DNA of 64,000 nt from Saprospiraceae bacterium (GTDB lineage Bacteria > Bacteroidota > Bacteroidia > Chitinophagales > Saprospiraceae). The stretch is taken from contig JAEUUU010000013.1 in assembly GCA_016787345.1 (NCBI GenBank), forward strand, positions 25,357-89,356, written 5' to 3'. Positions 1 through 64,000 of the stretch are shown here, in pieces. The notes below the pieces were generated by a model, which searched no databases, was not told where the DNA came from, and was given only the letters and a program-made list of their open reading frames with translations. A program made the translations under genes and the position numbers. The stretch's first letter is position 1, and each line of letters begins with the position of its first letter.

Positions 1-2
1 TC

Positions 3-344
3 ATCGCCATGGGATTTGCCACCCTCGAAAACCTGCTTTATGCCGATCGTTTCGGTATGCCCACGGTTTTGTTGCGCACCTTTACCGCCGTGCCCGCACA
101 CCTGGCTTTTGCCATTGTGCAGGGGTACTATTTCGGACTGGCGAAATTCAGACCCGCCGACAGGGGCCGGTTGCTGGCCCGCGGCTTTGGCATTTCGGTG
201 CTGCTGCATGGTATTTACGATGTGCTGATCCTGCAACATTGGTTCGACTGGCTGTTCGTGCTGGCAACCGTGGCCTTGTACCTCGTCCTGTTTTATGCCA
301 GCCGGCTCGTGAAAGAACATTTATTGAACTCACCTTTCAGATAA
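3..344 (+). CDS. PrsW-family intramembrane protease, C-terminal fragment (5' end lies outside the window)
   Basis: The reading frame is open to the window edge. Motifs 'GFATLENLLYA' and 'HLAFAIVQGYYFG' sit in hydrophobic helices, as in PrsW-type membrane proteases (recalled family signature, no HMM run). Confidence 0.55.
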   Translation: MAMGFATLENLLYADRFGMPTVLLRTFTAVPAHLAFAIVQGYYFGLAKFRPADRGRLLARGFGISVLLHGIYDVLILQHWFDWLFVLATVALYLVLFYASRLVKEHLLNSPFR

Positions 345-374
345 TGCCGGCCTTTTCAGCATCGGCTCCATAAC

Positions 375-2576
375 ATGCACATTCTCGGCATCCGACATCA
401 CGGTCCCGGCTCCACCCGAAGCCTGCTGCGCGCCCTCGAAGCGTTGCAACCCGACGTCGTGCTCATCGAGGCGCCTTCCGATGCGGAAACGCTGATTCCA
501 TGGGTGGCGCACCCCCGGATGACGCCGCCGGTGGCGCTGCTGCTGTACAACCCGAAAGAACTGGCACAGGCGGCGTTTTATCCCTTTGCCGAATTTTCAC
601 CCGAATGGCAGGCGATGCAGTATGCCCTGGAAAAGCAGATTCCAATCCGGTTCATGGACCTTCCCATGACCCATTCCTTTGTGCTGGGCGATGACAAAAC
701 GCTCGAACGTTCAATTGCCGCCAAACGCCACGACCCGTTCACCGAACTGGCGCAACTGGCCGGCTACACCGACCCCGAACGCTGGTGGGAAGCGGCCGTG
801 GAGCGCCAGATCGAACCCGAACACCCGGCCGAGGTTTTTCAGGTCGTACTCGAACTCATGCGCACCCTGCGCACGGCTAAAATAACCCCCGAAAGTGCGG
901 AGACCCTGCTCCGGGAGGCCTGGATGCGTCAAACCTTGCGCGCGGCCTGGAAAGAGGGCTATCAACAGCCGGCCATCGTGTGCGGCGCCTGGCACGGTCC
1001 GGCACTGGCCGATACGCCCAATATCAAAGCCTCGACGGACGCCGCTTTGCTCAAAGGGCTGAAAAAAGTCAAAACCGATGCGACCTGGATACCCTGGTCT
1101 TTCGATCGCCTGGCCCGACAAAGCGGCTATGGCGCTGGTGTGATCGCACCATACTGGTACCGAATTTTATATCAAAACCCGGCGGCGCCCGCGGTCGACT
1201 GGCTCACCCGGGCGGCCCGTTTGTTGCGGGAAAAAGGCCTCGACACTTCCTCTGCGCACGTGATAGAGGCCGCGCGGCTGGCCGAGGGACTGGCCGTTTT
1301 GCGCCGAACCGCCCTGCCCGGTATCGACGAACTGCGCGAAGCGGCCGTCACGGTGCTTTGCGGCGGTGCAGAAAAGCAGGTGGAACTGATTGAAAAAGAA
1401 CTGGTTATCGGCGATGTGCTAGGCGCGGTACCCGATTCGACGCCCGTACCCCCGCTCAAAGCCGATTTTGAAGCCCAGGCCAAAAGCTGCCGGCTGGAGC
1501 GCAGCACACAGGAAAAACCGCTTCAACTCGACTTGCGGGAAACGGCGCATTTGAAAAAAAGTCAGTTGCTGCACCGCTTAGTTTTGTTGAATGTCCCCTG
1601 GGGGCAGACGGGGGAAGTCGGTTCGGGCAAACAGGGAAGTTTCCATGAATACTGGACTTTGAGCTGGCAGCCGGAATTTGAAATCAGACTCATCGAAGCC
1701 GGGGCCTGGGGCAATACCGTGGAAGAGGCCGCCAGCCAGCTGGCCCGCCACAAAGTAGCGGAAACGGCTGTTCTGCCCGTATTGACCGGGCTGTTGAGCC
1801 AATTGCTGAAAGCCGATCTTCGGCCGGTGCTGCCGCTTTTGCTCGACAAACTGACTGAAATAACCGCCCTTTCCCGCGATGCGCTGGTTTTGGCGGAAGC
1901 CGTGCCACCGCTGATCGAAGCCCTGCGCTACGGACACGTCCGGCAACTCGATGTGCAGGCGGTTGAGCTGTTGCTGGGCGGTATGCTTCCCCGGCTTTGT
2001 CTGCAACTTCCCGTTACCTGTCTCGGTATCGACGGCGATGCGGCAGCCGCGGTGTTGTCCAAAATACTGAGCGTCAACCGCGCAATCGATATTCTGCAAC
2101 ACCCTGAGTACCGGCGGCTTTGGCAGGAGGCGCTTGTTCAAATCGCCGGAAACCGCCGGTCGGCGCCTTTACTGGCGGGTTTGAGCCGCCGGTTGTTGTT
2201 CGATCAGGGCCTTTGTTCTCCCTCGCAGGCGGCCGACGACTTGCATTTCCGGCTCTCTCCCGCTCAAACACCCGCGGAAGCCGTCAACTGGCTGGAAGGG
2301 TTTTTACAGGGCAGCGGCCTGTTGCTGATTCACCACGGCGCGTTGCGCGATTTGCTGGATGCCTGGCTGGGCGAACTGCCCGAGGCGCATTTTCAGGAAT
2401 CGTTGCCGCTGTTGCGCCGTACGTTCAGCCGTTTCAGTCCACCAGAACGCGAAAAGTTGCTCGATCTGGCCAAACACCCGGCGGGGAACCCTGTAAATGT
2501 GGAGGAGCAACCCGCCTGGGACGCTGCAAGAGCCGAGGCCGTCATGCCGCTCTTGCGCGAGATTTTTCGTTCCTGA
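375..2576 (+). CDS. DUF5682-family protein (large helical protein normally linked to a MoxR/AAA ATPase and a CoxE-type VWA protein)
   Basis: 733-aa ORF. The N-terminus 'MHILGIRHHGPGSTRSLLRALEALQPDVVLIEAPSD' matches the characteristic start of DUF5682 proteins as I recall them. The remainder is Leu/Ala-rich and helical. The other-frame ORFs overlapping it look like GC artefacts. Confidence 0.7.
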   Translation: MHILGIRHHGPGSTRSLLRALEALQPDVVLIEAPSDAETLIPWVAHPRMTPPVALLLYNPKELAQAAFYPFAEFSPEWQAMQYALEKQIPIRFMDLPMTHSFVLGDDKTLERSIAAKRHDPFTELAQLAGYTDPERWWEAAVERQIEPEHPAEVFQVVLELMRTLRTAKITPESAETLLREAWMRQTLRAAWKEGYQQPAIVCGAWHGPALADTPNIKASTDAALLKGLKKVKTDATWIPWSFDRLARQSGYGAGVIAPYWYRILYQNPAAPAVDWLTRAARLLREKGLDTSSAHVIEAARLAEGLAVLRRTALPGIDELREAAVTVLCGGAEKQVELIEKELVIGDVLGAVPDSTPVPPLKADFEAQAKSCRLERSTQEKPLQLDLRETAHLKKSQLLHRLVLLNVPWGQTGEVGSGKQGSFHEYWTLSWQPEFEIRLIEAGAWGNTVEEAASQLARHKVAETAVLPVLTGLLSQLLKADLRPVLPLLLDKLTEITALSRDALVLAEAVPPLIEALRYGHVRQLDVQAVELLLGGMLPRLCLQLPVTCLGIDGDAAAAVLSKILSVNRAIDILQHPEYRRLWQEALVQIAGNRRSAPLLAGLSRRLLFDQGLCSPSQAADDLHFRLSPAQTPAEAVNWLEGFLQGSGLLLIHHGALRDLLDAWLGELPEAHFQESLPLLRRTFSRFSPPEREKLLDLAKHPAGNPVNVEEQPAWDAARAEAVMPLLREIFRS

Positions 2577-2611
2577 ACCGTTTTGGGAGTGGTACGCGGC
2601 GGGACGTAACC

Positions 2612-2722
2612 CACGCAAAGCCGCGAAGAACGCAAAGAGGGTTTTGCGGTTATATAATTTCGAGCAGAGGCACAGAGTTGATCCGAAGTCCCTTTTTTGC
2701 GCACTTTGCGGCTTAGCGTGAC
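2612..2722. repeat. Intergenic palindromic repeat, family A (copy 1)
   Basis: The arms are 'cacgcaaagccgcgaagaacgcaaagagg' (2612-2640) and 'cttttttgcgcactttgcggcttagcgtgac' (2692-2722). The core 'gcagaggcacagagttgatccga' is the reverse complement of 'tcggatcaactctgtgtctctgc' at ~4887. Confidence 0.8.
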
Positions 2723-2762
2723 ATATAATTTCGCGCCGTAAAGCGGCAACTGAAAGTATTTT

Positions 2763-4301
2763 TTAAAACGGAATATCCTCCTCGTTCATCCGAGAGGGTT
2801 TTGTGATGATGCTCGGCGAGAAGGGGCCGCTGAGCGGGTCCATCAGTCCGGAAAAAGCCGGATCATCAAGGTTGCCGAATTTGGCAAACTGGTCTGTGAA
2901 TTTGAGCCGCACGGTATCGAGCGCGCCGTGGCGGTGTTTGGCGACGATGATTTCGGCAATGCCTTTGAGGCTTTGGCCGTTTTCGTCTTCGAGGATTTGA
3001 TAGTATTCAGGCCTATATATAAATGCAACAATATCAGCATCTTGCTCGATGCTTCCCGATTCACGAAGGTCGCTCAGTTGCGGTCGTTTGCTGCCGCCTC
3101 GCACCTCCACGGCGCGGCTCAGCTGTGAGAGTGCGATCACCGGCACGCTCAGTTCCTTGGCCATCGATTTGAGGGCGCGGCTGATGCCGGCGATTTCCTG
3201 TTCGCGGTTGGCGTTGCGGTTGTTTTCGGAGGTGCCGCTCATGAGTTGCAGGTAGTCGATAATCACGAGTTGGATATCGTGCTGCATTTTGAGGCGGCGG
3301 CATTTGGCGCGCAGTTCGAAGATATTGATACCGGGCGTATCGTCGATAAAAACCGGGATACTGCTGAGGCGTTCGACGGTGGTCTGGAGTTGTTGCCACT
3401 CGTAGTCTTCCAGTTTGCCGTTGCGCATTTTGGAGCCTGATATTTCGGCTTCCATAGAAATCAGGCGCGACACGAGCTGGGTGCTGGCCATCTCGAGCGA
3501 AAACAGCGCCACGCCCTTGTTGAAATCGCGGGCGGCATTGAGCGCCATGGCCAGCACGGCCGAGGTTTTACCCATACCGGGGCGGGCGGCGAGGATAATC
3601 AGGTCGGAGGGTTGCCAGCCGGAAGTGAGGCGGTCGAGGTCGGTGAAGCCGGTGGGTACGCCGGTGAGGCCGTCGGCTTTGCCGGTGAGTTCCTCGATTT
3701 GTTTCAGTACCCGGCTGCTCAGCGAGCCCATGCTTTCGAAGGTACGGCTGAGGTTGTTCTGTGTGATGGCGAAAAGGCCTTTTTCGGCCTCGTCGAGCAG
3801 ATTGAACACGTCGGTCGTGTCTTCGTATGCGTCTTTGATAACCCGGGTGCTGACCCGGATGAGTTCGCGCTGGATGTGTTTTTGGGCGATGATGCGGGCG
3901 TGGTATTCCACGTTGGCCGCCGAGGCGACGCGGCTGCTGAGTTCGACCAGGTAGTAACTGCCGCCAACTTTGTCGAGGTCGCCGGTTTTTTTGAGTTCTT
4001 CGGCTACTGTCAGGATGTCTACCGGATGCGAGCGCTCGAACAGGCGGATGATAGCGCGGTAGACATGCTGGTGCGCTTCGAGGTAAAAACTTTCGGGCCG
4101 CAGTATGTCCATCACCTGCGGCAGGGCGTCGCGTTCGATCATAAGCGCGCCGAGTACGGCTTCTTCGAGTGGCAAAGCCTGGGGCTGTAGTTTGCCGAAC
4201 ACGTAATTCGACAAACCCTCGGCGCCGTTGCCGGCGCGTTGCTGGCGCTTGTTGGGCATACGGCCCTGTTGCTCAGTACTGTAATCGTTGGTTTCGGCCA
4301 T
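2763..4301 (-). CDS. dnaB: Replicative DNA helicase DnaB
   Basis: 512 aa. It has the N-terminal DnaB domain ('LPLEEAVLGALMIERDALPQV...HQHVYRAI'), Walker A 'ARPGMGKTS', and RecA-like C-terminal motifs 'IIDYLQLM' and 'LSQLSRAVE'. Confidence 0.95.
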   Translation of the reverse strand: MAETNDYSTEQQGRMPNKRQQRAGNGAEGLSNYVFGKLQPQALPLEEAVLGALMIERDALPQVMDILRPESFYLEAHQHVYRAIIRLFERSHPVDILTVAEELKKTGDLDKVGGSYYLVELSSRVASAANVEYHARIIAQKHIQRELIRVSTRVIKDAYEDTTDVFNLLDEAEKGLFAITQNNLSRTFESMGSLSSRVLKQIEELTGKADGLTGVPTGFTDLDRLTSGWQPSDLIILAARPGMGKTSAVLAMALNAARDFNKGVALFSLEMASTQLVSRLISMEAEISGSKMRNGKLEDYEWQQLQTTVERLSSIPVFIDDTPGINIFELRAKCRRLKMQHDIQLVIIDYLQLMSGTSENNRNANREQEIAGISRALKSMAKELSVPVIALSQLSRAVEVRGGSKRPQLSDLRESGSIEQDADIVAFIYRPEYYQILEDENGQSLKGIAEIIVAKHRHGALDTVRLKFTDQFAKFGNLDDPAFSGLMDPLSGPFSPSIITKPSRMNEEDIPF

Positions 4302-4394
4302 TGGCGCCTTCTTTTTTCACATAATCAGCTCAGACAAACCTAACGGGTAATCTCCGATTTTCGATTTCAAAACAATCCGTAGGGGGGCAAAATC

Positions 4395-4471
4395 TGTGGA
4401 TAAGCCATTTTTCGATGTGGATAACTTGGAAAACTTGCGCACTTATTCACATTGGTATTCTGTTTTCCACA
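4395..4471. promoter_or_regulatory. Cluster of four DnaA-box 9-mers upstream of dnaB (candidate oriC or DnaA-controlled promoter)
   Basis: TGTGGATAA at 4395-4403 and 4416-4424 (perfect reverse complements of TTATCCACA). TTATTCACA at 4443-4451 and TTTTCCACA at 4463-4471 (one mismatch each, opposite orientation). All lie in a 720-bp non-coding gap with an AT-rich stretch at ~4596-4670. Confidence 0.5.
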
Positions 4472-4848
4472 ATCAAATTGGCAGGTAATCGGTAAAAATC
4501 CGACCAGGTTAATAGCGTGTATTGGAAGCGATTACGTTGGTGAAGCCAAATCCCGCTGGTGTTCTCCGGACAAAAAGGCAGGCTCGCCCTGTGTTAAGAA
4601 AAGGTAAATTTTACCTGTTAAAAAATATTTGGAACACCTTTTTACCCTGCAAAAATAACATTTTTTGTTGGGGCTGTCCGTGCGGTTTTTGTCAAAAGAT
4701 AAAACTTTTTGCGGGCAAAAAAGGGGGCGTCCTTCACTTTTCAAACGCTTCAAACAAATTTGTTTCAGCCTTCATTTTTTACCTGAAAAAACGAGGCTGT
4801 GCGGCTGTCTCACAAGTCGGGCCGGGTCAAAATCGTACAGAAAACTAT

Positions 4849-5006
4849 GTCACGCAAAGCCGCAAAGCGCGCAAAAAAGAAACGTCGGATCAACTCTGTG
4901 TCTCTGCGACTCTGCGTGCAATTACATGTCACGCAAAGCCGCAAAGCGCGCAAAGAAGGAAACATCCCACTTTTGCGCGCTTTGCTCCTTTGCGCCCTTT
5001 GCGTGA
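4849..5006. repeat. Intergenic palindromic repeat, family A (copy 2, internal duplication)
   Basis: 'gtcacgcaaagccgcaaagcgcgcaaa' occurs twice in direct orientation (4849 and 4928). The inverted arm 'ttttgcgcgctttgctcctttgcgccctttgcgtgaaac' ends at ~5006. The first ~59 bp are ~90% identical by eye to the reverse complement of 2664-2722. Confidence 0.8.
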
Positions 5007-5022
5007 AACCTCGTGCAAAAGT

Positions 5023-5712
5023 TTATTGCTCGTTCTCCACATTGTCGAGCCGTTGCTTCGTCTGCTCAATCAGACGGCGCTGGCTTTCGATATCGACGGC
5101 CGTGGCTTCCTGTTCCTTCTGGTTTTTCACGATATCCTCTTCGGCCTTCTTGATCTTGTTTTTGTAGTTTTCGATGTCTTTGTGCAGATTCTCATTGTCG
5201 CGCTGGAGTTTCTTCTGGCGATTTTCCATCTCTTTGGCCTTTTCTTCCTGCATTTTGATCTCTTTCCCGATTACTGCCCGGCGCACGTCGAGGTAAAACT
5301 GACGCATGGCGTTGTTGACTTCCTGTGCGCCCCGGGGATCGTCGCGGCGATTAAGGAAACTGGAGCCCTTGTCGAAATAAGCGACCAGGGTAACATTGGT
5401 TCCGTTTTTGACCACCGTGGTATACAGTGTAAAGGCATCGGCGCCAACCATCGGCGATTTCAGGCCTGTTGCGGAGAGCTCCTTGGTTTTGCGGTCCTTT
5501 TTCAATTTGCCGCCGAAATTCTTCTTGACAAAATCCGTCCACATGTCTTCCACCAAAGCGGCGTCGGCATTGACAAAATCAACCCGGAACCCGGGGCGGC
5601 TACCCAACGACATCATCGCCTCGGTTTCCTGTACCACCCCGAAACGCTGGGCCGCGGCCCAACCCGAAAAACCCAGGAAAAGGATAAGAAGGAGAAAAGA
5701 TTTGTTTTGCAT
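5023..5712 (-). CDS. Secreted hypothetical protein with C-terminal coiled coil
   Basis: Signal peptide 'MQNKSFLLLILFLGFSGWAAAQ'. The C-terminal ~90 aa are K/E/Q-rich with heptad-like spacing. No family recognised. Confidence 0.65.
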   Translation of the reverse strand: MQNKSFLLLILFLGFSGWAAAQRFGVVQETEAMMSLGSRPGFRVDFVNADAALVEDMWTDFVKKNFGGKLKKDRKTKELSATGLKSPMVGADAFTLYTTVVKNGTNVTLVAYFDKGSSFLNRRDDPRGAQEVNNAMRQFYLDVRRAVIGKEIKMQEEKAKEMENRQKKLQRDNENLHKDIENYKNKIKKAEEDIVKNQKEQEATAVDIESQRRLIEQTKQRLDNVENEQ

Positions 5713-5916
5713 AATCTGTGGTTTTTAAATAAAAATGAGCGAGTAAAAATTGAGGATAGAAAAATATGGGTTTTGGGCGACAGCGGTATAACGAAAAGCC
5801 TTTTTCTTTGTCGCCGCCGCGAGACACGCGCGGCGCGTTTTCTTTATGGACGAAAGATTCGCGTTCCGTCACCCCTCTTTCTTTCGCCCCAACCATCCTT
5901 GCACCACATCTGAAAT

Positions 5917-7089
5917 ATGGCAAAAATCCTGATTGTTGACGACGAGATGCCGATCCGGCGCACCCTCCGCGAAATTCTTGAATTTGAACAATACGACGTT
6001 GACGAGGCCAACGACGGGCTCGAATGCCTGGCAAAGGTGCAAAAGGAAAAATACGACGTCGTGATCATGGACATTAAAATGCCCAAACTCGACGGCATCG
6101 AAGCGCTCGAACGCCTCCAGATACTTTCGCCCGAAACACCCGTCATCATGGTCAGCGGCCACGGCAACATCGATACGGCCGTCGAAGCGGTCAAAAAAGG
6201 CGCTTTCGACTACATCTCCAAACCGCCCGACCTCAACCGGATGCTCATTACCATTCGGAACGCCATGGAAAAATCCGAACTGGTGACCACCACCCGAACC
6301 CTGCAAAAACAGGTCAAATCGGGCAGCAAAGGCGTCACCATGATCGGCGAAAGCGCACCCATCCTCGAAATCAAACGGATGCTCGACAAAGTGGCGCCCA
6401 CCGACAGCCGCGTGCTCATCACCGGCCCCAACGGCACCGGCAAAGAACTCGTGGCGCGCTGGATTCACGACAAAAGCAACCGCGCCGACGGCCCCCTCGT
6501 GGAAGTCAACTGCGCCGCCATCCCCTCCGAACTGATCGAAAGCGAATTGTTCGGCCATAAAAAAGGCTCCTTCACCGGCGCCATCGCCGACCGCCCCGGC
6601 AAATTCGAGTCGGCCAACGGCGGTACCCTCTTCCTCGACGAAATAGGCGATATGAGCCTCGATGCCCAGGCAAAAGTGCTGCGCGCCCTGCAGGAAAGCA
6701 AAATCACCCGCGTGGGTGATACCAAGGAAATCCGCGTCGACGTGCGCGTGCTGGCAGCCACCAACAAAGACCTCCGCAACGAAATCGAAGCCGGCCGCTT
6801 CCGCGAAGACCTCTACCACCGCCTCGCCGTCATTGTCGTGCGCGTGCCCTCGCTCAACGAACGCCGCGACGATATCCCGCTCCTGATCGAACACTTCAAC
6901 CGCCGCATCAGCGACGACTACGGCCACCCGCCCAAAATTTTCTCGCCGGAAGCCATCAAAGCCATGCAGGACTACAACTGGAGCGGCAACATCCGCGAAC
7001 TGGCCAACGTCGTCGAACGACTCATCATCCTCTGCGACCAGACCGTGCACGAGGAGGACGTCCAACTTTATGTGTATCCGAAAAAGTAA
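5917..7089 (+). CDS. Sigma-54-dependent response regulator (REC + AAA+ activator) without a C-terminal HTH
   Basis: REC domain 'ILIVDDE...VIMDIKMPKLDG'. Walker A 'GPNGTGKE'. Sigma-54 contact loop 'GSFTGA' (GAFTGA variant). 'GNIRELANVVERL' lies 15 aa before the stop. Confidence 0.9.
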   Translation: MAKILIVDDEMPIRRTLREILEFEQYDVDEANDGLECLAKVQKEKYDVVIMDIKMPKLDGIEALERLQILSPETPVIMVSGHGNIDTAVEAVKKGAFDYISKPPDLNRMLITIRNAMEKSELVTTTRTLQKQVKSGSKGVTMIGESAPILEIKRMLDKVAPTDSRVLITGPNGTGKELVARWIHDKSNRADGPLVEVNCAAIPSELIESELFGHKKGSFTGAIADRPGKFESANGGTLFLDEIGDMSLDAQAKVLRALQESKITRVGDTKEIRVDVRVLAATNKDLRNEIEAGRFREDLYHRLAVIVVRVPSLNERRDDIPLLIEHFNRRISDDYGHPPKIFSPEAIKAMQDYNWSGNIRELANVVERLIILCDQTVHEEDVQLYVYPKK

Positions 7090-7120
7090 AGGCGCTCTGC
7101 GCTCCTGTAAATAAGAAGAA

Positions 7121-7152
7121 GCCGCCCGGGACATTTCCCGGACGGCTTTTGT
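7121..7152. terminator. Bidirectional rho-independent terminator candidate
   Basis: Stem 'gccgcccggga' / 'tcccggacggc' (one mismatch), loop 'catt', followed by 'ttttgtt'. An A-rich run lies on the other side. It sits between convergent genes. Confidence 0.6.
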
Positions 7153-7179
7153 TCTACATGAATAGAGGAAAGAAACTCT

Positions 7180-10100
7180 TTACATCTTCACCATTCTCCC
7201 GCCGTTCAGCATCTCCCCATCCCGCCCGATCCGGTAGTAATACACACCGGCCGGCAAACCCGAGAGGTTTTGCTCAAAAACAGGGGCATTAACCGGGCGC
7301 TGCAGCAGCAGCCGACCCTCGGGCGAGAACAGGTAAAAATTCAGGCCCTCCGTCGTTTCCAGACCTTCCAGGCGGACGCGCAGCAGGTCGGCCGCCGGTT
7401 GCGGCGCGATGGATACCTGTACCCGGTTGCCGGCTGCTTCTCCCGTAGCGCTCGATGCCGATTCGATAAAATCCTTGCTCACGGTATGCCAGGTAGTATT
7501 GGTCTGGATGGCCTCGTTGTTGTCGAAATAAATGCCGGCCGTGTTTTCGATTACGGTGTTCAGCGGTACGTCGGGGCGCTGTGAAACGGTGAATTTGACA
7601 AAGCCCTGCGATGCCTCCGGGTTGCTGCTGCTGTCGGGCAAATTGATGTCGGCAAAACGAAACACCAGCGTGCCGCTGCCTTCGATGTTCCAGGTGTACG
7701 GGTGGCTCGAAGCGCCGGGGCGCACCGAGGCGGGGTCGAGCCATTGCACGGCCAGCGGGTCGCGGATTTCCACGTTCAGCGCCGGGGCGGTGCCGGTGTT
7801 CTGAAAACGGATGAGGTATTCCAGATCGATGTTTTGTTCGATAAAATGCTGGTTGCCATAACCGTACGGGAAACCCGTCTTGTCGTTAGGGTCGTACGAA
7901 TTCACGCTTTCCAGGCAAAAAATATCGAGCCAGGTATCCTGATCGCCCAGGGCGTACTGGTTGACGAAGCCCAGGCTGTTGGCGCCGTTGCCGCCGCAAC
8001 CCTGGATAAAGGCGATAGGCAGGTTGAGCCCGGGGAAACCGGGCGCCTGATCGGCTTCCAGACGGAACAGCGAACCGTCGGCGGGCAAATTCACGAGCTG
8101 GCTTTGTCCGGAAGCCAACTGAAACTGTCCCATCATCAGCATGACGTTGTCTTCGGCCACCACGTATTCGAGCGCCTGCGACATGTCGCCGCTGCCCACG
8201 TTCTGAATGGTAAAGACGACGTTGTCGCCGTCGCATACGGCCGACACCACGATCTGCGAACCATCCCAGTCGGGGCCGGGCGGCAGCGAACAGGTGTCGG
8301 GGTAGGCATGCGCCTCGACGCAGTAGGTTGTGCCCGCGGGGTCGCTGCAGGGCGCCACGGCATTGATCTGGAAGGTGCCGCCCTGGCCCGGATTGAGGTT
8401 GCCCAGATCGAAAGTGTACACGTTGCCGTTGACGGCCGTCCAGGGAATACTGCTCGTCGTAACAACCAGACTGGGGTCGATTGTCACGTCGACCGTGGCC
8501 GGCGTGGCCGGTTCGGCGCCGATATTGCGGTAGGTCACCACGTAGTAACTGGTAGAGCAGGGGCGAATCTGCCAGGTGGCAATATCCACCTCCATGATCG
8601 GGCACTCGGGCAGGGTGTCGCACTGGAACCCGAAATCGGACTGGTGGCTCAGGCCGTCGTCGAAGGTAAAGACATCTTCCCCGGGGCAGCTGGTAAAGGC
8701 GCAGTACAGATTGGAAGAATCGGAAGGCCATTCGATGATGACGTTGGCGCCCATCGAATTGTTGGCGTCCGTCAATTGATCGAATACGTAATACCCGCTG
8801 GAATCGGTGGTGGTGGTATACGTTTGATTGACTGCGCCGCCGCCGTAGAGATAAAGATTCACCGTCAGTCCTTCGAAGCCGGTTGTTTCGAAAGAGTCGC
8901 GGAAACAATCGCCGTCGACGTCGTAAAACGCGTAGCCATACACGCTGTCGAGTGCCTGCGGCTGGAGCATAAGCACAAAATCAAGGTTGTTTGAAGTGTC
9001 CGCCTGCATTACATCGGTCGGAATCACCGCCTGGCAAAGCACCCAGGCCGGGTTGGGTTCCACGAGTTTCAGCTGGTAGTCGCCGGAGTCGAGCGGCAGA
9101 TAGTAGTTGCCGTTGGCATCGCTTCTGGCCCAGAAAACGTCGTTGTTACTCCGGTCGATCTGGATTAAATTGCCAACCATTGCGGCGCCGGGCGTGCAGC
9201 TGTTGGTCGAGTCGAAACTCACTTTGCCGCTCACGCCGGAATAAAATGAGTTGCCGTCGGGGTCGGTTTTGATCACGTAGGGTTTGTCCTGGCCGGTAAA
9301 CCAGGCATTGTTGTACGAGCCCGCGATCAGGCAGGAGTTATCGGGCAGCAGGGTCATGTGAAAAGCGCTGGTCCAGGCGCCACCGCCGTAGTTTTTTTGC
9401 CAGTTGGTCTGTCCGGTCAGGTCAATATCCATCAGGCCCACGGCATCGTTGCCGGTGTAATTTTTGATCAGCATGCGGTAGCCGCTTCCATCCGCTTTGC
9501 TTTTTGTTTCCAGCAGGTAAAAGGAGGGTGTCTGCGGGTACACGTTTAGCCATTCTTCTGTGCCCTGTGCGTCCTGTTTTTGTAAAAACGACTGAAAACC
9601 AATACGTCCGCTCAGCAGCAGGCCGCCATCGGGCGTCGGTTCGGCGTCGAGCAAGCTGTAACTGTTGTTGCCGGTTCCCCATTCGGTTTGTCCGGTCAAA
9701 TTGCCCGCCGCGTCGTAGGTATTGGTGAGAATACGGCTGGAATTACCCGGTCCCAAAGGGTTTCCATAACCCAATACTTTCACACCGCCGCCCGGCAGGG
9801 GCGCCAGGTCTCTCACCGTAAAATAATTAAACCCGGCCGTCGTGGTAAATACCACGTTGCCTTGCAGATCGAGGCGTGTTACAAAACCCGACACCGGCCA
9901 TTCGCCCCAGCTGCCAGCCAGCCAGAAGCCGGTGGCATCGGCCAGCAATGCACGACCGCTTTCGTATTTGTCGGGCAAGCCAACGGTTTTATGCCATTCC
10001 AGGTTGTATTGCGCGTCGTATTTGAGCACCGAGGCGTCTGTGAATCCGCTGGGTCCCGTGCTCATTCCCCCCACGATCGCCACGCCGCCATCGGGCGTTG

Positions 10101-10377
10101 CAATCATATCGAAGGCAATATCGGAACCCGGCGTAGGCACGCTCTGCGTCCAGGTTTCAAAGCCGTTTGCATCGGTTTTTATCAATTGTAAATCGCTGGC
10201 CAGCGAGCCGCTACTGGGCGAAACCAATACCAGGACGCCGCCGTCGGATGTGGGCAGGGCGGCCTGCGCTTGTCGTTGGTTGATGGGATAGCTGCGCTCC
10301 CAGCCCTGGCCGTGCAAAAAAACAGGCAGGCCAACCAGGCAGATCAGAAGCCGAATCAAAAGGTGTGATGTGTTCAT
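7180..10377 (-). CDS. Large secreted protein with T9SS type A C-terminal sorting domain
   Basis: 1065 aa with signal peptide 'MNTSHLLIRLLICLVGLPVFLHG'. Contains the 'SYDPNDK' motif. The Por-type CTD ends '...LSGLPAGVYYYRIGRDGEMLNGGRMVKM'. Confidence 0.85.
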   Translation of the reverse strand: MNTSHLLIRLLICLVGLPVFLHGQGWERSYPINQRQAQAALPTSDGGVLVLVSPSSGSLASDLQLIKTDANGFETWTQSVPTPGSDIAFDMIATPDGGVAIVGGMSTGPSGFTDASVLKYDAQYNLEWHKTVGLPDKYESGRALLADATGFWLAGSWGEWPVSGFVTRLDLQGNVVFTTTAGFNYFTVRDLAPLPGGGVKVLGYGNPLGPGNSSRILTNTYDAAGNLTGQTEWGTGNNSYSLLDAEPTPDGGLLLSGRIGFQSFLQKQDAQGTEEWLNVYPQTPSFYLLETKSKADGSGYRMLIKNYTGNDAVGLMDIDLTGQTNWQKNYGGGAWTSAFHMTLLPDNSCLIAGSYNNAWFTGQDKPYVIKTDPDGNSFYSGVSGKVSFDSTNSCTPGAAMVGNLIQIDRSNNDVFWARSDANGNYYLPLDSGDYQLKLVEPNPAWVLCQAVIPTDVMQADTSNNLDFVLMLQPQALDSVYGYAFYDVDGDCFRDSFETTGFEGLTVNLYLYGGGAVNQTYTTTTDSSGYYVFDQLTDANNSMGANVIIEWPSDSSNLYCAFTSCPGEDVFTFDDGLSHQSDFGFQCDTLPECPIMEVDIATWQIRPCSTSYYVVTYRNIGAEPATPATVDVTIDPSLVVTTSSIPWTAVNGNVYTFDLGNLNPGQGGTFQINAVAPCSDPAGTTYCVEAHAYPDTCSLPPGPDWDGSQIVVSAVCDGDNVVFTIQNVGSGDMSQALEYVVAEDNVMLMMGQFQLASGQSQLVNLPADGSLFRLEADQAPGFPGLNLPIAFIQGCGGNGANSLGFVNQYALGDQDTWLDIFCLESVNSYDPNDKTGFPYGYGNQHFIEQNIDLEYLIRFQNTGTAPALNVEIRDPLAVQWLDPASVRPGASSHPYTWNIEGSGTLVFRFADINLPDSSSNPEASQGFVKFTVSQRPDVPLNTVIENTAGIYFDNNEAIQTNTTWHTVSKDFIESASSATGEAAGNRVQVSIAPQPAADLLRVRLEGLETTEGLNFYLFSPEGRLLLQRPVNAPVFEQNLSGLPAGVYYYRIGRDGEMLNGGRMVKM

Positions 10378-10456
10378 GTGACAACGGATTTTTTCCTTCG
10401 CAAATAGAATTTAACGCTGCAAAAATGCCGGGCGGGATTTCACAAAAAAACAACAG

Positions 10457-10485
10457 TTTGGATTAGTTGTCAAAAAGTAAATTTG
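10457..10485 (+). promoter_or_regulatory. Bacteroidota-type promoter candidate (-33 TTTG / -7 TAnnTTTG)
   Basis: 'tttg' at 10457-10460 and 'taaatttg' at 10478-10485, with a 17-nt spacer. The site is 16 nt upstream of the ATG at 10502. Confidence 0.3.
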
Positions 10486-10501
10486 CGTATAAAAATATTA
10501 A

Positions 10502-11884
10502 ATGACTGAAAACAAGTTATTTGATTTATTCTCTCAACTCAGTGGTCCCGAAAAAAGAGAATGTTCGGCATTTTTAAACAGCGCCTATTTCAACCGCCGC
10601 AACGACGTGTGCCGCCTTTGGGAATATTTGCTGGAAAGCCCGGAGCCCAATGTGCCCGACGCTTACGGATTTGCCTATCCCGGCGTCGCCTTCGACGACC
10701 TTCGCTGGAGGCATCTGCAATCGTTTTTGCTGGCCCGGATCGAAAATTTTCTCGCCCAGCGCGCCTGGGAACAACACCCGGTCGAGGCCGACCTGCAACT
10801 CGCCTCGGTGTACCGCCGCAAATTTCCGGGCAAACCGCTCGACCACGTACTCCGCCGGGCAGGCACTCATCTCGACAAAATGCCGCGCGACAACGAGTAC
10901 TACCACCTGCTTTACCGCCTCGAATGGGAAAAATACGCCTCTATGGAGTCGCGCGGCCATACCCGCGACAACAACCTGGCTGCCGTAGGCCGCGCGCTCG
11001 ACGTGTATCTGCTCGGCGCCAAATTGCGCCTGGCCTGCCTCATGGAGTCGCACCGCACCGTGTTCAATACCGATTTCGATACACGCTTTTTGCCCCTGCT
11101 GCTTCAGTACCTCGACGGCAGCGAACTGCTTCAGGAACCGATCGTTGCACTCTATTATCATTGCTACCGCTCGCTGAGCGACGGTCGCGACGACGATTTT
11201 CAGGCTTTTCGCCGCGAACTCGAGCGGCAAAACGACTTCCTGCCCGCCGAAGAACGCCGGATTTTCCTGTTGCTGGCCATCAATTATTGTATCCGGCGGC
11301 TCAATACCGGCGAACCACGCTACATTCAGGAGGCTTTCGATCTTTATCAGGTCGGGCTGGAAACGGGCATCCTGCTCGAAAACGAACACATCAGCCGTTT
11401 TGCCTTTAAAAACATCGCCGCACTGGGCCTTCGGCTCGAACGGTACGACTGGGTGCAGGGCTTTATTGATCGTTATGGCGCTTTTTTGGAGGAAAAACAC
11501 CGGGAAGCCAACCGGCGCTACAACCAGGCGCGACTGCATTTCGCCCGCAAAGAATACGAACGCGCCATGCCGCTGCTGGCCCAGGTAGACGAAAGCGACC
11601 TGATGCTCAACCTCGACAGCCGGGTGATGCTGCTCAAAATGTACTACGAAACGGGCGAATGGGATGCCCTCGACGCGCTGATCGCCAGCTTCAAAATCTT
11701 CCTCTTGCGCAAAAAAAAGAGCCTGGGTTACCACCAGGCTCATTACCTCAACATTTTGCGTTTTGTACAAAAACTGACGCGACTAAGGCACAACGATCGC
11801 CGTGCCGTGGCCGCCCTGCGCAGCGCCATTCAACAACAAACGGCCCTTATTGAAAAAGACTGGCTGCTGGAAATGCTGGATTGA
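10502..11884 (+). CDS. Hypothetical all-helical (TPR-like) protein
   Basis: 460-aa ORF with a clean ATG after an AT-rich leader. The composition is helical-repeat-like. No family recognised. The long antisense ORF 10574..11770 was judged an artefact. Confidence 0.7.
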   Translation: MTENKLFDLFSQLSGPEKRECSAFLNSAYFNRRNDVCRLWEYLLESPEPNVPDAYGFAYPGVAFDDLRWRHLQSFLLARIENFLAQRAWEQHPVEADLQLASVYRRKFPGKPLDHVLRRAGTHLDKMPRDNEYYHLLYRLEWEKYASMESRGHTRDNNLAAVGRALDVYLLGAKLRLACLMESHRTVFNTDFDTRFLPLLLQYLDGSELLQEPIVALYYHCYRSLSDGRDDDFQAFRRELERQNDFLPAEERRIFLLLAINYCIRRLNTGEPRYIQEAFDLYQVGLETGILLENEHISRFAFKNIAALGLRLERYDWVQGFIDRYGAFLEEKHREANRRYNQARLHFARKEYERAMPLLAQVDESDLMLNLDSRVMLLKMYYETGEWDALDALIASFKIFLLRKKKSLGYHQAHYLNILRFVQKLTRLRHNDRRAVAALRSAIQQQTALIEKDWLLEMLD

Positions 11885-11889
11885 GGGGC

Positions 11890-12342
11890 TCAGCCGAGCA
11901 GCTGCGCCGTGTGGTTCTCCGTATCGACCTTGGCAATGATCTCTTCGATCTTCCCGTCGCCGCCGATGATAAAGGTGGTGCGGTGAATGCCGTCGTAGGT
12001 TCGGCCCATGAATTTTTTGGGGCCCCACACGCCGTACGCGATCGACACCGAGTGGTCTTCGTCGGCCAGCAGGCTGAACGGAAGTTGGTATTTTTCGCGG
12101 AACTTCACGTGTTTTTTTGCGGAATCGGGGCTTACACCCAGGATGTCGTATCCTTTGGCGATAAATTGCGAATAGCCGTCGCGCAAGCTGCAAGCCTGGG
12201 CCGTGCAGCCCGGGGTGTCGTCTTTCGGATAAAAATAGAGCACGAGTTTTTTGCCCTTGAAATCGGCAAGGCGAACGGTTTCGCCTTTTTCATTGATGGA
12301 GGAAAAGTCGGGGGCGGGATCGCCAACCTGGAGATGGTGCAT
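11890..12342 (-). CDS. bcp: Thioredoxin-dependent thiol peroxidase (Bcp/PrxQ peroxiredoxin)
   Basis: 'LYFYPKDDTPGCTAQAC' peroxiredoxin active site. Start trimmed to the ATG at 12342 ('MHHLQVGDPAPDF'). The track's 19-aa extension looks spurious. Confidence 0.9.
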   Translation of the reverse strand: MHHLQVGDPAPDFSSINEKGETVRLADFKGKKLVLYFYPKDDTPGCTAQACSLRDGYSQFIAKGYDILGVSPDSAKKHVKFREKYQLPFSLLADEDHSVSIAYGVWGPKKFMGRTYDGIHRTTFIIGGDGKIEEIIAKVDTENHTAQLLG

Positions 12343-12460
12343 AAAACGAGCGATTGATTTGGCCTTGAAACGAATACAAACCGCAAAGGTTGTCCACATA
12401 CGCTGTTTTCTGGATGTCTGTCCTGCACTTTATGCGACAACCGCCGGAAACCCCGATCCA

Positions 12461-13621
12461 TCACCGCACTTGCCGGCCTTTCCAGGTATAACGGCGCAGC
12501 GTTAAACTGGCTGTCCCCACCGAAACGATGTAAATGAGGTGGATAAAAAAGGCCGGCAAAAAGGCCCGCATCAGGTCTTTACGGCCAAAAAAGCGGCACA
12601 GTTCCCGCAGAAAAATCGCATCGCAGACTGCTTTAACCACCAGTTGAACAGCCGGCAGCCAGCCCGGCGCCCACCCTGCCACGACCGCTGCGAGATTTAA
12701 TACTATGGAGCAGGAAAACAAAAACACCGCCAGCAAGGCGATTTTGGGCCCCACCTCGGGTAAAGCGGCGTTTTTGGTGCCCCAGCGCAGGCGTTGTTGG
12801 AAAAAATCGCGCCAGCCCGCCAGCGCCTCGGTGTACACTGCCGATTCGGCGTTTTTCAAAAAAAACACCCCTTCGGGCCAGCAGCGGGCGATTTTCTGGA
12901 GTAAAAACAGGTCGTCGCCCGAGGCCCGCCCGTCGTCGCCATAACCGCCCACCGCTTCGAACACCGTTTTCGGGTAAGCGAGATTGGCGCCGTTGCCGAG
13001 GCGTTGCCAGCCCAGCCGTATGCCCGCCCCGGTGACGCCCATCATGCCCAGGAAATCGAGTGCCTGAAAGCGTTGCAGCAGGTTTTTTTCGCGGTGAAAT
13101 ACCACCGGCGCCGCAATGGCTTTCGGGGTGGCGGTTTCATACGCCGAGGCGATCAGGCGCAGCCAGCCGGGCGGCGCCAGGCAATCGGCGTCGGTCGTGA
13201 CGATCAACTCGCCCGAGGCGCGGGCGATGGCCGTTTCGAGGGCGATTTTTTTGTAGGCATTAAAAACACGGCCGGCCGGCAGCGCCTCCTCCAGCCGGAT
13301 CAGGCGCAGCCGGGCGCCGTTTTGCAGCCGCCCGGCCCGCTGCACGACGATAGCGGCTGTGTCGTCGGTGGAAAAATCGTCGACGACGATGATTTCGAAC
13401 AGATCGGGCGGATAGTCGCCGCTCCCGATGCTGTCGAGGCAGGCGCCGATGTTGACCGCTTCGTTGCGCGCGGCAACAACCACGCTGATGCGCGTGCGGG
13501 GCCGGAACCCCTCCGGCGCTTGCCAGCGCGGCAGCGCTTGCCAACCCCGGCAATACGCGCCGAGCAGGGCGGCATAGGCGGCGGTCAGCGCGATTGAAAA
13601 CAAAATCCAGGCTTGATCCAT
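12461..13621 (-). CDS. Family 2 glycosyltransferase, membrane-bound
   Basis: 'ISVVVAARNEAVNIGACLDSI...IIVVDDFSTDDT' GT2 core with 'QRLRWG'-type motif, plus C-terminal TM helices. Start placed at Met15 (13621); 13663 is also possible. Confidence 0.85.
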   Translation of the reverse strand: MDQAWILFSIALTAAYAALLGAYCRGWQALPRWQAPEGFRPRTRISVVVAARNEAVNIGACLDSIGSGDYPPDLFEIIVVDDFSTDDTAAIVVQRAGRLQNGARLRLIRLEEALPAGRVFNAYKKIALETAIARASGELIVTTDADCLAPPGWLRLIASAYETATPKAIAAPVVFHREKNLLQRFQALDFLGMMGVTGAGIRLGWQRLGNGANLAYPKTVFEAVGGYGDDGRASGDDLFLLQKIARCWPEGVFFLKNAESAVYTEALAGWRDFFQQRLRWGTKNAALPEVGPKIALLAVFLFSCSIVLNLAAVVAGWAPGWLPAVQLVVKAVCDAIFLRELCRFFGRKDLMRAFLPAFFIHLIYIVSVGTASLTLRRYTWKGRQVR

Positions 13622-13734
13622 CACAATTTGGGACAAAAATCCCCGTTTTTGCAAGCATTTCAAGACAAATTGTTGCGCTACCTTTGCAAACGTCTGTCGC
13701 CCTGATGTCCAAATTCTAACGCCACCTGTCAGTC

Positions 13735-16410
13735 ATGTCCGAACCGCAAAGTCTGCTCTCGCTCAAAGCCGCTTTACAAGCCAAACGCGCCCCGCAATAC
13801 CGCCGCATCGTGCGCTGGATGTGGCGGCTGACCTACGCCGGTATTTTCGGCGTGGCCGCTTTGCTGATCGGGATCAACTTCATGGCCATCCCCTCCTTCC
13901 GCGAGCTCGAAGACCCCAACTCCGCCCTGGCGAGCGAGGTTTTGGCCAGCAACGGGGAGGTGCTCGGCCGATATTTTATCGAAAACCGCGTGCCCGTGGC
14001 CTACGAAGACCTGGGGCCGCACCTGGTCAACGCCCTCGTTTCCACCGAAGACGAGCGCTACTGGGAGCACTGCGGCGTGGATGCCTGGGCCGTGCTGCGC
14101 GTGGTGGGCCGTACCATCATTTTGCAGGACCGTTCGGCCGGCGGTGGCTCCACGGTGACCCAGCAGTTGGCCAAAATGCTCTATTCCAGCCGCGATTTCG
14201 AGGGCATGGGCAAATTTGAAAAAGTGTTTGTACTGGCCTACCGCAAACTGCGGGAGTGGATTACCGCCGTCAAACTCGAAAAAAGCTACACCAAGGAGGA
14301 GATCATGGCGATGTACCTCAACCAGGTCAATTTTGTCAACAACACCTACGGCGTTCGCGCCGCTTCCGAAGTGTATTTCGGCGTGGAGCCTGAAAAACTC
14401 AAGATCGAAGAAGCTGCGGCACTGGTGGGCATGTTGCAAAACCCCTCGCGCTACAACCCTGTCCGATTCCCCGACAAATGCATGCGCCGCCGCATGATCG
14501 TGCTGTATCAAATGCACAAACATGGCCACCTCACCGAAGCGCAATACGACAGCCTGAAAGTGCTGCCCATCGATATGAGCCGCTTCAAACAGGTGACATT
14601 TACCGACGACAAGGCGCCGTACCTCTGCGCAGAACTGAAAAAAGACGTTGCCGCCATCCTCAACCAGCCCGAAAGCCGCAAACCTGACGGCAATAAATAC
14701 GACATTTACAAAGACGGCCTGCGCATCTGGACGACCATCGACCCCGCCTACCAGCAACACGCCGAGGCGGCCATGGCCGAACATATGAAAAAGGTGCAGG
14801 CGCGCTTTTTTACCGTCTGGAAAGGCAAAGACCCCTGGACCTACCGCTCCGGCGACGCCACGCCCGAGGAAATCCAGCAACGCCAGGAATCGCTCCTGCG
14901 CGTCATGCGCGAAGGCGACCGCTACCAGGCCCTGCGCCCCCGCTACCTCGGCGCTGCGGAAGATCGTGTGCAGGAAAAATACGATTTCGAACTGCGCGAC
15001 ATCGACATCCAGCGCATGCTCGCCGAGGAGAAAAAAGCCGGCGAAATCAGCAAACAGGTGGGCAAAAAATGGGTCACCCCCGAACAGGCAGCCGCCTATC
15101 GCCGAATCATGAGCGGCCCCGAATGGCCGGAGATCAAAAAACAATGGTCGGCCCTGCAAAGCGCCATCATGAAACAATACCAGGCCAAAACCAAAATGAA
15201 GGTGTTCAGTTGGAACAACCCGCGCCTGGAAAAAGACACTTTCATGTCGCCCTACGACAGCCTGAAATACTCCCGAATGTTCCTCCAGACGGGTATTCTG
15301 GCCGTCGATCCGCTCAGCAGCGAGGTCAAAGCCTGGGTGGGCGGCGTCAATTTCAAATATTTCCAGTTCGACCACGTGCGCTCGCAACGCCAGGTGGGCT
15401 CTACCTTCAAACCTTTCGTGTATGCCACCGCCATTTCCCAACAGGGTATCAGCCCCTGCTTCCAGGTGTACGACCAGGCCGTGACCATCCCGGCCCGCTA
15501 TCAGAATTTTACCAACTCCGTCGACTGGACGCCCAAAGACGCCAACGGGTACTACTCCAACCAGCTCATGACCCTGAAAGAAGCGCTCAAAAACTCGGTC
15601 AACTCCGTGAGCGCTTTCCTCATGAAACAAATGGGCGACACCGAACCCGTGCGCGGACTGGTCAACAACATGGGCATCGACTCCGCTGCCCGCCGCCCCG
15701 ACGGCGAATACCGCATCCCGAAACAACCCGCCATCTGCCTCGGCGCGGCCGACCTGACCGTGTTCGAAATGACCGGCGCCTATTCCACTTTTGCCAACAA
15801 CGGCGTGTACGGCAAACCCTACGTGATCAAAAAAATCGAGGATAAAAACGGCCGCGTCATCTACAACGCCCTGCCCGAAGAACGCGTCGCCCTGCCACCC
15901 AACGCCAACTACGTGCTGCTCGACATGCTCAAATACAACGTCAAAGGCGCACCGGGCATCAACTCGCTCAAAAGCGAAGTAGGCGGCAAAACCGGCACCA
16001 CCAACGACTATTCCGACGGCTGGTTCATGGGCGTCACACCCCGCCTCGTGGTCGGCACCTGGGTGGGCGGTGAAGACCGCTGGATTCGTTTTCTCGGCAT
16101 CGGCGACGGACAAGGCGCGAAAATGGCGCGACCCATTTTCGCCGGCTTTATCCAGCGCCTCGAAAAAGACAAAAACTCGGGTTACGACGTCAATGCCCGC
16201 TTCAAACGACCGCCCGGCGACCTCGGCATCGAGATCAATTGCGCAGCCTACCGCGACTCGCTGCCGCCCACCGACGAGGAGTTCGCTCCCGATATTTACA
16301 ACGACGAAGCCCCGACCGACGAAGGCGGCTCCCAATCGGGCGCCAAACCCGCCGACGGCAAAACGCCCGGCCGAAAACCCGACCCGGAACGCTTCGGGGA
16401 CGAGGATTGA
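13735..16410 (+). CDS. mrcA: Class A penicillin-binding protein (PBP1A; glycosyltransferase + transpeptidase)
   Basis: GT51 motifs 'STEDERYWEHCGVD' and 'GGSTVTQQLAK'. Transpeptidase motifs 'STFKPFVYA' (SxxK) and 'KTGTTND' (KTG). Confidence 0.93.
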   Translation: MSEPQSLLSLKAALQAKRAPQYRRIVRWMWRLTYAGIFGVAALLIGINFMAIPSFRELEDPNSALASEVLASNGEVLGRYFIENRVPVAYEDLGPHLVNALVSTEDERYWEHCGVDAWAVLRVVGRTIILQDRSAGGGSTVTQQLAKMLYSSRDFEGMGKFEKVFVLAYRKLREWITAVKLEKSYTKEEIMAMYLNQVNFVNNTYGVRAASEVYFGVEPEKLKIEEAAALVGMLQNPSRYNPVRFPDKCMRRRMIVLYQMHKHGHLTEAQYDSLKVLPIDMSRFKQVTFTDDKAPYLCAELKKDVAAILNQPESRKPDGNKYDIYKDGLRIWTTIDPAYQQHAEAAMAEHMKKVQARFFTVWKGKDPWTYRSGDATPEEIQQRQESLLRVMREGDRYQALRPRYLGAAEDRVQEKYDFELRDIDIQRMLAEEKKAGEISKQVGKKWVTPEQAAAYRRIMSGPEWPEIKKQWSALQSAIMKQYQAKTKMKVFSWNNPRLEKDTFMSPYDSLKYSRMFLQTGILAVDPLSSEVKAWVGGVNFKYFQFDHVRSQRQVGSTFKPFVYATAISQQGISPCFQVYDQAVTIPARYQNFTNSVDWTPKDANGYYSNQLMTLKEALKNSVNSVSAFLMKQMGDTEPVRGLVNNMGIDSAARRPDGEYRIPKQPAICLGAADLTVFEMTGAYSTFANNGVYGKPYVIKKIEDKNGRVIYNALPEERVALPPNANYVLLDMLKYNVKGAPGINSLKSEVGGKTGTTNDYSDGWFMGVTPRLVVGTWVGGEDRWIRFLGIGDGQGAKMARPIFAGFIQRLEKDKNSGYDVNARFKRPPGDLGIEINCAAYRDSLPPTDEEFAPDIYNDEAPTDEGGSQSGAKPADGKTPGRKPDPERFGDED

Positions 16411-16494
16411 ACAAGGGCGTTTTTTCAGGGGAGACGGGGTGTTGTGACAGGAGCAACAACTTTTAAAGCAGGAAGCGGCTTCGCCGCCGGGGTT

Positions 16495-16646
16495 GATAGA
16501 CAGATTTTTTAGACAGGTTTTATTAGACAGGATTTACAAGATTTACAGGATGGGGCAGCACAGGACGGTTATTCTTATATCCTGTAAATCTTGTAAATCC
16601 TGTCTAATAAAAATCCTGTCTAATACACCCTGTCCAACCTGTCTGA
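16495..16646. repeat. Hairpin repeat element, family B (copy 1)
   Basis: Perfect 30-bp inverted repeat: 'attagacaggatttacaagatttacaggat' (16522-16551) pairs with 16579-16608, with a 27-nt loop. It is flanked by extra 'tagacagg' / 'cctgtcta' motifs. The same family occurs at 49312-49535. Confidence 0.85.
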
Positions 16647-16668
16647 ACCCAGCCCGCTCACAAACGCC

Positions 16669-18405
16669 ATGCGCCGCTTTCTTTCACTCTGCCTGATCCT
16701 GCTGGCCGCCCGCCTGGCCGCCCAGACCACCTACTGCAACCCGCTCAACATCGACTACGGCCACACACCCATACCCGGCGCGGCCGCCTGGGGCGCCCAC
16801 CGCGCCACCGCCGATCCGGTCATCGTGCGGTTCAAAGGGGATTACTACCTGTTCAGCACCAACCAGCGCGGCTACTGGTGGAGCAGCAACCTGTCCGACT
16901 GGCACTTCGTGTCGCGCAGTTTCCTGCGACCCGACCACGATACCTACGACGACCTCTGCGCCCCGGCCGTGGGCATCATCGGCGATACCCTCCTGGTGTT
17001 CGGCTCCACCTACACCCGCGATTTCCCGATCTGGATGAGCACCGAGCCGAAAAAAGCCGACAGCTGGACCGAAGCCGTGCACAAATTCGATATCGGCGGC
17101 TGGGACCCCGCCTTTTTCACCGATACCGACGGGCGACTGTACCTGTACAACGGCAGCAGCAACCGCTACCCGATCTACGGCGTCGAACTCGACCGCCAGA
17201 GTCTGCAACCCCTCGGCGCCCGCAAGGAACTCTACACCCTCGAACCCGAGCGCTACGGCTGGCAACGCTTCGGCGAACACCTCGACAACACCTTCCTCGA
17301 CCCCTTCATCGAGGGCGCCTGGATGACCCAATACGGCAACCGCTACTACCTCCAGTACGGCGCGCCGGGCACCGAATTCAGCGGATATGCCGACGGCGTG
17401 CTGGTGGGCCCCGGGCCGCTGGGACCTTTTACGCCGCAGTCGGACCCTTTTTCTTACAAACCCGGCGGCTTTATTCGCGGGGCGGGGCACGGCAGCACTT
17501 TTCAGGATGCCTGGGGCAATTACTGGCACACGTCTACCCTGGCCATTTCGGTCAAAAACAATTTCGAGCGCCGCATCGGCCTGTGGCCCGCCGGCTTCGA
17601 CGCCGACAGTGTGATGTACTGCAACACGGCGTTTGGCGACTACCCCCACTACCTGCCCGCCGGCCCGGCCGACCACCTCCAAAGCCGCTTCACCGGCTGG
17701 ATGCTGCTCAATTACCAAAAACCCGTGCAAGCCTCCTCCGCCCTGCCCGGCCATCCCGCCAACCTCGCCGCCGACGAAAACGTCAAAACATGGTGGGCCG
17801 CCGCTTCCAACCGGCCCGGCGAATGGTTCCAAACCGACCTGGGCGACACCTGCACCGTGTACGCCATCCAGGTCAACCACGCCGACCAGGGCGTCGATTT
17901 TATGGGTAAATCAGTGGGCGTGTACTACCGCTACAAACTCTGGCACTCCCTCGACGGCAAAAAATGGCGCCTCCTGAGCGACCGGAGCCAGGCGGGCCCC
18001 GACGCCCCGCACGACTATCTCGAACTGCCCCGGCCCCTGCGCACCCGCTATATCCGGATCGAATTCAGCGGACAGCGCACGGGCGCCTTCGCGCTCAGCG
18101 GCCTGCGCGTGTTCGGGCGCGGCGACGGCCCACCGCCCCCGGCCGTGCGCGAGTTCATTGTGCTGCGCACCGAAAAAGACCCGCGCTCCGCCTGGCTCAA
18201 ATGGCGCCCCGTCGATGAAGCCTGGGCCTACAACATCTATTTCGGCACGTCGCCCGGCAAACTTTACAACTGCATCATGGTACACGACGCCAACGAGTAC
18301 TGGTTCAAGGGCATGGACGCCCGCAAAACCTACTATTTCAGCATCGAGGCCGTGAATGAAAACGGGGTGTCGGAAAGGAGCGGGGTGGTGGAAAAAGCGC
18401 CTTAG
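16669..18405 (+). CDS. Glycoside hydrolase family 43 with F5/8 type C (discoidin) and FN3-like C-terminal domains
   Basis: Signal peptide 'MRRFLSLCLILLAARLAAQ'. GH43-like beta-propeller region ('ADPVIVRFKGDYYLFST', 'FIEGAWM'). 'WWAAASNRPGEWFQTDLG' is discoidin-like. The terminal region is FN3-like. Confidence 0.85.
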   Translation: MRRFLSLCLILLAARLAAQTTYCNPLNIDYGHTPIPGAAAWGAHRATADPVIVRFKGDYYLFSTNQRGYWWSSNLSDWHFVSRSFLRPDHDTYDDLCAPAVGIIGDTLLVFGSTYTRDFPIWMSTEPKKADSWTEAVHKFDIGGWDPAFFTDTDGRLYLYNGSSNRYPIYGVELDRQSLQPLGARKELYTLEPERYGWQRFGEHLDNTFLDPFIEGAWMTQYGNRYYLQYGAPGTEFSGYADGVLVGPGPLGPFTPQSDPFSYKPGGFIRGAGHGSTFQDAWGNYWHTSTLAISVKNNFERRIGLWPAGFDADSVMYCNTAFGDYPHYLPAGPADHLQSRFTGWMLLNYQKPVQASSALPGHPANLAADENVKTWWAAASNRPGEWFQTDLGDTCTVYAIQVNHADQGVDFMGKSVGVYYRYKLWHSLDGKKWRLLSDRSQAGPDAPHDYLELPRPLRTRYIRIEFSGQRTGAFALSGLRVFGRGDGPPPPAVREFIVLRTEKDPRSAWLKWRPVDEAWAYNIYFGTSPGKLYNCIMVHDANEYWFKGMDARKTYYFSIEAVNENGVSERSGVVEKAP

Positions 18406-20324
18406 GGCAGGTTATCCAGCCATTCTTTCGCCGTTTGGGTATTGGGATGCTGCTCGCCGAGTTGCTTCAAAAAAAGCCGATGGGCCTGGACAAAAAGATC
18501 GCGGGCTTTTTCCTTGTCGCCCGTGTTCAAAAAAACAACGCCGAGGTTGAGTTGGCGAACGGCAACGTTGGGATGATCGGGGCCAAAATTTTTCAAATCC
18601 GAGGCTGAGGCGGCCTCCAGCAAGTCCCGCGCACGCTCGTACTGACCAAGGTTTCGATACACGTTGGCCAAATTGGATTGGCGAACGGCAACGTTGGGAT
18701 GATCGGGGCCAAAATTTTTCACTGCCGAGGCTAAGGCTGCCTCCAGCAAGTCCCGCGCACGCTCGTACTGACCAAGGGAGTCATACACGTTGGCCAAATT
18801 GGATTGGCTTACGGCAACGTTGGGATGATCGGGGCCAAAATTTTTCACTGCCGAGGCTAAGGCGCCCTCCAGCAAGTCCCGCGCACGTTCGTACTGACCA
18901 AGGTTTCGATACACGTTGGCCAAATTGGATTGGCGAACGGCAACGGTGGGATGATCCGGGCCAAAATTTTTCAAATCCGAGGCTAAGGCGGCCTCCAGCA
19001 AGTCCCGCGCACGTTCGTACTGACCCGTTTCTTCAATCACCGCGCCCAGGTTATTCATCAGCCGGCTCGCCGCTGCCGTTTCCAGATCTTCCTCTTTTAA
19101 CATACCCAGCAAATGTTCCGCGTAGTTGATCCAGGGAAACAGCAGGGGATAGTTGGTGCTTACGTCGAAATTCAGCTTTTGGGTGAAGGTCTCTACCAGC
19201 ACCGCCCATTCCTCCATGCCCGGCGTCAACTGATAGCCCACGGCCTGTTGCAACATCCTGTGCAGCCCGAAGCGGGGGCCTTCGCTTCGGGTCAGCCAGC
19301 CTTTCCGGTCGAGGCGATCGAGGGTTTCGTGCAGCTGGCGCCGTTCTTCGGCGGGTACCTGCAGCCATTCTTCGAGTTGGGCGGCCGTAAAGGCGTTGCC
19401 GGGCGGCAGCCCGACAAAACGCGCGAGCAGGAGCCGTTCGGCCGCGTCGAGGCCCGAACAATCGAAAGCGGTGAGCAGGTGGACGTAAACCTCGGTTTCT
19501 TCCTTGCTGTGGTTGGAACTGATGCGGCGCTGGAGATCGGGGTCGGCCAGCTGGCGGCGGCGCAGTTTAGCGGTGAGCGTGGGCAGGTCGAGGCTGCCGA
19601 AGTGGTTTTCGAGGGTTTTGGCGAGCAGTTCGACGGTCAGGGTATGGCAATCGACCTCGCGCAGCAGCTCGTCGAGCGCGGCCGGCGGGCAGTCGCCGGT
19701 GTAGTATTTGCGGAAGAGTTGGGCAGCGGCTTCCGGAGAGAGCCGGTCGAGCGGCATGGGTTCGTAGCCGTTCAGGCGGTTTCGGGAGGTCAGGAGTACC
19801 CGCCATTCGGGCGGCAGGGGCATCTGGGCGCGTATGGCGGCCTGTTCCATTTCGGCGCCCGCATTGTCCACTACCAAAAGATTAGGCCCTTTGAGCTGGC
19901 GCAAGGCGTTCATAATGGTTTGAAAACGCGCTTCGGGCGGTTCGTTTGGCGCCGCGGGCTCGAGTTGCAGGTTGGTCGCTAGCGTGGGATGCCAGGCGAT
20001 GGTTTCGATAAAAGAAGCGGCGTATTGCTGCCCGTCATGGTTGTCGTTTCCGGCGAGTTCGATCCAGAGGAAATGTTCGTATTGGCGCAATACGCTTTGA
20101 AACCAGGCTTTTGCCAGGGTGGTTTTGCCGATGCCGCCCAGGCCGTTGACCACCACGACTTTTTGCGAGTGGTCCAGTTTCGACGCCAGCGCGCGCAGGT
20201 CTTCATCACGGCCCAGGCATTCTTCCTGCGGGTCGATCGGCAGATAGGGCGTCAGCTGACGGGGAATTTCGCGGGGCTGTCCGTTGATTTGCTGGATGAT
20301 CGTACCGGCCAGGGTGACACTCAC
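18402..20324 (-). CDS. NLR-like STAND NTPase: short N-terminal motif + NB-ARC P-loop + TPR_12-type repeats
   Basis: Walker A 'GLGGIGKTTLAKAW', Walker B-like 'LLVVDNA', then at least four 42-aa TPR units ('YERARDLLEAALAS..KNFGPDHPNVAV'). It starts with GTG at 20324; there is no in-frame ATG, GTG or TTG start codon in the ~75 nt I translated upstream of it. Only ~50 aa precede the P-loop domain. Confidence 0.85.
   Translation of the reverse strand: MSVTLAGTIIQQINGQPREIPRQLTPYLPIDPQEECLGRDEDLRALASKLDHSQKVVVVNGLGGIGKTTLAKAWFQSVLRQYEHFLWIELAGNDNHDGQQYAASFIETIAWHPTLATNLQLEPAAPNEPPEARFQTIMNALRQLKGPNLLVVDNAGAEMEQAAIRAQMPLPPEWRVLLTSRNRLNGYEPMPLDRLSPEAAAQLFRKYYTGDCPPAALDELLREVDCHTLTVELLAKTLENHFGSLDLPTLTAKLRRRQLADPDLQRRISSNHSKEETEVYVHLLTAFDCSGLDAAERLLLARFVGLPPGNAFTAAQLEEWLQVPAEERRQLHETLDRLDRKGWLTRSEGPRFGLHRMLQQAVGYQLTPGMEEWAVLVETFTQKLNFDVSTNYPLLFPWINYAEHLLGMLKEEDLETAAASRLMNNLGAVIEETGQYERARDLLEAALASDLKNFGPDHPTVAVRQSNLANVYRNLGQYERARDLLEGALASAVKNFGPDHPNVAVSQSNLANVYDSLGQYERARDLLEAALASAVKNFGPDHPNVAVRQSNLANVYRNLGQYERARDLLEAASASDLKNFGPDHPNVAVRQLNLGVVFLNTGDKEKARDLFVQAHRLFLKQLGEQHPNTQTAKEWLDNLP
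18540..19045. repeat. Four tandem 126-bp near-identical DNA repeats inside the TPR region of the STAND gene
   Basis: 'gcgaacggcaacgttgggatgatcggggccaaaattttt' recurs at 18555, 18681, 18807 and 18933, an exact 126-bp period. The units differ at only a few positions. Confidence 0.9.
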
Positions 20325-20356
20325 CGCCGTGCTGCCGCTGATCTCAACCTTCTGGC

Positions 20357-20719
20357 TTAAGTTTTTTTTTCCGGGTCGGCAGCCGGGCCGGCATTGTCGA
20401 TGTTGGTTTTTACTTCTTCGCTGTCGCGCACGGTCACAGAGCCGCCGTTTTTCAGGTCGGTCGTCACTTTTTTGCTGCCCTCGACGTTTACATTGCCCTT
20501 GTCGGCGTCTTTTTCCACGATGGCATAATACCCTGCGACGCCGAGCACACCCAGGATCACAAAAAACAAAAAGCCCAGTAGCAGGGACAGATTGTCGTTC
20601 TCGCCTTCACCGGCGACACGCACGATCGAGTCTCGCATAAGGTACACGAGAATCAGGCAGAATATCGCAACGCCGAACAGGTTGCGGATTTTGATGGCTT
20701 CACTGAAAAATTTCATCAT
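20357..20719 (-). CDS. Small two-TM protein with a repeat-containing hydrophilic tail (candidate effector partner of the STAND NTPase)
   Basis: 120 aa. Hydrophobic helices lie at ~14-28 and ~44-68. The tail has two 18-aa pseudo-repeats, 75-92 'GNVNVEGSKKVTTDLKNG' and 93-110 'GSVTVRDSEEVKTNIDNA'. The gene ends 32 bp before the STAND gene start. Confidence 0.7.
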   Translation of the reverse strand: MMKFFSEAIKIRNLFGVAIFCLILVYLMRDSIVRVAGEGENDNLSLLLGFLFFVILGVLGVAGYYAIVEKDADKGNVNVEGSKKVTTDLKNGGSVTVRDSEEVKTNIDNAGPAADPEKKT

Positions 20720-20796
20720 GGTTGGGTGCAGGCGGGTTGGGTTTCAGCTAATGTATGATCTGCGGCGGATATGCGGATGGCATTTGCCAGAATGAA

Positions 20797-21507
20797 TCAC
20801 ATAAAAAACCGCACAAACAAGATAATCCCGAACGTAATCACCACCTGCGTCAGCATCAGCGACAACACCGTTTTCAGGGCCACGAGCCAGAGCCGGCCGC
20901 CGAAAAACTGGTAGTTGGCCCAGGTCGTAAAAGCGGCCCACAGGACCAGGTAAACGGTGAGCATGGAAAAATAATAGGGCCGGAAAAACACGATCAGCGG
21001 CGTAAAAACCAGCATAAAAAACATGACCCGAAAGCCGCCGAGAAAGGCGTGAAGGGTCAGGTTTTCGGCGTAGTTGTAACGGCTGCGCCAAAAAAGCGCC
21101 CAGGTAAACAAAGCGCTCACCGGCGCCGCCACGAAAAAAACGAGGTTGATGTTTTTGCCGATGAGCGCCGACACGGGGTTGGCGTGCGTGGTGTCTGATT
21201 GCAGCAGATGGAATTTGGCCGTCAGGAAAGCCGACACCGCCACCGTCAGCACAAAATAACTGAACGGGTTGAAGTACTTTTTACGGCTGCCGGCCACGTA
21301 CGCTTTGGCCACCAGACCGGGGCGCAGGGCCATCTCCTTGGTCAGATGGAAAATACCCTTGTCGGCATGCGTGACGACGTGGATCAGCTCATGCAAAATA
21401 TGCCCCATGTCGAGGCGGTGTACATGGGTATTCTGCCCGCATTGTGGACAAAACGCGTGCTCCGGCGAGAGCGGGGCAGCGCAGTTTTTACAGTTGGTTT
21501 CGGTCAT
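20797..21507 (-). CDS. DUF3667-family membrane protein with N-terminal zinc ribbon
   Basis: 'CKNCAAPLSPEHAFCPQCGQ' zinc ribbon, followed by 'HILHELIHVVTHADKGIFHL' and multiple TM helices, the typical DUF3667 layout. Confidence 0.8.
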   Translation of the reverse strand: MTETNCKNCAAPLSPEHAFCPQCGQNTHVHRLDMGHILHELIHVVTHADKGIFHLTKEMALRPGLVAKAYVAGSRKKYFNPFSYFVLTVAVSAFLTAKFHLLQSDTTHANPVSALIGKNINLVFFVAAPVSALFTWALFWRSRYNYAENLTLHAFLGGFRVMFFMLVFTPLIVFFRPYYFSMLTVYLVLWAAFTTWANYQFFGGRLWLVALKTVLSLMLTQVVITFGIILFVRFFM

Positions 21508-21590
21508 GGAATGGGTATTTGAGGGTGCTAAGTTACTAATGGCAATTCATCGGAAAACGCATTAAATTTATCACTTCAAACAGAAATGCA

Positions 21591-21836
21591 ATGACCACTA
21601 TTACGACCGAGTTTTTTCGCAACAATTTGCGTGAGGTGCTCCGCCAGGTAAGAGAGGGGCGTTCTTTTTCACTTGTTGCCGGAGAGAACAATGAAGTAAT
21701 TGCCCGTCTGTTGCCCGCCAGTTCAACAAAAAATGCCCCCGCGCCCCGACCCATAGGTTTGTTGGCCGGGGTTGGCAGTTTTACCCTGAGCGAACCGTTC
21801 AAAATTAATGAAAACGAATTTACCGCTCAGGAATAA
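21591..21836 (+). CDS. Phd/YefM-type type II antitoxin (orphan)
   Basis: 81 aa. 'TTEFFRNNLREVLRQVREGRSFSLVAGENNEVIARLLP' resembles the Phd/YefM N-terminal fold. The tail 'GLLAGVGSFTLSEPFKINENEF' resembles the toxin-binding tails of VapB/Phd-like antitoxins in Bacteroidota. Confidence 0.65.
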   Translation: MTTITTEFFRNNLREVLRQVREGRSFSLVAGENNEVIARLLPASSTKNAPAPRPIGLLAGVGSFTLSEPFKINENEFTAQE

Positions 21837-21862
21837 CCCTCTTCCCCCTAACCGATTCACCC

Positions 21863-24460
21863 CTAAACCTCCTCCCGCAACACCTCCAGCGGCGGCTTCC
21901 GCACCACCTCCCGGCTGTTCAGCAACCCGATGATGACCGTGAGCGCCGTGATCAGCACAAAAATACCGAGCAAGGGCCACCAGTCGGGCGTGAAGGGGAT
22001 TTTGAAGGCAAAGGTTGCCAACGCCCAGGCGCCGGCCACGGAGAGGCCCACGCCGGCCAGACAGGCCAGGGCGCCCAGCAGGAAATATTCGATGGCGTTG
22101 ATGCGCAGAATCTGCCGGCGACTGGCGCCAAGGGTGCGCAGCAGCACACTTTCGCGGATGCGGGCGTATTTGCCCTGGTAAATCGAACTGAGCAGCACCA
22201 GCAAGCCCGTCAGGATGCTGAACAGGGCCATGAACCGAATCACAAACGAGACTTTTTTCAACACCTCGTCTACCGACTTGAGTATCTGCGTGAGGTCGAT
22301 GGCCGATACGTTGGGGAAACGCTGCACCAGCGCGGCCTGGAAACGGGCCGATTGCTCGGCGTCGGCCACTTTCGACACGACGACGTGAAACTGCGGCGCG
22401 GCTTCGAGCACCCCCTTTGGAAATACCACGAGGAAGTTGGTCTGCACCCGGTTGAAATCGACCTTGCGCACCGAACCAACCTCGGTTTCGATACGCGTGC
22501 CCTGCACGTTGAAGGCGATTTTGGTGCCGATTTTGGCCTTCATGGCGCGTTGCAGTCCGTCGGATATCGACACTTTGATGGGCTCGCCCGGCCGATGCTC
22601 GCCTTCCCAGGCGCCCTCGATGATGGTTTCGGTATCGATCAGCGTATCGCGGAACGTGACGCGGTACTCGCGGTCCCACACCCAGCGCGGCATGGCGGTG
22701 GTCGAGTCGGCCTGGTCCTGCGCCTTGGTGCGCCCGTCGATGTCGTCGACGCGTGTGGTGACGATGGCCACCTGTTGCATGACCGGCATGCCGTTGTCGC
22801 CGACGAGTCGGGCCACGCCCTCGCGCTGGTCGGGCAGAATGTCGAACAGGATCATGTTGGGCTGGTTGCCGCTGCCGGAAAACTCGACCTGACGCAGCAG
22901 CAGCGTCTGGATCAGAAACAGGGTGGAAAGCAGCATGGTGCCCAGACCGATGGTCACGACCAGCAAAACCGTCTGGTTTTCGGGGCGGAACAGGTTGGCA
23001 ATGCCCTGCCGCCACACGTACGACCAGCGGCGCGGGAAGAACCGGCGCAGCAGGAAGGTGAGCAGTTGCGCCAGTCCGTACAACACGGCAAAAGCCAGGG
23101 CCATACCGCCCATAAACCACAGGGTTTCCTTCCAGTCGCGCACCAGCCACCAGGTAAAACCCAGCAGCGAGGCCCCGATCAGCGCATACACCAGCCACCG
23201 CTGGCGCGAGGCTGCATGCTGGCGCGGGGCTGTGCGCTGGCGCGGGGCTGTGCCCCGTGCCCCACTATCCCCGGGGGCTGCGCCCCCTTTGTCATCCTCC
23301 TCAAACGACGCCCGCAACGTCCGCAACGGCGAAGTCCGCAGTATCCCCGACAGCGGCAGCAGGGCAAACAACACGGCCACGGCCAGGCCCATCGACACGC
23401 CCTGCGCCACGGCGGCCCAGGAGAGATCGGTGCTCACGGTTTCGATGGGCAGAAAGTCTTTGGCCAGCACCGGCAGCAGTTTTTGCAGCAGGGTGCCGAT
23501 CAGGGTACCCGCCAGCGCGCCCAGCAGTCCGATACCGACCACTTGCGTGAGGTACACGTAAAAAGCCTTGCGGCCGCTGGCGCCCAGACAGCGCAGAATG
23601 GCCACCGTGGGCAGTTTGTCTTTGATATAAATATGCACCGCGCCGGCCACGCCGATACAGCCGAGCAGCAGGGCGACGAAGCCCACGAGGTTGAGAAAAG
23701 TGGAAAAATTGCCGAATGCCTTGCCAATGGAGGCTTTGTTCGATTCCACCGTTTCCCAGTCGAGGCCAGCGGTTTTTAAAGGTTTTTCGATGGCTTTGGT
23801 CAAGGTTTCGACACTGGCCGGGGCTTCGATTTTGTAATAATACTGGTACCACACCCGGCTGCCTTTTTGCACCAGTCCGGTGGAATCGAGCCGCTCGAAC
23901 GGGATAAAAGCCACGGGAGCGATGGCGGAGCCGATACCCGCGCGGCCCGGCCGGGAGAGCAAATCGCCGGCGATCGGAAAGCTGAGGTTGCCAATATGAA
24001 TGCTGTCGCCCGGTTGCACGCCGAATTGCAGCATCAGGCCGTGTTCGACCAGCGCCTGACCGCTGTCGTGCCAGTTTTTCCAGGCGTCTTCGGGCTGGCT
24101 TTTCCATTTGCCGTAAAAAGGATAACCGGGGTCGGAAGCGCGCACGTTGGTGAGGCGGGTGCCGCCGGTTTTGGGGAAATAGGCCATGTTCAGCAGGTTG
24201 AACACGCGGGCCTGTTGCACGCCGGGCGTATTGTTGAGCAGCATCAGCACCGAGTCGGGCGCCGGCTGGTTGCCCTCGATGAGCAGGTCGGCGCCCAGCA
24301 GGGTTTTGGCTTCCCGGTCGATGTCGGCGGTGAGGTTGTCGCTAAATGAGCGCACGGCCGTCAGTGCGGCGATGCCGGCGATGATGGCGGAGATAAAAAG
24401 CAGCAGGCGGGCCCGGTTGCGGCGGCTGTCGCGCCAGGCCATTTTGAGTACGAAGGACAT
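21863..24460 (-). CDS. ABC transporter permease with duplicated FtsX/MacB-like modules (YbbP-like)
   Basis: 865 aa. 'MAWRDSRRNRARLLLFISAIIAGIAALTAV' is an FtsX-type start. There are two FtsX 4-TM modules with large periplasmic domains. No ATPase gene is adjacent. Confidence 0.9.
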   Translation of the reverse strand: MSFVLKMAWRDSRRNRARLLLFISAIIAGIAALTAVRSFSDNLTADIDREAKTLLGADLLIEGNQPAPDSVLMLLNNTPGVQQARVFNLLNMAYFPKTGGTRLTNVRASDPGYPFYGKWKSQPEDAWKNWHDSGQALVEHGLMLQFGVQPGDSIHIGNLSFPIAGDLLSRPGRAGIGSAIAPVAFIPFERLDSTGLVQKGSRVWYQYYYKIEAPASVETLTKAIEKPLKTAGLDWETVESNKASIGKAFGNFSTFLNLVGFVALLLGCIGVAGAVHIYIKDKLPTVAILRCLGASGRKAFYVYLTQVVGIGLLGALAGTLIGTLLQKLLPVLAKDFLPIETVSTDLSWAAVAQGVSMGLAVAVLFALLPLSGILRTSPLRTLRASFEEDDKGGAAPGDSGARGTAPRQRTAPRQHAASRQRWLVYALIGASLLGFTWWLVRDWKETLWFMGGMALAFAVLYGLAQLLTFLLRRFFPRRWSYVWRQGIANLFRPENQTVLLVVTIGLGTMLLSTLFLIQTLLLRQVEFSGSGNQPNMILFDILPDQREGVARLVGDNGMPVMQQVAIVTTRVDDIDGRTKAQDQADSTTAMPRWVWDREYRVTFRDTLIDTETIIEGAWEGEHRPGEPIKVSISDGLQRAMKAKIGTKIAFNVQGTRIETEVGSVRKVDFNRVQTNFLVVFPKGVLEAAPQFHVVVSKVADAEQSARFQAALVQRFPNVSAIDLTQILKSVDEVLKKVSFVIRFMALFSILTGLLVLLSSIYQGKYARIRESVLLRTLGASRRQILRINAIEYFLLGALACLAGVGLSVAGAWALATFAFKIPFTPDWWPLLGIFVLITALTVIIGLLNSREVVRKPPLEVLREEV

Positions 24461-24706
24461 ACGTTGTAAAGAACGATAAAGCGTTTGCCTGAGGGTGGCA
24501 AAGCCTCCGGAAAACAGTGAAACTGCCGGGGCGTTGCGGGCTCATTTGTTTTTTTCGATCAATGCGCCCCGGCAGCCGGTTCAAGCCCTCAAAAAACGGA
24601 TGGACGACGGGCACTTCAGATCAACTACGGGGCTGACCCGCATCATTCGCGCCGCTTGCCGATGCCTGCAATTTTGTTGTACTTTTTCACCTAACCACAC
24701 CAGGCC

Positions 24707-25363
24707 ATGACCAACAGAATCTTTTTTCTCGCCGTGTCTCTGCTCCTTGCCGGCATGGGCCTGAAAGCCCAAACGGCCTTTACCGAGCAGGGCAATTTCC
24801 TGATTGGCTCCACGGTTGGCTTTTCCAGCAACGAATCCCGTTTGAAATCCTCCACCCAGTCCGGCTCTGCCGAGGGAGAAGGCCCTTATTCGCTGCAATG
24901 GAACCTCAACCCGCACATCGGGTATTTCCTGCTCGACAACTTCAATCTGGGTATCGGGCTGGACTACACGTTCAGCCGTGAAAAACAACCCAATGCCGAC
25001 AAAACGGACGACAGCGACCTGCTGTTCGGCCCCTTTGCCCGCCTGTACCTGCCGCTGGGCGACGACCAGGCTTTTTTCCTCGAAGGCAATTTCGGGTTCG
25101 GCAACTCGTCGGACAACCTGATTATCGGCGGCGCGCCGCAAAGTATCAACAGCAACATCATTGCCGTGGGCGCCGGACCGGGATTCACGATCTTTTCCAG
25201 CCGGGCCGTGGGGCTTGAAGCGTTGTTCAAATACAACTATGCGCGCACCAAGTTCCAGACGACCGAAAACGGCGTCACGACCGAAACGACCAGCCGCACC
25301 AATCAGTTTGCCGTATCGCTGGGCGTGCAGTTCTACTTCGGCGGGTTCAGCAAGGCGTACTGA
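24707..25363 (+). CDS. Outer-membrane beta-barrel protein (porin-family/OmpW-like)
   Basis: Signal peptide 'FFLAVSLLLAGMGLKAQ'. Alternating beta-strand pattern. The terminal strand is aromatic-rich ('FAVSLGVQFYFGGF'). Confidence 0.75.
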   Translation: MTNRIFFLAVSLLLAGMGLKAQTAFTEQGNFLIGSTVGFSSNESRLKSSTQSGSAEGEGPYSLQWNLNPHIGYFLLDNFNLGIGLDYTFSREKQPNADKTDDSDLLFGPFARLYLPLGDDQAFFLEGNFGFGNSSDNLIIGGAPQSINSNIIAVGAGPGFTIFSSRAVGLEALFKYNYARTKFQTTENGVTTETTSRTNQFAVSLGVQFYFGGFSKAY

Positions 25364-25366
25364 TCA

Positions 25367-26038
25367 TCATTGCATTTGTACGCAGCGCCACTCCGATTTG
25401 CGCACTTCGGTATTGGTTGCCGGATTGTAAATACAAACCTGTCCGTAACCGACGGTAAAGCCGTTTTTCTCCCACTCGGCGCGCTCGGGGCAATCGGGCA
25501 TTTTGGTAACCTCTTTTTCGTCGGTAGGACGCAGGTACCAGAACTTGCCGTTGTCGAGCACTTCCGGGTCGCCGACGTATTCGGATTTCAGGACGGCTTT
25601 TTTGGTTTTGAGGTTAAACACCAAAATTTCCCGCAGGCTGGGACCCGTACCGATATCCATAAATAAAACATCGCCCACCACGCCGGCAAAAAAGCCGGTG
25701 ATGCCCGCGGGTACGTTGTATCCGTCGGCGCTGTCGAGTGGTGTGATGGTAATGGATTGGCCGGGTTGACTGTTCATATCGACCGTGCGGATTTTATACC
25801 GCTGGTACCGGTACTCGGCCGTGCCCGCCGCGGGCCGGGTGTAGGCGGCGCGTTCCATGCCTTTGAACCCGATAAGCGTGTCGCGTTCGGTACTGAACAC
25901 GGTGGTGTCGGGCGCCTGCTTGGCGTCGGCGGCTGCATCGGTTTTTTTATCGGCGGCATTGTTTTGGCAAAAACTGAACAGGAAAGCGAAAGCGGCGAAA
26001 AGCGCCAGAGAAAAGGCGTTTTGCAAAAAGCGATTCAT
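25367..26038 (-). CDS. Hypothetical lipoprotein
   Basis: Start trimmed to the ATG at 26038 ('MNRFLQNAFSLALFAAFAFLFSFCQN', lipobox-like Cys). It begins 11 bp after the stop of the VWA gene. No family recognised. Confidence 0.6.
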   Translation of the reverse strand: MNRFLQNAFSLALFAAFAFLFSFCQNNAADKKTDAAADAKQAPDTTVFSTERDTLIGFKGMERAAYTRPAAGTAEYRYQRYKIRTVDMNSQPGQSITITPLDSADGYNVPAGITGFFAGVVGDVLFMDIGTGPSLREILVFNLKTKKAVLKSEYVGDPEVLDNGKFWYLRPTDEKEVTKMPDCPERAEWEKNGFTVGYGQVCIYNPATNTEVRKSEWRCVQMQ

Positions 26039-26049
26039 AACGGGTTGGT

Positions 26050-27195
26050 TTAAGATTTTACGGACAAATCGTGTTGCCCGGCCCAGTACCGCAGGTCTTG
26101 CCGCTGGATGGCGGCGGCCATGAGATCGGGAAAGAGGGCCGGCGTGCACGCAAAGGTCGGAATATCCAGCGCAGAAAATGCAGCGGCATTGTCGTGATCG
26201 TAAGCAGGCGCGCCTTCGTCGTTGAGGGCCAGTAGCGCCACGACGGTAACGCCGGCCCTGCGGAGTGCCTGTGCGGTTTTCAGCATTTCCTGACGGTTGC
26301 CGCCTTCAAACAGGTCGCTGATCAGTACCAGGATGGTATCATGCGGGCGCTCCACCAGGGTTTCGGCGTAGCGCAGGGCTTTGTGAATATCGGTGCCGCC
26401 GCCCAGTTGGGCGCCAAACAGCAGCTCCACCGGGTCGTGCAGCCGGTCGCTGAGATCGACGACCGCCGTATCGAACGCCACCACATGGGTACGCAAAGAA
26501 CGGATAGAGGCCAGTACAGCGCCCAGGATGCCGGTATACACCACCGAACTGGCCATGGAGCCGCTTTGGTCGGAGAGCAGAATGACGTGCCGTAGGGCCT
26601 GCCCCTTGCGCCCGAAACCGTAGAGCGTTTCGGGGATGATGGCGCCCAGTTCAGGCTGGTAGGTTTTCAGGTTCTGGTGTACGGTGCGGCGCCAGTCGAT
26701 CTCGTTGTGGCGGGGGCGGCGTTTGCGCACACCGCGGTTGAGGGCGTTTTGCACGGCTTCCCGAAGCGGCAGGCGAAGTTTTTTCTCCAGTTCTTCCACC
26801 ACTTTCCGCACGACAGCCCGGGCGGTTTCGCGGGTTTGCGCGGGCAAAACCTGATTGAGCGACAGCAGGGTAGCCACGAGGTGCACGTCGGGTTCCACGG
26901 CGGCCAGCAATTCCGGTTCGAGCAGCAACTGGTGCAAACCCAGCCGTTCGAGGGCGTCGCGCTGCATGACCTGCACGACCGGCGTGGGAAAATAGCGCCG
27001 TATGTCGCCCAGCCAGCGGTTGACATTGGGAGACGAACGCCCCAGTCCGCCTTTGCGGTCGGCGTCGTACAGGGCTTCGAGCACGCGGTCCATCTGGGCC
27101 GAATCGCCGTCGAGCCCGATTTCCTGTTCCGGGTCGGCAGCGCGGCCAAGTATCAGTCGCCAGCGTTCAAGAGCAGATGCGGTGGGTGTCGACAC
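26050..27195 (-). CDS. VWA domain protein, CoxE-like (the type usually encoded next to DUF5682/MoxR-AAA genes)
   Basis: N-terminus 'ALERWRLILGRAADPEQE'. The VWA MIDAS-like motif 'ILLSDQSGSM' is followed by 'GGGTDI' and 'VLISDLFEGG'. Confidence 0.8.
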   Translation of the reverse strand: MSTPTASALERWRLILGRAADPEQEIGLDGDSAQMDRVLEALYDADRKGGLGRSSPNVNRWLGDIRRYFPTPVVQVMQRDALERLGLHQLLLEPELLAAVEPDVHLVATLLSLNQVLPAQTRETARAVVRKVVEELEKKLRLPLREAVQNALNRGVRKRRPRHNEIDWRRTVHQNLKTYQPELGAIIPETLYGFGRKGQALRHVILLSDQSGSMASSVVYTGILGAVLASIRSLRTHVVAFDTAVVDLSDRLHDPVELLFGAQLGGGTDIHKALRYAETLVERPHDTILVLISDLFEGGNRQEMLKTAQALRRAGVTVVALLALNDEGAPAYDHDNAAAFSALDIPTFACTPALFPDLMAAAIQRQDLRYWAGQHDLSVKS

Positions 27196-27398
27196 GGGTT
27201 TGTATTTTAGAAAAAAGATCGCATGGCTGGTTTTTCTTGTTTTTCAAAAACAAAACCATGTGTGGCATTTTTTGAAATAACCTAAAATATTTTTTGAATA
27301 AAAATAGGTTAAACAAACAAATGTTATACTTTTGAGAACGAAAAATAATGTCAAAACACTAAAAACGTCAACATTTTTCATTCACCAAACCAACTTTT

Positions 27399-27785
27399 AT
27401 GAACGCATTTTTATCTCTGGGTCGCTGGCTGTTTGCCATTCCTTTCGCCATTTTCGGGTTGTTTCACTTTATGAATGCGCAAGCCATGGCTGATTATGTT
27501 GTACCGGCCTACATGCCTGCAAAAGCCATTTGGGTGTATTTGTCGGGCGCCGGCCTGCTGGCTGCCACCGTCAGCATGCTGATCGGGAAGTACGACAAAC
27601 TGGCTACGACCCTGCTGGCGGTATTTCTGCTTTTGCTCGTCGTGATGGTACATTTGCCCGGTGCGATGGCTGGCGGTGAAGGCGCACAGGCTTCTACTTC
27701 CATGTTGCTGAAAGATCTTGCCCTGGCTGGCGCCGCGATGATGTATGCGTTGAATTATGCCAAAGATCGCTCCGTGATCGGCTGA
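27399..27785 (+). CDS. DoxX-family membrane protein
   Basis: 128 aa with four hydrophobic helices. 'LGRWLFAIPFAIFGLFHF' is a DoxX-like start. Confidence 0.75.
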   Translation: MNAFLSLGRWLFAIPFAIFGLFHFMNAQAMADYVVPAYMPAKAIWVYLSGAGLLAATVSMLIGKYDKLATTLLAVFLLLLVVMVHLPGAMAGGEGAQASTSMLLKDLALAGAAMMYALNYAKDRSVIG

Positions 27786-27824
27786 TTGTTTCAGACATAA
27801 CTAAATCGTTTTCTCGTATGATGG

Positions 27825-27853
27825 GCGCATCCGTTTCGGGTGCGCTCTTTTTT
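27825..27853. terminator. Rho-independent terminator candidate between convergent genes
   Basis: 9-bp stem 'gcgcatccg'/'cgggtgcgc' (one G-T pair), loop 'ttt', followed by 'tctttttt'. Confidence 0.55.
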
Positions 27854-27861
27854 ATGCTCTT

Positions 27862-28362
27862 TTATGCTCCGCTGCGCAGTATTTTTTGTTCGATACTGGT
27901 GGTGGAGTAGCCGTCGATGAATGGAAGGCTGAGCACTTGCCCGCCTTTTTCCAATACAAAATCGGCGCCCACGATTTGTTCGGGTTTCCAGTCGCCGCCT
28001 TTTACGAGCACGTCAGGCCCGATGGCGCGGATCAGGTCGAGCGGGGTGTCCTCGTCAAAAATCACCACCAGATCGACCACCGAAAGCGCGGCGAGCAGGT
28101 GGGTACGGGTGGCTTCGTCGTTGATGGGGCGGGTGGGGCCTTTGAGTCGTCGCACCGAGTCGCCGCTGTTCATACCCACCACGAGGCGCTGCCCCAGGTC
28201 GCGAGCCTGGGCCAGGTAATGCAAGTGGCCGTAGTGCAGCAGATCGAAGCAGCCGTTGGTAAATACCACGCGTTCGCCGGCGGACTGCCAGCGCGCCACG
28301 GTGTCGGCGGCTTGTTCGCGGGTTTGAATTTTTTGTTCGAGTTGGGCAAAATTGGTCATCAT
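27862..28362 (-). CDS. rfaE2: D-glycero-beta-D-manno-heptose 1-phosphate adenylyltransferase (RfaE domain II type cytidylyltransferase)
   Basis: 'VVFTNGCFDLLHYGHLHYLAQAR' nucleotidyltransferase HxGH motif. The size (166 aa) and 'GGDW' motif fit RfaE domain II. Confidence 0.85.
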   Translation of the reverse strand: MMTNFAQLEQKIQTREQAADTVARWQSAGERVVFTNGCFDLLHYGHLHYLAQARDLGQRLVVGMNSGDSVRRLKGPTRPINDEATRTHLLAALSVVDLVVIFDEDTPLDLIRAIGPDVLVKGGDWKPEQIVGADFVLEKGGQVLSLPFIDGYSTTSIEQKILRSGA

Positions 28363-28408
28363 TTACAAAAGCGCAGGAATAAAGGATTTGCTTCGGCAAA
28401 GGTACGGG

Positions 28409-29383
28409 TTATTCGCCCAGGGGCAGTTCTCCGGCCCAAACCTTCACGCGCGGGTACCGGTTTTTCATAGCCTCCCAGTTGCTTTTACCCATCACGCTGA
28501 TGGCCGTCGCCCAGGCGTCGGCTTCCGTGGCCGAAGGGGCTTTGACCGTCACGAGTACCCGGTGAGAAACGCCCCACCCTGTGCGCGGGTCGACGATATG
28601 GGAATAACGCCGCCCGTTGGCTTCGAGATAGCGGGCCGTGGCGCCCGAGGTGGTGATGCCGCAGTTGGACAGCAGCAGCGGCGCCGGCGCAAACTGGTCC
28701 GGAATAGCGACGCTCCAGCCCCGGACGCCGGGCGGCGGATCGCCCAGGGCAATGTCGCCGCCGGCATCGGCCAGGGCTCTTTTGATGCCGAAACGGCGCA
28801 GCACCCGCAGGCATTCGTCGGCAGCAAATCCCTGGCCGATACCGCCCAGATCGAGTTTCATTCCCTTGTTTTTCAATTCAACCCGCCGAGGGTTCCGGTA
28901 CAGGATCATGTTTTCCCAGTTGACCAGCGCGCGTGCCTCCTCGATCCGGCCGGTATCCGGCAATTCCTGCAAATGCCGGGCGCGGCGCCAAAGGCGGGTC
29001 AGCGGACCGACGGTAGGGTCGAAAGCGCCCCCGCTCCGGTGGGCGTACCGGGCCGACAAATGCAAAACACGCCATAAATCGGCCGAAACGGCAACTTTTT
29101 GCCCCGTGCCGGCCTGTTCGCAAAGGCGCATCAACTCGCTGTCGGGCCGGTAGTCGGACAGGATTACGTTGAGGGTATCGACGCGATCCACAACGGCCTG
29201 CGCAGCCCGCCGGGCCAGCAGCGTATCCGTCGCGTAAAAGACAAGTTTGAAGGTGGCGCCCATTTGGGGCCAAGTGTATTCGAATCGCTGTTCGGCCCCC
29301 GTCTGACGACCAGAAGTGACTGAACAGGCTCCGATGCCCATGAAGGCAAGGAGCAGCAAGGCTGGTAAAAAACGGCGCGGCAT
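28409..29383 (-). CDS. apbE: FAD:protein FMN transferase (ApbE family lipoprotein)
   Basis: ApbE-like core ('FDPTVGPL', 'LDLGGIGQGFAADE', 'SGATARY...RYSHIVDPRTG'). Start trimmed to the ATG at 29383 ('MPRRFLPALLLLAFMGIGAC'). The 44-aa extension in the track overlaps the upstream gene. Confidence 0.85.
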   Translation of the reverse strand: MPRRFLPALLLLAFMGIGACSVTSGRQTGAEQRFEYTWPQMGATFKLVFYATDTLLARRAAQAVVDRVDTLNVILSDYRPDSELMRLCEQAGTGQKVAVSADLWRVLHLSARYAHRSGGAFDPTVGPLTRLWRRARHLQELPDTGRIEEARALVNWENMILYRNPRRVELKNKGMKLDLGGIGQGFAADECLRVLRRFGIKRALADAGGDIALGDPPPGVRGWSVAIPDQFAPAPLLLSNCGITTSGATARYLEANGRRYSHIVDPRTGWGVSHRVLVTVKAPSATEADAWATAISVMGKSNWEAMKNRYPRVKVWAGELPLGE

Positions 29384-29390
29384 ATTGGGC

Positions 29391-29804
29391 TTATTGCACC
29401 CGGAAAAACTTGATCGTTTGTTCGGGATCGAATGCCTTGGGTCGCATCTCGGGGCGGGCGCCGGGTTCGTAGCGCATCCGGAACGAGGTGTCGCTTTGCC
29501 ATTCGAGGATGGCATACAGCAGTTTGCCCTGGTGCGGGCCGCTGTCGAAATCGCTCAGATCGAGTGCCGGCGGCGCCTGTTTGCAGTCGAGGGCATAGCG
29601 GAAACGCATGGTATCGTATTGGCTACCGAAACGGGTGAGCCAAAGCGCCGAGCCGCCGGCTTCGAAGATCAGGTCCTGTCCTTCGCGATTGCTCCACCGA
29701 CCGGTGAGTTCGTAGCAGTCGGGCGCCAGCTGGCACGACTGTAGTGCCAGCACTAAGCCGGTCATTAAAAGTAAAACGGATGTAAAGTGTTGGTTCATCA
29801 TCAC
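29391..29804 (-). CDS. Hypothetical lipoprotein
   Basis: 'LLLMTGLVLALQSC' lipobox. 137 aa. Co-directional with apbE, with a 7-bp gap. Confidence 0.6.
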   Translation of the reverse strand: MMMNQHFTSVLLLMTGLVLALQSCQLAPDCYELTGRWSNREGQDLIFEAGGSALWLTRFGSQYDTMRFRYALDCKQAPPALDLSDFDSGPHQGKLLYAILEWQSDTSFRMRYEPGARPEMRPKAFDPEQTIKFFRVQ

Positions 29805-29862
29805 GGCTCCGGATTTTTCGTTTTGTTTGACTGTATAGACAAGACTCGTGGAAAAAGGTTGA

Positions 29863-30253
29863 GGGGTTTTAGGTGTTGGGTTTTAGGTGTTGGGTTTTGG
29901 CAAAAGGTGCATTACTGCTCTCGAATCAGGTTTTAGGTTTTTGGGGTTGGGTTTTGGGGAAAGGGTTGTTGCTGCTCTCGAATCGGGTTTTGGGAGTTAG
30001 GTGTTGGGTTTTGGGCAAAAGGGGTGTTACTGCTCTCGAATCGGGTTTTGGGAGTTAGGTGTTGGGTTTTGGCAAAAGGGGTGGTTACTGCTCTCGAATC
30101 GGGTTTTGGGTGTTGGCAAAAGGGGTGTTGCTGCTCTCGGACAATGTCACGAGGCCAAGCCTCGCGCGAGCCGGGGTTAATTTCTGCCCGAATCCCGGGC
30201 ATATCCTGAGAGCCGCAACAACCCTTTTGCCAAAACCTAACACCCAACACCCC
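29863..30253. repeat. Composite intergenic repeat array, family C (copy 1)
   Basis: Four to five tandem ~58-bp units end in 'ctgctctcgaatc' at 29927, 29984, 30042 and 30100. A core 'ggacaatgtcacgaggccaagcctcgcgcgagccggggttaatttc' follows. One inverted unit '...cccttttgccaaaacctaacacccaacacccc' closes the array. Confidence 0.9.
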
Positions 30254-30255
30254 AT

Positions 30256-30981
30256 TCAAATCATTCCTTGGTCGGCAAAACTGTAATAGCCTCGTTCGGA
30301 AACGATGAGGTGATCGAGCAGGGGAAGGTCGAGCAATTCGCCGGCTTTTTTGATACGCCGGGTGAGATCTATATCGGCCTGGCTGGGTTGAAGGCTGCCA
30401 GAGGGATGGTTGTGCAGCACGATAACTGCTTTGGCGAGGGAATCGAGGGCCGTTTTAAACAATAGTTTGACATCCACGACGGTGCCGGCGGAGCCGCCGA
30501 CGCTGAGTTGCTGACGATGAAACACCTCATTGGACTTGTTGAGCAGAAGTACCCAGAATTCTTCGTGCGGCAGGTCGGTGAGCAGGGCGGCTACGATGTT
30601 GTAGGCATCCTGACTGCAGGAAATGCGCGGCCGATCACGCAGGTCGGACAGCTGGCGGCGGCGGCCGAGTTCGAGGGCGGCGGCGATCGTAATGGCTTTT
30701 GCTTCGCCGATGCCTTTAAAACGTTGTAATTCACCCAGGGTCCGTTTGCCCAGGTCGTGCAGATTGCGGTCGACGGTGTTCAAAATTCGCTGGGCCAGCG
30801 CGACCGCGCTTTCTCCGGCAGTGCCCGAGCCGATCAGGATGGCCAGCAACTCGGCATCGGTGAGGGCGTTTTTGCCCCGGAGCAGCATTTTTTCCCGGGG
30901 CCGGTCTTCTTCTGCCCAGGCGGTAATGGCGGGTGTACGGCTGTCGGACATGGCGGAGTCGGATTGATGTTCGGTATTCAC
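30256..30981 (-). CDS. radC: RadC-family JAB/MPN domain protein
   Basis: HhH region 'LTDAELLAILIGSGTAGESAV' and JAMM motif 'VIVLHNHPSGSLQPSQADIDLT'. The start could be Met11 (30951). Confidence 0.85.
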   Translation of the reverse strand: MNTEHQSDSAMSDSRTPAITAWAEEDRPREKMLLRGKNALTDAELLAILIGSGTAGESAVALAQRILNTVDRNLHDLGKRTLGELQRFKGIGEAKAITIAAALELGRRRQLSDLRDRPRISCSQDAYNIVAALLTDLPHEEFWVLLLNKSNEVFHRQQLSVGGSAGTVVDVKLLFKTALDSLAKAVIVLHNHPSGSLQPSQADIDLTRRIKKAGELLDLPLLDHLIVSERGYYSFADQGMI

Positions 30982-31065
30982 GGATACACGAAATTAACCC
31001 GACGGTTTTTCCCTGAACCTGTTTGACGCCGTTGTGCCCAAAATTTATTTCAAAAAACCGGGTGC

Positions 31066-31683
31066 TTATTTTGCCGAAACAGCCGGTACATGCTCCGGAC
31101 AATCGAGTCGCAAGTCTTTGTTTTCCAGTTTTTTAGCGAGCAACCGGCAATAGTGCCCCGATGGCCGCGACATGTAGTTGCTGCAGTTGTAACACATGCG
31201 ATCGAGCGTGACCACTCCCTTGCGCTGGAGGTTAAAAATGATCTGCAAGAGGTTTTCCAGCAAGGTGTTTTGCTGCTCTTCTCCCATTGTATCCAGCGGA
31301 AAAAGAAAGGGACTGGCAAAGTCGGCCGTTTGATCAGCCGCGGCGCGACCCGCATCGGTGAGCACCAGGGTATGGCTTCGGGCATCGACCGGGCTGGGGT
31401 CGCGCAGCACAAGCCCTTTTTGTTCCAGCGATTTTACCGCATCGCTGATGGTGGGCCGGCTCAGGTTGAATTCTTTAGCCAGTTGGCTCACCGTTGCCTT
31501 TTCCTGTTCGTGGTAACGGAGAAAAATCAGGATCTGGATTTGAATGGGGCTGATGTTCAGCACTTTTGCCCGATCCCACAACAAAACTCTGAATGCTTCC
31601 GAGAGGCGTTCCAGCGCGGCTACAATCCGGTAGTCTACACGCGTATTTTGCGCCTCCGGATTAAATATGGAGTGATCCATCAA
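31066..31683 (-). CDS. MarR-family winged-helix regulator with Cys-rich C-terminal extension
   Basis: MarR wHTH 'ATVSQLAKEFNLSRPTISDAVKSLEQKGLV...DARSHTL'. The C-terminus is 'CYNCSNYMSRPSGHYCRLLAKKLENKDLRLDCPEH' (CxxC-x11-C-x15-C-x2-H). Confidence 0.8.
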   Translation of the reverse strand: MMDHSIFNPEAQNTRVDYRIVAALERLSEAFRVLLWDRAKVLNISPIQIQILIFLRYHEQEKATVSQLAKEFNLSRPTISDAVKSLEQKGLVLRDPSPVDARSHTLVLTDAGRAAADQTADFASPFLFPLDTMGEEQQNTLLENLLQIIFNLQRKGVVTLDRMCYNCSNYMSRPSGHYCRLLAKKLENKDLRLDCPEHVPAVSAK

Positions 31684-31890
31684 TTATTTCAGGTTGAAAA
31701 AGGTTTTATGATAAACCGGGTTCTGAGGGCAAAATTATTTAGGATTCCTATTCTTGAAACATTCTTTTTGCAAACATCCGACCAAGTCGCTACGAGATCG
31801 AATTTTCAGGGCTTCGTCAGCTTTTATTATTTTCGCCCTTCATTCTAAAAAACTGATTATCAAACACTTTTGAGTGTACGCGAATTATCC

Positions 31891-33201
31891 ATGAAAAACG
31901 CTCTTTTTCCGCTCTTCTTCCTCGTATCGGCGCTCTCGCTGAGCGCCCAACCCAATGATGTGCCCGTACTCAGCGCCGCCGAAGCGGTTCAGATTGCATT
32001 GGCCAACAATTATGACATTCAGCTGGCCCGTGCCGACGCCGAAATCGCCCACCTGAATAATACCAAAGGCAATGCGGGCATGCTGCCCAATGTCGCCCTC
32101 GTAGCCGGCGACAATGCGACGCTGAACGGCCTGCAAATCCAGAACCTGGCCGACGGTCGCCTGATCGAAGCGTACGGCGTATTCTCCAACAACATCAATG
32201 CCTCCGTGCAACTGGAATGGACGCTGTTCGACGGCCGGCGCATGTACATCACCAAAAATCGCCTCAACGAAATTGAAGCCCTCGGCCAGATCAATTTGCA
32301 GGCCGCCGTGCAGCAAACCACGGCCGAGGTGCTGCTGCGCTATTACGACATCGTGCGCAGCCAGCAACAGGAACGCGCCCTTGCCGAGGTGATCGCACTC
32401 AACGAAGAACGCCTGCGCATCGCCGAAGCCCGGCTGGCCGCGGGTATGGCCGCTCAAACCGACGCCCTGCAGGCGCGCATCGACCTCAATCAGCGCAAAG
32501 CCGACCTGCTGGCCCAGCAAACGGCTACCCTCGTTGCCAAACGCGAACTCAACCGCTTGCTGGCCCGCGACCCCGGCACGTCCTTCACGGTAGATGAAGG
32601 TTTGCAGCCGGCCTACAACCCCGACCGCGAAGCCCTGTTGCAAAAAATCCAGACCCAAAACCCTGCCCTGTTATCGCTGCAAAAAAGCGCCGACGTAGCC
32701 GCTCTCTCCGTCCGGGAAGCCCAAACCCTCGGCAAACCGCGCATCGTCGGACTCAGTCAGCTCGGCGGCGCGCGCACCGACAACGGCGCCGGCTTCCTGC
32801 TCAACAACTCGTCCATGGGCCTCACCGTCGGCGCGCAGCTCAACCTGCCCCTTTACACCGGCGGCAACATCCGCAGGCAGGTGGAAGTGGCCAAAGTACA
32901 GGCCCAGCAATCGGCCACCCGGCTCGATGCCCAGCGCCTGGCGCTCAGCGCCGCGCTCGACGACCAGCTGGCCTATTACCAAACCTCGCGCCAGGCCCTG
33001 GCCCTGGAAGAAGAAAACGTGGTGAATGCCCGCGAAAACCTCAAAGTCAGCACCGAGCGTTTTCGCCTGGGCCAAACCAACGCTTTGGAAACCCAGACAG
33101 CGCAAAACAGCCTGGAACAGGCGCTGCTGCGGCGCAATCTGGCCTTGTATAATTTGAAAGTGGGGGAGCTGCAATTGAGGTTGCTGGCGGGGGAATTGTA
33201 A
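31891..33201 (+). CDS. TolC-family outer membrane efflux protein
   Basis: Signal peptide 'MKNALFPLFFLVSALSLSAQ'. Two OEP repeats with coiled-coil Ala/Leu/Gln composition. The ATG at 31891 is preferred over the upstream TTG at 31870. Confidence 0.85.
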   Translation: MKNALFPLFFLVSALSLSAQPNDVPVLSAAEAVQIALANNYDIQLARADAEIAHLNNTKGNAGMLPNVALVAGDNATLNGLQIQNLADGRLIEAYGVFSNNINASVQLEWTLFDGRRMYITKNRLNEIEALGQINLQAAVQQTTAEVLLRYYDIVRSQQQERALAEVIALNEERLRIAEARLAAGMAAQTDALQARIDLNQRKADLLAQQTATLVAKRELNRLLARDPGTSFTVDEGLQPAYNPDREALLQKIQTQNPALLSLQKSADVAALSVREAQTLGKPRIVGLSQLGGARTDNGAGFLLNNSSMGLTVGAQLNLPLYTGGNIRRQVEVAKVQAQQSATRLDAQRLALSAALDDQLAYYQTSRQALALEEENVVNARENLKVSTERFRLGQTNALETQTAQNSLEQALLRRNLALYNLKVGELQLRLLAGEL

Positions 33202-33269
33202 AATATGATCAAGTACAACCATCCTGCCCGGTTGATCGTCTTTTTCGGCGCATTTGGCCTTTTTATATA

Positions 33270-33776
33270 ATGCAGTTTACCATGGAAAACCTTCCCACTC
33301 TTGTTGAAATAGCCCCCCGACACCTTGTCGGTTTGCATATACGTACCTCAATGGAAGCCAATCAGACGGCGGAGCTTTGGAAAACATTCCGAATCCGGCT
33401 TCGGGAAATCGGCGCGCCGCCGCCGCGAAAGTTCTATTCCGTGCAGGTTTTTGATCCCGGCGCCAGTTTTGCCGCGTTCAGCCCCGACAGTTTGTTCGAC
33501 AAATGGGCCGCTATTGAACTGGATACCGATGCGGCGAAGCCCGAGGGCCTTGATATTTTGATCTTGCCTGCCGGCTTGTACGCCGTTTTTATCCATCACG
33601 GGCCAGCCCATTCCTTTCCGGGTACGCTGCAGTTTATTTTTGGTCAATGGCTCCCGAATTCAGATTATACACTGGATGCAAGGCCGCATTTTGAAATTAT
33701 GGACGAGCATTATCACCCGCTTGACCCCGACGCGCGGGAGGAGGTTTGGATTCCGGTCAGAATAAAAGAGAAGTAA
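33270..33776 (+). CDS. GyrI-like small-molecule-binding domain protein
   Basis: 168 aa. 'LVGLHIRTSMEAN..ELWKTF' and 'PHFEIMDEHY..DPDAREEVWIPV' are typical of GyrI-like/AraC effector-binding domains. Confidence 0.75.
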   Translation: MQFTMENLPTLVEIAPRHLVGLHIRTSMEANQTAELWKTFRIRLREIGAPPPRKFYSVQVFDPGASFAAFSPDSLFDKWAAIELDTDAAKPEGLDILILPAGLYAVFIHHGPAHSFPGTLQFIFGQWLPNSDYTLDARPHFEIMDEHYHPLDPDAREEVWIPVRIKEK

Positions 33777-33864
33777 GATTAATTCCGAATTGGCCCAACG
33801 TTCCACATTTCCCCCGCTGCCCAATAAATTTGCCCGCCGAGGGCGCTAAAAGCCCTTTTTTGTC

Positions 33865-35217
33865 ATGCCTGACCAGAATAAAACCGCCGTCGTCGTCGGC
33901 GCCGGCCTCGTTGGCTCCCTGTGGGCCGTATTTCTCGCCCGTCGCGGTTACCAGGTAAAAGTATTCGAACGTCGTCCCGACATGCGCGCGGCCGGTTATT
34001 CCGGTGGCCGCTCCATCAACCTGGCCATGTCGGAACGCGGCTGGAAGGCCATCGAACGGGCGGGTATCCGCGAAAAAATCGAGCCCGTCGCTATTCCGAT
34101 GCCGGGCCGTATGATCCACAACCTTGGCGGCGAGCTGGCGTACCAACCCTACGGCAAAACCGGGGAAGCGATCTACTCCGTGTCGCGCGGCGGCCTCAAT
34201 CTCGAACTGCTGAGTATTGCCGGCAGCTTCCCGAACGTCGAGTTCTTTTTCGAACACCGCTGCGTCGAGGTTGATCTGCAAAACCCGCTGATTACCTTCG
34301 AAGACCTGCGCAGCGGCGAGATCAAAACCCTCGAAGCGCCGCTGATTTTCGGTACCGACGGGGCGTTTTCCGCCGTTCGATATGCCCTGCAACGTACCGA
34401 CCGTTTCGATTACCGGCAGCGCTACCTCGAACACGGCTACAAGGAACTCACCATCCCGCCCGCGGCCGACGGCAGCCATCGCATGGACCCCAACGCCCTG
34501 CACATCTGGCCGCGCGGCAACTTTATGCTGATCGCCCTGCCCAATGCCGACGGCACCTTCACCTGCACGCTGTTCCTGCCCTTCGAAGGCGAAGTGGCCT
34601 TCGAACACCTGGGCAGCGACGAGGCCGTACTCGGCTTTTTCCAGCAATATTTCCCCGACGCGGTGCCGCTGATGCCTACGCTCCTGGAAGATTTTCGGAC
34701 CAACCCGACGTCCTCGCTTATGACCCTGCAATGCGCTCCCTGGCAATGGCAAAACCGCATCCTGCTGCTGGGCGATTCCGCGCACGCCATCGTACCGTTC
34801 TACGGACAGGGGATGAACGCCGGTTTTGAAGATTGCACTATCCTCGACGGCATGTACGAGACCTACGGCGGCGATTGGTCGCGCATGATCCCTGACTTTG
34901 CCCGCCAACGCAAACCCGACGGCGACGCCATCGCCGAACTGGCCCTGCGCAACTTTATCGAAATGCGCGATCTGGTGGGCGACCCCAGGTTTTTGCTGCG
35001 CAAAAAAATAGCCGCCCGTTTGCACGAGCGGCATCCCGACTTTTTGCCGGTATATTCCATGGTTACGTTCAGCAATACGCCTTATCACCTGGCCCTGCGC
35101 GAAGACGACGCCCAGAACCGCCTTTTTGAACGCATCCTGGCCATCGACAACATCGAACAGAAATGGGACGGCCCGGAGGTGGAAGCGGTGTTCAGGGAAT
35201 GGGTGGAGGCGGGTTAG
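33865..35217 (+). CDS. kmo: Kynurenine 3-monooxygenase (FAD-dependent)
   Basis: Rossmann motif 'VVVGAGLVGSLWAVFLARRGYQVKVFERRPD', then 'GRSINLAMSERG' and 'LLGDSAHAIVPFYGQGMNAGFEDC'. Size and motifs match bacterial KMO. Confidence 0.85.
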   Translation: MPDQNKTAVVVGAGLVGSLWAVFLARRGYQVKVFERRPDMRAAGYSGGRSINLAMSERGWKAIERAGIREKIEPVAIPMPGRMIHNLGGELAYQPYGKTGEAIYSVSRGGLNLELLSIAGSFPNVEFFFEHRCVEVDLQNPLITFEDLRSGEIKTLEAPLIFGTDGAFSAVRYALQRTDRFDYRQRYLEHGYKELTIPPAADGSHRMDPNALHIWPRGNFMLIALPNADGTFTCTLFLPFEGEVAFEHLGSDEAVLGFFQQYFPDAVPLMPTLLEDFRTNPTSSLMTLQCAPWQWQNRILLLGDSAHAIVPFYGQGMNAGFEDCTILDGMYETYGGDWSRMIPDFARQRKPDGDAIAELALRNFIEMRDLVGDPRFLLRKKIAARLHERHPDFLPVYSMVTFSNTPYHLALREDDAQNRLFERILAIDNIEQKWDGPEVEAVFREWVEAG

Positions 35218-35628
35218 GTTTTGGGGGTTGGGTGTTGGGTTTTGGGCAAAAGGGTTGCTGCTGCTTTCGAATCGGGTTTCGGGTTTTAGGTGTTGGGAGT
35301 TGGCAAAAGGGTTGCTGCTGCTTTCGGACAATGTCACGAGGCTAAGCCTCGCGCGAGCCGTGGTGAATTTCTGCGAAAAAGGGGTATTGCTGCTCTCGAA
35401 TCGGATTGGGGGTTTTAGGTTTTGGGAAAAGGGACACTACGGCTCTCGGACAATGGTCACGAGGCCAAGCCTCGCGCGAGCCGTGGTTAATTTCGCCCGA
35501 ACCCCAGGCATGTCCCGAGAGCAGCAACAACCCTTTTGCCAACTCCCAACACCTAAAACCCAAAACCCGATTCGAGAGCAGGAACAACCCTTTTACCCAA
35601 AACCTAAAACCCAAAACCCAACTCCCGA
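35211..35628. repeat. Composite intergenic repeat array, family C (copy 2)
   Basis: It uses the same unit vocabulary as 29863-30253. The core 'ggacaatg(g)tcacgaggc(t/c)aagcctcgcgcgagccgtgg' occurs twice. Two inverted units lie at the right end. The array fills the whole gap between the kmo stop and the GLPGLI gene stop. Confidence 0.9.
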
Positions 35629-35629
35629 T

Positions 35630-36352
35630 TTAGTTTCGAATGATTCGCATTGGGCGGCCGCCGTTTTCGCGCATCCGTTCGGCGACCATTTTCTGGAAGT
35701 CGGCTTCGCTGATCTTTTCGCCTTTTTTGGGGGCGGTCACCTCGTTCTTTTTCAGTTTTCGGAAATTTACTTTGGTGGCGACAAATTGCATTTCGCCGCT
35801 GTTGATGTCCAGTTCGAGGATCATGCCGGGCAACAGTCCGAAGCCGGCGGGACCGGCCGAAACCGGGATTGCATCGGCAAACCAGGCGGTGATCTGACGT
35901 TTCCGCACGGTATCCTGCATGGTGGCTTCCATACAACTGTAACCCAGAATGCTTTTGGTTTGACCGGTGATTTTCCAGCCCGGGGCGGCCAGCGTATCGT
36001 CGATCAGGTAGTTTTTGCTAAAAAATTCGCGGGCATCGGTTTTCCGGCCTGCTTCAAAATTGCGGTAAAAAATCGCCTCCGGCCGTTGCATACGAATCAC
36101 CATAGGTCCGCCACCGCCGGGTTCGTCCTCCTCTTCATCGGGCAGGTTGTGAAACAGGCTTTCTTTTGCCGAAAACAACAATTCGGCGTGCGAGGTGCGC
36201 CATTCGGGTATCATGGCGCGCATGTCGGCGGCATCGGGCGGAAGGTTGCGGTGCATATTGACTTTTTCGTCAAACAGAACGACACCTTCCGTCTGCTGGC
36301 CATAAGCGGCAAAACCGGCCAGGGTAAACAGGACGAGCAATAATTGTTTCAT
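35630..36352 (-). CDS. GLPGLI-family protein
   Basis: Signal peptide 'MKQLLLVLFTLAGFAAYGQ'. Signature-like 'GFGLLPGMILEL'. The size is typical of this Bacteroidota family. Confidence 0.8.
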   Translation of the reverse strand: MKQLLLVLFTLAGFAAYGQQTEGVVLFDEKVNMHRNLPPDAADMRAMIPEWRTSHAELLFSAKESLFHNLPDEEEDEPGGGGPMVIRMQRPEAIFYRNFEAGRKTDAREFFSKNYLIDDTLAAPGWKITGQTKSILGYSCMEATMQDTVRKRQITAWFADAIPVSAGPAGFGLLPGMILELDINSGEMQFVATKVNFRKLKKNEVTAPKKGEKISEADFQKMVAERMRENGGRPMRIIRN

Positions 36353-36508
36353 AATACTTTGGTTATTAGTTTTTTAAAATAAAATGATCTAATCTCTGGG
36401 GCAAAACTAGACCAAGACCACCCAGGGGGAAGTTAATCGTCCTTTCTATTAGGTTAATTAAGGTTAAGCACCCGCAGGCGCACCGAATAAAGCCGGTATT
36501 TTTGGGCC

Positions 36509-38020
36509 ATGCGATTGAAAGCATTCCTGAGTAATACGCGATTTATCTGGCTGATCGCCGTCAGTCTCCTGCTGCTGGCGGCCTTCCAGGTTTTTTGGCT
36601 GCGCAAAGTGTGGGACGAACAAAAAGAGGCTTTTATCCAGGAGGCCGACAATATCTTCCAGCGCACGGTAATCGCCCTGCAGGATTCGCTGACGCACCGG
36701 GCGATCCGCCGCAACGGCATTTCACCCGATACGTTTTTTATGCCACTTCCTCCGCCCATGCTGGAAATGTCGGGGCTGCGGACCATGCGCCTGCGGGAAA
36801 AAAAACGCACCATAATGACCCGCGATTCGTCGAAGGTCGAATTGAGCGTGAACAGCAAGGAGCGCTCCAATCAGGTGCAGATTTTTGTTTCAACCCTCGA
36901 AAGCAACGATGGACCGCCCAATATGCCCGGACTCGACCGGATTATGTCCAACTGGGAAAACAAACGTGATGAAAACGGCAAAGGGTTTGTTTTCAGAGTG
37001 GAGCAGGACACCATGGATGAAAACGAACTGCGGTTTCATTACACCGATCGTTTGCAAAAAGCCGGCTTGCCCGTCGATTTTCAACTGCTGAAATTTGAAG
37101 ATTTCGGATACCCCGACTCCGGCCTGCTGGCCACCGAACCGATGCACGCGGGTTTGCTTACGCACCGCTCCTATGCCGCCTTTTTTCCCGATTACCAGCC
37201 TTATATCCTGAAAAAAACCCTGCCGTTTGGATTCTTTTCCCTGCTCTTGTTCGGTATTACAGCGGCGGCTTTTTGGGTGATCTGGAAAAGCCTTCGCAGG
37301 CAACAGCGCCTTACCAAATTGAAAAACGACTTTATCGCCAATATCACCCACGAACTCAAAACCCCCATCACAACCGTCAGTGTAGCGCTCGAAGCCCTGA
37401 GCGACTTCGATGCGCGACGCGACCCGGTGCGCACCCGCGAGTATCTGGACATTTCCAAACTCGAACTCGAACGCCTCTCCCTGCTGGTCGACAAGGTGCT
37501 CCGCCTCTCCATGTTCGAACAACAGGAACCCCGCCTGCGCATGGAAACCCTTTCGCTGGCAGAAGTCGTGCAACAAGTGCTGGGTGCGCTTCGTCTTCAG
37601 GCCGAACGTCGAGGGGCCGTCATCGATCTCGACTTTGATCCGACGCTTGATTATGCTGTTAAAAGCGATCGCCTGCACCTGTCGAGCGTCGTATTCAACC
37701 TGCTCGACAATGCGCTGAAATACACAAAAGGCCATGCGCGCGTACGGGTTGCACTGCGGAAAGACGGCGATCTGGTCAGCCTCAGCGTACAGGATAACGG
37801 ACCAGGCATCCCATCGGAATACCGCGAAAAGATTTTTGAAAAATTCTTCCGGCTCCCTGCTTCCGGCGACACCCACGACGTCAAAGGGCATGGGCTGGGG
37901 CTCAGTTACGCCCGACAGGTGGCGCGGCTGCATGGCGGCGACATCACCCTGAGCAGCACGGAACAAGCGGGCAGTACTTTTGTACTAAGCCTCCCCGCGG
38001 CCGATTCAATAGCGGCTTAG
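36509..38020 (+). CDS. Sensor histidine kinase (two TM segments, HisKA + HATPase_c)
   Basis: H-box 'FIANITHELKTPIT', N-box 'VVFNLLDNALKYT', G-boxes 'VQDNGPGIP' and 'GHGLGLSY'. Confidence 0.88.
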   Translation: MRLKAFLSNTRFIWLIAVSLLLLAAFQVFWLRKVWDEQKEAFIQEADNIFQRTVIALQDSLTHRAIRRNGISPDTFFMPLPPPMLEMSGLRTMRLREKKRTIMTRDSSKVELSVNSKERSNQVQIFVSTLESNDGPPNMPGLDRIMSNWENKRDENGKGFVFRVEQDTMDENELRFHYTDRLQKAGLPVDFQLLKFEDFGYPDSGLLATEPMHAGLLTHRSYAAFFPDYQPYILKKTLPFGFFSLLLFGITAAAFWVIWKSLRRQQRLTKLKNDFIANITHELKTPITTVSVALEALSDFDARRDPVRTREYLDISKLELERLSLLVDKVLRLSMFEQQEPRLRMETLSLAEVVQQVLGALRLQAERRGAVIDLDFDPTLDYAVKSDRLHLSSVVFNLLDNALKYTKGHARVRVALRKDGDLVSLSVQDNGPGIPSEYREKIFEKFFRLPASGDTHDVKGHGLGLSYARQVARLHGGDITLSSTEQAGSTFVLSLPAADSIAA

Positions 38021-39181
38021 CACCTCGATCAGGGTGTCGATTTCCGCTTCCGTATTGTAATAATGTGGCGAAATGCGCAGGGCCCAGGGCACGTTTTTGC
38101 GCCCAAAATCGATCCGGGCCGACCCTATGGTGGATATCCGGCAGTTGATCCGGTGGTCGGAAAGATGTGCCATCAGGCGTTGCGCTTCCCAGGCGGGGCT
38201 CCAGGCGGTCACAATGCCCGAAAGGTTCGCGCCGCGGTCGAGCACCTGTACCCCGGGCAAGGCCGGCAGCATGGTTCGTGTTTTGGCTGCCAGTTGTCCG
38301 ACGCTTTCCCGAATGGCTTCCAGACCCGTTTCCAGGGCATATTCCACGGCTGCTCTGGCGCCCAGGATCAGGGCCGGCGCCATTTCCCAATATTCAAATC
38401 GCCGCGCATCGGCAACCGGCACATAAGCATCCGGCGCGGTCCACTGTGCGCCGCGCATATCCGGCAGCAGCATTTCCAGTCCGGCGTCGAGCGCGCGGTC
38501 GGAGACAAACAGAAACCCCGCGCCGCGCGGGCCGCGCAAAAACTTGCGAAACGTAGCCGCCAGGAAATCGCACCCGATTTGCTCCACGTTCAAGGGCATC
38601 TGGCCGGCCGACTGGCAGGCGTCCACGAGATACCAGATGCCGTTTTCGCGGCAGAGCCGGCCGATGGTTTCCGCCGGCTGTATCAGGCCGCTGTTGGTTG
38701 GCACATGGGTGACCGCGACCAGCGCCGGATGTTGCGTGCGCACAAGCCGCTCCATATCTCCGACGTCGACGCCGCCTTCGGGTGCGTCGGCCGCGCGCAC
38801 GATCCGTACGCCCCGTTTTTTTTGCAGCGACAGAAAGGCGATCTGGTTGGAAACGTAGTCGTTTTCAGTTGTGAGCATGACGTCTCCGGGCTGAAAGGGC
38901 ACGGCGCTCAGGGCACGGGCATAAGCGTCGGTAGCGCTGCCGGCAAAAGCGATATTCCGGGCCCGGGCGCCCAGCATTTGCGCAACTGCCATATAAAATT
39001 GGTCAATTGCGCTGGCTTTAAAGTCGGCCGCTTCGTAGCCGCCTATTTCGGCTTCAAGCGCAAGGTAATCCTGCATGGCCTGCAAAACCGGGCGTGGCGG
39101 GAGGGCTGCGCCGGCATTGTTCAGGTGAATACAGTGCGCGCAACCGGGTGTGTCAGCGCGGAGTTCGGAACGTGATTTCAT
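38006..39181 (-). CDS. Aminotransferase class V-fold PLP-dependent enzyme (cysteine desulfurase/epimerase-like)
   Basis: 'IHLNNAGAALPP', 'YLVDACQSAGQMPLNV' and 'LAATFRKFLRGPRGAGFL' (the PLP-lysine region). The 3' end overlaps the convergent kinase gene by 15 bp. Confidence 0.82.
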   Translation of the reverse strand: MKSRSELRADTPGCAHCIHLNNAGAALPPRPVLQAMQDYLALEAEIGGYEAADFKASAIDQFYMAVAQMLGARARNIAFAGSATDAYARALSAVPFQPGDVMLTTENDYVSNQIAFLSLQKKRGVRIVRAADAPEGGVDVGDMERLVRTQHPALVAVTHVPTNSGLIQPAETIGRLCRENGIWYLVDACQSAGQMPLNVEQIGCDFLAATFRKFLRGPRGAGFLFVSDRALDAGLEMLLPDMRGAQWTAPDAYVPVADARRFEYWEMAPALILGARAAVEYALETGLEAIRESVGQLAAKTRTMLPALPGVQVLDRGANLSGIVTAWSPAWEAQRLMAHLSDHRINCRISTIGSARIDFGRKNVPWALRISPHYYNTEAEIDTLIEVLSRY

Positions 39182-39254
39182 AGCGAAAAATTAAATTAAA
39201 CGGCGCGCGGCCAGGTTCTCAGCACAACAGTTTCTATAAACCCTCATCAACCCT

Positions 39255-40565
39255 TTATAAACCCCTGTAAATTTGATTTCTAAGGGCCAGCAGTTGGGCA
39301 AATTGTTCCGGCTGCCGGCGGGCAAACAGGTGCGCAAATCGGTGCTGGCGCAAGGCTGCGGCGGTATTCAGCCATTTTTCCGTCAAGAGACCCAGCGGAA
39401 TAGTTGCTCCTGTGGCGGCCAGGGCCAGCCAATTGTGGTTCAGCGCGAATTTTGCGCCTTTAAAAAAGCCCCAAAGTGCCAGCGGAAACGTGATGAGGCC
39501 GGCCAGGATTTTCACATTGGAACTGTAACCGATGTAAAGCCCCATTTTGCGGTTGAGCCACGAAGGCAGGAAACAGGGCAAAAACCAGAACAGGTAGCCG
39601 ATCAGAAAAAACGGAAAGCCGGCCAACAGGGCGAGTGTTTTCAGAAAAATGCTTGTTCCCGATCCCGGACTGGCCGCCGAGAAGACACCGGCATCGCTCA
39701 ATCCCAGTTGTTTCATTTGTTCAAAATATTGTCTGACCAACCCGGAAAGCAGGGTGTCATCGAGGTGTTTTTCCACCAGCTTGCGGCTCCTGAAAAACTC
39801 CTCACGCAGGGGCGCGGGCTGGCTGTTGTGCAACAGCATTTCCAGCCGGCCGGTTAGTTGTTCGCCAGCCTCGTCGCGGGTGTGAATGCTGAGCCATTTC
39901 AGGCGTTGTTCCAGAAATTCGGTCAGGTCGTTGACTGCCGCTTCGTGGTCTTTTTTCCAGGCATCGGCCCAGTCGCGTGGCCATACGGGCGCGCCGACGT
40001 TCACTACCGAGTCGCTGCGAAACAGGTTGGGCGCATTGTACGACAGGCCGATGGGAATGATTTTTACTTCCAGTTGCCAGTTGTTGCGGTCCTCGGCGCC
40101 AAAACCGATGCGGGCAGTGCCCGTTTTCAATTCGCGCACCCAGCGGTTCATCCAGCTGACGCCTTCGGGGGCGATAAACAACACACCGCCTTTTTCGAGG
40201 TGCCGGTAACATTGCTCGAAGGTCGCGTCGAGGTCGCGCGCTTCGCCATCGGCCACATCTTCGCGGCGTTTGACGGGTATGCAGAACAGCCGGCGCAGGA
40301 GCCAGTTGGACACCGGGTGTTTAAACAAGCCGTAATTGGCCAGGAAAAACATCTCCTGCCGGATATGTATCCCCGACACCAGCACGTCCAGAAGGGTATT
40401 CGGATGGTTGACAATCACGATAGCCGGCCCATCGAAACGCAGGTTTTCGCGGCCCAGCAACAGCCGGCGACGGTAAAAAACGACAATACCCAGCCACGAC
40501 AACACGCGCAACAAGACGTATATCAGGCGGAGAAAAGGGTGGAGCGGAGCGTTGCGATAAGCCAT
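39255..40565 (-). CDS. Lysophospholipid/glycerol-phosphate acyltransferase (PlsC-like) with C-terminal membrane domain
   Basis: Acyltransferase block I 'IVNHPNTLLD' (HX4D) and block III 'FIAPEG'. The C-terminus is hydrophobic. Confidence 0.78.
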   Translation of the reverse strand: MAYRNAPLHPFLRLIYVLLRVLSWLGIVVFYRRRLLLGRENLRFDGPAIVIVNHPNTLLDVLVSGIHIRQEMFFLANYGLFKHPVSNWLLRRLFCIPVKRREDVADGEARDLDATFEQCYRHLEKGGVLFIAPEGVSWMNRWVRELKTGTARIGFGAEDRNNWQLEVKIIPIGLSYNAPNLFRSDSVVNVGAPVWPRDWADAWKKDHEAAVNDLTEFLEQRLKWLSIHTRDEAGEQLTGRLEMLLHNSQPAPLREEFFRSRKLVEKHLDDTLLSGLVRQYFEQMKQLGLSDAGVFSAASPGSGTSIFLKTLALLAGFPFFLIGYLFWFLPCFLPSWLNRKMGLYIGYSSNVKILAGLITFPLALWGFFKGAKFALNHNWLALAATGATIPLGLLTEKWLNTAAALRQHRFAHLFARRQPEQFAQLLALRNQIYRGL

Positions 40566-40612
40566 TTACGGGGACAATTGACAATCGCCGTAAAGGTATC
40601 GATTCGCCACAC

Positions 40613-43369
40613 TCAACGTATCACCGTCACATCACCTTCATAGGGCACTTCCACCTGATCGACAAAACGCACCAGTGCATACCAGGTAAATACGCCGTTG
40701 TTGACCGGGTCGCCCCGGTAGGTGCCGTCCCAACCCTGGTTCAGTTCGCCCAGGTCGAGGTCTTTTCCTTCAAAAATTAACGAACCCCAACGGTCGTACA
40801 CCCGCAGCAGCAGGATACGTTCGGCGGCAGGGCCGCCAAACAGGGTGAAATGGTCGTTGAGCCCCGGATTGTCGGGGGCAAAAGCGTTCGGCGCATAAAT
40901 CGGGCGGTCTTTTCTGACTTTCACCCTGACCGTGTCCAGGGCCATGCAACCCGTCTCGTCCGTAATTTTGATCACGTACAACTGATCCTGAATAGCGGTC
41001 AGGTACGGTTCCGGGCAATCTGTACAATCCAGCCCGAGTCCCGGCGTCCATTCATACGTCACCGGCCTGCCGATCGGTGCGGTAAAGGTGGACACAAAAA
41101 CCTGAAACCCAAGGTCGAGCGTGGTATCGGCAGGTTCGGCGATGACAATCAGGGGCGGCGGTTGCGTAATGGTAGCCTGCACGGAATCGATACATCCGGA
41201 GGCGTCCTGGATTTTGGCCCAATACGTACCGGCCATCAATCCGGTCAGCGTATCGGTCGGTACGTAGGTGATTCCGTCGGCGCTGAATGTGTAAGGCGGG
41301 CGACCGCCCGAGCCTTCCAGGCGGATTTCTCCTTCGGGTATGCCATTGCACAGCAGGTTGACCACGTCGATCAGGTCGACGAGCAAATCGGGTGGTTCGT
41401 TGATCAACACCTCGCCGGTGATGGTGCAATCGTTGCCGTCGGTGACGGTAACGGTGTAGGGCCCGGGCGGGAAGTTGACCGCTGTTTGACTTTGCTGGCC
41501 GTCGCTCCACAGGTAGGAATAATTCCCGACGCCGCCGGAGGGGTTGGCCGTAGCGCTGCCGTCGTCGAGGCCATAACAACTGATGTCGATCGTATCGAGC
41601 GCGAGCGCCAGGGGCGGGTTGTCTTCCACAGTAACTTCGAAGGTGCCTTCGCAGAGGGTCACGTCGATGGCTTTGACCGTATAGGTACCGGCGGCAAACC
41701 CGTCTTCGGAATTGTCGGGGATGTAGCCGTTGCCCCAGTCGAATTCAACCGGAGGTTTGCCGTTGGTCACGATCAGCGTGATAACGCCGTTGTCGTCGCC
41801 GAAACACAGCGGCTTGTCTACCAGTACATCGGCGGTGAGGATGCGCTCTTCGAGCGGGATGTCGAAACTGGTTTCGCAGTTATTGGCGTCTCGAATCACC
41901 AGGGTATAGGTGCCCACGCCGAGGTTTTCGAGGGAGTTGTCGGAGGTAAACGGGCCGCCGTTCCAGCTGAACAAATAGGGCGGCGTGCCCGATTCGATAT
42001 TGTTGATCGTGATGGCCCCGTTGGTGGCGCCATTGCAATCGGGCGCGGCGAAGATGGTGTCCACTTTTACATCGGGGTACACCGTGACGCTTTGGATATC
42101 GGTCACCTGGCAGCCCAGGTCGGTTTCGAGGGTCAGCACCACGGGTTGGGTGCCGGGGGTATTGAAGGTGACGGTATGCGGGCCGGCGCCATTGGCGGTG
42201 AGTGGTTGGGCGTTGGCGCCGAAGCTCCATTTCCAGCCGGTGATGGCGCCCAAAGCGAAGGTCGAATTATCGGTGATCGTGACCGGGGTGCCCAGGCAAA
42301 CTGCTTCGGGCACGGTCGTAAAAGCCGCTTTCGGACCGAGAAAAGTGCCGCTGCCGCCAAATTCGATGGAAAAGCCGTTGCCCGTGCTGCTGAAATTATT
42401 GACGCAGAGCGCATACGATTCACCGGCCACCATGTCGAGCGGCGCGATCCAGGCATTGTCGCCCACATCGGTGCAACCGGCGTCTTCCGACACGTCCGTT
42501 TCGCCGGCCAGCAAGCCGGTCGGCCCCATGCAGGGATTGGGATAAAGCGTCGGGTCGGTGCCGGATGCCATGCAACGGACGACCTCTTTGCCCTGGCAAT
42601 TCCCGATGCCGTTGGGCAGGCGATAAAGTACAAAATCGAGGTCGTCGGTGACGTTGAGCGGGCTGAGGGTAAAGGTCAACGTGCCGGATGTTTCGCAGGT
42701 CCAGGTAAACCAGGTCGAATTGGATTCGAAGTTGCTCGGCGCTCCGTTGAAAAAACACTGGGCATCGTCCAGTTCGGTGATATTGTTGCCGGCGCCGATG
42801 ATCTGTTGCACGACGAAGGGCGATTTGTCGCACAAAATTGCCGCCGTCGGGCAATCGGAAGTAGGATCGACGGGCGGGTTGTAATTGTTGAGGCAAAGCT
42901 GGAAGGTGCCGGTCGCGCCTCCCAGTCCCTGTATTCGGATAAAATAGGTGGAGCCGGGGTAAAGCCCTCCCTGATAGGCCTCCACGATATGCGCTCCGGG
43001 CGGCGCCGACTGGCATTCGAGCTGATTGATGGTGCCGCCGCAGGTGCCGAGGTACAGAGAAATCTGCGGGTTTTGAAGCGTTCCGCCCGGCGCGTTGGCC
43101 GTAGCGCCCCGCACGGTAATGGTGACGTCGGTGTATTGGGCGGTAAAAGTGAACCACACGTCGTTTTGCGTTGCCGTCCAGCATTGGGGCGGGCCGTAGG
43201 TAGAAGGGGTAGCGCCCACGTTGGTGTACGCCCCGACGGGACTGCAATAGTTGGTCACGTCGGTGATATTGAAGGGCGCGGTGCAATCGTCGTTGACGGG
43301 CTGCGCCATTGCCGCGAGTGTACAGCACGACAAAAACAGGAGGGTAAATGCGCGTTTTCTCATATGCAA
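40613..43369 (-). CDS. Large surface protein with T9SS type B (gliding-motility-associated, CHU_C-like) C-terminal domain
   Basis: Signal peptide 'MRKRAFTLLFLSCCTLAAMAQ'. A PKD-like segment and SprB-type repeats ('CNGATNGAITINN...PPYLFSWNGG'). CTD '...APNAFAPDNPGLNDHFTLFGG...RVYDRWGSLIFEG...GWDGTYRG'. Confidence 0.88.
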   Translation of the reverse strand: MHMRKRAFTLLFLSCCTLAAMAQPVNDDCTAPFNITDVTNYCSPVGAYTNVGATPSTYGPPQCWTATQNDVWFTFTAQYTDVTITVRGATANAPGGTLQNPQISLYLGTCGGTINQLECQSAPPGAHIVEAYQGGLYPGSTYFIRIQGLGGATGTFQLCLNNYNPPVDPTSDCPTAAILCDKSPFVVQQIIGAGNNITELDDAQCFFNGAPSNFESNSTWFTWTCETSGTLTFTLSPLNVTDDLDFVLYRLPNGIGNCQGKEVVRCMASGTDPTLYPNPCMGPTGLLAGETDVSEDAGCTDVGDNAWIAPLDMVAGESYALCVNNFSSTGNGFSIEFGGSGTFLGPKAAFTTVPEAVCLGTPVTITDNSTFALGAITGWKWSFGANAQPLTANGAGPHTVTFNTPGTQPVVLTLETDLGCQVTDIQSVTVYPDVKVDTIFAAPDCNGATNGAITINNIESGTPPYLFSWNGGPFTSDNSLENLGVGTYTLVIRDANNCETSFDIPLEERILTADVLVDKPLCFGDDNGVITLIVTNGKPPVEFDWGNGYIPDNSEDGFAAGTYTVKAIDVTLCEGTFEVTVEDNPPLALALDTIDISCYGLDDGSATANPSGGVGNYSYLWSDGQQSQTAVNFPPGPYTVTVTDGNDCTITGEVLINEPPDLLVDLIDVVNLLCNGIPEGEIRLEGSGGRPPYTFSADGITYVPTDTLTGLMAGTYWAKIQDASGCIDSVQATITQPPPLIVIAEPADTTLDLGFQVFVSTFTAPIGRPVTYEWTPGLGLDCTDCPEPYLTAIQDQLYVIKITDETGCMALDTVRVKVRKDRPIYAPNAFAPDNPGLNDHFTLFGGPAAERILLLRVYDRWGSLIFEGKDLDLGELNQGWDGTYRGDPVNNGVFTWYALVRFVDQVEVPYEGDVTVIR

Positions 43370-43564
43370 GAGGTAGGGCAGAAAGGGATCGGTTTATCTC
43401 GTTAGACGCTTTTTAAGGTGAAATTGTTGGCTGCCCCAAACGTCAAAGTTTTCTTAAAAAACTGGCTTTCAGTCGTTAGGCTGTTTTAGGGGCAGCGAAT
43501 TTCCTGCAAAATAGCATAGAATAGCCAAATTCCTTTGCCGCCGAAATGTGGTACTTTTGCCGCC

Positions 43565-44335
43565 ATGCGCCAGCACATACCGAATTTGATCACACTCGGC
43601 AACCTGTTTTGCGGTTGCTGTGCCCTGCTGTGGGTACTGGCCGGCCGGCCGGATATCGCCCTTTGGTTTACGCTCGGCAGTTTCGCCTGCGATACGGCCG
43701 ACGGACTGGTAGCCCGCTCCCTGGGCGTATCGTCGCCCCTGGGCGTACAGCTCGATTCGCTGGCCGACGTGGTGAGTTTCGGGGTGGTACCGGGCGCAAT
43801 GCTGTATCGTCTGCTGTCTCCCCTGCCCTCCGCATTGGGGGCAACTTTTTACCCGCCGCTTTCCGCTTTGCCGGAACCATCGGGCCAACCCGAGTCCTTC
43901 CTGTTTTCGTGGGTGGCCATGCCGGCATTTGTGCTGACGCTGGCTGCTGCTTTCCGGTTGGGCAAATTCAACGTCGACACCCGCCAGACGAGTTATTTTC
44001 TGGGCCTCAGTACACCGGCCTGTACGGTATTTGTCACCGGTCTGGCGCTGACCGCCTTTTACAACCATTTCGGTATTGGCGCCTGGTTGCTGGCCAACAA
44101 CTGGGTCGTTTATCCGCTCACCGCCCTGCTGTCGTGGCTGATGGTTGCCGAAATCCCGCTGGCTGGCATGAAGATCAAGGGCTTTGGCTGGCGCGGCAAC
44201 GAGGCACTGATTACGATGCTCGCGGTGTTCGTCGCCCTGTTGTTTTTGGTAAAAGAACTGGCGTTTTGCCTCATCATCGTGTTGTATATTTTTTATTCCA
44301 TTTTTAATAAAAAAGCCATCACTTCGGCTGCCTGA
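43565..44335 (+). CDS. pssA: CDP-diacylglycerol--serine O-phosphatidyltransferase (CDP-alcohol phosphatidyltransferase family)
   Basis: Motif 'CDTADGLVARSLGVSSPLGVQLDSLADVVSFGV' (D-G-x2-A-R...D-x3-D). The ATG at 43565 is preferred over the upstream alternative start. Confidence 0.82.
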   Translation: MRQHIPNLITLGNLFCGCCALLWVLAGRPDIALWFTLGSFACDTADGLVARSLGVSSPLGVQLDSLADVVSFGVVPGAMLYRLLSPLPSALGATFYPPLSALPEPSGQPESFLFSWVAMPAFVLTLAAAFRLGKFNVDTRQTSYFLGLSTPACTVFVTGLALTAFYNHFGIGAWLLANNWVVYPLTALLSWLMVAEIPLAGMKIKGFGWRGNEALITMLAVFVALLFLVKELAFCLIIVLYIFYSIFNKKAITSAA

Positions 44336-44375
44336 ACACCGGGCCACTCTCACGTAAGCACTCTACCACCATACC

Positions 44376-44627
44376 ATGAAATTCGTCGCCGAAATTGACA
44401 TCATGCCCCACAAGGAACTCCTTGACCCGCAGGGCAAAACCGCACTCAACAACCTCAAACATCTGCACCTCACCGGTGTGACCGATCTGCGTATCGGCCG
44501 CCACGTTTCGATGAGCATTGAAGCGGCCACCGAGGCCGAAGCCCGCGAAAAAGTGGAAACAGCCTGTCAAAAACTGTTTGCCAACCTGATCGTGGAGACG
44601 TATTCCTACTCCATTTCGGTACAGTAA
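44376..44627 (+). CDS. purS: Phosphoribosylformylglycinamidine synthase subunit PurS
   Basis: 83 aa. 'VAEIDIMPHKELLDPQGKTALNNLKHL' is a typical PurS sequence. Confidence 0.88.
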   Translation: MKFVAEIDIMPHKELLDPQGKTALNNLKHLHLTGVTDLRIGRHVSMSIEAATEAEAREKVETACQKLFANLIVETYSYSISVQ

Positions 44628-44635
44628 TCCGAGCG

Positions 44636-45301
44636 ATGTTGTACGTCGTCCCTACCCCGATCGGTAATCTCGAAGACATCACACTTCGGGCCTTGCGCAT
44701 TTTGCGGGAGGCCAAAATTGTATTGGCGGAGGATACCCGCACCAGCCGGAAATTGCTCGATCATTACCAGATCACAACGCCATTGCGCGCCTTTCACGCC
44801 TTCAACGAACACGCCGTGGTGGAAAAGATCGCCGACGAACTGGCCGCCGGGGCAGATATGGCGCTCGTCAGCGATGCCGGTACGCCGGGCATCAGCGATC
44901 CGGGATTCCTGCTGGTCAGGGCTTGCGTGCGCAGAGGGGTAAAAGTGGAATGTCTGCCCGGACCCACCGCTTTTGTTCCGGCGCTGGTGGCCAGCGGATT
45001 GCCCTGCGACACCTTTCACTTCGAAGGCTTTTTGCCGCATAAAAAAGGGCGTCAGACCCGCCTGCGTTGGCTGGCCGAGCTGCCGCATACCTTCGTTTTG
45101 TACGAATCGCCGCACCGCCTCGTTCGTTGCCTCGACGAACTGGCGGCCGTTTGTGGTCCCGATCGCCCCGCCTGCGTGGCCCGCGAACTGAGCAAACTCC
45201 ACGAGGAGGTCAAGACCGCCCCGCTCAACGCACTGCATGCCCATTTTACAGCGAAGGAAGTCAAAGGCGAAATCGTGGTAGTGGTGGGTGGAAAACCGTA
45301 A
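44636..45301 (+). CDS. rsmI: 16S rRNA (cytidine1402-2'-O)-methyltransferase RsmI
   Basis: 'LYVVPTPIGNLEDITLRALRILREAKIVLAEDTR', 'SDAGTPGISDPG' and 'FEGFLP.KKG' motifs. Confidence 0.92.
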   Translation: MLYVVPTPIGNLEDITLRALRILREAKIVLAEDTRTSRKLLDHYQITTPLRAFHAFNEHAVVEKIADELAAGADMALVSDAGTPGISDPGFLLVRACVRRGVKVECLPGPTAFVPALVASGLPCDTFHFEGFLPHKKGRQTRLRWLAELPHTFVLYESPHRLVRCLDELAAVCGPDRPACVARELSKLHEEVKTAPLNALHAHFTAKEVKGEIVVVVGGKP

Positions 45302-45372
45302 TGCCCGGCTAGTGACGACAAAAACCGGCGCGCTTCGCGAGAAAAATTAGTGTCGCACAAAGCCCCATTTGC

Positions 45373-46476
45373 TCAGGCTCTTTTGCGGTACGTCCACACC
45401 GCCAGTCCGTTTACCACGACCGCGTAGGCAAATACCGTCATCAGGTTTTGGCGTATTTCGGCGAAACCGGCGCCTTTGAGCAGCACCAGGCGCATAAATT
45501 CGACAAAATATTTGACCGGATTGAGGGTGTTCAGCCATTGCGCCCACTGGGGCATACTCTCCACAGGCGTAAACAATCCGCACATCAGAATAAAAATGAT
45601 CATAAAAAACCAGGCTGTGAACATGGCCTGCTGCTGCGATTCGGCGAAATTGGAGATCAAAAAGCCGAGGCCGAGCATGGTGGGAGCAAACGTCAGGGTG
45701 TACAAAAACACTAGCCACAGATCGCCTTCTATCGGGATACGAAACACCAGCCAGCCGGCAGTAAGACCCACGGTCATCATAAACAGGGAGAGTATCCAGA
45801 ACGGGAGCAGTTTGCCGAGTATGAATTGCCATTTGTGAATAGGCGTCACGTTCAATTGCTCGATGGTGCCGATCTCCCGTTCGCGCACGATGTTCAGCGC
45901 GGTGAGAAAACAGATGATGAGGGCGACGATTTCTCCCAAAATACCGGGCACCATGAAGGTTTTGTAATCGAGCCGGGGGTTGTACCAATTGCTGTACACA
46001 ACTTCCACGCCCTGGCGCCGGCTGCCCGCCGGGGCAGGCACGGGCGGGGTGAAATCGCGCACGATGCCGCCGGCATAACCCATGGCCAGGCCGGCCTTGG
46101 TCGCATTGATAGCGTTGGCCGTGAGATTGACGCTGGCGTGCCCCTCACGTACGAGGTCGCGCTCAAAATTGGCGGGGATCTCCAGCAAAAGATCGGTGCG
46201 GTCGCGGGCCAGGTCTTCTGCCGCTTCGGCAGTGGAAAAGCCGGCGTCTTTGATCTGAAAATAGCCCGAGGCCGTGAATTTGCTCACCAACTGCCGCGAA
46301 GCCGGCGACAAATCGTTGTCGACCACCCCGAGGTGCAGGTTTTTGATTTCGTAGTTGGCAGCAAAGGAGAGCAGGAGGGTCTGGAAGACCGGCATAATCA
46401 GGATCATCGGCAACATCATTTTGTTGCGGCGGATCTGGAGAAACTCCTTTTGAACGAGGAAAAGAATCGTGCGCAT
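45373..46476 (-). CDS. ABC-2 type transporter permease (YbhR/YbhS-like)
   Basis: 'LVQKEFLQIRRNKMMLPMILIMP' start, a large first periplasmic loop, and five C-terminal TM helices. Confidence 0.88.
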   Translation of the reverse strand: MRTILFLVQKEFLQIRRNKMMLPMILIMPVFQTLLLSFAANYEIKNLHLGVVDNDLSPASRQLVSKFTASGYFQIKDAGFSTAEAAEDLARDRTDLLLEIPANFERDLVREGHASVNLTANAINATKAGLAMGYAGGIVRDFTPPVPAPAGSRRQGVEVVYSNWYNPRLDYKTFMVPGILGEIVALIICFLTALNIVREREIGTIEQLNVTPIHKWQFILGKLLPFWILSLFMMTVGLTAGWLVFRIPIEGDLWLVFLYTLTFAPTMLGLGFLISNFAESQQQAMFTAWFFMIIFILMCGLFTPVESMPQWAQWLNTLNPVKYFVEFMRLVLLKGAGFAEIRQNLMTVFAYAVVVNGLAVWTYRKRA

Positions 46477-46486
46477 GGTCGTTGGT

Positions 46487-47596
46487 TCAGGCTAATCGGT
46501 CTTTAAAATTGCGCATACTGATGGCGATGAAAAACAGGGCCATAAAGCCCAGTACAAGGGTATTGAGCCAAAGCGTTTCAAGTCCCACTCCTTTGATCAT
46601 AATGCCTTTGATGATGGGATTGAACCAGGTGGCCGGTACGATATTTCCGATGACTTGCAGGGCCATGGGCATACTTTCTCTTGGAAAAATAAAACCCGAC
46701 AGCAGCATGGTCGGCATCATCAGGCCGAGGCCCGACATGAACAGGGCCGCGATCTGCGTGTTGGCACGGGTACTGATAAAAATACCCAGCGACAGCGATA
46801 CGAACATGTATAAAAAACATTCGCCCGCCAACAACAAAACACTTCCGCGCAGGGGCATCCCGAATACAAACATGCCCAACAGCACGACGATCAACGCATT
46901 CACAAAAGACAAAACCAGATAGGGCGCCGTTTTACCCAAAATAATCTGGATCGGTCGCAAAGGCGATACCAGCAACACCTCCATCGTGCCCATTTCCTTT
47001 TCCCGGGCGAGGGTGATGGAGGTCATCATGGCCGAAATAAGCATCAAAATGAGCGTCATAACCCCCGGTACGAAATTGAAAACCGCTTTTTGCTCCGGAT
47101 TGTACAACATCCGCGTCTGGGCTTCGATACGCAGCGGCGGCACGGCAGCAGAGCGGTTCTGGGCCGCTTGCCAGTCGAGCACAATGGCGTTGGCGTAGTT
47201 GATCAGCGTAGTGGCGGCATTGGGGTCGGAAGCGTCGCCGATGAGCTGGAGTTGGGCTTTGCCTTCGTGCGCGAGTTGCTGCGCAAAGTCGGGCGGAAAA
47301 ACCACCGCCATCTTGATCTTGCCGCTGCGAAAAGCAGGCTCGAGTTCTTCGGTGCTGCTCAGGTTGCGTTCCAGCCGGAAATAGCCGCTCGACAACAGTT
47401 GATTGGTCAGCGAGATGCTCGACACGTCTTTGGATGGATCGAGGATGGCCACAGCGGCGTTTTTGATTTCGTTGGTCAGTACAAAACCGAAGAGCAACAC
47501 CTGTACGACCGGCATCCCGAACAGAATCATCAGCGTGCGGCGGTCGCGCAGGATGTGGCGGAATTCTTTTTTGACAAAAGCAGAAAAACGGCTCAT
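46487..47596 (-). CDS. ABC-2 type transporter permease (YbhS/YbhR-like)
   Basis: 'FVKKEFRHILRDRRTLMILFGMP' start. Paralogous architecture to 45373..46476. Confidence 0.88.
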   Translation of the reverse strand: MSRFSAFVKKEFRHILRDRRTLMILFGMPVVQVLLFGFVLTNEIKNAAVAILDPSKDVSSISLTNQLLSSGYFRLERNLSSTEELEPAFRSGKIKMAVVFPPDFAQQLAHEGKAQLQLIGDASDPNAATTLINYANAIVLDWQAAQNRSAAVPPLRIEAQTRMLYNPEQKAVFNFVPGVMTLILMLISAMMTSITLAREKEMGTMEVLLVSPLRPIQIILGKTAPYLVLSFVNALIVVLLGMFVFGMPLRGSVLLLAGECFLYMFVSLSLGIFISTRANTQIAALFMSGLGLMMPTMLLSGFIFPRESMPMALQVIGNIVPATWFNPIIKGIMIKGVGLETLWLNTLVLGFMALFFIAISMRNFKDRLA

Positions 47597-47602
47597 ACGA
47601 AC

Positions 47603-48382
47603 TTATTCTTCGGGTGATTTAAAAATATGGGGCACATGACCGTCGCGCACCACGGGCTCGTCGGGGCGTGCCAGTCGGCGGAATACTTCGTCCATATCGG
47701 CGGCAGAAAAATGCTTTTTCAGGTTGCCGGGCGTGTCGAGCGCGTCCATACGGCCATCGACCATGATGCTGACCCGGTCGCAGTATTCGGACTCGTCCAT
47801 ATAATGCGTCGTGACCATCAGCGTAACGCCCTGATGCGCCGCTTCGTAGATCAGATCCCAGAACTGTCGCCGGGTAAGCGGGTCGACACCGCTGGTGGGT
47901 TCGTCGAGGAATACGATACGGGGCTCGTGCAAGAGGGCGACCGAGAAAGCGAGTTTTTGTTTCCAGCCCAGCGGCAGGCTGCCAACGAGCGCGTCGGCCT
48001 GGGCGCCGAGCTGGAGTTTGTCGAGCAATAGGCCGGTTTTTCGGCGAATGTCGGGGGTACTCAAACCATAGATTCCGCCGTAAAACCGGATGTTTTCGCG
48101 CACCGTCAGGTCTTCATACAAACTGAATCGCTGGCTCATGTACCCGATGCGGCGTTTGACCTCCTCGGGGTAGCGCTCCACGTCGTAGCCAGCCACGAAG
48201 GCTTTGCCCTGCGAGGGTTTGAGCAACCCTGTGAGCATTTTGAGGGCGGTGGTTTTGCCGGCCCCGTTGGCCCCGAGAAACCCGAATATTTCACCTGGCG
48301 CCACCTCGAAGCTGATGGCATCGACGGCAGTAAAATGGCCGAAAGTTTTGGTGAGCCGGTCCGTTTGAATGACAGCCTGCAT
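47603..48382 (-). CDS. ABC transporter ATP-binding protein
   Basis: Walker A 'GANGAGKTT', signature-region equivalent, Walker B 'IVFLDEPTSGVD'. Confidence 0.9.
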   Translation of the reverse strand: MQAVIQTDRLTKTFGHFTAVDAISFEVAPGEIFGFLGANGAGKTTALKMLTGLLKPSQGKAFVAGYDVERYPEEVKRRIGYMSQRFSLYEDLTVRENIRFYGGIYGLSTPDIRRKTGLLLDKLQLGAQADALVGSLPLGWKQKLAFSVALLHEPRIVFLDEPTSGVDPLTRRQFWDLIYEAAHQGVTLMVTTHYMDESEYCDRVSIMVDGRMDALDTPGNLKKHFSAADMDEVFRRLARPDEPVVRDGHVPHIFKSPEE

Positions 48383-48393
48383 GGGGGTGTTTT

Positions 48394-49302
48394 TTAATGG
48401 TTCAAAAACTCGATGAAACAGTCTTCTATCGTCGCAGGAGTGGGACTTACTTCAACGGCCTCGTGGCGGCGCTCGATCAGATAACGCCGTACGTCGTCGA
48501 GACCGATGGCGGTATCGCGCAGCGACAAATGCGCTGATTCGCCAAAAGCATAACAGCCAGCCGCGCCAGGCAATTCGCGCAGATCGCGGATGAGGCGGTA
48601 CATATCGTCGGCTCGCACGGCAAACAGCGGCCTGGGGTACGCCGCGCGCACTTTTTCCGGGGTGTCGATGGTCAGAATCTCGCCCTGCTGAATGAGCGCG
48701 ATGCGGTCGCACAGCTCCGCCTCATCCATGTAGGGCGTACTGACCAGTATGGTAATGCCCCACTGACGAAGGCGGCGGAGCATGTCCCAGAACTCCTGCC
48801 GCGACACGGGGTCGACACCGGTGCCGGGCTCGTCGAGGAGCAGCACCTCGGGTTTGTGAATCAATGCGCAGCAAAGGGCCAGTTTTTGTTTCATGCCGCC
48901 GGATAAGGCGCCTGCCCGCCGGTCGCGGAAAGGCTCGATCTGGACATATATCTCGCGGATGAGTTCGTAGTTTTCTTCAATGCTCGAACCGAATACGCTG
49001 GCGAAAAACTCGAGGTTTTCGCGCACGGTCAGGTCCTGGTAGAGCGAAAACCGGCCGGGCATGTAGCCGAGTTTGGTACGCAGTTTTTTGTAATCCCCAA
49101 CCGGATCAAGCCCTGCTACCCGCGCACTGCCGCTGTCGGGGAGCAGCAAAGTGGCCAGTATGCGGAAGAGGGTCGTTTTGCCCGCCCCGTCGGGACCGAT
49201 CAGCCCGAAGATCTCCCCTTCCCTGACGGAAAGATTGATGTTTTTCAGCGCCTGTACCTCGCCATAGGCTTTGGACAGGTTGGTGGTGGTGATAGAGGAC
49301 AT
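48394..49302 (-). CDS. ABC transporter ATP-binding protein
   Basis: Walker A 'GPDGAGKTT', signature 'LSGGMKQK', Walker B 'VLLLDEPGTGVD'. Start trimmed to the ATG at 49302. The track's 'MSILSILSILSILS' extension is a read-through of the 9-bp repeat. Confidence 0.9.
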   Translation of the reverse strand: MSSITTTNLSKAYGEVQALKNINLSVREGEIFGLIGPDGAGKTTLFRILATLLLPDSGSARVAGLDPVGDYKKLRTKLGYMPGRFSLYQDLTVRENLEFFASVFGSSIEENYELIREIYVQIEPFRDRRAGALSGGMKQKLALCCALIHKPEVLLLDEPGTGVDPVSRQEFWDMLRRLRQWGITILVSTPYMDEAELCDRIALIQQGEILTIDTPEKVRAAYPRPLFAVRADDMYRLIRDLRELPGAAGCYAFGESAHLSLRDTAIGLDDVRRYLIERRHEAVEVSPTPATIEDCFIEFLNH

Positions 49303-49311
49303 GGTGATGAT

Positions 49312-49535
49312 AGGACAGGTTTTTTTATTAGACAGGATTGACAAGATTGACAAGATTGACAAGATTGACAAGATTGACAGGATAAATGCTATTCAAGCAT
49401 TTGATTAGGTTATGGACAGGTTTTTTTATTAGACAGGATTTACAAGATTGACAGGATTAAAACCTGTGCAGCGGCGAAGCCGCTAAATCCTGTTAATCTT
49501 GTAAATCCTGTCTAATAAAATCCTGTCCAATAAAA
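49312..49535. repeat. Hairpin repeat element, family B (copy 2) with duplicated left arm
   Basis: Inverted repeat 49428-49457 / 49487-49516 (30 bp, one mismatch). The loop contains 'gcggcgaagccgc'. An extra left-arm copy at 49312-49388 carries the 9-bp repeat expansion. Confidence 0.85.
49336..49380. repeat. 9-bp tandem repeat (gattgacaa)x4 + gattgacag
   Basis: Five contiguous 9-bp units lie 34 bp upstream of the ATPase start codon. The other two copies of this arm have only two units. Confidence 0.9.
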
Positions 49536-49541
49536 ACCCAG

Positions 49542-50483
49542 TCAATCACCCCCCATTCGAATTTCACCCGGCATCCCGATTTTGAGACTGCCGTCGGCAT
49601 TGGGTACTTTCACTTTTACGGCGTACACGAGGTTGACGCGTTCGTCTTTGGTCTGGACGATTTTGGGCGTAAACTCCGCTTTGTCCGAAACCCAGGTCAC
49701 TGTGCCTTCCATCTCGTTCATTTTGCCGTCGGGCGCATCAATCGAGACTTTTACTTTCTGGCCCACTTTAACGACGCCGAGTTGGTCGCCGGCGATGTAG
49801 GCGCGCAGGATCATGGTGTCGAGCCGGGCAATTTTGTAAAGCGGCTTGCCGAAGGTGGCGATTTCGCCGGCCTCGGCGTATTGCACGAGTACTGTCCCTT
49901 CGAGCGGGTTGGTGATGCGGCACTGGGCGATCTGGTCGTCGAGTTGGGCGATTTGTTTCTGCAGGGGCAGGATTTCGGCCAGAAGCCCGGTTTTCTGGAC
50001 GTTCAGACTGGCATCTGTGGCGCCTTGCTGGCCCAGGATGACGTCCATTTGTCGCTGGGTTTGTTCGATTTGGGCATTGAGGTCGTCGAGTTGTTTAGGG
50101 GTAGCGGCATCGCTTTTGAGCAGATTTTCGATGCGTTGTTTTTCGCGCTGCAGCGTGGCCAGGTTTTGTTTGGTCGCGGCCATCTGGCGTTCAAAAACAG
50201 CCAGTTGGGCGCTGATGGCCGGACTTTTGGCGGCAATGGCCCGGATGGTGGCCTGCAGTTGTTCTTTTTTCAGGACCAATTGCACCGAATCGATGGCGCC
50301 GATCACTTCGCCGGTTTTGAGGTTTTGGCCTTCGTCGAGACGAAGGGCGAGTATCTGGCCGTTGGCCTCGGCGCTGACAATACGCTCGTCGGCTTCAAAA
50401 TTGCCATAGGCGTCGGCCTTGGAGGAGGAAGATTGGCAGGAAATGACGAACAGCGACAACAATAGCAAAGAGAAGTATTTCAT
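49542..50483 (-). CDS. HlyD-family periplasmic adaptor (YbhG-like)
   Basis: Lipoprotein-like start 'LLLLSLFVISCQ', a long coiled-coil hairpin, and a beta-barrel C-terminus ('KVKVPNADGSLKIGMPGEI'). Confidence 0.88.
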   Translation of the reverse strand: MKYFSLLLLSLFVISCQSSSSKADAYGNFEADERIVSAEANGQILALRLDEGQNLKTGEVIGAIDSVQLVLKKEQLQATIRAIAAKSPAISAQLAVFERQMAATKQNLATLQREKQRIENLLKSDAATPKQLDDLNAQIEQTQRQMDVILGQQGATDASLNVQKTGLLAEILPLQKQIAQLDDQIAQCRITNPLEGTVLVQYAEAGEIATFGKPLYKIARLDTMILRAYIAGDQLGVVKVGQKVKVSIDAPDGKMNEMEGTVTWVSDKAEFTPKIVQTKDERVNLVYAVKVKVPNADGSLKIGMPGEIRMGGD

Positions 50484-50531
50484 CAGATGGGAATGTTTAC
50501 AGGAAAAAATGGGTTGGAATGTTTAAAAAGA

Positions 50532-51812
50532 TCAATTGGCGCCAAAGTGCGCGTCGAGCATTTCCCGGGCCTGCCGGGCCTGTATCTGGTGTGTGGCGCG
50601 GGTCAGCCGGGCCTGCGTCAGGATGTTGATTTGCGCGAGGTAGTCGGTGGCGGTCATCACGCCGTTTTGCACCTGCGCCTCGGCTCTTTTGACGATGTCT
50701 TCCTGCAGGCGAATAATCTCTTCGTCTTGCCGCAATTGTGCGTCTGCTTTGGCGATTTCACCGCGGTCGCGACGAATTTGGGCATCGAGCCGCAAGCGGA
50801 TGCTTTGGGCCTGGGCGTCGAGCAGGTTTTGTTGCAGCGACAGCACCTGGCGTTCGCGGCGGGTATTGCCCCAGTCGATGGGCGTCCAGGCGGCACGCAG
50901 CCCGATGATGGCAAAGGGCTGGAAGTCTGTTTCAAAAAAATTCAGCGGATTGGGGCTGCCCAGGCCACCCTGCACGAAAGCTTCCACCCTGGGCTGACGG
51001 CGCAGGTTCAGGGCGTCGGCTTGTAAAACCTGCGCTTGTTGTTGCAGCTTGATCAGTTTGAATTCGGGGCGCGTATCGATCAGTTCGGGACCGGCCGGAG
51101 TATTTACGGGCGGCATAGCCGGGGCCACGAGCCCGAAATCAACCTGCGGCCGCCCGATCCAGGCTGCCAGAATATCGAGCAGGGTATTGCGGTCGGCGCG
51201 TACCGCTTCGAGCTGTTGTTCGGTTTTCCAGATCTGGATTTGCAACTGGTCGGCCGTGGTACGAAGGGCAACACCGCCGGCCACTGCCGCCTGCGCCTGT
51301 TTGAGGCGGGCATTCAGATCGCCGCGGGTGGCTTCGAGGATGCGTTCGCTTTCATTGAGCAGCAGCACTTTAAAAAAAAGATCGGTCACGACTTCCCTGA
51401 CCTGAAACACGTCCACGTCGGTTTGCGCCGCGGTGACCTGGCTTTCCAGATTGCGCTGCCGGCGGGCGTATTGGTCGCTGTTGCCGTCCCAAATGCGCTG
51501 CGCCACGTCGACGTTCAGCTTGTACTGGTCTTTGGGCACCTCCGGCACCCGGAATAGCGGACTTTCGATGGGCAACCCGAATACGTCGGTTTGCCAGCTC
51601 GCCTGCGCGCCTACGCTGACGCGGGGCAGGTTGTTGCTGCGAATATTGCGGGTCTGCAAGGCACTGACGCTTTCGGCCAGCAGTTTTTTCTGTTGCAGCG
51701 GACTGTTTTGCACCGCGAGTTGGCGTACTTGTTCGATGCCAAGGCTGTCTGTAGCGCCGGCAAAAGGAAGCCAAACGAGCAGCAGCAGTAGACTAAAAAA
51801 GGTCGTTTTCAT
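50532..51812 (-). CDS. TolC-family outer membrane efflux protein
   Basis: Signal peptide 'MKTTFFSLLLLLVWLPFAGA'. Two OEP repeats. Confidence 0.88.
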   Translation of the reverse strand: MKTTFFSLLLLLVWLPFAGATDSLGIEQVRQLAVQNSPLQQKKLLAESVSALQTRNIRSNNLPRVSVGAQASWQTDVFGLPIESPLFRVPEVPKDQYKLNVDVAQRIWDGNSDQYARRQRNLESQVTAAQTDVDVFQVREVVTDLFFKVLLLNESERILEATRGDLNARLKQAQAAVAGGVALRTTADQLQIQIWKTEQQLEAVRADRNTLLDILAAWIGRPQVDFGLVAPAMPPVNTPAGPELIDTRPEFKLIKLQQQAQVLQADALNLRRQPRVEAFVQGGLGSPNPLNFFETDFQPFAIIGLRAAWTPIDWGNTRRERQVLSLQQNLLDAQAQSIRLRLDAQIRRDRGEIAKADAQLRQDEEIIRLQEDIVKRAEAQVQNGVMTATDYLAQINILTQARLTRATHQIQARQAREMLDAHFGAN

Positions 51813-51848
51813 ATAAAAAATAACAAATTCGGTTCTGATAAATAGGTT

Positions 51849-52481
51849 TTAGGGGCGCAGCGCAGCGAAAATGAAAGACTTCACTTCTTCCTTTCTTTCT
51901 TTTAAAAACAGGTTCAGTTCCTGTGAACTCATGCCCATCACGATACGCAACATCGGGCGGGCAACGATGGGAAAAACGCACATGGAAAGCACGTTGACGA
52001 GCAAATGGCGCGGCGAAATGGGCCGTATCCGGCCTTCTGCCACAGCCTCCTCTACCTGCCGGAAAAAGCGCTCGGGGCGCGGCGGCGCGGCAGGAATTAT
52101 TTTTTCGAAAAACTGGTCGGGGTGTTTGTTGATCTCGCCGATGATGAACAGCGGCACAAACGGGTTGCGGGAAATCAGGTCGATGTAAAAGTCTACGAAG
52201 CGCTCGATCTTCTGCTCCAGCGGCATGTCGGCCTCGATCAATTGCTGCACGGCCGGAAAGGCCCGGTTGATGACAGCCTTGGCCACCATTTCGAAGAGTT
52301 TTTCCTTGGTGCGGAAGTAATAGTGCAGCAACGCTTTGTTGATGCCGGCATGGTCGGCGATCTCCTGCATTTTGGCCCCATCGAGGCCTTTTTGTACAAA
52401 AACCTGGTGCGCAGCGTCGAAAATGCGTTGTTCGGTGCTGTCGGCCAATTCCGGTGTCGTGGGCTTCTCCGTGTTATCCAT
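51849..52481 (-). CDS. TetR/AcrR-family transcriptional regulator
   Basis: HTH 'RIFDAAHQVFVQKGLDGAKMQEIADHAGINKALLHYYFRTKEKLF'. Start trimmed to the ATG at 52481. Confidence 0.88.
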   Translation of the reverse strand: MDNTEKPTTPELADSTEQRIFDAAHQVFVQKGLDGAKMQEIADHAGINKALLHYYFRTKEKLFEMVAKAVINRAFPAVQQLIEADMPLEQKIERFVDFYIDLISRNPFVPLFIIGEINKHPDQFFEKIIPAAPPRPERFFRQVEEAVAEGRIRPISPRHLLVNVLSMCVFPIVARPMLRIVMGMSSQELNLFLKERKEEVKSFIFAALRP

Positions 52482-52592
52482 CAAGTTTAACCGTTTGGTT
52501 AATTTTGGGACAAAGGTGAAGCCCACACAGGAATGTCGCAAGCTTTTTGACTAAAAAATTTAACCAGATGGTTAAATCGGCGACGGGTTACG

Positions 52593-53486
52593 TCATTTTC
52601 TCATATCGAGCAGCATTTCTCCATCCATCAGCGAGCGGAGTCGGAAAGACTCGCTTGTCCCGTTGTCCCAGTTGAAATGCAGGTACCCATTGTCGGAAAG
52701 CGACCACGTGCCGGTCAAGGTTGAATATTCCAGTTGATAAGAGGAGGGCGTGCACTTCTGTGCCCGGTGATCGGGCATAAACCAGATAACCCAGCTGCCG
52801 TGATGGGCATAAGCGTTGCGCGGGGGAGGGCCATTCCAGTTTCTCCAGACGGTCAGTTGGTGGCTGTCGTCGCAATACACCCAGCTGCCGTACAGTGCCT
52901 GGTAAATGATTGTCGTATCGCTGCTGAGCGCCAGGTTGTGTTGTTTTTCAGGGCCGGGCAGGCCGGCGGAGAAGTGAATCGAACGCCAGTCGTACACTTT
53001 CGGCCTGATTTCCCTGATTTTTGTCCAGCTCCCCTGTTTTTGTCCGTCGGCATAATAACCCGACCAAAAAAAGCCTGCCGAGTCGGTTTCCTGCCAGTAT
53101 CCGTCGGGGATCAAGCGCCAGTTGGTGTCGATCTGCTCGATTTCTCCATAGCTATCCGGATCGAAAGTGAGTATAGTGTCGATCAACGGATGTTCGAGGT
53201 CGGGGCGCATCGGGCCGCGCCGGAAACGCCAGGCGCCCGCGGTATCGCGGGAATTGAACAGCCACCGGTCGCCGTCGATCCGGATAAACTCTTCCCGGAT
53301 GTCGCGCCGGTCGCCATAGTACCAACGGATGGCCAGCGGAACGGCCTGTTGTTGTGGGTAGTAGTATATGACCTCGGTTCGGTCCCAGTCTGCGCTGTCC
53401 CAGAAGATGATATGATCGTCGATGAATGGTTGGGCGGGCAGCAACGCCGGCAGGAAGGCGAAGAGCAAGAACAGGCGGTGTGGCAT
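52593..53486 (-). CDS. Secreted hypothetical protein (Trp/Tyr-rich, one MORN-like motif)
   Basis: Start trimmed to 53486 ('MPHRLFLLFAFLPALLPAQ', a signal peptide). 'GYYADGQKQGSWT' resembles a MORN/YwqK-type repeat. No family assigned. Confidence 0.55.
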   Translation of the reverse strand: MPHRLFLLFAFLPALLPAQPFIDDHIIFWDSADWDRTEVIYYYPQQQAVPLAIRWYYGDRRDIREEFIRIDGDRWLFNSRDTAGAWRFRRGPMRPDLEHPLIDTILTFDPDSYGEIEQIDTNWRLIPDGYWQETDSAGFFWSGYYADGQKQGSWTKIREIRPKVYDWRSIHFSAGLPGPEKQHNLALSSDTTIIYQALYGSWVYCDDSHQLTVWRNWNGPPPRNAYAHHGSWVIWFMPDHRAQKCTPSSYQLEYSTLTGTWSLSDNGYLHFNWDNGTSESFRLRSLMDGEMLLDMRK

Positions 53487-53629
53487 GGCGTATGGTTGGA
53501 GATTTGAGGGATAGAACGTATTTTTGTGCTGAAAGCGGACGTAAAACATTTTGGATGTGTGCGCGGCGCGGTCAATATTTGACATAGCACGTGGCGTTAC
53601 GCGGTTTTCAAATCCGTAGGTAGGTTGAC

Positions 53630-54058
53630 CTATCTGCGGATTTTTGTTTTATAGAACGTCTGCATCATAATTTCTTTTCTACCTGTACGAATCTCTTCGA
53701 CATAGAAAAAGCGAAACTCAGGAAAGGTTTTTTCATAAAAAATGACTCGATTGCCGAGTTTGCTCATGCCGATGACCAGAATATCGGGCTTGCTCACCAC
53801 CACCTCAATTAGCAAGAAATCTTCTTGAACAATTCCGATCTGCCCCCTTTTCAATTCTGCCTCTTCGTTTCCGTGTTTTTTAAAAACGTGTCTGACAGCA
53901 TTCGTGTCAATCTTTCTTTTAAATCCTTGCAAATCAAGGCCTATCATTTGTTTTAGTTTTTCAACTTCTGTATCCTCCAATTCATGCATAACCCATTTCA
54001 GGGTCTGTTGCCCGTTTGACAACAAGGCGGATTGAATAAATTCAAGCAGGGTTTTCAT
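53630..54058 (-). CDS. Small low-GC gene, possibly PBECR-type (Barnase/EndoU/ColicinE5-D/RelE-like) nuclease-fold protein
   Basis: 142-aa ORF in a visibly AT-richer patch. '[45 protein letters not shown]' resembles the 'xxRHixkrHg...pit.eDf..ipeii..pd' core I recall for PBECR domains. Not verified by HMM. Confidence 0.5.
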
Positions 54059-54114
54059 AGTAAACGGGTGATATTCCGGCTTAAAATTAACACCATTTGT
54101 TTTAAAAATTCTTT

Positions 54115-54142
54115 TTTGCCCGCCTGAATCCGCCTATCTTTG
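54115..54142 (+). promoter_or_regulatory. Bacteroidota-type promoter candidate for uvrA (-33 TTTG / -7 TAnnTTTG)
   Basis: 'tttg' at 54115-54118 and 'tatctttg' at 54135-54142, with a 16-nt spacer. The site is 49 nt upstream of the ATG at 54191. Confidence 0.35.
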
Positions 54143-54190
54143 CGGGTTCCGAACCGCCAACCTTTACCCGTTCCCAGCGTTTTACCGGCC

Positions 54191-57061
<2,871 letters not shown>

Positions 57062-57225
57062 TTCGGGCGAATGTTCCCCATTCAGCGGGAATGCCCGGTT
57101 TCCTGGAACGGTAGTACCGCTATTGATGGCGAATCCGCATAAGCCTTTGAGGTAAGTAGACCACGACTTTACCCCGTTCGTTACATTTGTCCGGCCAATC
57201 CCGGCTCACTGATTATCCCTCCTGT

Positions 57226-60200
57226 ATGAATCTTTCCGACCTGTCGCTCCGCCGCCCTGTTTTAGCCACCGTCATGAGCATCCTGATCGTCGTGTTCGGC
57301 GTAATCGGATACCGCTTCCTGGGCGTGCGCGAATACCCGGCCATCGATCCGCCCAACATCACCGTGCGCACCAACTACACAGGCGCCAATGCCGAGGTGA
57401 TTGAAAGCCAGATCACCGAGCCGCTCGAAAAAGCCATCAACGGGGTTGCCGGTATCCGCACAATTTCCTCCAACTCCGCCCTGGGCGCCAGCGTGATTAC
57501 CGTGGAGTTCGAACTGGGCGCCGACCTTGAACGCGCCGCCAACGACGTGCGCGACAAGGTCAGTCAGGCCGTGCGCTCCCTTCCGCAGGACATCGACGGG
57601 CCGCCCGTCGTGCAAAAAGCCGATGCCTCAAGCGACCCAATCATCTTCGTACCGCTGCAAAGCGCTTCCCGAAGCCTGGTAGACCTCAGCGATTACGCGG
57701 AAAACGTGCTGCTCGAACGCTTCCAAACCATTCCCGGCGTGTCGGCCGTCAATATTTTCGGGCAAAAACGCCCGGCCATGCGCCTGTGGATGGACCCCGC
57801 CAAACTGGTCGCCTTCGGCCTCAACGTGCAGGACGTACAGGCCGCCCTCAACCGCGAAAACGTAGAGTTGCCCGCCGGCAAGGTGCGCGGCGACGTGACC
57901 GAGCTCACCGTCAAAACCTTCGGCCGCCTTACTACCGAGGAGGAATTCAACAACATGATCATCCGGCAAACCGCCGGTCAGACCATCCGTTTCCGCGATG
58001 TGGGCGAGGCTGTTCTCGGCCCCGAAGACGAAGAAAGCGGCGCCCGCCGCAACAATATCCAGGGCTTGTCGATGGCTATTATCCCGCAGCCCGGTTCCAA
58101 CTACGTGGAAATTGCCGACGAGTTTTACAAACGTTTCGAACAGATCAAAAAAGAACTGCCGCCCGACATGATCATCGATGTCGGGATCGACAAGTCAAAA
58201 TTCGTGCGGCGCGCTATTTCGGAAGTAGAAGAAACCCTGATCATCGCCATCTCGCTGGTGGTGCTGATCATTTTCCTCTTTTTCCGCAGCTGGCTGATCG
58301 CCCTCCGCCCGCTGATCGACATCCCCGTGTCGCTGATCGGCGCATTTTTTATCATGTACCTCTTCGGCTTTACCATCAACGTGCTCACCCTGCTCGCCAT
58401 CGTATTGGCTACCGGCCTGGTGGTCGACGACGGGATTGTAGTCACGGAGAATATTTTCAAAAAGATCGAAGCCGGTATGGACAAGTGGACGGCCGCGCGG
58501 GAGGGCACCCGGGAGATCTTTTTTGCCGTTATTTCCACCTCCATCACCCTGGCCGTGGTGTTTATCCCGGTAATCTTTTTACAAGGCTTTACCGGCCGTT
58601 TGTTTCGCGAATTCGGGATCGTGGTGGCCGGGGCCGTCCTGATCTCGGCTTTTGTTTCGCTTACCCTTACCCCTGTGCTCAACGTCAAACTGGGTGGCAA
58701 AGCGCACGAACACGGCTGGTTTTACCGGGTTACCGAGCCGTTTTTTGAAGGCATGGACCGCCTGTATGGTAACAGTTTGCGGGCGTTTATGAACGTCCGC
58801 TGGCTCAGCCTCGTCCTCTTGCTGGCTTGTTTCTGGATGATCTGGTTTTTTCAAAAAAACATCAAATCCGAATTGGCGCCGCTGGAAGACCGCTCCCTGA
58901 TCCGCGCCAACATCACCGCGCCGGAAGGAACCGATTTCGACCAGACGGAGCAGGTGATTATGGACATCGCCCAGCTGGCCATGGACTCCATTCCGGAGCA
59001 ACGCATGGTGTTCGGCATTACCGCGCCGGGGCGTTTTACGGCCGGGGGCACCAATACAGGCTTTATCAGCGTCATGCTCTCCGATCCGCAGGAACGCGGA
59101 CGCAGCCAACAACAGGTGTACGATCAGATGGTGCGCATGTACCGCCGTTATACCGGCGCGCGGGTATTCCCCAATCAGGAACAAACCATTTCCACCAGCC
59201 TTGCCTCCGGCTTCGGCTTGCCGGTGCAGTTTGTGGTGCAAAACCTGGATTTTAAAAAATTACAGGAAAAAGTGCCTCAATTCCTCGAAGAAGCGCGCAA
59301 AGACCCCACTTTCGCCAACGTCGACGTCAACCTGAAATTCAACAAACCCGAACTCCAGGTTGAGATCGACCGCCTGCGCGCCGCCGAACTGGGCGTGAGC
59401 GTGCTTGACATCAGCAACACCCTGCAACTGGCCCTCTCCGGCCGCCGCTTCGGGTATTTCCTGATGAACGGCAAACAATATCAGGTCATCGGTCAGGTCG
59501 ACCGCGCCGAGCGCGACGAACCGCTCGACCTGGCTTCGCTCTACGTGCGCAACAACCGGGGGGCCATGGTTCAGCTCGACAACGTGGTGCATTTTGTCGA
59601 AACCAGCAATCCGCCCACCCTTTACCACTACAACCGCTACAAAAGCGCCACGTTCAGCGCGGCACTGGCGCCCGGAAAAACCCTGGGCGAAGGCATTGCC
59701 GCCATGGAGGCTATTGCAGGAAAGTTGCTCGACGATACGTTCGAGACGGATTTGAGCGGCGCCTCCCGCGATTTTCGCGAAAGTTCGGGCAACACGTTTT
59801 TTGCCTTTTTCCTGGCGCTGGGTTTGATTTACCTCATCCTGGCTGCCCAGTTTGAAAGCTTCCGCGATCCGTTCATCATCATGCTGACCGTTCCGCTGGC
59901 CATTGCAGGCGCCTACCTCTCGCTTTGGCTTTCGGGCAATACGTTCAATATTTTCTCCCAGATCGGCATGATCATGCTCATCGGCCTGGTTACCAAAAAC
60001 GGCATCCTGATCGTCGAATTTGCCAACCAGAAGATGCGCAGCGGCCGCGATCTCTCCAAATTAGAGGCCGTGGTAGAAGCCGCACAGGCCCGCCTGCGCC
60101 CGATCCTGATGACCACCCTGGCCACAGTGCTGGGCGCCTTGCCCATCGCCATGGCCCTGGGCGCCGCTTCCACGAGCCGCATACCGCTCGGGATAGTGGT

Positions 60201-60300
60201 CGTCGGCGGTTTGTTGTTTTCGCTTGTGCTGACCTTGTTTGTCATTCCGGCGATGTACGTCTTTCTGAGCGGGAAAAAGCGGGCTTCCACACACGATTAA
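57226..60300 (+). CDS. RND efflux transporter permease (AcrB/HAE1-like)
   Basis: 'LSLRRPVLATVMSILIVVFG' start and a 12-TM/2-loop architecture. 'ATGLVVDDGIVVTENI' and 'LIGLVTKNGILIVEFAN' are conserved TM4/TM10 regions. Confidence 0.93.
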   Translation: MNLSDLSLRRPVLATVMSILIVVFGVIGYRFLGVREYPAIDPPNITVRTNYTGANAEVIESQITEPLEKAINGVAGIRTISSNSALGASVITVEFELGADLERAANDVRDKVSQAVRSLPQDIDGPPVVQKADASSDPIIFVPLQSASRSLVDLSDYAENVLLERFQTIPGVSAVNIFGQKRPAMRLWMDPAKLVAFGLNVQDVQAALNRENVELPAGKVRGDVTELTVKTFGRLTTEEEFNNMIIRQTAGQTIRFRDVGEAVLGPEDEESGARRNNIQGLSMAIIPQPGSNYVEIADEFYKRFEQIKKELPPDMIIDVGIDKSKFVRRAISEVEETLIIAISLVVLIIFLFFRSWLIALRPLIDIPVSLIGAFFIMYLFGFTINVLTLLAIVLATGLVVDDGIVVTENIFKKIEAGMDKWTAAREGTREIFFAVISTSITLAVVFIPVIFLQGFTGRLFREFGIVVAGAVLISAFVSLTLTPVLNVKLGGKAHEHGWFYRVTEPFFEGMDRLYGNSLRAFMNVRWLSLVLLLACFWMIWFFQKNIKSELAPLEDRSLIRANITAPEGTDFDQTEQVIMDIAQLAMDSIPEQRMVFGITAPGRFTAGGTNTGFISVMLSDPQERGRSQQQVYDQMVRMYRRYTGARVFPNQEQTISTSLASGFGLPVQFVVQNLDFKKLQEKVPQFLEEARKDPTFANVDVNLKFNKPELQVEIDRLRAAELGVSVLDISNTLQLALSGRRFGYFLMNGKQYQVIGQVDRAERDEPLDLASLYVRNNRGAMVQLDNVVHFVETSNPPTLYHYNRYKSATFSAALAPGKTLGEGIAAMEAIAGKLLDDTFETDLSGASRDFRESSGNTFFAFFLALGLIYLILAAQFESFRDPFIIMLTVPLAIAGAYLSLWLSGNTFNIFSQIGMIMLIGLVTKNGILIVEFANQKMRSGRDLSKLEAVVEAAQARLRPILMTTLATVLGALPIAMALGAASTSRIPLGIVVVGGLLFSLVLTLFVIPAMYVFLSGKKRASTHD

Positions 60301-60318
60301 AAGTCCAAATCAATTACC

Positions 60319-61275
60319 ATGCGCATCCTTCCTCTGATCCTTCTGCAACTGCTCCTGAGCGCCGGAATAATGGCCCAAGGGACAGAAACCGTCCGTATTC
60401 CCGGCAGCAACATCACTTTCAACATGGCATTGCTGCCCGGCGGCGCATACCAGATGGGCAGCGCGGCCAATGAACCGGGGCGCGACGACGACGAAGGTCG
60501 GAACAGGGTACAACTCGACTCTTTCTGGATGGGAGTGTGCGAAGTGACCTGGGACGAGTTCGACCGCTTTCAATACGCGAAGTTTGATACGGATTCCACG
60601 ACCGCCGCCGAACCTTTCCGCGCCGATGCCGTGGCACGCCCCACGCCGCCCTATTTCGATTTTGTGTATGGCCGCGGTCGGGCCGGCGGCTATCCGGCGG
60701 CATCCATGACGCAACAGGCCGCTCTGCGTTATTGCCAGTGGCTCTCCGACAAAACCGGCGATTTTTACCGCCTGCCGACCGAGGCCGAATGGGAATACGC
60801 CTGCCGCGCCGGGGCATCTACCACTTATTCCTGGGGCGACGACCCCAAACAGGCCGGCGAATACGCCTGGTTTTACGACAACAGCGCGGGTTCCTATCAG
60901 AAAGTAGCGACCAAAAAGCCCAATGCCTGGGGCTTGTACGACATGCACGGTAATGTAGCCGAGTGGACCCTCGATTTTTACGTCGCCGATTATTTCAAAG
61001 AAGGCGACACGGTGTTGGTCAATCCGGTCGTTTTTCCTACAAAAAAGCACTCCCGCACTGTACGGGGCGGTTCGTTTGAAGATTACACCGAAGAGCTCCG
61101 CTGTGCCGACCGTCGCAAAAGCGAAATCAAATGGCAGGCCCGCGACCCGCAAATCCCGAAAAGCAAATGGTGGAATCCCGATTCGCCTTTCGTGGGCTTC
61201 CGTATTGTGCGCGAAACCGGTACAAAGACCAAGGCCGAAAGGGATGCTTTTTTTGAAAAAGCGATCAAGGACTAA
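60319..61275 (+). CDS. Formylglycine-generating enzyme (SUMF1/FGE-sulfatase) family protein, secreted
   Basis: Signal peptide present. 'FWMGVCEVTWDEF', 'YRLPTEAEWEYACRAG', 'PNAWGLYDMHGNVAEW' and 'RGGSF' motifs. Confidence 0.85.
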   Translation: MRILPLILLQLLLSAGIMAQGTETVRIPGSNITFNMALLPGGAYQMGSAANEPGRDDDEGRNRVQLDSFWMGVCEVTWDEFDRFQYAKFDTDSTTAAEPFRADAVARPTPPYFDFVYGRGRAGGYPAASMTQQAALRYCQWLSDKTGDFYRLPTEAEWEYACRAGASTTYSWGDDPKQAGEYAWFYDNSAGSYQKVATKKPNAWGLYDMHGNVAEWTLDFYVADYFKEGDTVLVNPVVFPTKKHSRTVRGGSFEDYTEELRCADRRKSEIKWQARDPQIPKSKWWNPDSPFVGFRIVRETGTKTKAERDAFFEKAIKD

Positions 61276-61814
61276 TGCTTCGTTTGTTTGTAACCTGCTG
61301 TTGCCTGAGCGTGTCTATTGGATTACATGCTCAAAACCTTTCGCTTCGCGATTCGCTGGTAGACCGTCTGGCACAGCGCAATTATGTCACCGGCTCGCTG
61401 ATCGTCACCGGATTGTATCAGGGGCCCCTGCAAATCGATCCGCAGTATAGCGACTATGCGCAGTTGCTGCCCTTGTTGAGAGAAGAAGACCTTTTTCCGT
61501 TGTTTCGACACGACAGCCTGGCCGTTGCGGCATTTGCTTTCAAAGCGGCCGTCGAGCGTTTTCCGCACTCGGTTGTCCCTATGCTGCGTACGGAATCGGC
61601 TCAACCGAGGGCGGGACGTTTTCCGGATTTTCTCAATACCTGTCAGGGAACCGTAATGAAAACGCTGTTCGATTTTATGCTCGGTGAGATCTGGCTTCAA
61701 ATGAAGACTGGCAAACTCGAACTTTCGAAAGAAGACCTTCAAACTTACGAGGCCATTAAAACAGCGCATCGTACCGGGCCGGCAAGTGAAAAAGACGTAC
61801 CCGAGGGCTTTTGA
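61275..61814 (+). CDS. Secreted hypothetical protein
   Basis: Signal peptide 'MLRLFVTCCCLSVSIGLHAQ'. The start overlaps the upstream stop (TAATG), which suggests translational coupling. Confidence 0.55.
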   Translation: MLRLFVTCCCLSVSIGLHAQNLSLRDSLVDRLAQRNYVTGSLIVTGLYQGPLQIDPQYSDYAQLLPLLREEDLFPLFRHDSLAVAAFAFKAAVERFPHSVVPMLRTESAQPRAGRFPDFLNTCQGTVMKTLFDFMLGEIWLQMKTGKLELSKEDLQTYEAIKTAHRTGPASEKDVPEGF

Positions 61815-61846
61815 GCATCGATAACATCACGTAAATGCTTTGTTCA

Positions 61847-62398
61847 ATGGCCTACCCAAACAAGATTATTCGCAACCCGCTTACCGGGCAAGACATCAAA
61901 TTCCTGCAAACTGCCCGTGATACCGACGGCGCATTACTGGAGATGGAATCCACCTATGCCGGTCATTCCACCGAACCCGCCCCGCATTACCATCCGCAGC
62001 AGGCGGAGGATTTCACGGTGCTGAGCGGCGAACTGAGCGTCCGGGTCAACGGCGAAATACAGCTGCTTAAGGCCGGCGATAGCATTCACATTCCCGCCAA
62101 TACCGTACATGGCATGTGGAACCACACCGATCAGCCTGTGGTGGTCAACTGGCAGGTGCGTCCGGCACTCGACACCGAACAACTGCTCGAAACCGGCATG
62201 GGGCTGGCTACCGATGGCAAAACGAATGCCCGGGGTATGCCCGGCATATTGCAGGTCGCGCTGATGGCCCGTCGTTTTTCGCGCGAATTCCGGCTGGCCC
62301 GGCCGCCGTTTTGGCTGCAAAAGACCCTCTTTTTCTTACTTGCGCCTTTCGCCCGGCTGGCCGGCTACCAGGCAACCTATCCGGATTATCTGGATTGA
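61847..62398 (+). CDS. Cupin domain protein
   Basis: 'HYHPQQAEDFTVLSGEL...GDSIHIPANTVHGMWN' are the cupin motifs 1 and 2. The start could be 61835. Confidence 0.75.
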   Translation: MAYPNKIIRNPLTGQDIKFLQTARDTDGALLEMESTYAGHSTEPAPHYHPQQAEDFTVLSGELSVRVNGEIQLLKAGDSIHIPANTVHGMWNHTDQPVVVNWQVRPALDTEQLLETGMGLATDGKTNARGMPGILQVALMARRFSREFRLARPPFWLQKTLFFLLAPFARLAGYQATYPDYLD

Positions 62399-62408
62399 AC
62401 CGATCTGT

Positions 62409-63128
62409 TCAGTTTTCTTCGATTTCAGGCGCTCCTTTCTCCTTGTTGGATGGCCCGAGTGTGATCTGGCAGCCCAACTGGAGAAAACTGCGCCCGATTT
62501 CATCCGTCAGCCGGTAGTCGAACTGATGTACCCAGCCGGCCGAATAACTGAACGCGCCGGAGCGCAAAACCAGTCCCAGAAACGATCGGTTGCGCTCGAA
62601 ATACGGCGCTCGGTTGGTGAGGAAAATTTCGTTCCAGACAGAGGCAAAGAGCTCTTTTTTCGGCGATCCCCAACCATACAACGGCGCCGACACCCCCAAC
62701 CGGTAACGAAAACGGTTGCGATAGCCATTTTTGGTAAACCGCTGTTCGGCACGGTAGCGGTGGTCGATATTGAGCTGGTAAAGGTGGTTGCGCATCCCGA
62801 TTTCCAGCCAGCTCCGAATCTCCTGCTGCGCCTTTGGCGACACAAAATTGCCGCCGGCCTGGTATGTATCATACCGACCTGCGCCGCCCGTGACCGCGAT
62901 CTGGTCGTTCAATTTCCAACTGATGCCGCCTTTTATCTCGTAATAATGAAACTGGTGATAAAAAGCCAGGCTGCGCAACTGGGCTTCACCAAACAGGGTA
63001 AGCCTCTGACCGGGTTGATAACGCAGATGCAGAATATTCCAGCTGCCCAATTGGGCCTGCGCCGCAATGCTGGTCAGCAGAAAGTACCAGAACAATCCTT
63101 TGCGTGAAAAAAGGTTGAACAATCTCAT
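62409..63128 (-). CDS. DUF2490-family outer-membrane-like protein
   Basis: 'LGSWNILHLRYQPGQRLTLFGEAQLRS...FHYYEIKGGISW' is typical of DUF2490. Start trimmed to the ATG at 63128. Confidence 0.78.
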   Translation of the reverse strand: MRLFNLFSRKGLFWYFLLTSIAAQAQLGSWNILHLRYQPGQRLTLFGEAQLRSLAFYHQFHYYEIKGGISWKLNDQIAVTGGAGRYDTYQAGGNFVSPKAQQEIRSWLEIGMRNHLYQLNIDHRYRAEQRFTKNGYRNRFRYRLGVSAPLYGWGSPKKELFASVWNEIFLTNRAPYFERNRSFLGLVLRSGAFSYSAGWVHQFDYRLTDEIGRSFLQLGCQITLGPSNKEKGAPEIEEN

Positions 63129-63233
63129 AGTCGTTTGATCGGGTAACAAAAAACGGGGCGGAAGGTAAGATCAATGCCGGTCTGTGTCAAAGCCTGATAC
63201 TATGCCCTATCTTTTCGGGCAAAATTCGCATAC

Positions 63234-64000
63234 ATGACACCCGCCGAACTCGCCCGCTGCCGCCTTTTAGGCCAACAATTGCCAAGCGGTCCGCACCAGA
63301 CCCCCAAAACGCTGGTGGCGCACATGGGCGCCATGCAGGCCCAGGATTTTGCCATGGCCAAATGGGCGCTTGGCATACGGATTCCCGGACTCACCGACGA
63401 GGCCGTCGAGCAAGCGCTGAACCGGGGGGAAATCATTCGCACCCATATCCTTCGCCCTACCTGGCATTTCGTGACGCCCGAAGACCTGCCCTGGATGCTG
63501 GCACTCACCGCACAGCCGATCCGCAATATTATGGCTTCCAACGACAAGCGCCTGGGCATCGACGCAGCCCTCGTGCACCGAACCAACGACATCGTCGGGC
63601 GGGCGCTCCGCGACGGCGATGCGCTGACCCGTGAAGAGATCGCAGGTTTGCTTCACCATGAAGGAATTGCCACCGACGAAAACCGCCTGTCGCATTTTCT
63701 TATGCACGCCGAACTGGACAGAATTGTAAAAACCGGGCCACGGCGGGGAAAACAGTTTACTTACGTCCGGCTCGAACTGCCGGAGGCCCCTGCGCGCTCC
63801 CGGGAAGAAAACCTGGCCGAACTCGCCCGACGCTATTTTACCAGCCACGGGCCCGCTACGATTCGGGATTTTCACTGGTGGTCGGGCCTTACGCTGGGCG
63901 AAGCGCGCAAAGGACTGGAGGCGGCCGCCGGTGATTTCCAGACGGTCGTTCTGGGCGATCAAACGTTTTATTTTTCGCCGTCTATCACCGATAACACCGG
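63234..64000 (+). CDS. Winged-helix AlkZ/YcaQ-like protein (DUF1006; crosslink-repair DNA glycosylase family), 3' end outside window
   Basis: My own translation from the ATG at 63234 stays open to the window end: 'MTPAELARCRLLGQQL...LVAHMGAMQAQDFAMAKWALGIR...IIRTHILRPTWHFV...LAELARRYFTSHGPATIRDFHWWSGL'. It is absent from the ORF track because it lacks a stop. Confidence 0.72.
   Translation, partial: MTPAELARCRLLGQQLPSGPHQTPKTLVAHMGAMQAQDFAMAKWALGIRIPGLTDEAVEQALNRGEIIRTHILRPTWHFVTPEDLPWMLALTAQPIRNIMASNDKRLGIDAALVHRTNDIVGRALRDGDALTREEIAGLLHHEGIATDENRLSHFLMHAELDRIVKTGPRRGKQFTYVRLELPEAPARSREENLAELARRYFTSHGPATIRDFHWWSGLTLGEARKGLEAAAGDFQTVVLGDQTFYFSPSITDNT

Follow-up and report, generated by a model that had tools for sequence, protein, structure and literature searches.

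Do two neighbouring open reading frames, one for a small membrane protein and one for an NLR-like STAND NTPase, represent two genes or a single gene that is read in two ways? The question is raised by a co-directional pair on the minus strand of the window (the whole 64-kb stretch of DNA that was analysed), where 32 nt separate a 120-aa two-TM ORF (ORF1) from a downstream 640-aa NB-ARC/TPR ORF. Based on comparisons across lineages, we favour the second answer with a probability of about 0.78: the two ORFs would belong to a single gene with two modes of decoding, which diverge at a conserved tract of nine adenines.

Two reading frames and their products

The features of the two ORFs are as follows:

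20357..20719, minus strand: ORF1, zero frame, 120 aa, ATG start, ending ...PEKKT-TAA
20639..20680, minus strand: TM helix 1, residues 14-27, LFGVAIFCLILVYL, from sequence reading, with many invariant residues
20516..20590, minus strand: TM helix 2, residues 44-68, from AlphaFold and the invariant LGFLFF and YYA
20390..20497, minus strand: tail residues 75-92 and 93-110, a pair of beta-prone 18-aa pseudo-repeats, from identity and a shuffle test
18402..20324, minus strand: annotated NLR ORF, 640 aa from a GTG, with NB-ARC NOD and TPR sensor, from the ORF call and domain matches
19704..20207, minus strand: NB-ARC Pfam match, NLR residues 40-207, E 4.3e-10, 39.7 bits (cut-off 23.5)
20121..20144, minus strand: Walker A/P-loop GLGGIGKT, NLR residues 61-68, 72 codons past the A-run
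18426..19076, minus strand: TPR sensor region, TPR_12/TPR_10 match, E 4e-55

The locus is surrounded by housekeeping-type genes, with conserved synteny, a setting that does not in itself suggest defence. ORF1 consists of a two-TM helical hairpin and a polar tail, as the initial annotation had described; AlphaFold models the two hydrophobic stretches as helices at residues 2-27 (pLDDT 63-73) and 41-68 (pLDDT 70-78). Since the N-terminal segment carries a net charge of +2 and the loop one of -2, the positive-inside rule suggests an N-in/C-in topology for the hairpin. The two pseudo-repeats noted earlier in the tail are likewise real: they share 7 of 18 positions (BLOSUM62 local score 36, shuffle p~0.001) and are kept throughout the close clade, while AlphaFold leaves residues 69-137 unstructured (pLDDT <50). 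The ORF1 family comprises about 15 clusters, nearly all of them stand-alone proteins of 113-141 aa, and searches of Pfam, NCBIfam and PADLOC with the ORF1 product gave zero matches.

The downstream product had been read as an NB-ARC and TPR protein lacking an effector domain of its own, and our domain search indeed returned nothing beyond NB-ARC and TPR_12/TPR_10. Foldseek matches the fold of its NB-ARC body to NRC2/NRC3, Apaf-1, Sr35, CED-4 and Avs3, and its TPR region holds a 126-nt tandem array (18552-19025, 3.8 copies, 92% identical). In close relatives of the NLR, EAD11 or other N-terminal domains are joined in frame at the corresponding point, and in more distant ones CHAT, trypsin-like or TIR domains take this position; comparison thus supports placing the NTPase in an NLR-like clade with an N-terminal slot for swappable effector or adaptor domains. 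Given this slot, the 2-TM module is plausible as a membrane-acting effector. Furthermore, ORF1 and the NLR are neighbours in every relative that we fetched, and this conserved adjacency, which had been proposed as a check, supports the view that the 2-TM module and the NB-ARC/TPR NTPase form one functional unit.

The A9 junction across lineages

Two further features lie at the border between the ORFs:

20362..20370, minus strand: A9 slippery run (T9 on the plus strand), candidate recoding site, zero frame G AAA AAA AAC (GAA AAA AAA ACT TAA)
20325..20363, minus strand: 13-codon link NLSQKVEISGSTA in the -1 frame, an open frame spanning the zero-frame stop and the 'intergenic' spacer

The A9 run is the sole A/T run of at least nine in the window (0.13 expected) and sits at the very end of ORF1, and from it the NLR frame is open across the spacer, with no start codon in this frame upstream of the 13-codon stretch. 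Neither the run nor the open frame featured in the initial annotation. The arrangement of an A-run followed by the NLR in another frame is present in all 16 lineages examined, down to an ORF1 identity of ~30%, with A9 in 13 of them, A10 in two, A11 in one and no other tract length among the 16. Nine close lineages (ORF1 identity 61-100%) have the junction G-A9-CTT[A/G]A, and for some of these lineages it is found in more than one independent assembly, each from a different sample (L001/L002, L003-5, L006-8, L009/10, L011/12). Where ORF1 is only distantly related (profile E 2e-17 to 4e-5), A9 again precedes a STAND NTPase in other registers (CGT AAA AAA AAA GCC TAA; GTA AAA AAA AAG CTC TGA; ACA AAA AAA AAG AAT TAA), so that the A-run occurs in all three codon registers across lineages. 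In the lineages examined, a zero-frame stop follows 0-3 codons past the run. In the two A10 cases, the tract joins another N-terminal domain to a homologous NLR: in L092 this domain is DUF4062-like, and in L021, the isolate Fulvivirgaceae bacterium BMA12, it is helical.

Several observations indicate that the NLR frame is coding from the A9 run onward. Between the A-run and the P-loop, the P-loop frame contains no stop in 15 of 15 informative lineages, against 1-20 in the other two frames, and the spacing of 72 codons is the same in 10 lineages. The -1-frame peptides align gap-free in eight lineages from the first codon past the run; over the 12 codons that precede the GTG of the window, the variable columns are distributed 7/7/12 over the codon positions, the third being the most variable. 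Within the run itself, synonymous third positions never vary, whereas immediately upstream all 30 of the 30 third positions are variable. By the same comparisons, both parts of the locus are under purifying selection.

A start codon for the NLR frame is not conserved, and neither is the GTG of the window, on which the earlier placing of MSVTLAG at the very start of the NLR had relied. Five lineages have no start ahead of the conserved N-terminal segment; the first canonical start lies 51-64 codons past the A-run in L003, L016, L017 and L019, and L092 is without any. Initiation at 51-64 codons would remove the conserved segment IPRQLTPY...GR, part of the folded module in the AlphaFold model (pLDDT 71-91). 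Elsewhere, a TTG overlaps the TGA stop (TTGA; L006, L009, L014), and a GTG or ATG is found 12-16 codons past the run in 8 of 15 lineages; in such lineages, independent or coupled initiation could occur. Since the -1 frame codes from the A9 run and has no conserved start, a single gene is the better reading of the two ORFs, with ORF1 most likely serving both as a short isoform and as the N-terminus of a long one.

Probable recoding and its alternatives

Comparison across lineages thus shows a conserved slippery tract, -1 coding continuity, no conserved start and a modular effector slot. Under standard decoding, translation would end one codon past the tract and yield the 120-aa product, an inner-membrane helical hairpin with a cytosolic, beta-prone tail of ~50 aa. 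In a fraction of decoding events, a shift to the -1 frame would instead join ORF1, the 13-codon link and the 640-aa ORF into a 772-aa 2TM-NB-ARC-TPR protein, in the order membrane hairpin and tail, beta-hairpin, NB-ARC oligomerisation module and TPR sensor. If the locus is one recoded gene, two products are therefore to be expected in the cell: a long receptor tethered to the membrane and a short membrane protein. If the long form works like other STAND/NLR proteins, its TPRs would bind a ligand and the NB-ARC module would then oligomerise, which would cluster the N-terminal membrane hairpins and perhaps draw in the free short isoform via the shared hairpin or tail; a role of the beta-prone tail in homotypic assembly of short with long isoforms is possible. 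The outcome may be a perturbed membrane, with an abortive-infection or cell-death type output. We infer the level of the slip, its efficiency, the fusion protein in cells, the biological output and a role in defence.

We prefer RNA polymerase slippage, which would add one A to the mRNA, as the cause of the shift, because a tract length of 9-10 is conserved whatever the register and there is no stimulatory RNA structure. Transcriptional slippage becomes efficient once a run reaches nine A's, examples being Thermus dnaX and IS elements (PMC1088944), and in an E. coli reporter ~40% of the product was frameshifted when the run had nine A's (PMC3711429). A -1 ribosomal slip on A_AAA_AAA is a less likely or additional cause. 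That programmed ribosomal frameshifting on this heptamer (A_AAA_AAG in L016 and L019) acts by itself, with no contribution from RNA polymerase, is a possibility that we regard as tentative. Every lineage, in any register, offers a valid zero-frame X_XXY_YYZ heptamer, both A_AAA_AAA and A_AAA_AAG are among the classical shift sites of bacteria (PMC3711429), and a zero-frame stop shortly downstream is common at recoding sites; however, seven A's would be enough, yet the tract always has 9-11. Moreover, we found no conserved structure in the RNA near the A-run and, downstream of it, no conserved stem-loop or pseudoknot (consensus -5 kcal/mol, z about 0, covariation absent), so that purely ribosomal frameshifting would be inefficient. 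Bacteroidota also generally lack Shine-Dalgarno-type stimulators.

Homopolymeric tracts are hypermutable, and slipped-strand mispairing of the DNA at such tracts is a known switch for surface and restriction-modification genes (PMC3711429). A contingency locus of this kind, with the NLR ON or OFF in subpopulations and the assemblies caught in the OFF state, is nevertheless very unlikely here: phase-variable tracts normally vary in length from strain to strain, whereas A9 recurs in 13 lineages, including the repeated independent assemblies, the ON frame occurs in 0 of 15 informative lineages, and both A10 cases need +1 as well. An in-frame fused relative would be the simplest proof of a functional fusion, but no in-frame 2TM-NLR fusion came up when 1.84 billion representative proteins were searched with a profile, and such a protein is also absent among 5.8 billion clustered proteins, which speaks against an ON state too.

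The initial annotation had proposed two independently translated proteins: a 2-TM effector whose tail holds two repeats, and an NLR without an effector domain that templates this tail in an amyloid-like manner through an N-terminal copy of the motif, as in HET-S/NWD2 or Bell/BASS pairs. We consider this very unlikely. The conserved adjacency, the repeats of an unstructured tail and the nearby GTG or ATG codons in some lineages would fit, and bacterial BASS pairs with NB-ARC/TPR NLRs exist (bioRxiv 10.1101/2020.01.06.895854). However, MSVTLAGTIIQQINGQP, with which the NLR begins if the annotated start is used, resembles the tail repeat no more than expected by chance (score 14, p~0.6). The suggested profile comparison did give a marginal signal (hhalign P=0.011, 14 columns), but it pairs VNVEGSKKVTTDLK with VEISGSTAVSVTLA, and half of the latter is encoded in the spacer upstream of the GTG. 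Such an architecture needs two separately translated, motif-sharing proteins and fits poorly with an NLR frame that runs from the A9 run, with coding constraint reaching the run and five lineages lacking an early start; it also leaves the invariance of A9 unexplained, and a domain search detected no Bell- or HeLo-like domain. Finally, the gene could once have been continuous and have been broken recently by a pseudogenising frameshift, or could look broken through a sequencing error in the homopolymer. Homopolymers are error-prone, and the A11 lineage (L018), probably an error-prone contig of long-read style with a second frame break and an adjoining transposase, looks like such a case. For the locus in general, this reading is effectively refuted by the comparative data, given that the tract and frame relation recur to ~30% ORF1 identity and in many short-read assemblies, with purifying selection on both parts and a conserved prompt zero-frame stop.

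Relation to known systems

Like HET-S/NWD2 and Bell/BASS pairs, including E. coli Bab/Agp, the locus places an NB-ARC/TPR NLR beside a small membrane-directed protein with two short beta-prone C-terminal repeats. Unlike in these pairs, the NLR appears not to be independently initiated, the shared motif is statistically unsupported, and a 2-TM hairpin takes the place of the HeLo/Bell helical bundle as putative effector. BASS motifs are found mainly in multicellular Actinobacteria and Cyanobacteria (bioRxiv 10.1101/2020.01.06.895854), whereas the present lineage belongs to the Bacteroidota.

With NLR-like defence proteins of bacteria such as Avs and bNACHT, and with NB-ARC/TPR conflict-system NTPases, the protein shares the NB-ARC fold and a TPR sensor with near-identical repeats, and, as in those systems with their swappable N-terminal effectors or EADs, its relatives carry EAD11, CHAT, trypsin-like, TIR or DUF4062 domains in the same slot. 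Surveys of Avs proteins recognise transmembrane effectors as one category (PMC13581612). Here, however, the predicted effector module is out of frame and would also be made as a free protein, and PADLOC found nothing specific at the locus, its Avs4 match (E 0.003) not rising above noise.

The closest parallels in decoding are the OrfA/OrfAB transposases of the IS3, IS1 and IS630 types and Shigella mxiE, in which -1 frameshifting or transcriptional slippage at an A/T run joins a short upstream ORF to a downstream one. As in these, the short ORF stops just past the A-run, the downstream ORF lies in the -1 frame with no start of its own, and fusion needs an added A or a -1 slip, giving short and fused products with a common N-terminus; the tract length of nine also equals that of published slippage cases (PMC1088944). 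Unlike these, the locus would encode a membrane-anchored NLR-like STAND NTPase, not a transposase or transcription factor, and it has no stimulatory structure, slippage being deduced from the sequence. Recoding in a bacterial NLR-like gene appears to be undescribed. Finally, dnaX, which produces tau and gamma by A9 transcriptional slippage in Thermus thermophilus and by -1 ribosomal frameshifting on A_AAA_AAG in E. coli, is likewise a cellular, non-mobile gene with an A-rich slippery site and two isoforms that share their N-terminus; in dnaX, however, standard decoding yields the long form and the slip the short one, whereas here it is the long form that would need the slip.

A membrane-hairpin ORF and an NLR ORF probably joined at a homopolymer

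The locus comprises, as the initial annotation had described, two co-directional ORFs 32 nt apart; they lie on the minus strand. The features of the window referred to in the following are:

20357..20719, minus strand: ORF1, 120 aa, ATG start
20362-20370, minus strand: A9 run at the 3' end of ORF1, the sole A/T homopolymer of at least 9 nt in the 64 kb (0.13 expected)
18402..20324, minus strand: NLR ORF, 640 aa, GTG start, beginning 32 nt downstream of ORF1
18552-19025, minus strand: tandem array in the TPR sensor, 126-nt (42-aa) unit, 3.8 copies, 92% identical
20797-21507, minus strand: gene for a zinc-ribbon and DUF3667 multi-pass membrane protein, immediately upstream; position kept in L003-L005
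21863-24460: MacB/FtsX-type permease, syntenic in L001 too

The ORF1 product has the two hydrophobic helices and the polar tail with which it had been credited, and the two 18-aa pseudo-repeats of this tail (residues 75-92 and 93-110, with seven identities) score far above shuffled sequences (p~0.001). The protein is a helical hairpin (TM1 at about 14-27, TM2 at about 44-68), followed by a polar, β-prone tail of ~50 aa. It has no match in Pfam (E<=0.1), NCBIfam or PADLOC, and a 100% identical protein from a Saprospiraceae MAG is named hypothetical protein. Since the N-terminal segment carries a net charge of +2 and the loop one of -2, we infer from the positive-inside rule that both termini of the hairpin are cytoplasmic; a cytosolic C-terminus is also required if, as proposed below, the same polypeptide continues into the ATP-binding NB-ARC module (NOD).

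The large ORF encodes the NB-ARC domain, P-loop (Walker A, GLGGIGKT) and TPRs that had been recognized in it, with a Pfam NB-ARC match of 39.7 bits (cut-off 23.5) and C-terminal repeats matching TPR_12 (E 3.9e-55) and TPR_10 (E 1.7e-44). AlphaFold predicts the NOD with a pLDDT of 90-97, and its best Foldseek matches are NRC3, NRC2, Apaf-1, Sr35 and CED-4 (E 2e-9 to 5e-6); this fold search was used in place of a PDB sequence search with the NOD, which returned no match. By all three features tested, the product is a STAND NTPase of the NB-ARC (AP-ATPase) class with a TPR sensor.

The initial annotation missed the A9 run and the continuity of the reading frame behind it. ORF1 ends in GAA AAA AAA ACT TAA, and the NLR frame is open across the whole 32-nt spacer and back through the run, with no ATG, GTG or TTG in this frame upstream of the annotated GTG in the window. 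If the frame shifts by -1 on the run, or if the mRNA gains one A, decoding runs successively through NIDNAGPAADPEKK, NLSQKVEISGSTA and VSVTLAGTIIQQINGQP and gives a conceptual product of 772 aa. The junction peptides of this fusion would be ...DPEKKNLSQK and VEISGSTAVSVTLAGTIIQQINGQPR, and independent initiation at the GTG would yield fMet-SVTLAGTIIQQINGQPR as the N-terminal peptide. We propose, with a probability of about 0.8, that programmed recoding joins ORF1 and the NLR ORF into one two-isoform gene for a membrane-tethered NLR. The long isoform would consist of the short one (the ORF1 product), 13 junction residues, a β-hairpin, the NB-ARC module and the TPRs. Tail and junction (residues 69-137) are unstructured in the AlphaFold model, with a pLDDT below 50 in a region where the alignment is shallow and confidence low; this prediction is consistent with a flexible tether and would be compatible with an assembly-dependent fold, too. 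A promoter/terminator scan, made with a sigma-70 consensus that is not appropriate for Bacteroidota, found no terminator between the two ORFs.

The copy number of the tandem array varies among near-identical relatives, as the conceptual fusion counts 772 aa in the window and 660 aa in L013, a locus with a 97% identical NB-ARC region; in L001, L003 and L014, its length is 643-645 aa. The array is a hyper-conserved, expandable repeat pattern as described for fungal and bacterial NLRs.

Conservation of the run and of the frame behind it

Relatives of ORF1 are few, with 6 clusters in a database of 5.8 billion proteins and 15 matches in a representative library of 1.84 billion, and nearly all of them are stand-alone proteins of 113-141 aa. 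An in-frame 2TM-NLR fusion was found neither with a fused 186-aa query against the 5.8 billion proteins nor with an ORF1 profile against the 1.84 billion representatives, and a scan of JGI metagenomes with the ORF1 alignment gave no match. The profile also matches 11 stretches of a 3213-aa protein (P0017, E 5e-6) and a 257-aa protein (P0020, E 1.5e-4) in which a different soluble domain is fused in frame behind a 2-TM N-terminus; these dubious matches may represent other contexts of the hairpin or be spurious.

DNA was fetched for 16 lineages, of which 15 were informative (L018 being the exception). All nine close relatives (the window, L013, L011, L003, L009, L014, L001, L006 and L020), whose ORF1 identity is 61-100% and several of which are backed by independent assemblies from different samples, have the junction G-A9-CTT[A/G]A. 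The four distant ORF1 relatives (L015, L016, L017 and L019) likewise have A9 directly before a STAND NTPase, albeit in other codon registers (AAA AAA AAA; GTA AAA AAA AAG; ACA AAA AAA AAG); given these differences in register, the conserved property is the length of the tract and no particular codon phase. At two further loci, L021 and L092, an A10 run joins different upstream domains to homologous NLRs. Overall, the tract is A9 in 13 lineages, A10 in 2 and A11 in L018. The last, a distant ORF1 relative (run at L018 5383-5393) from a 'contig_1'-style assembly, breaks frame a second time ahead of the P-loop and neighbours a DDE transposase; a homopolymer error of long-read sequencing or decay of the copy probably explains its A11.

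The 15 informative lineages share the same arrangement: a zero-frame stop follows the run within 0-3 codons, the P-loop frame has 0 stops between run and P-loop (the other frames 1-20), and the shift needed is -1, equivalent to +1 A. The distance from run to P-loop is 72 codons in ten of the 15. Several observations indicate that the spacer is coding. In eight lineages, the peptides read in the -1 frame (for example NLSQKVEISGS..., NLNQQVNIADS... and NLSPHLHIAGS...) can be aligned gaplessly from the first codon past the run, and over the 12 codons upstream of the window's GTG, the variable columns are distributed 7/7/12 over the codon positions, a third-position excess that is equally present deeper in the NLR (19/16/30). 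Within the run (GAA, AAA, AAA), none of the three synonymous third positions varies, as opposed to 30/30 just upstream. Two hallmarks of recoding are thereby present, namely a conserved slippery homopolymer with frozen synonymous sites, and a downstream frame that codes from the shift site on and has no conserved start of its own; the third, a stimulatory RNA element, was not found.

Decoding of the run and other routes to the NLR

As every lineage has a valid zero-frame heptamer (A_AAA_AAA or A_AAA_AAG), -1 ribosomal frameshifting is possible. We lean modestly towards RNA polymerase slippage (+1 A) over pure ribosomal frameshifting, although both may contribute, because the tract is always 9-11 nt long, though 7 would do for ribosomal frameshifting, because its codon register varies, and because there is no conserved or unusually stable RNA structure up- or downstream of it (RNAalifold consensus of -5.2 kcal/mol with no covariation; z about 0 for per-lineage folds). 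Stimulatory RNA is needed for efficient ribosomal frameshifting and unneeded for slippage on runs of at least nine. In the window (20371-20390, minus strand) and in L006, L009, L014 and L001, a short GC-rich hairpin, e.g. CCGG..GGC...GCC..CCGG, abuts the first A of the run and recalls the 5' stem-loops reported as stimulators of transcriptional slippage; it is statistically no different from shuffles and absent in distant lineages. Slippage becomes efficient from nine A/T upwards, the length present in Thermus dnaX and IS elements (PMC1088944), and about 40% of the product made from a 9-A run in an E. coli reporter was frameshifted (PMC3711429). In the open-access papers covered, no bacterial NLR/STAND gene was found for which recoding had been described.

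Phase variation of the tract at the DNA level, as in a contingency gene, would show as tract lengths that differ among strains, with ON and OFF alleles; it is unlikely, since no lineage or replicate assembly is in the ON frame and all 15 informative lineages and the replicates share the OFF frame.

The initial annotation had assumed a separately translated effector and NLR, which does not hold given the coding continuity from the run and the lack of a conserved NLR start. A GTG or ATG lies 12-16 codons past the run in eight lineages, a TTG overlaps the TGA stop in three, the first canonical start follows only 51-64 codons past the run in L003, L016, L017 and L019, and L092 has none before the P-loop; accordingly, the starts chosen by gene callers are scattered from 12 to 64 codons past the run. 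Initiation at the starts 51-64 codons downstream would delete a conserved segment, IPRQLTPY..ID...C.GR, which AlphaFold predicts as a confident β-hairpin and helix packed with the NOD (pLDDT 71-91). As the starts are not conserved, and as late or absent ones would cost the protein this segment, independent initiation cannot be the general route to the NLR. Termination-reinitiation or coupling is rejected as a general mechanism as well, with a TTG/TGA overlap in only three lineages, TTA/TAA in the window and five lineages without a usable start. Conservation across so many lineages excludes both sequencing error and pseudogenisation.

Family context, possible function and relation to known systems

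The NOD/TPR body is a member of a modular clade, in which relatives of 63-67% identity carry other N-terminal domains, joined in frame immediately before the IPRQLTPY segment, such as EAD11 in L022 (E 2.8e-19); more distant relatives have CHAT, trypsin-like or TIR N-domains. Within this clade, the 2-TM module thus occupies an effector/adaptor slot. P0028/P0029 and L024, NLRs 63-65% identical to the window's, have an in-frame 90-aa helical N-domain, which weakly matches the Het-E N-terminal domain (HetE-N, PF20701, E 0.007) and for which a relationship with fungal NLR cell-death domains is possible.

Among 73 NB-ARC/TPR relatives from JGI metagenomes, L092 alone has an A-run junction; recoding is therefore a lineage-specific device and no property of the whole family. 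In this locus (L092 295-1100), the A10 run lies 42 codons upstream of the P-loop, and with +1A, the frame connects to a DUF4062-like domain of 211 aa (Pfam E 4.5e-5; 24.0 bits, just below the cut-off of 24.7). The other A10 locus, L021, is from a cultured isolate, Fulvivirgaceae bacterium BMA12 (GCA_030442055.1; JAUJEB010000001.1, near 2.056 Mb), in which a 142-aa non-TM helical ORF (L021 2528-3001) ends PEKKK-TAG:

L021 2943-2952: A10 run, from which the -1 frame continues KKKVAKDLTGPIPYIAKED... into the NB-ARC/TPR protein P0039

P0039 is 39% identical to the window NLR, and L021 shows the same putative recoding device with another N-domain in front. In many of the related NB-ARC/TPR proteins (L031, L033, L034, L041, L047, L053, L063, L064 and L071), the N-terminus is short and bears, directly before the 'LT..LP' linker, a recurrent motif of about KNIV.G.I.NV.G.V.IGD, which is also found after EAD11 in L022 and before the A10 run in L021; no partner gene with this motif was found within 2.5-kb flanks.

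The initial annotation had further interpreted the locus as an amyloid-signalling pair, with a repeat motif shared between the tail and the first 17 residues of the NLR. This resemblance scores at chance (p~0.6). Once the junction-encoded residues are included, p is ~0.2 for the single sequence, and a comparison of profiles gives P=0.011 over 14 columns; the best profile-level alignment, that of VNVEGSKKVTTDLK with VEISGSTAVSVTLA, weakly hints at a third, degenerate repeat copy that would span the junction. For the effector, no HeLo-, Hell- or Bell-type helical domain was detected in Pfam at E<=0.1, the predicted structure being a 2-TM hairpin. The observations behind the earlier interpretation are partly confirmed (the ORFs, helices, tail repeat and NB-ARC/TPR architecture stand; the by-eye NLR motif match does not), and the interpretation itself is partly supported. 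A homotypic, possibly β-rich interaction between the isoforms would be the most interesting possibility.

That the locus has a cell-death or defence output, as analogy suggests, is about as likely as not. System-specific PADLOC models gave no significant match (a generic TPR model only, at 9e-6, with Avs4 and mad8 at noise level), and there is no obvious defence island around the locus, which keeps its synteny with housekeeping-type neighbours (the DUF3667 protein, the MacB/FtsX permease and PBP1A). By analogy with characterized STAND/NLR systems, ligand binding to the TPRs would lead to oligomerisation of the NOD, which would cluster the membrane hairpins and cause membrane damage; the unattached short isoform might join in as an amplifier or, alternatively, act as a brake.

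More speculatively, and rather improbably on present grounds, recoding might produce receptor-tethered and free copies of one membrane effector, such that the activated long isoform nucleates a homotypic polymer or pore of the more abundant short isoform. Assembly would proceed via the shared TM hairpin and the tail repeats, which are β-prone, perhaps amyloid-like, and extend over the junction; the slippage rate would set the receptor-to-effector stoichiometry, and the same trick would be reused with other effectors (DUF4062-like and helical domains).

Bacterial NLR-like receptors are a core topic in research on the evolution of innate immunity, and a major mechanistic issue is the way in which the receptor is coupled to its effector and the ratio of the two. 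With a conserved recoding site, such a system would be wired in a new way, giving by default a membrane protein with the effector only and, as a minority product, the same effector tethered to the sensor. The few cellular genes that use an A9 tract for a programmed frame change would thereby be joined by a non-mobile, non-viral family. Annotation pipelines split such genes and truncate the NLR, so that in surveys of NLR architecture they will wrongly count as 'effector-less' NLRs beside orphan small ORFs. The related A10 case in strain BMA12 offers a tractable organism for direct testing.

In relation to known systems, we do not file the locus as a HET-S/NWD2 or Bell/BASS pair, because, among the defining features tested, separate translation and a HeLo/Bell domain were not found and the shared motif reaches at best a marginal profile-level score. 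The nucleated polymerisation considered above would be a one-gene equivalent of that known for NLR-adaptor/effector pairs (HET-S/NWD2, ASC, EAD pairs). The protein belongs with the conflict-system NB-ARC/TPR STAND NTPases, and its proposed decoding works like that of IS OrfA/OrfAB, Shigella mxiE and dnaX.
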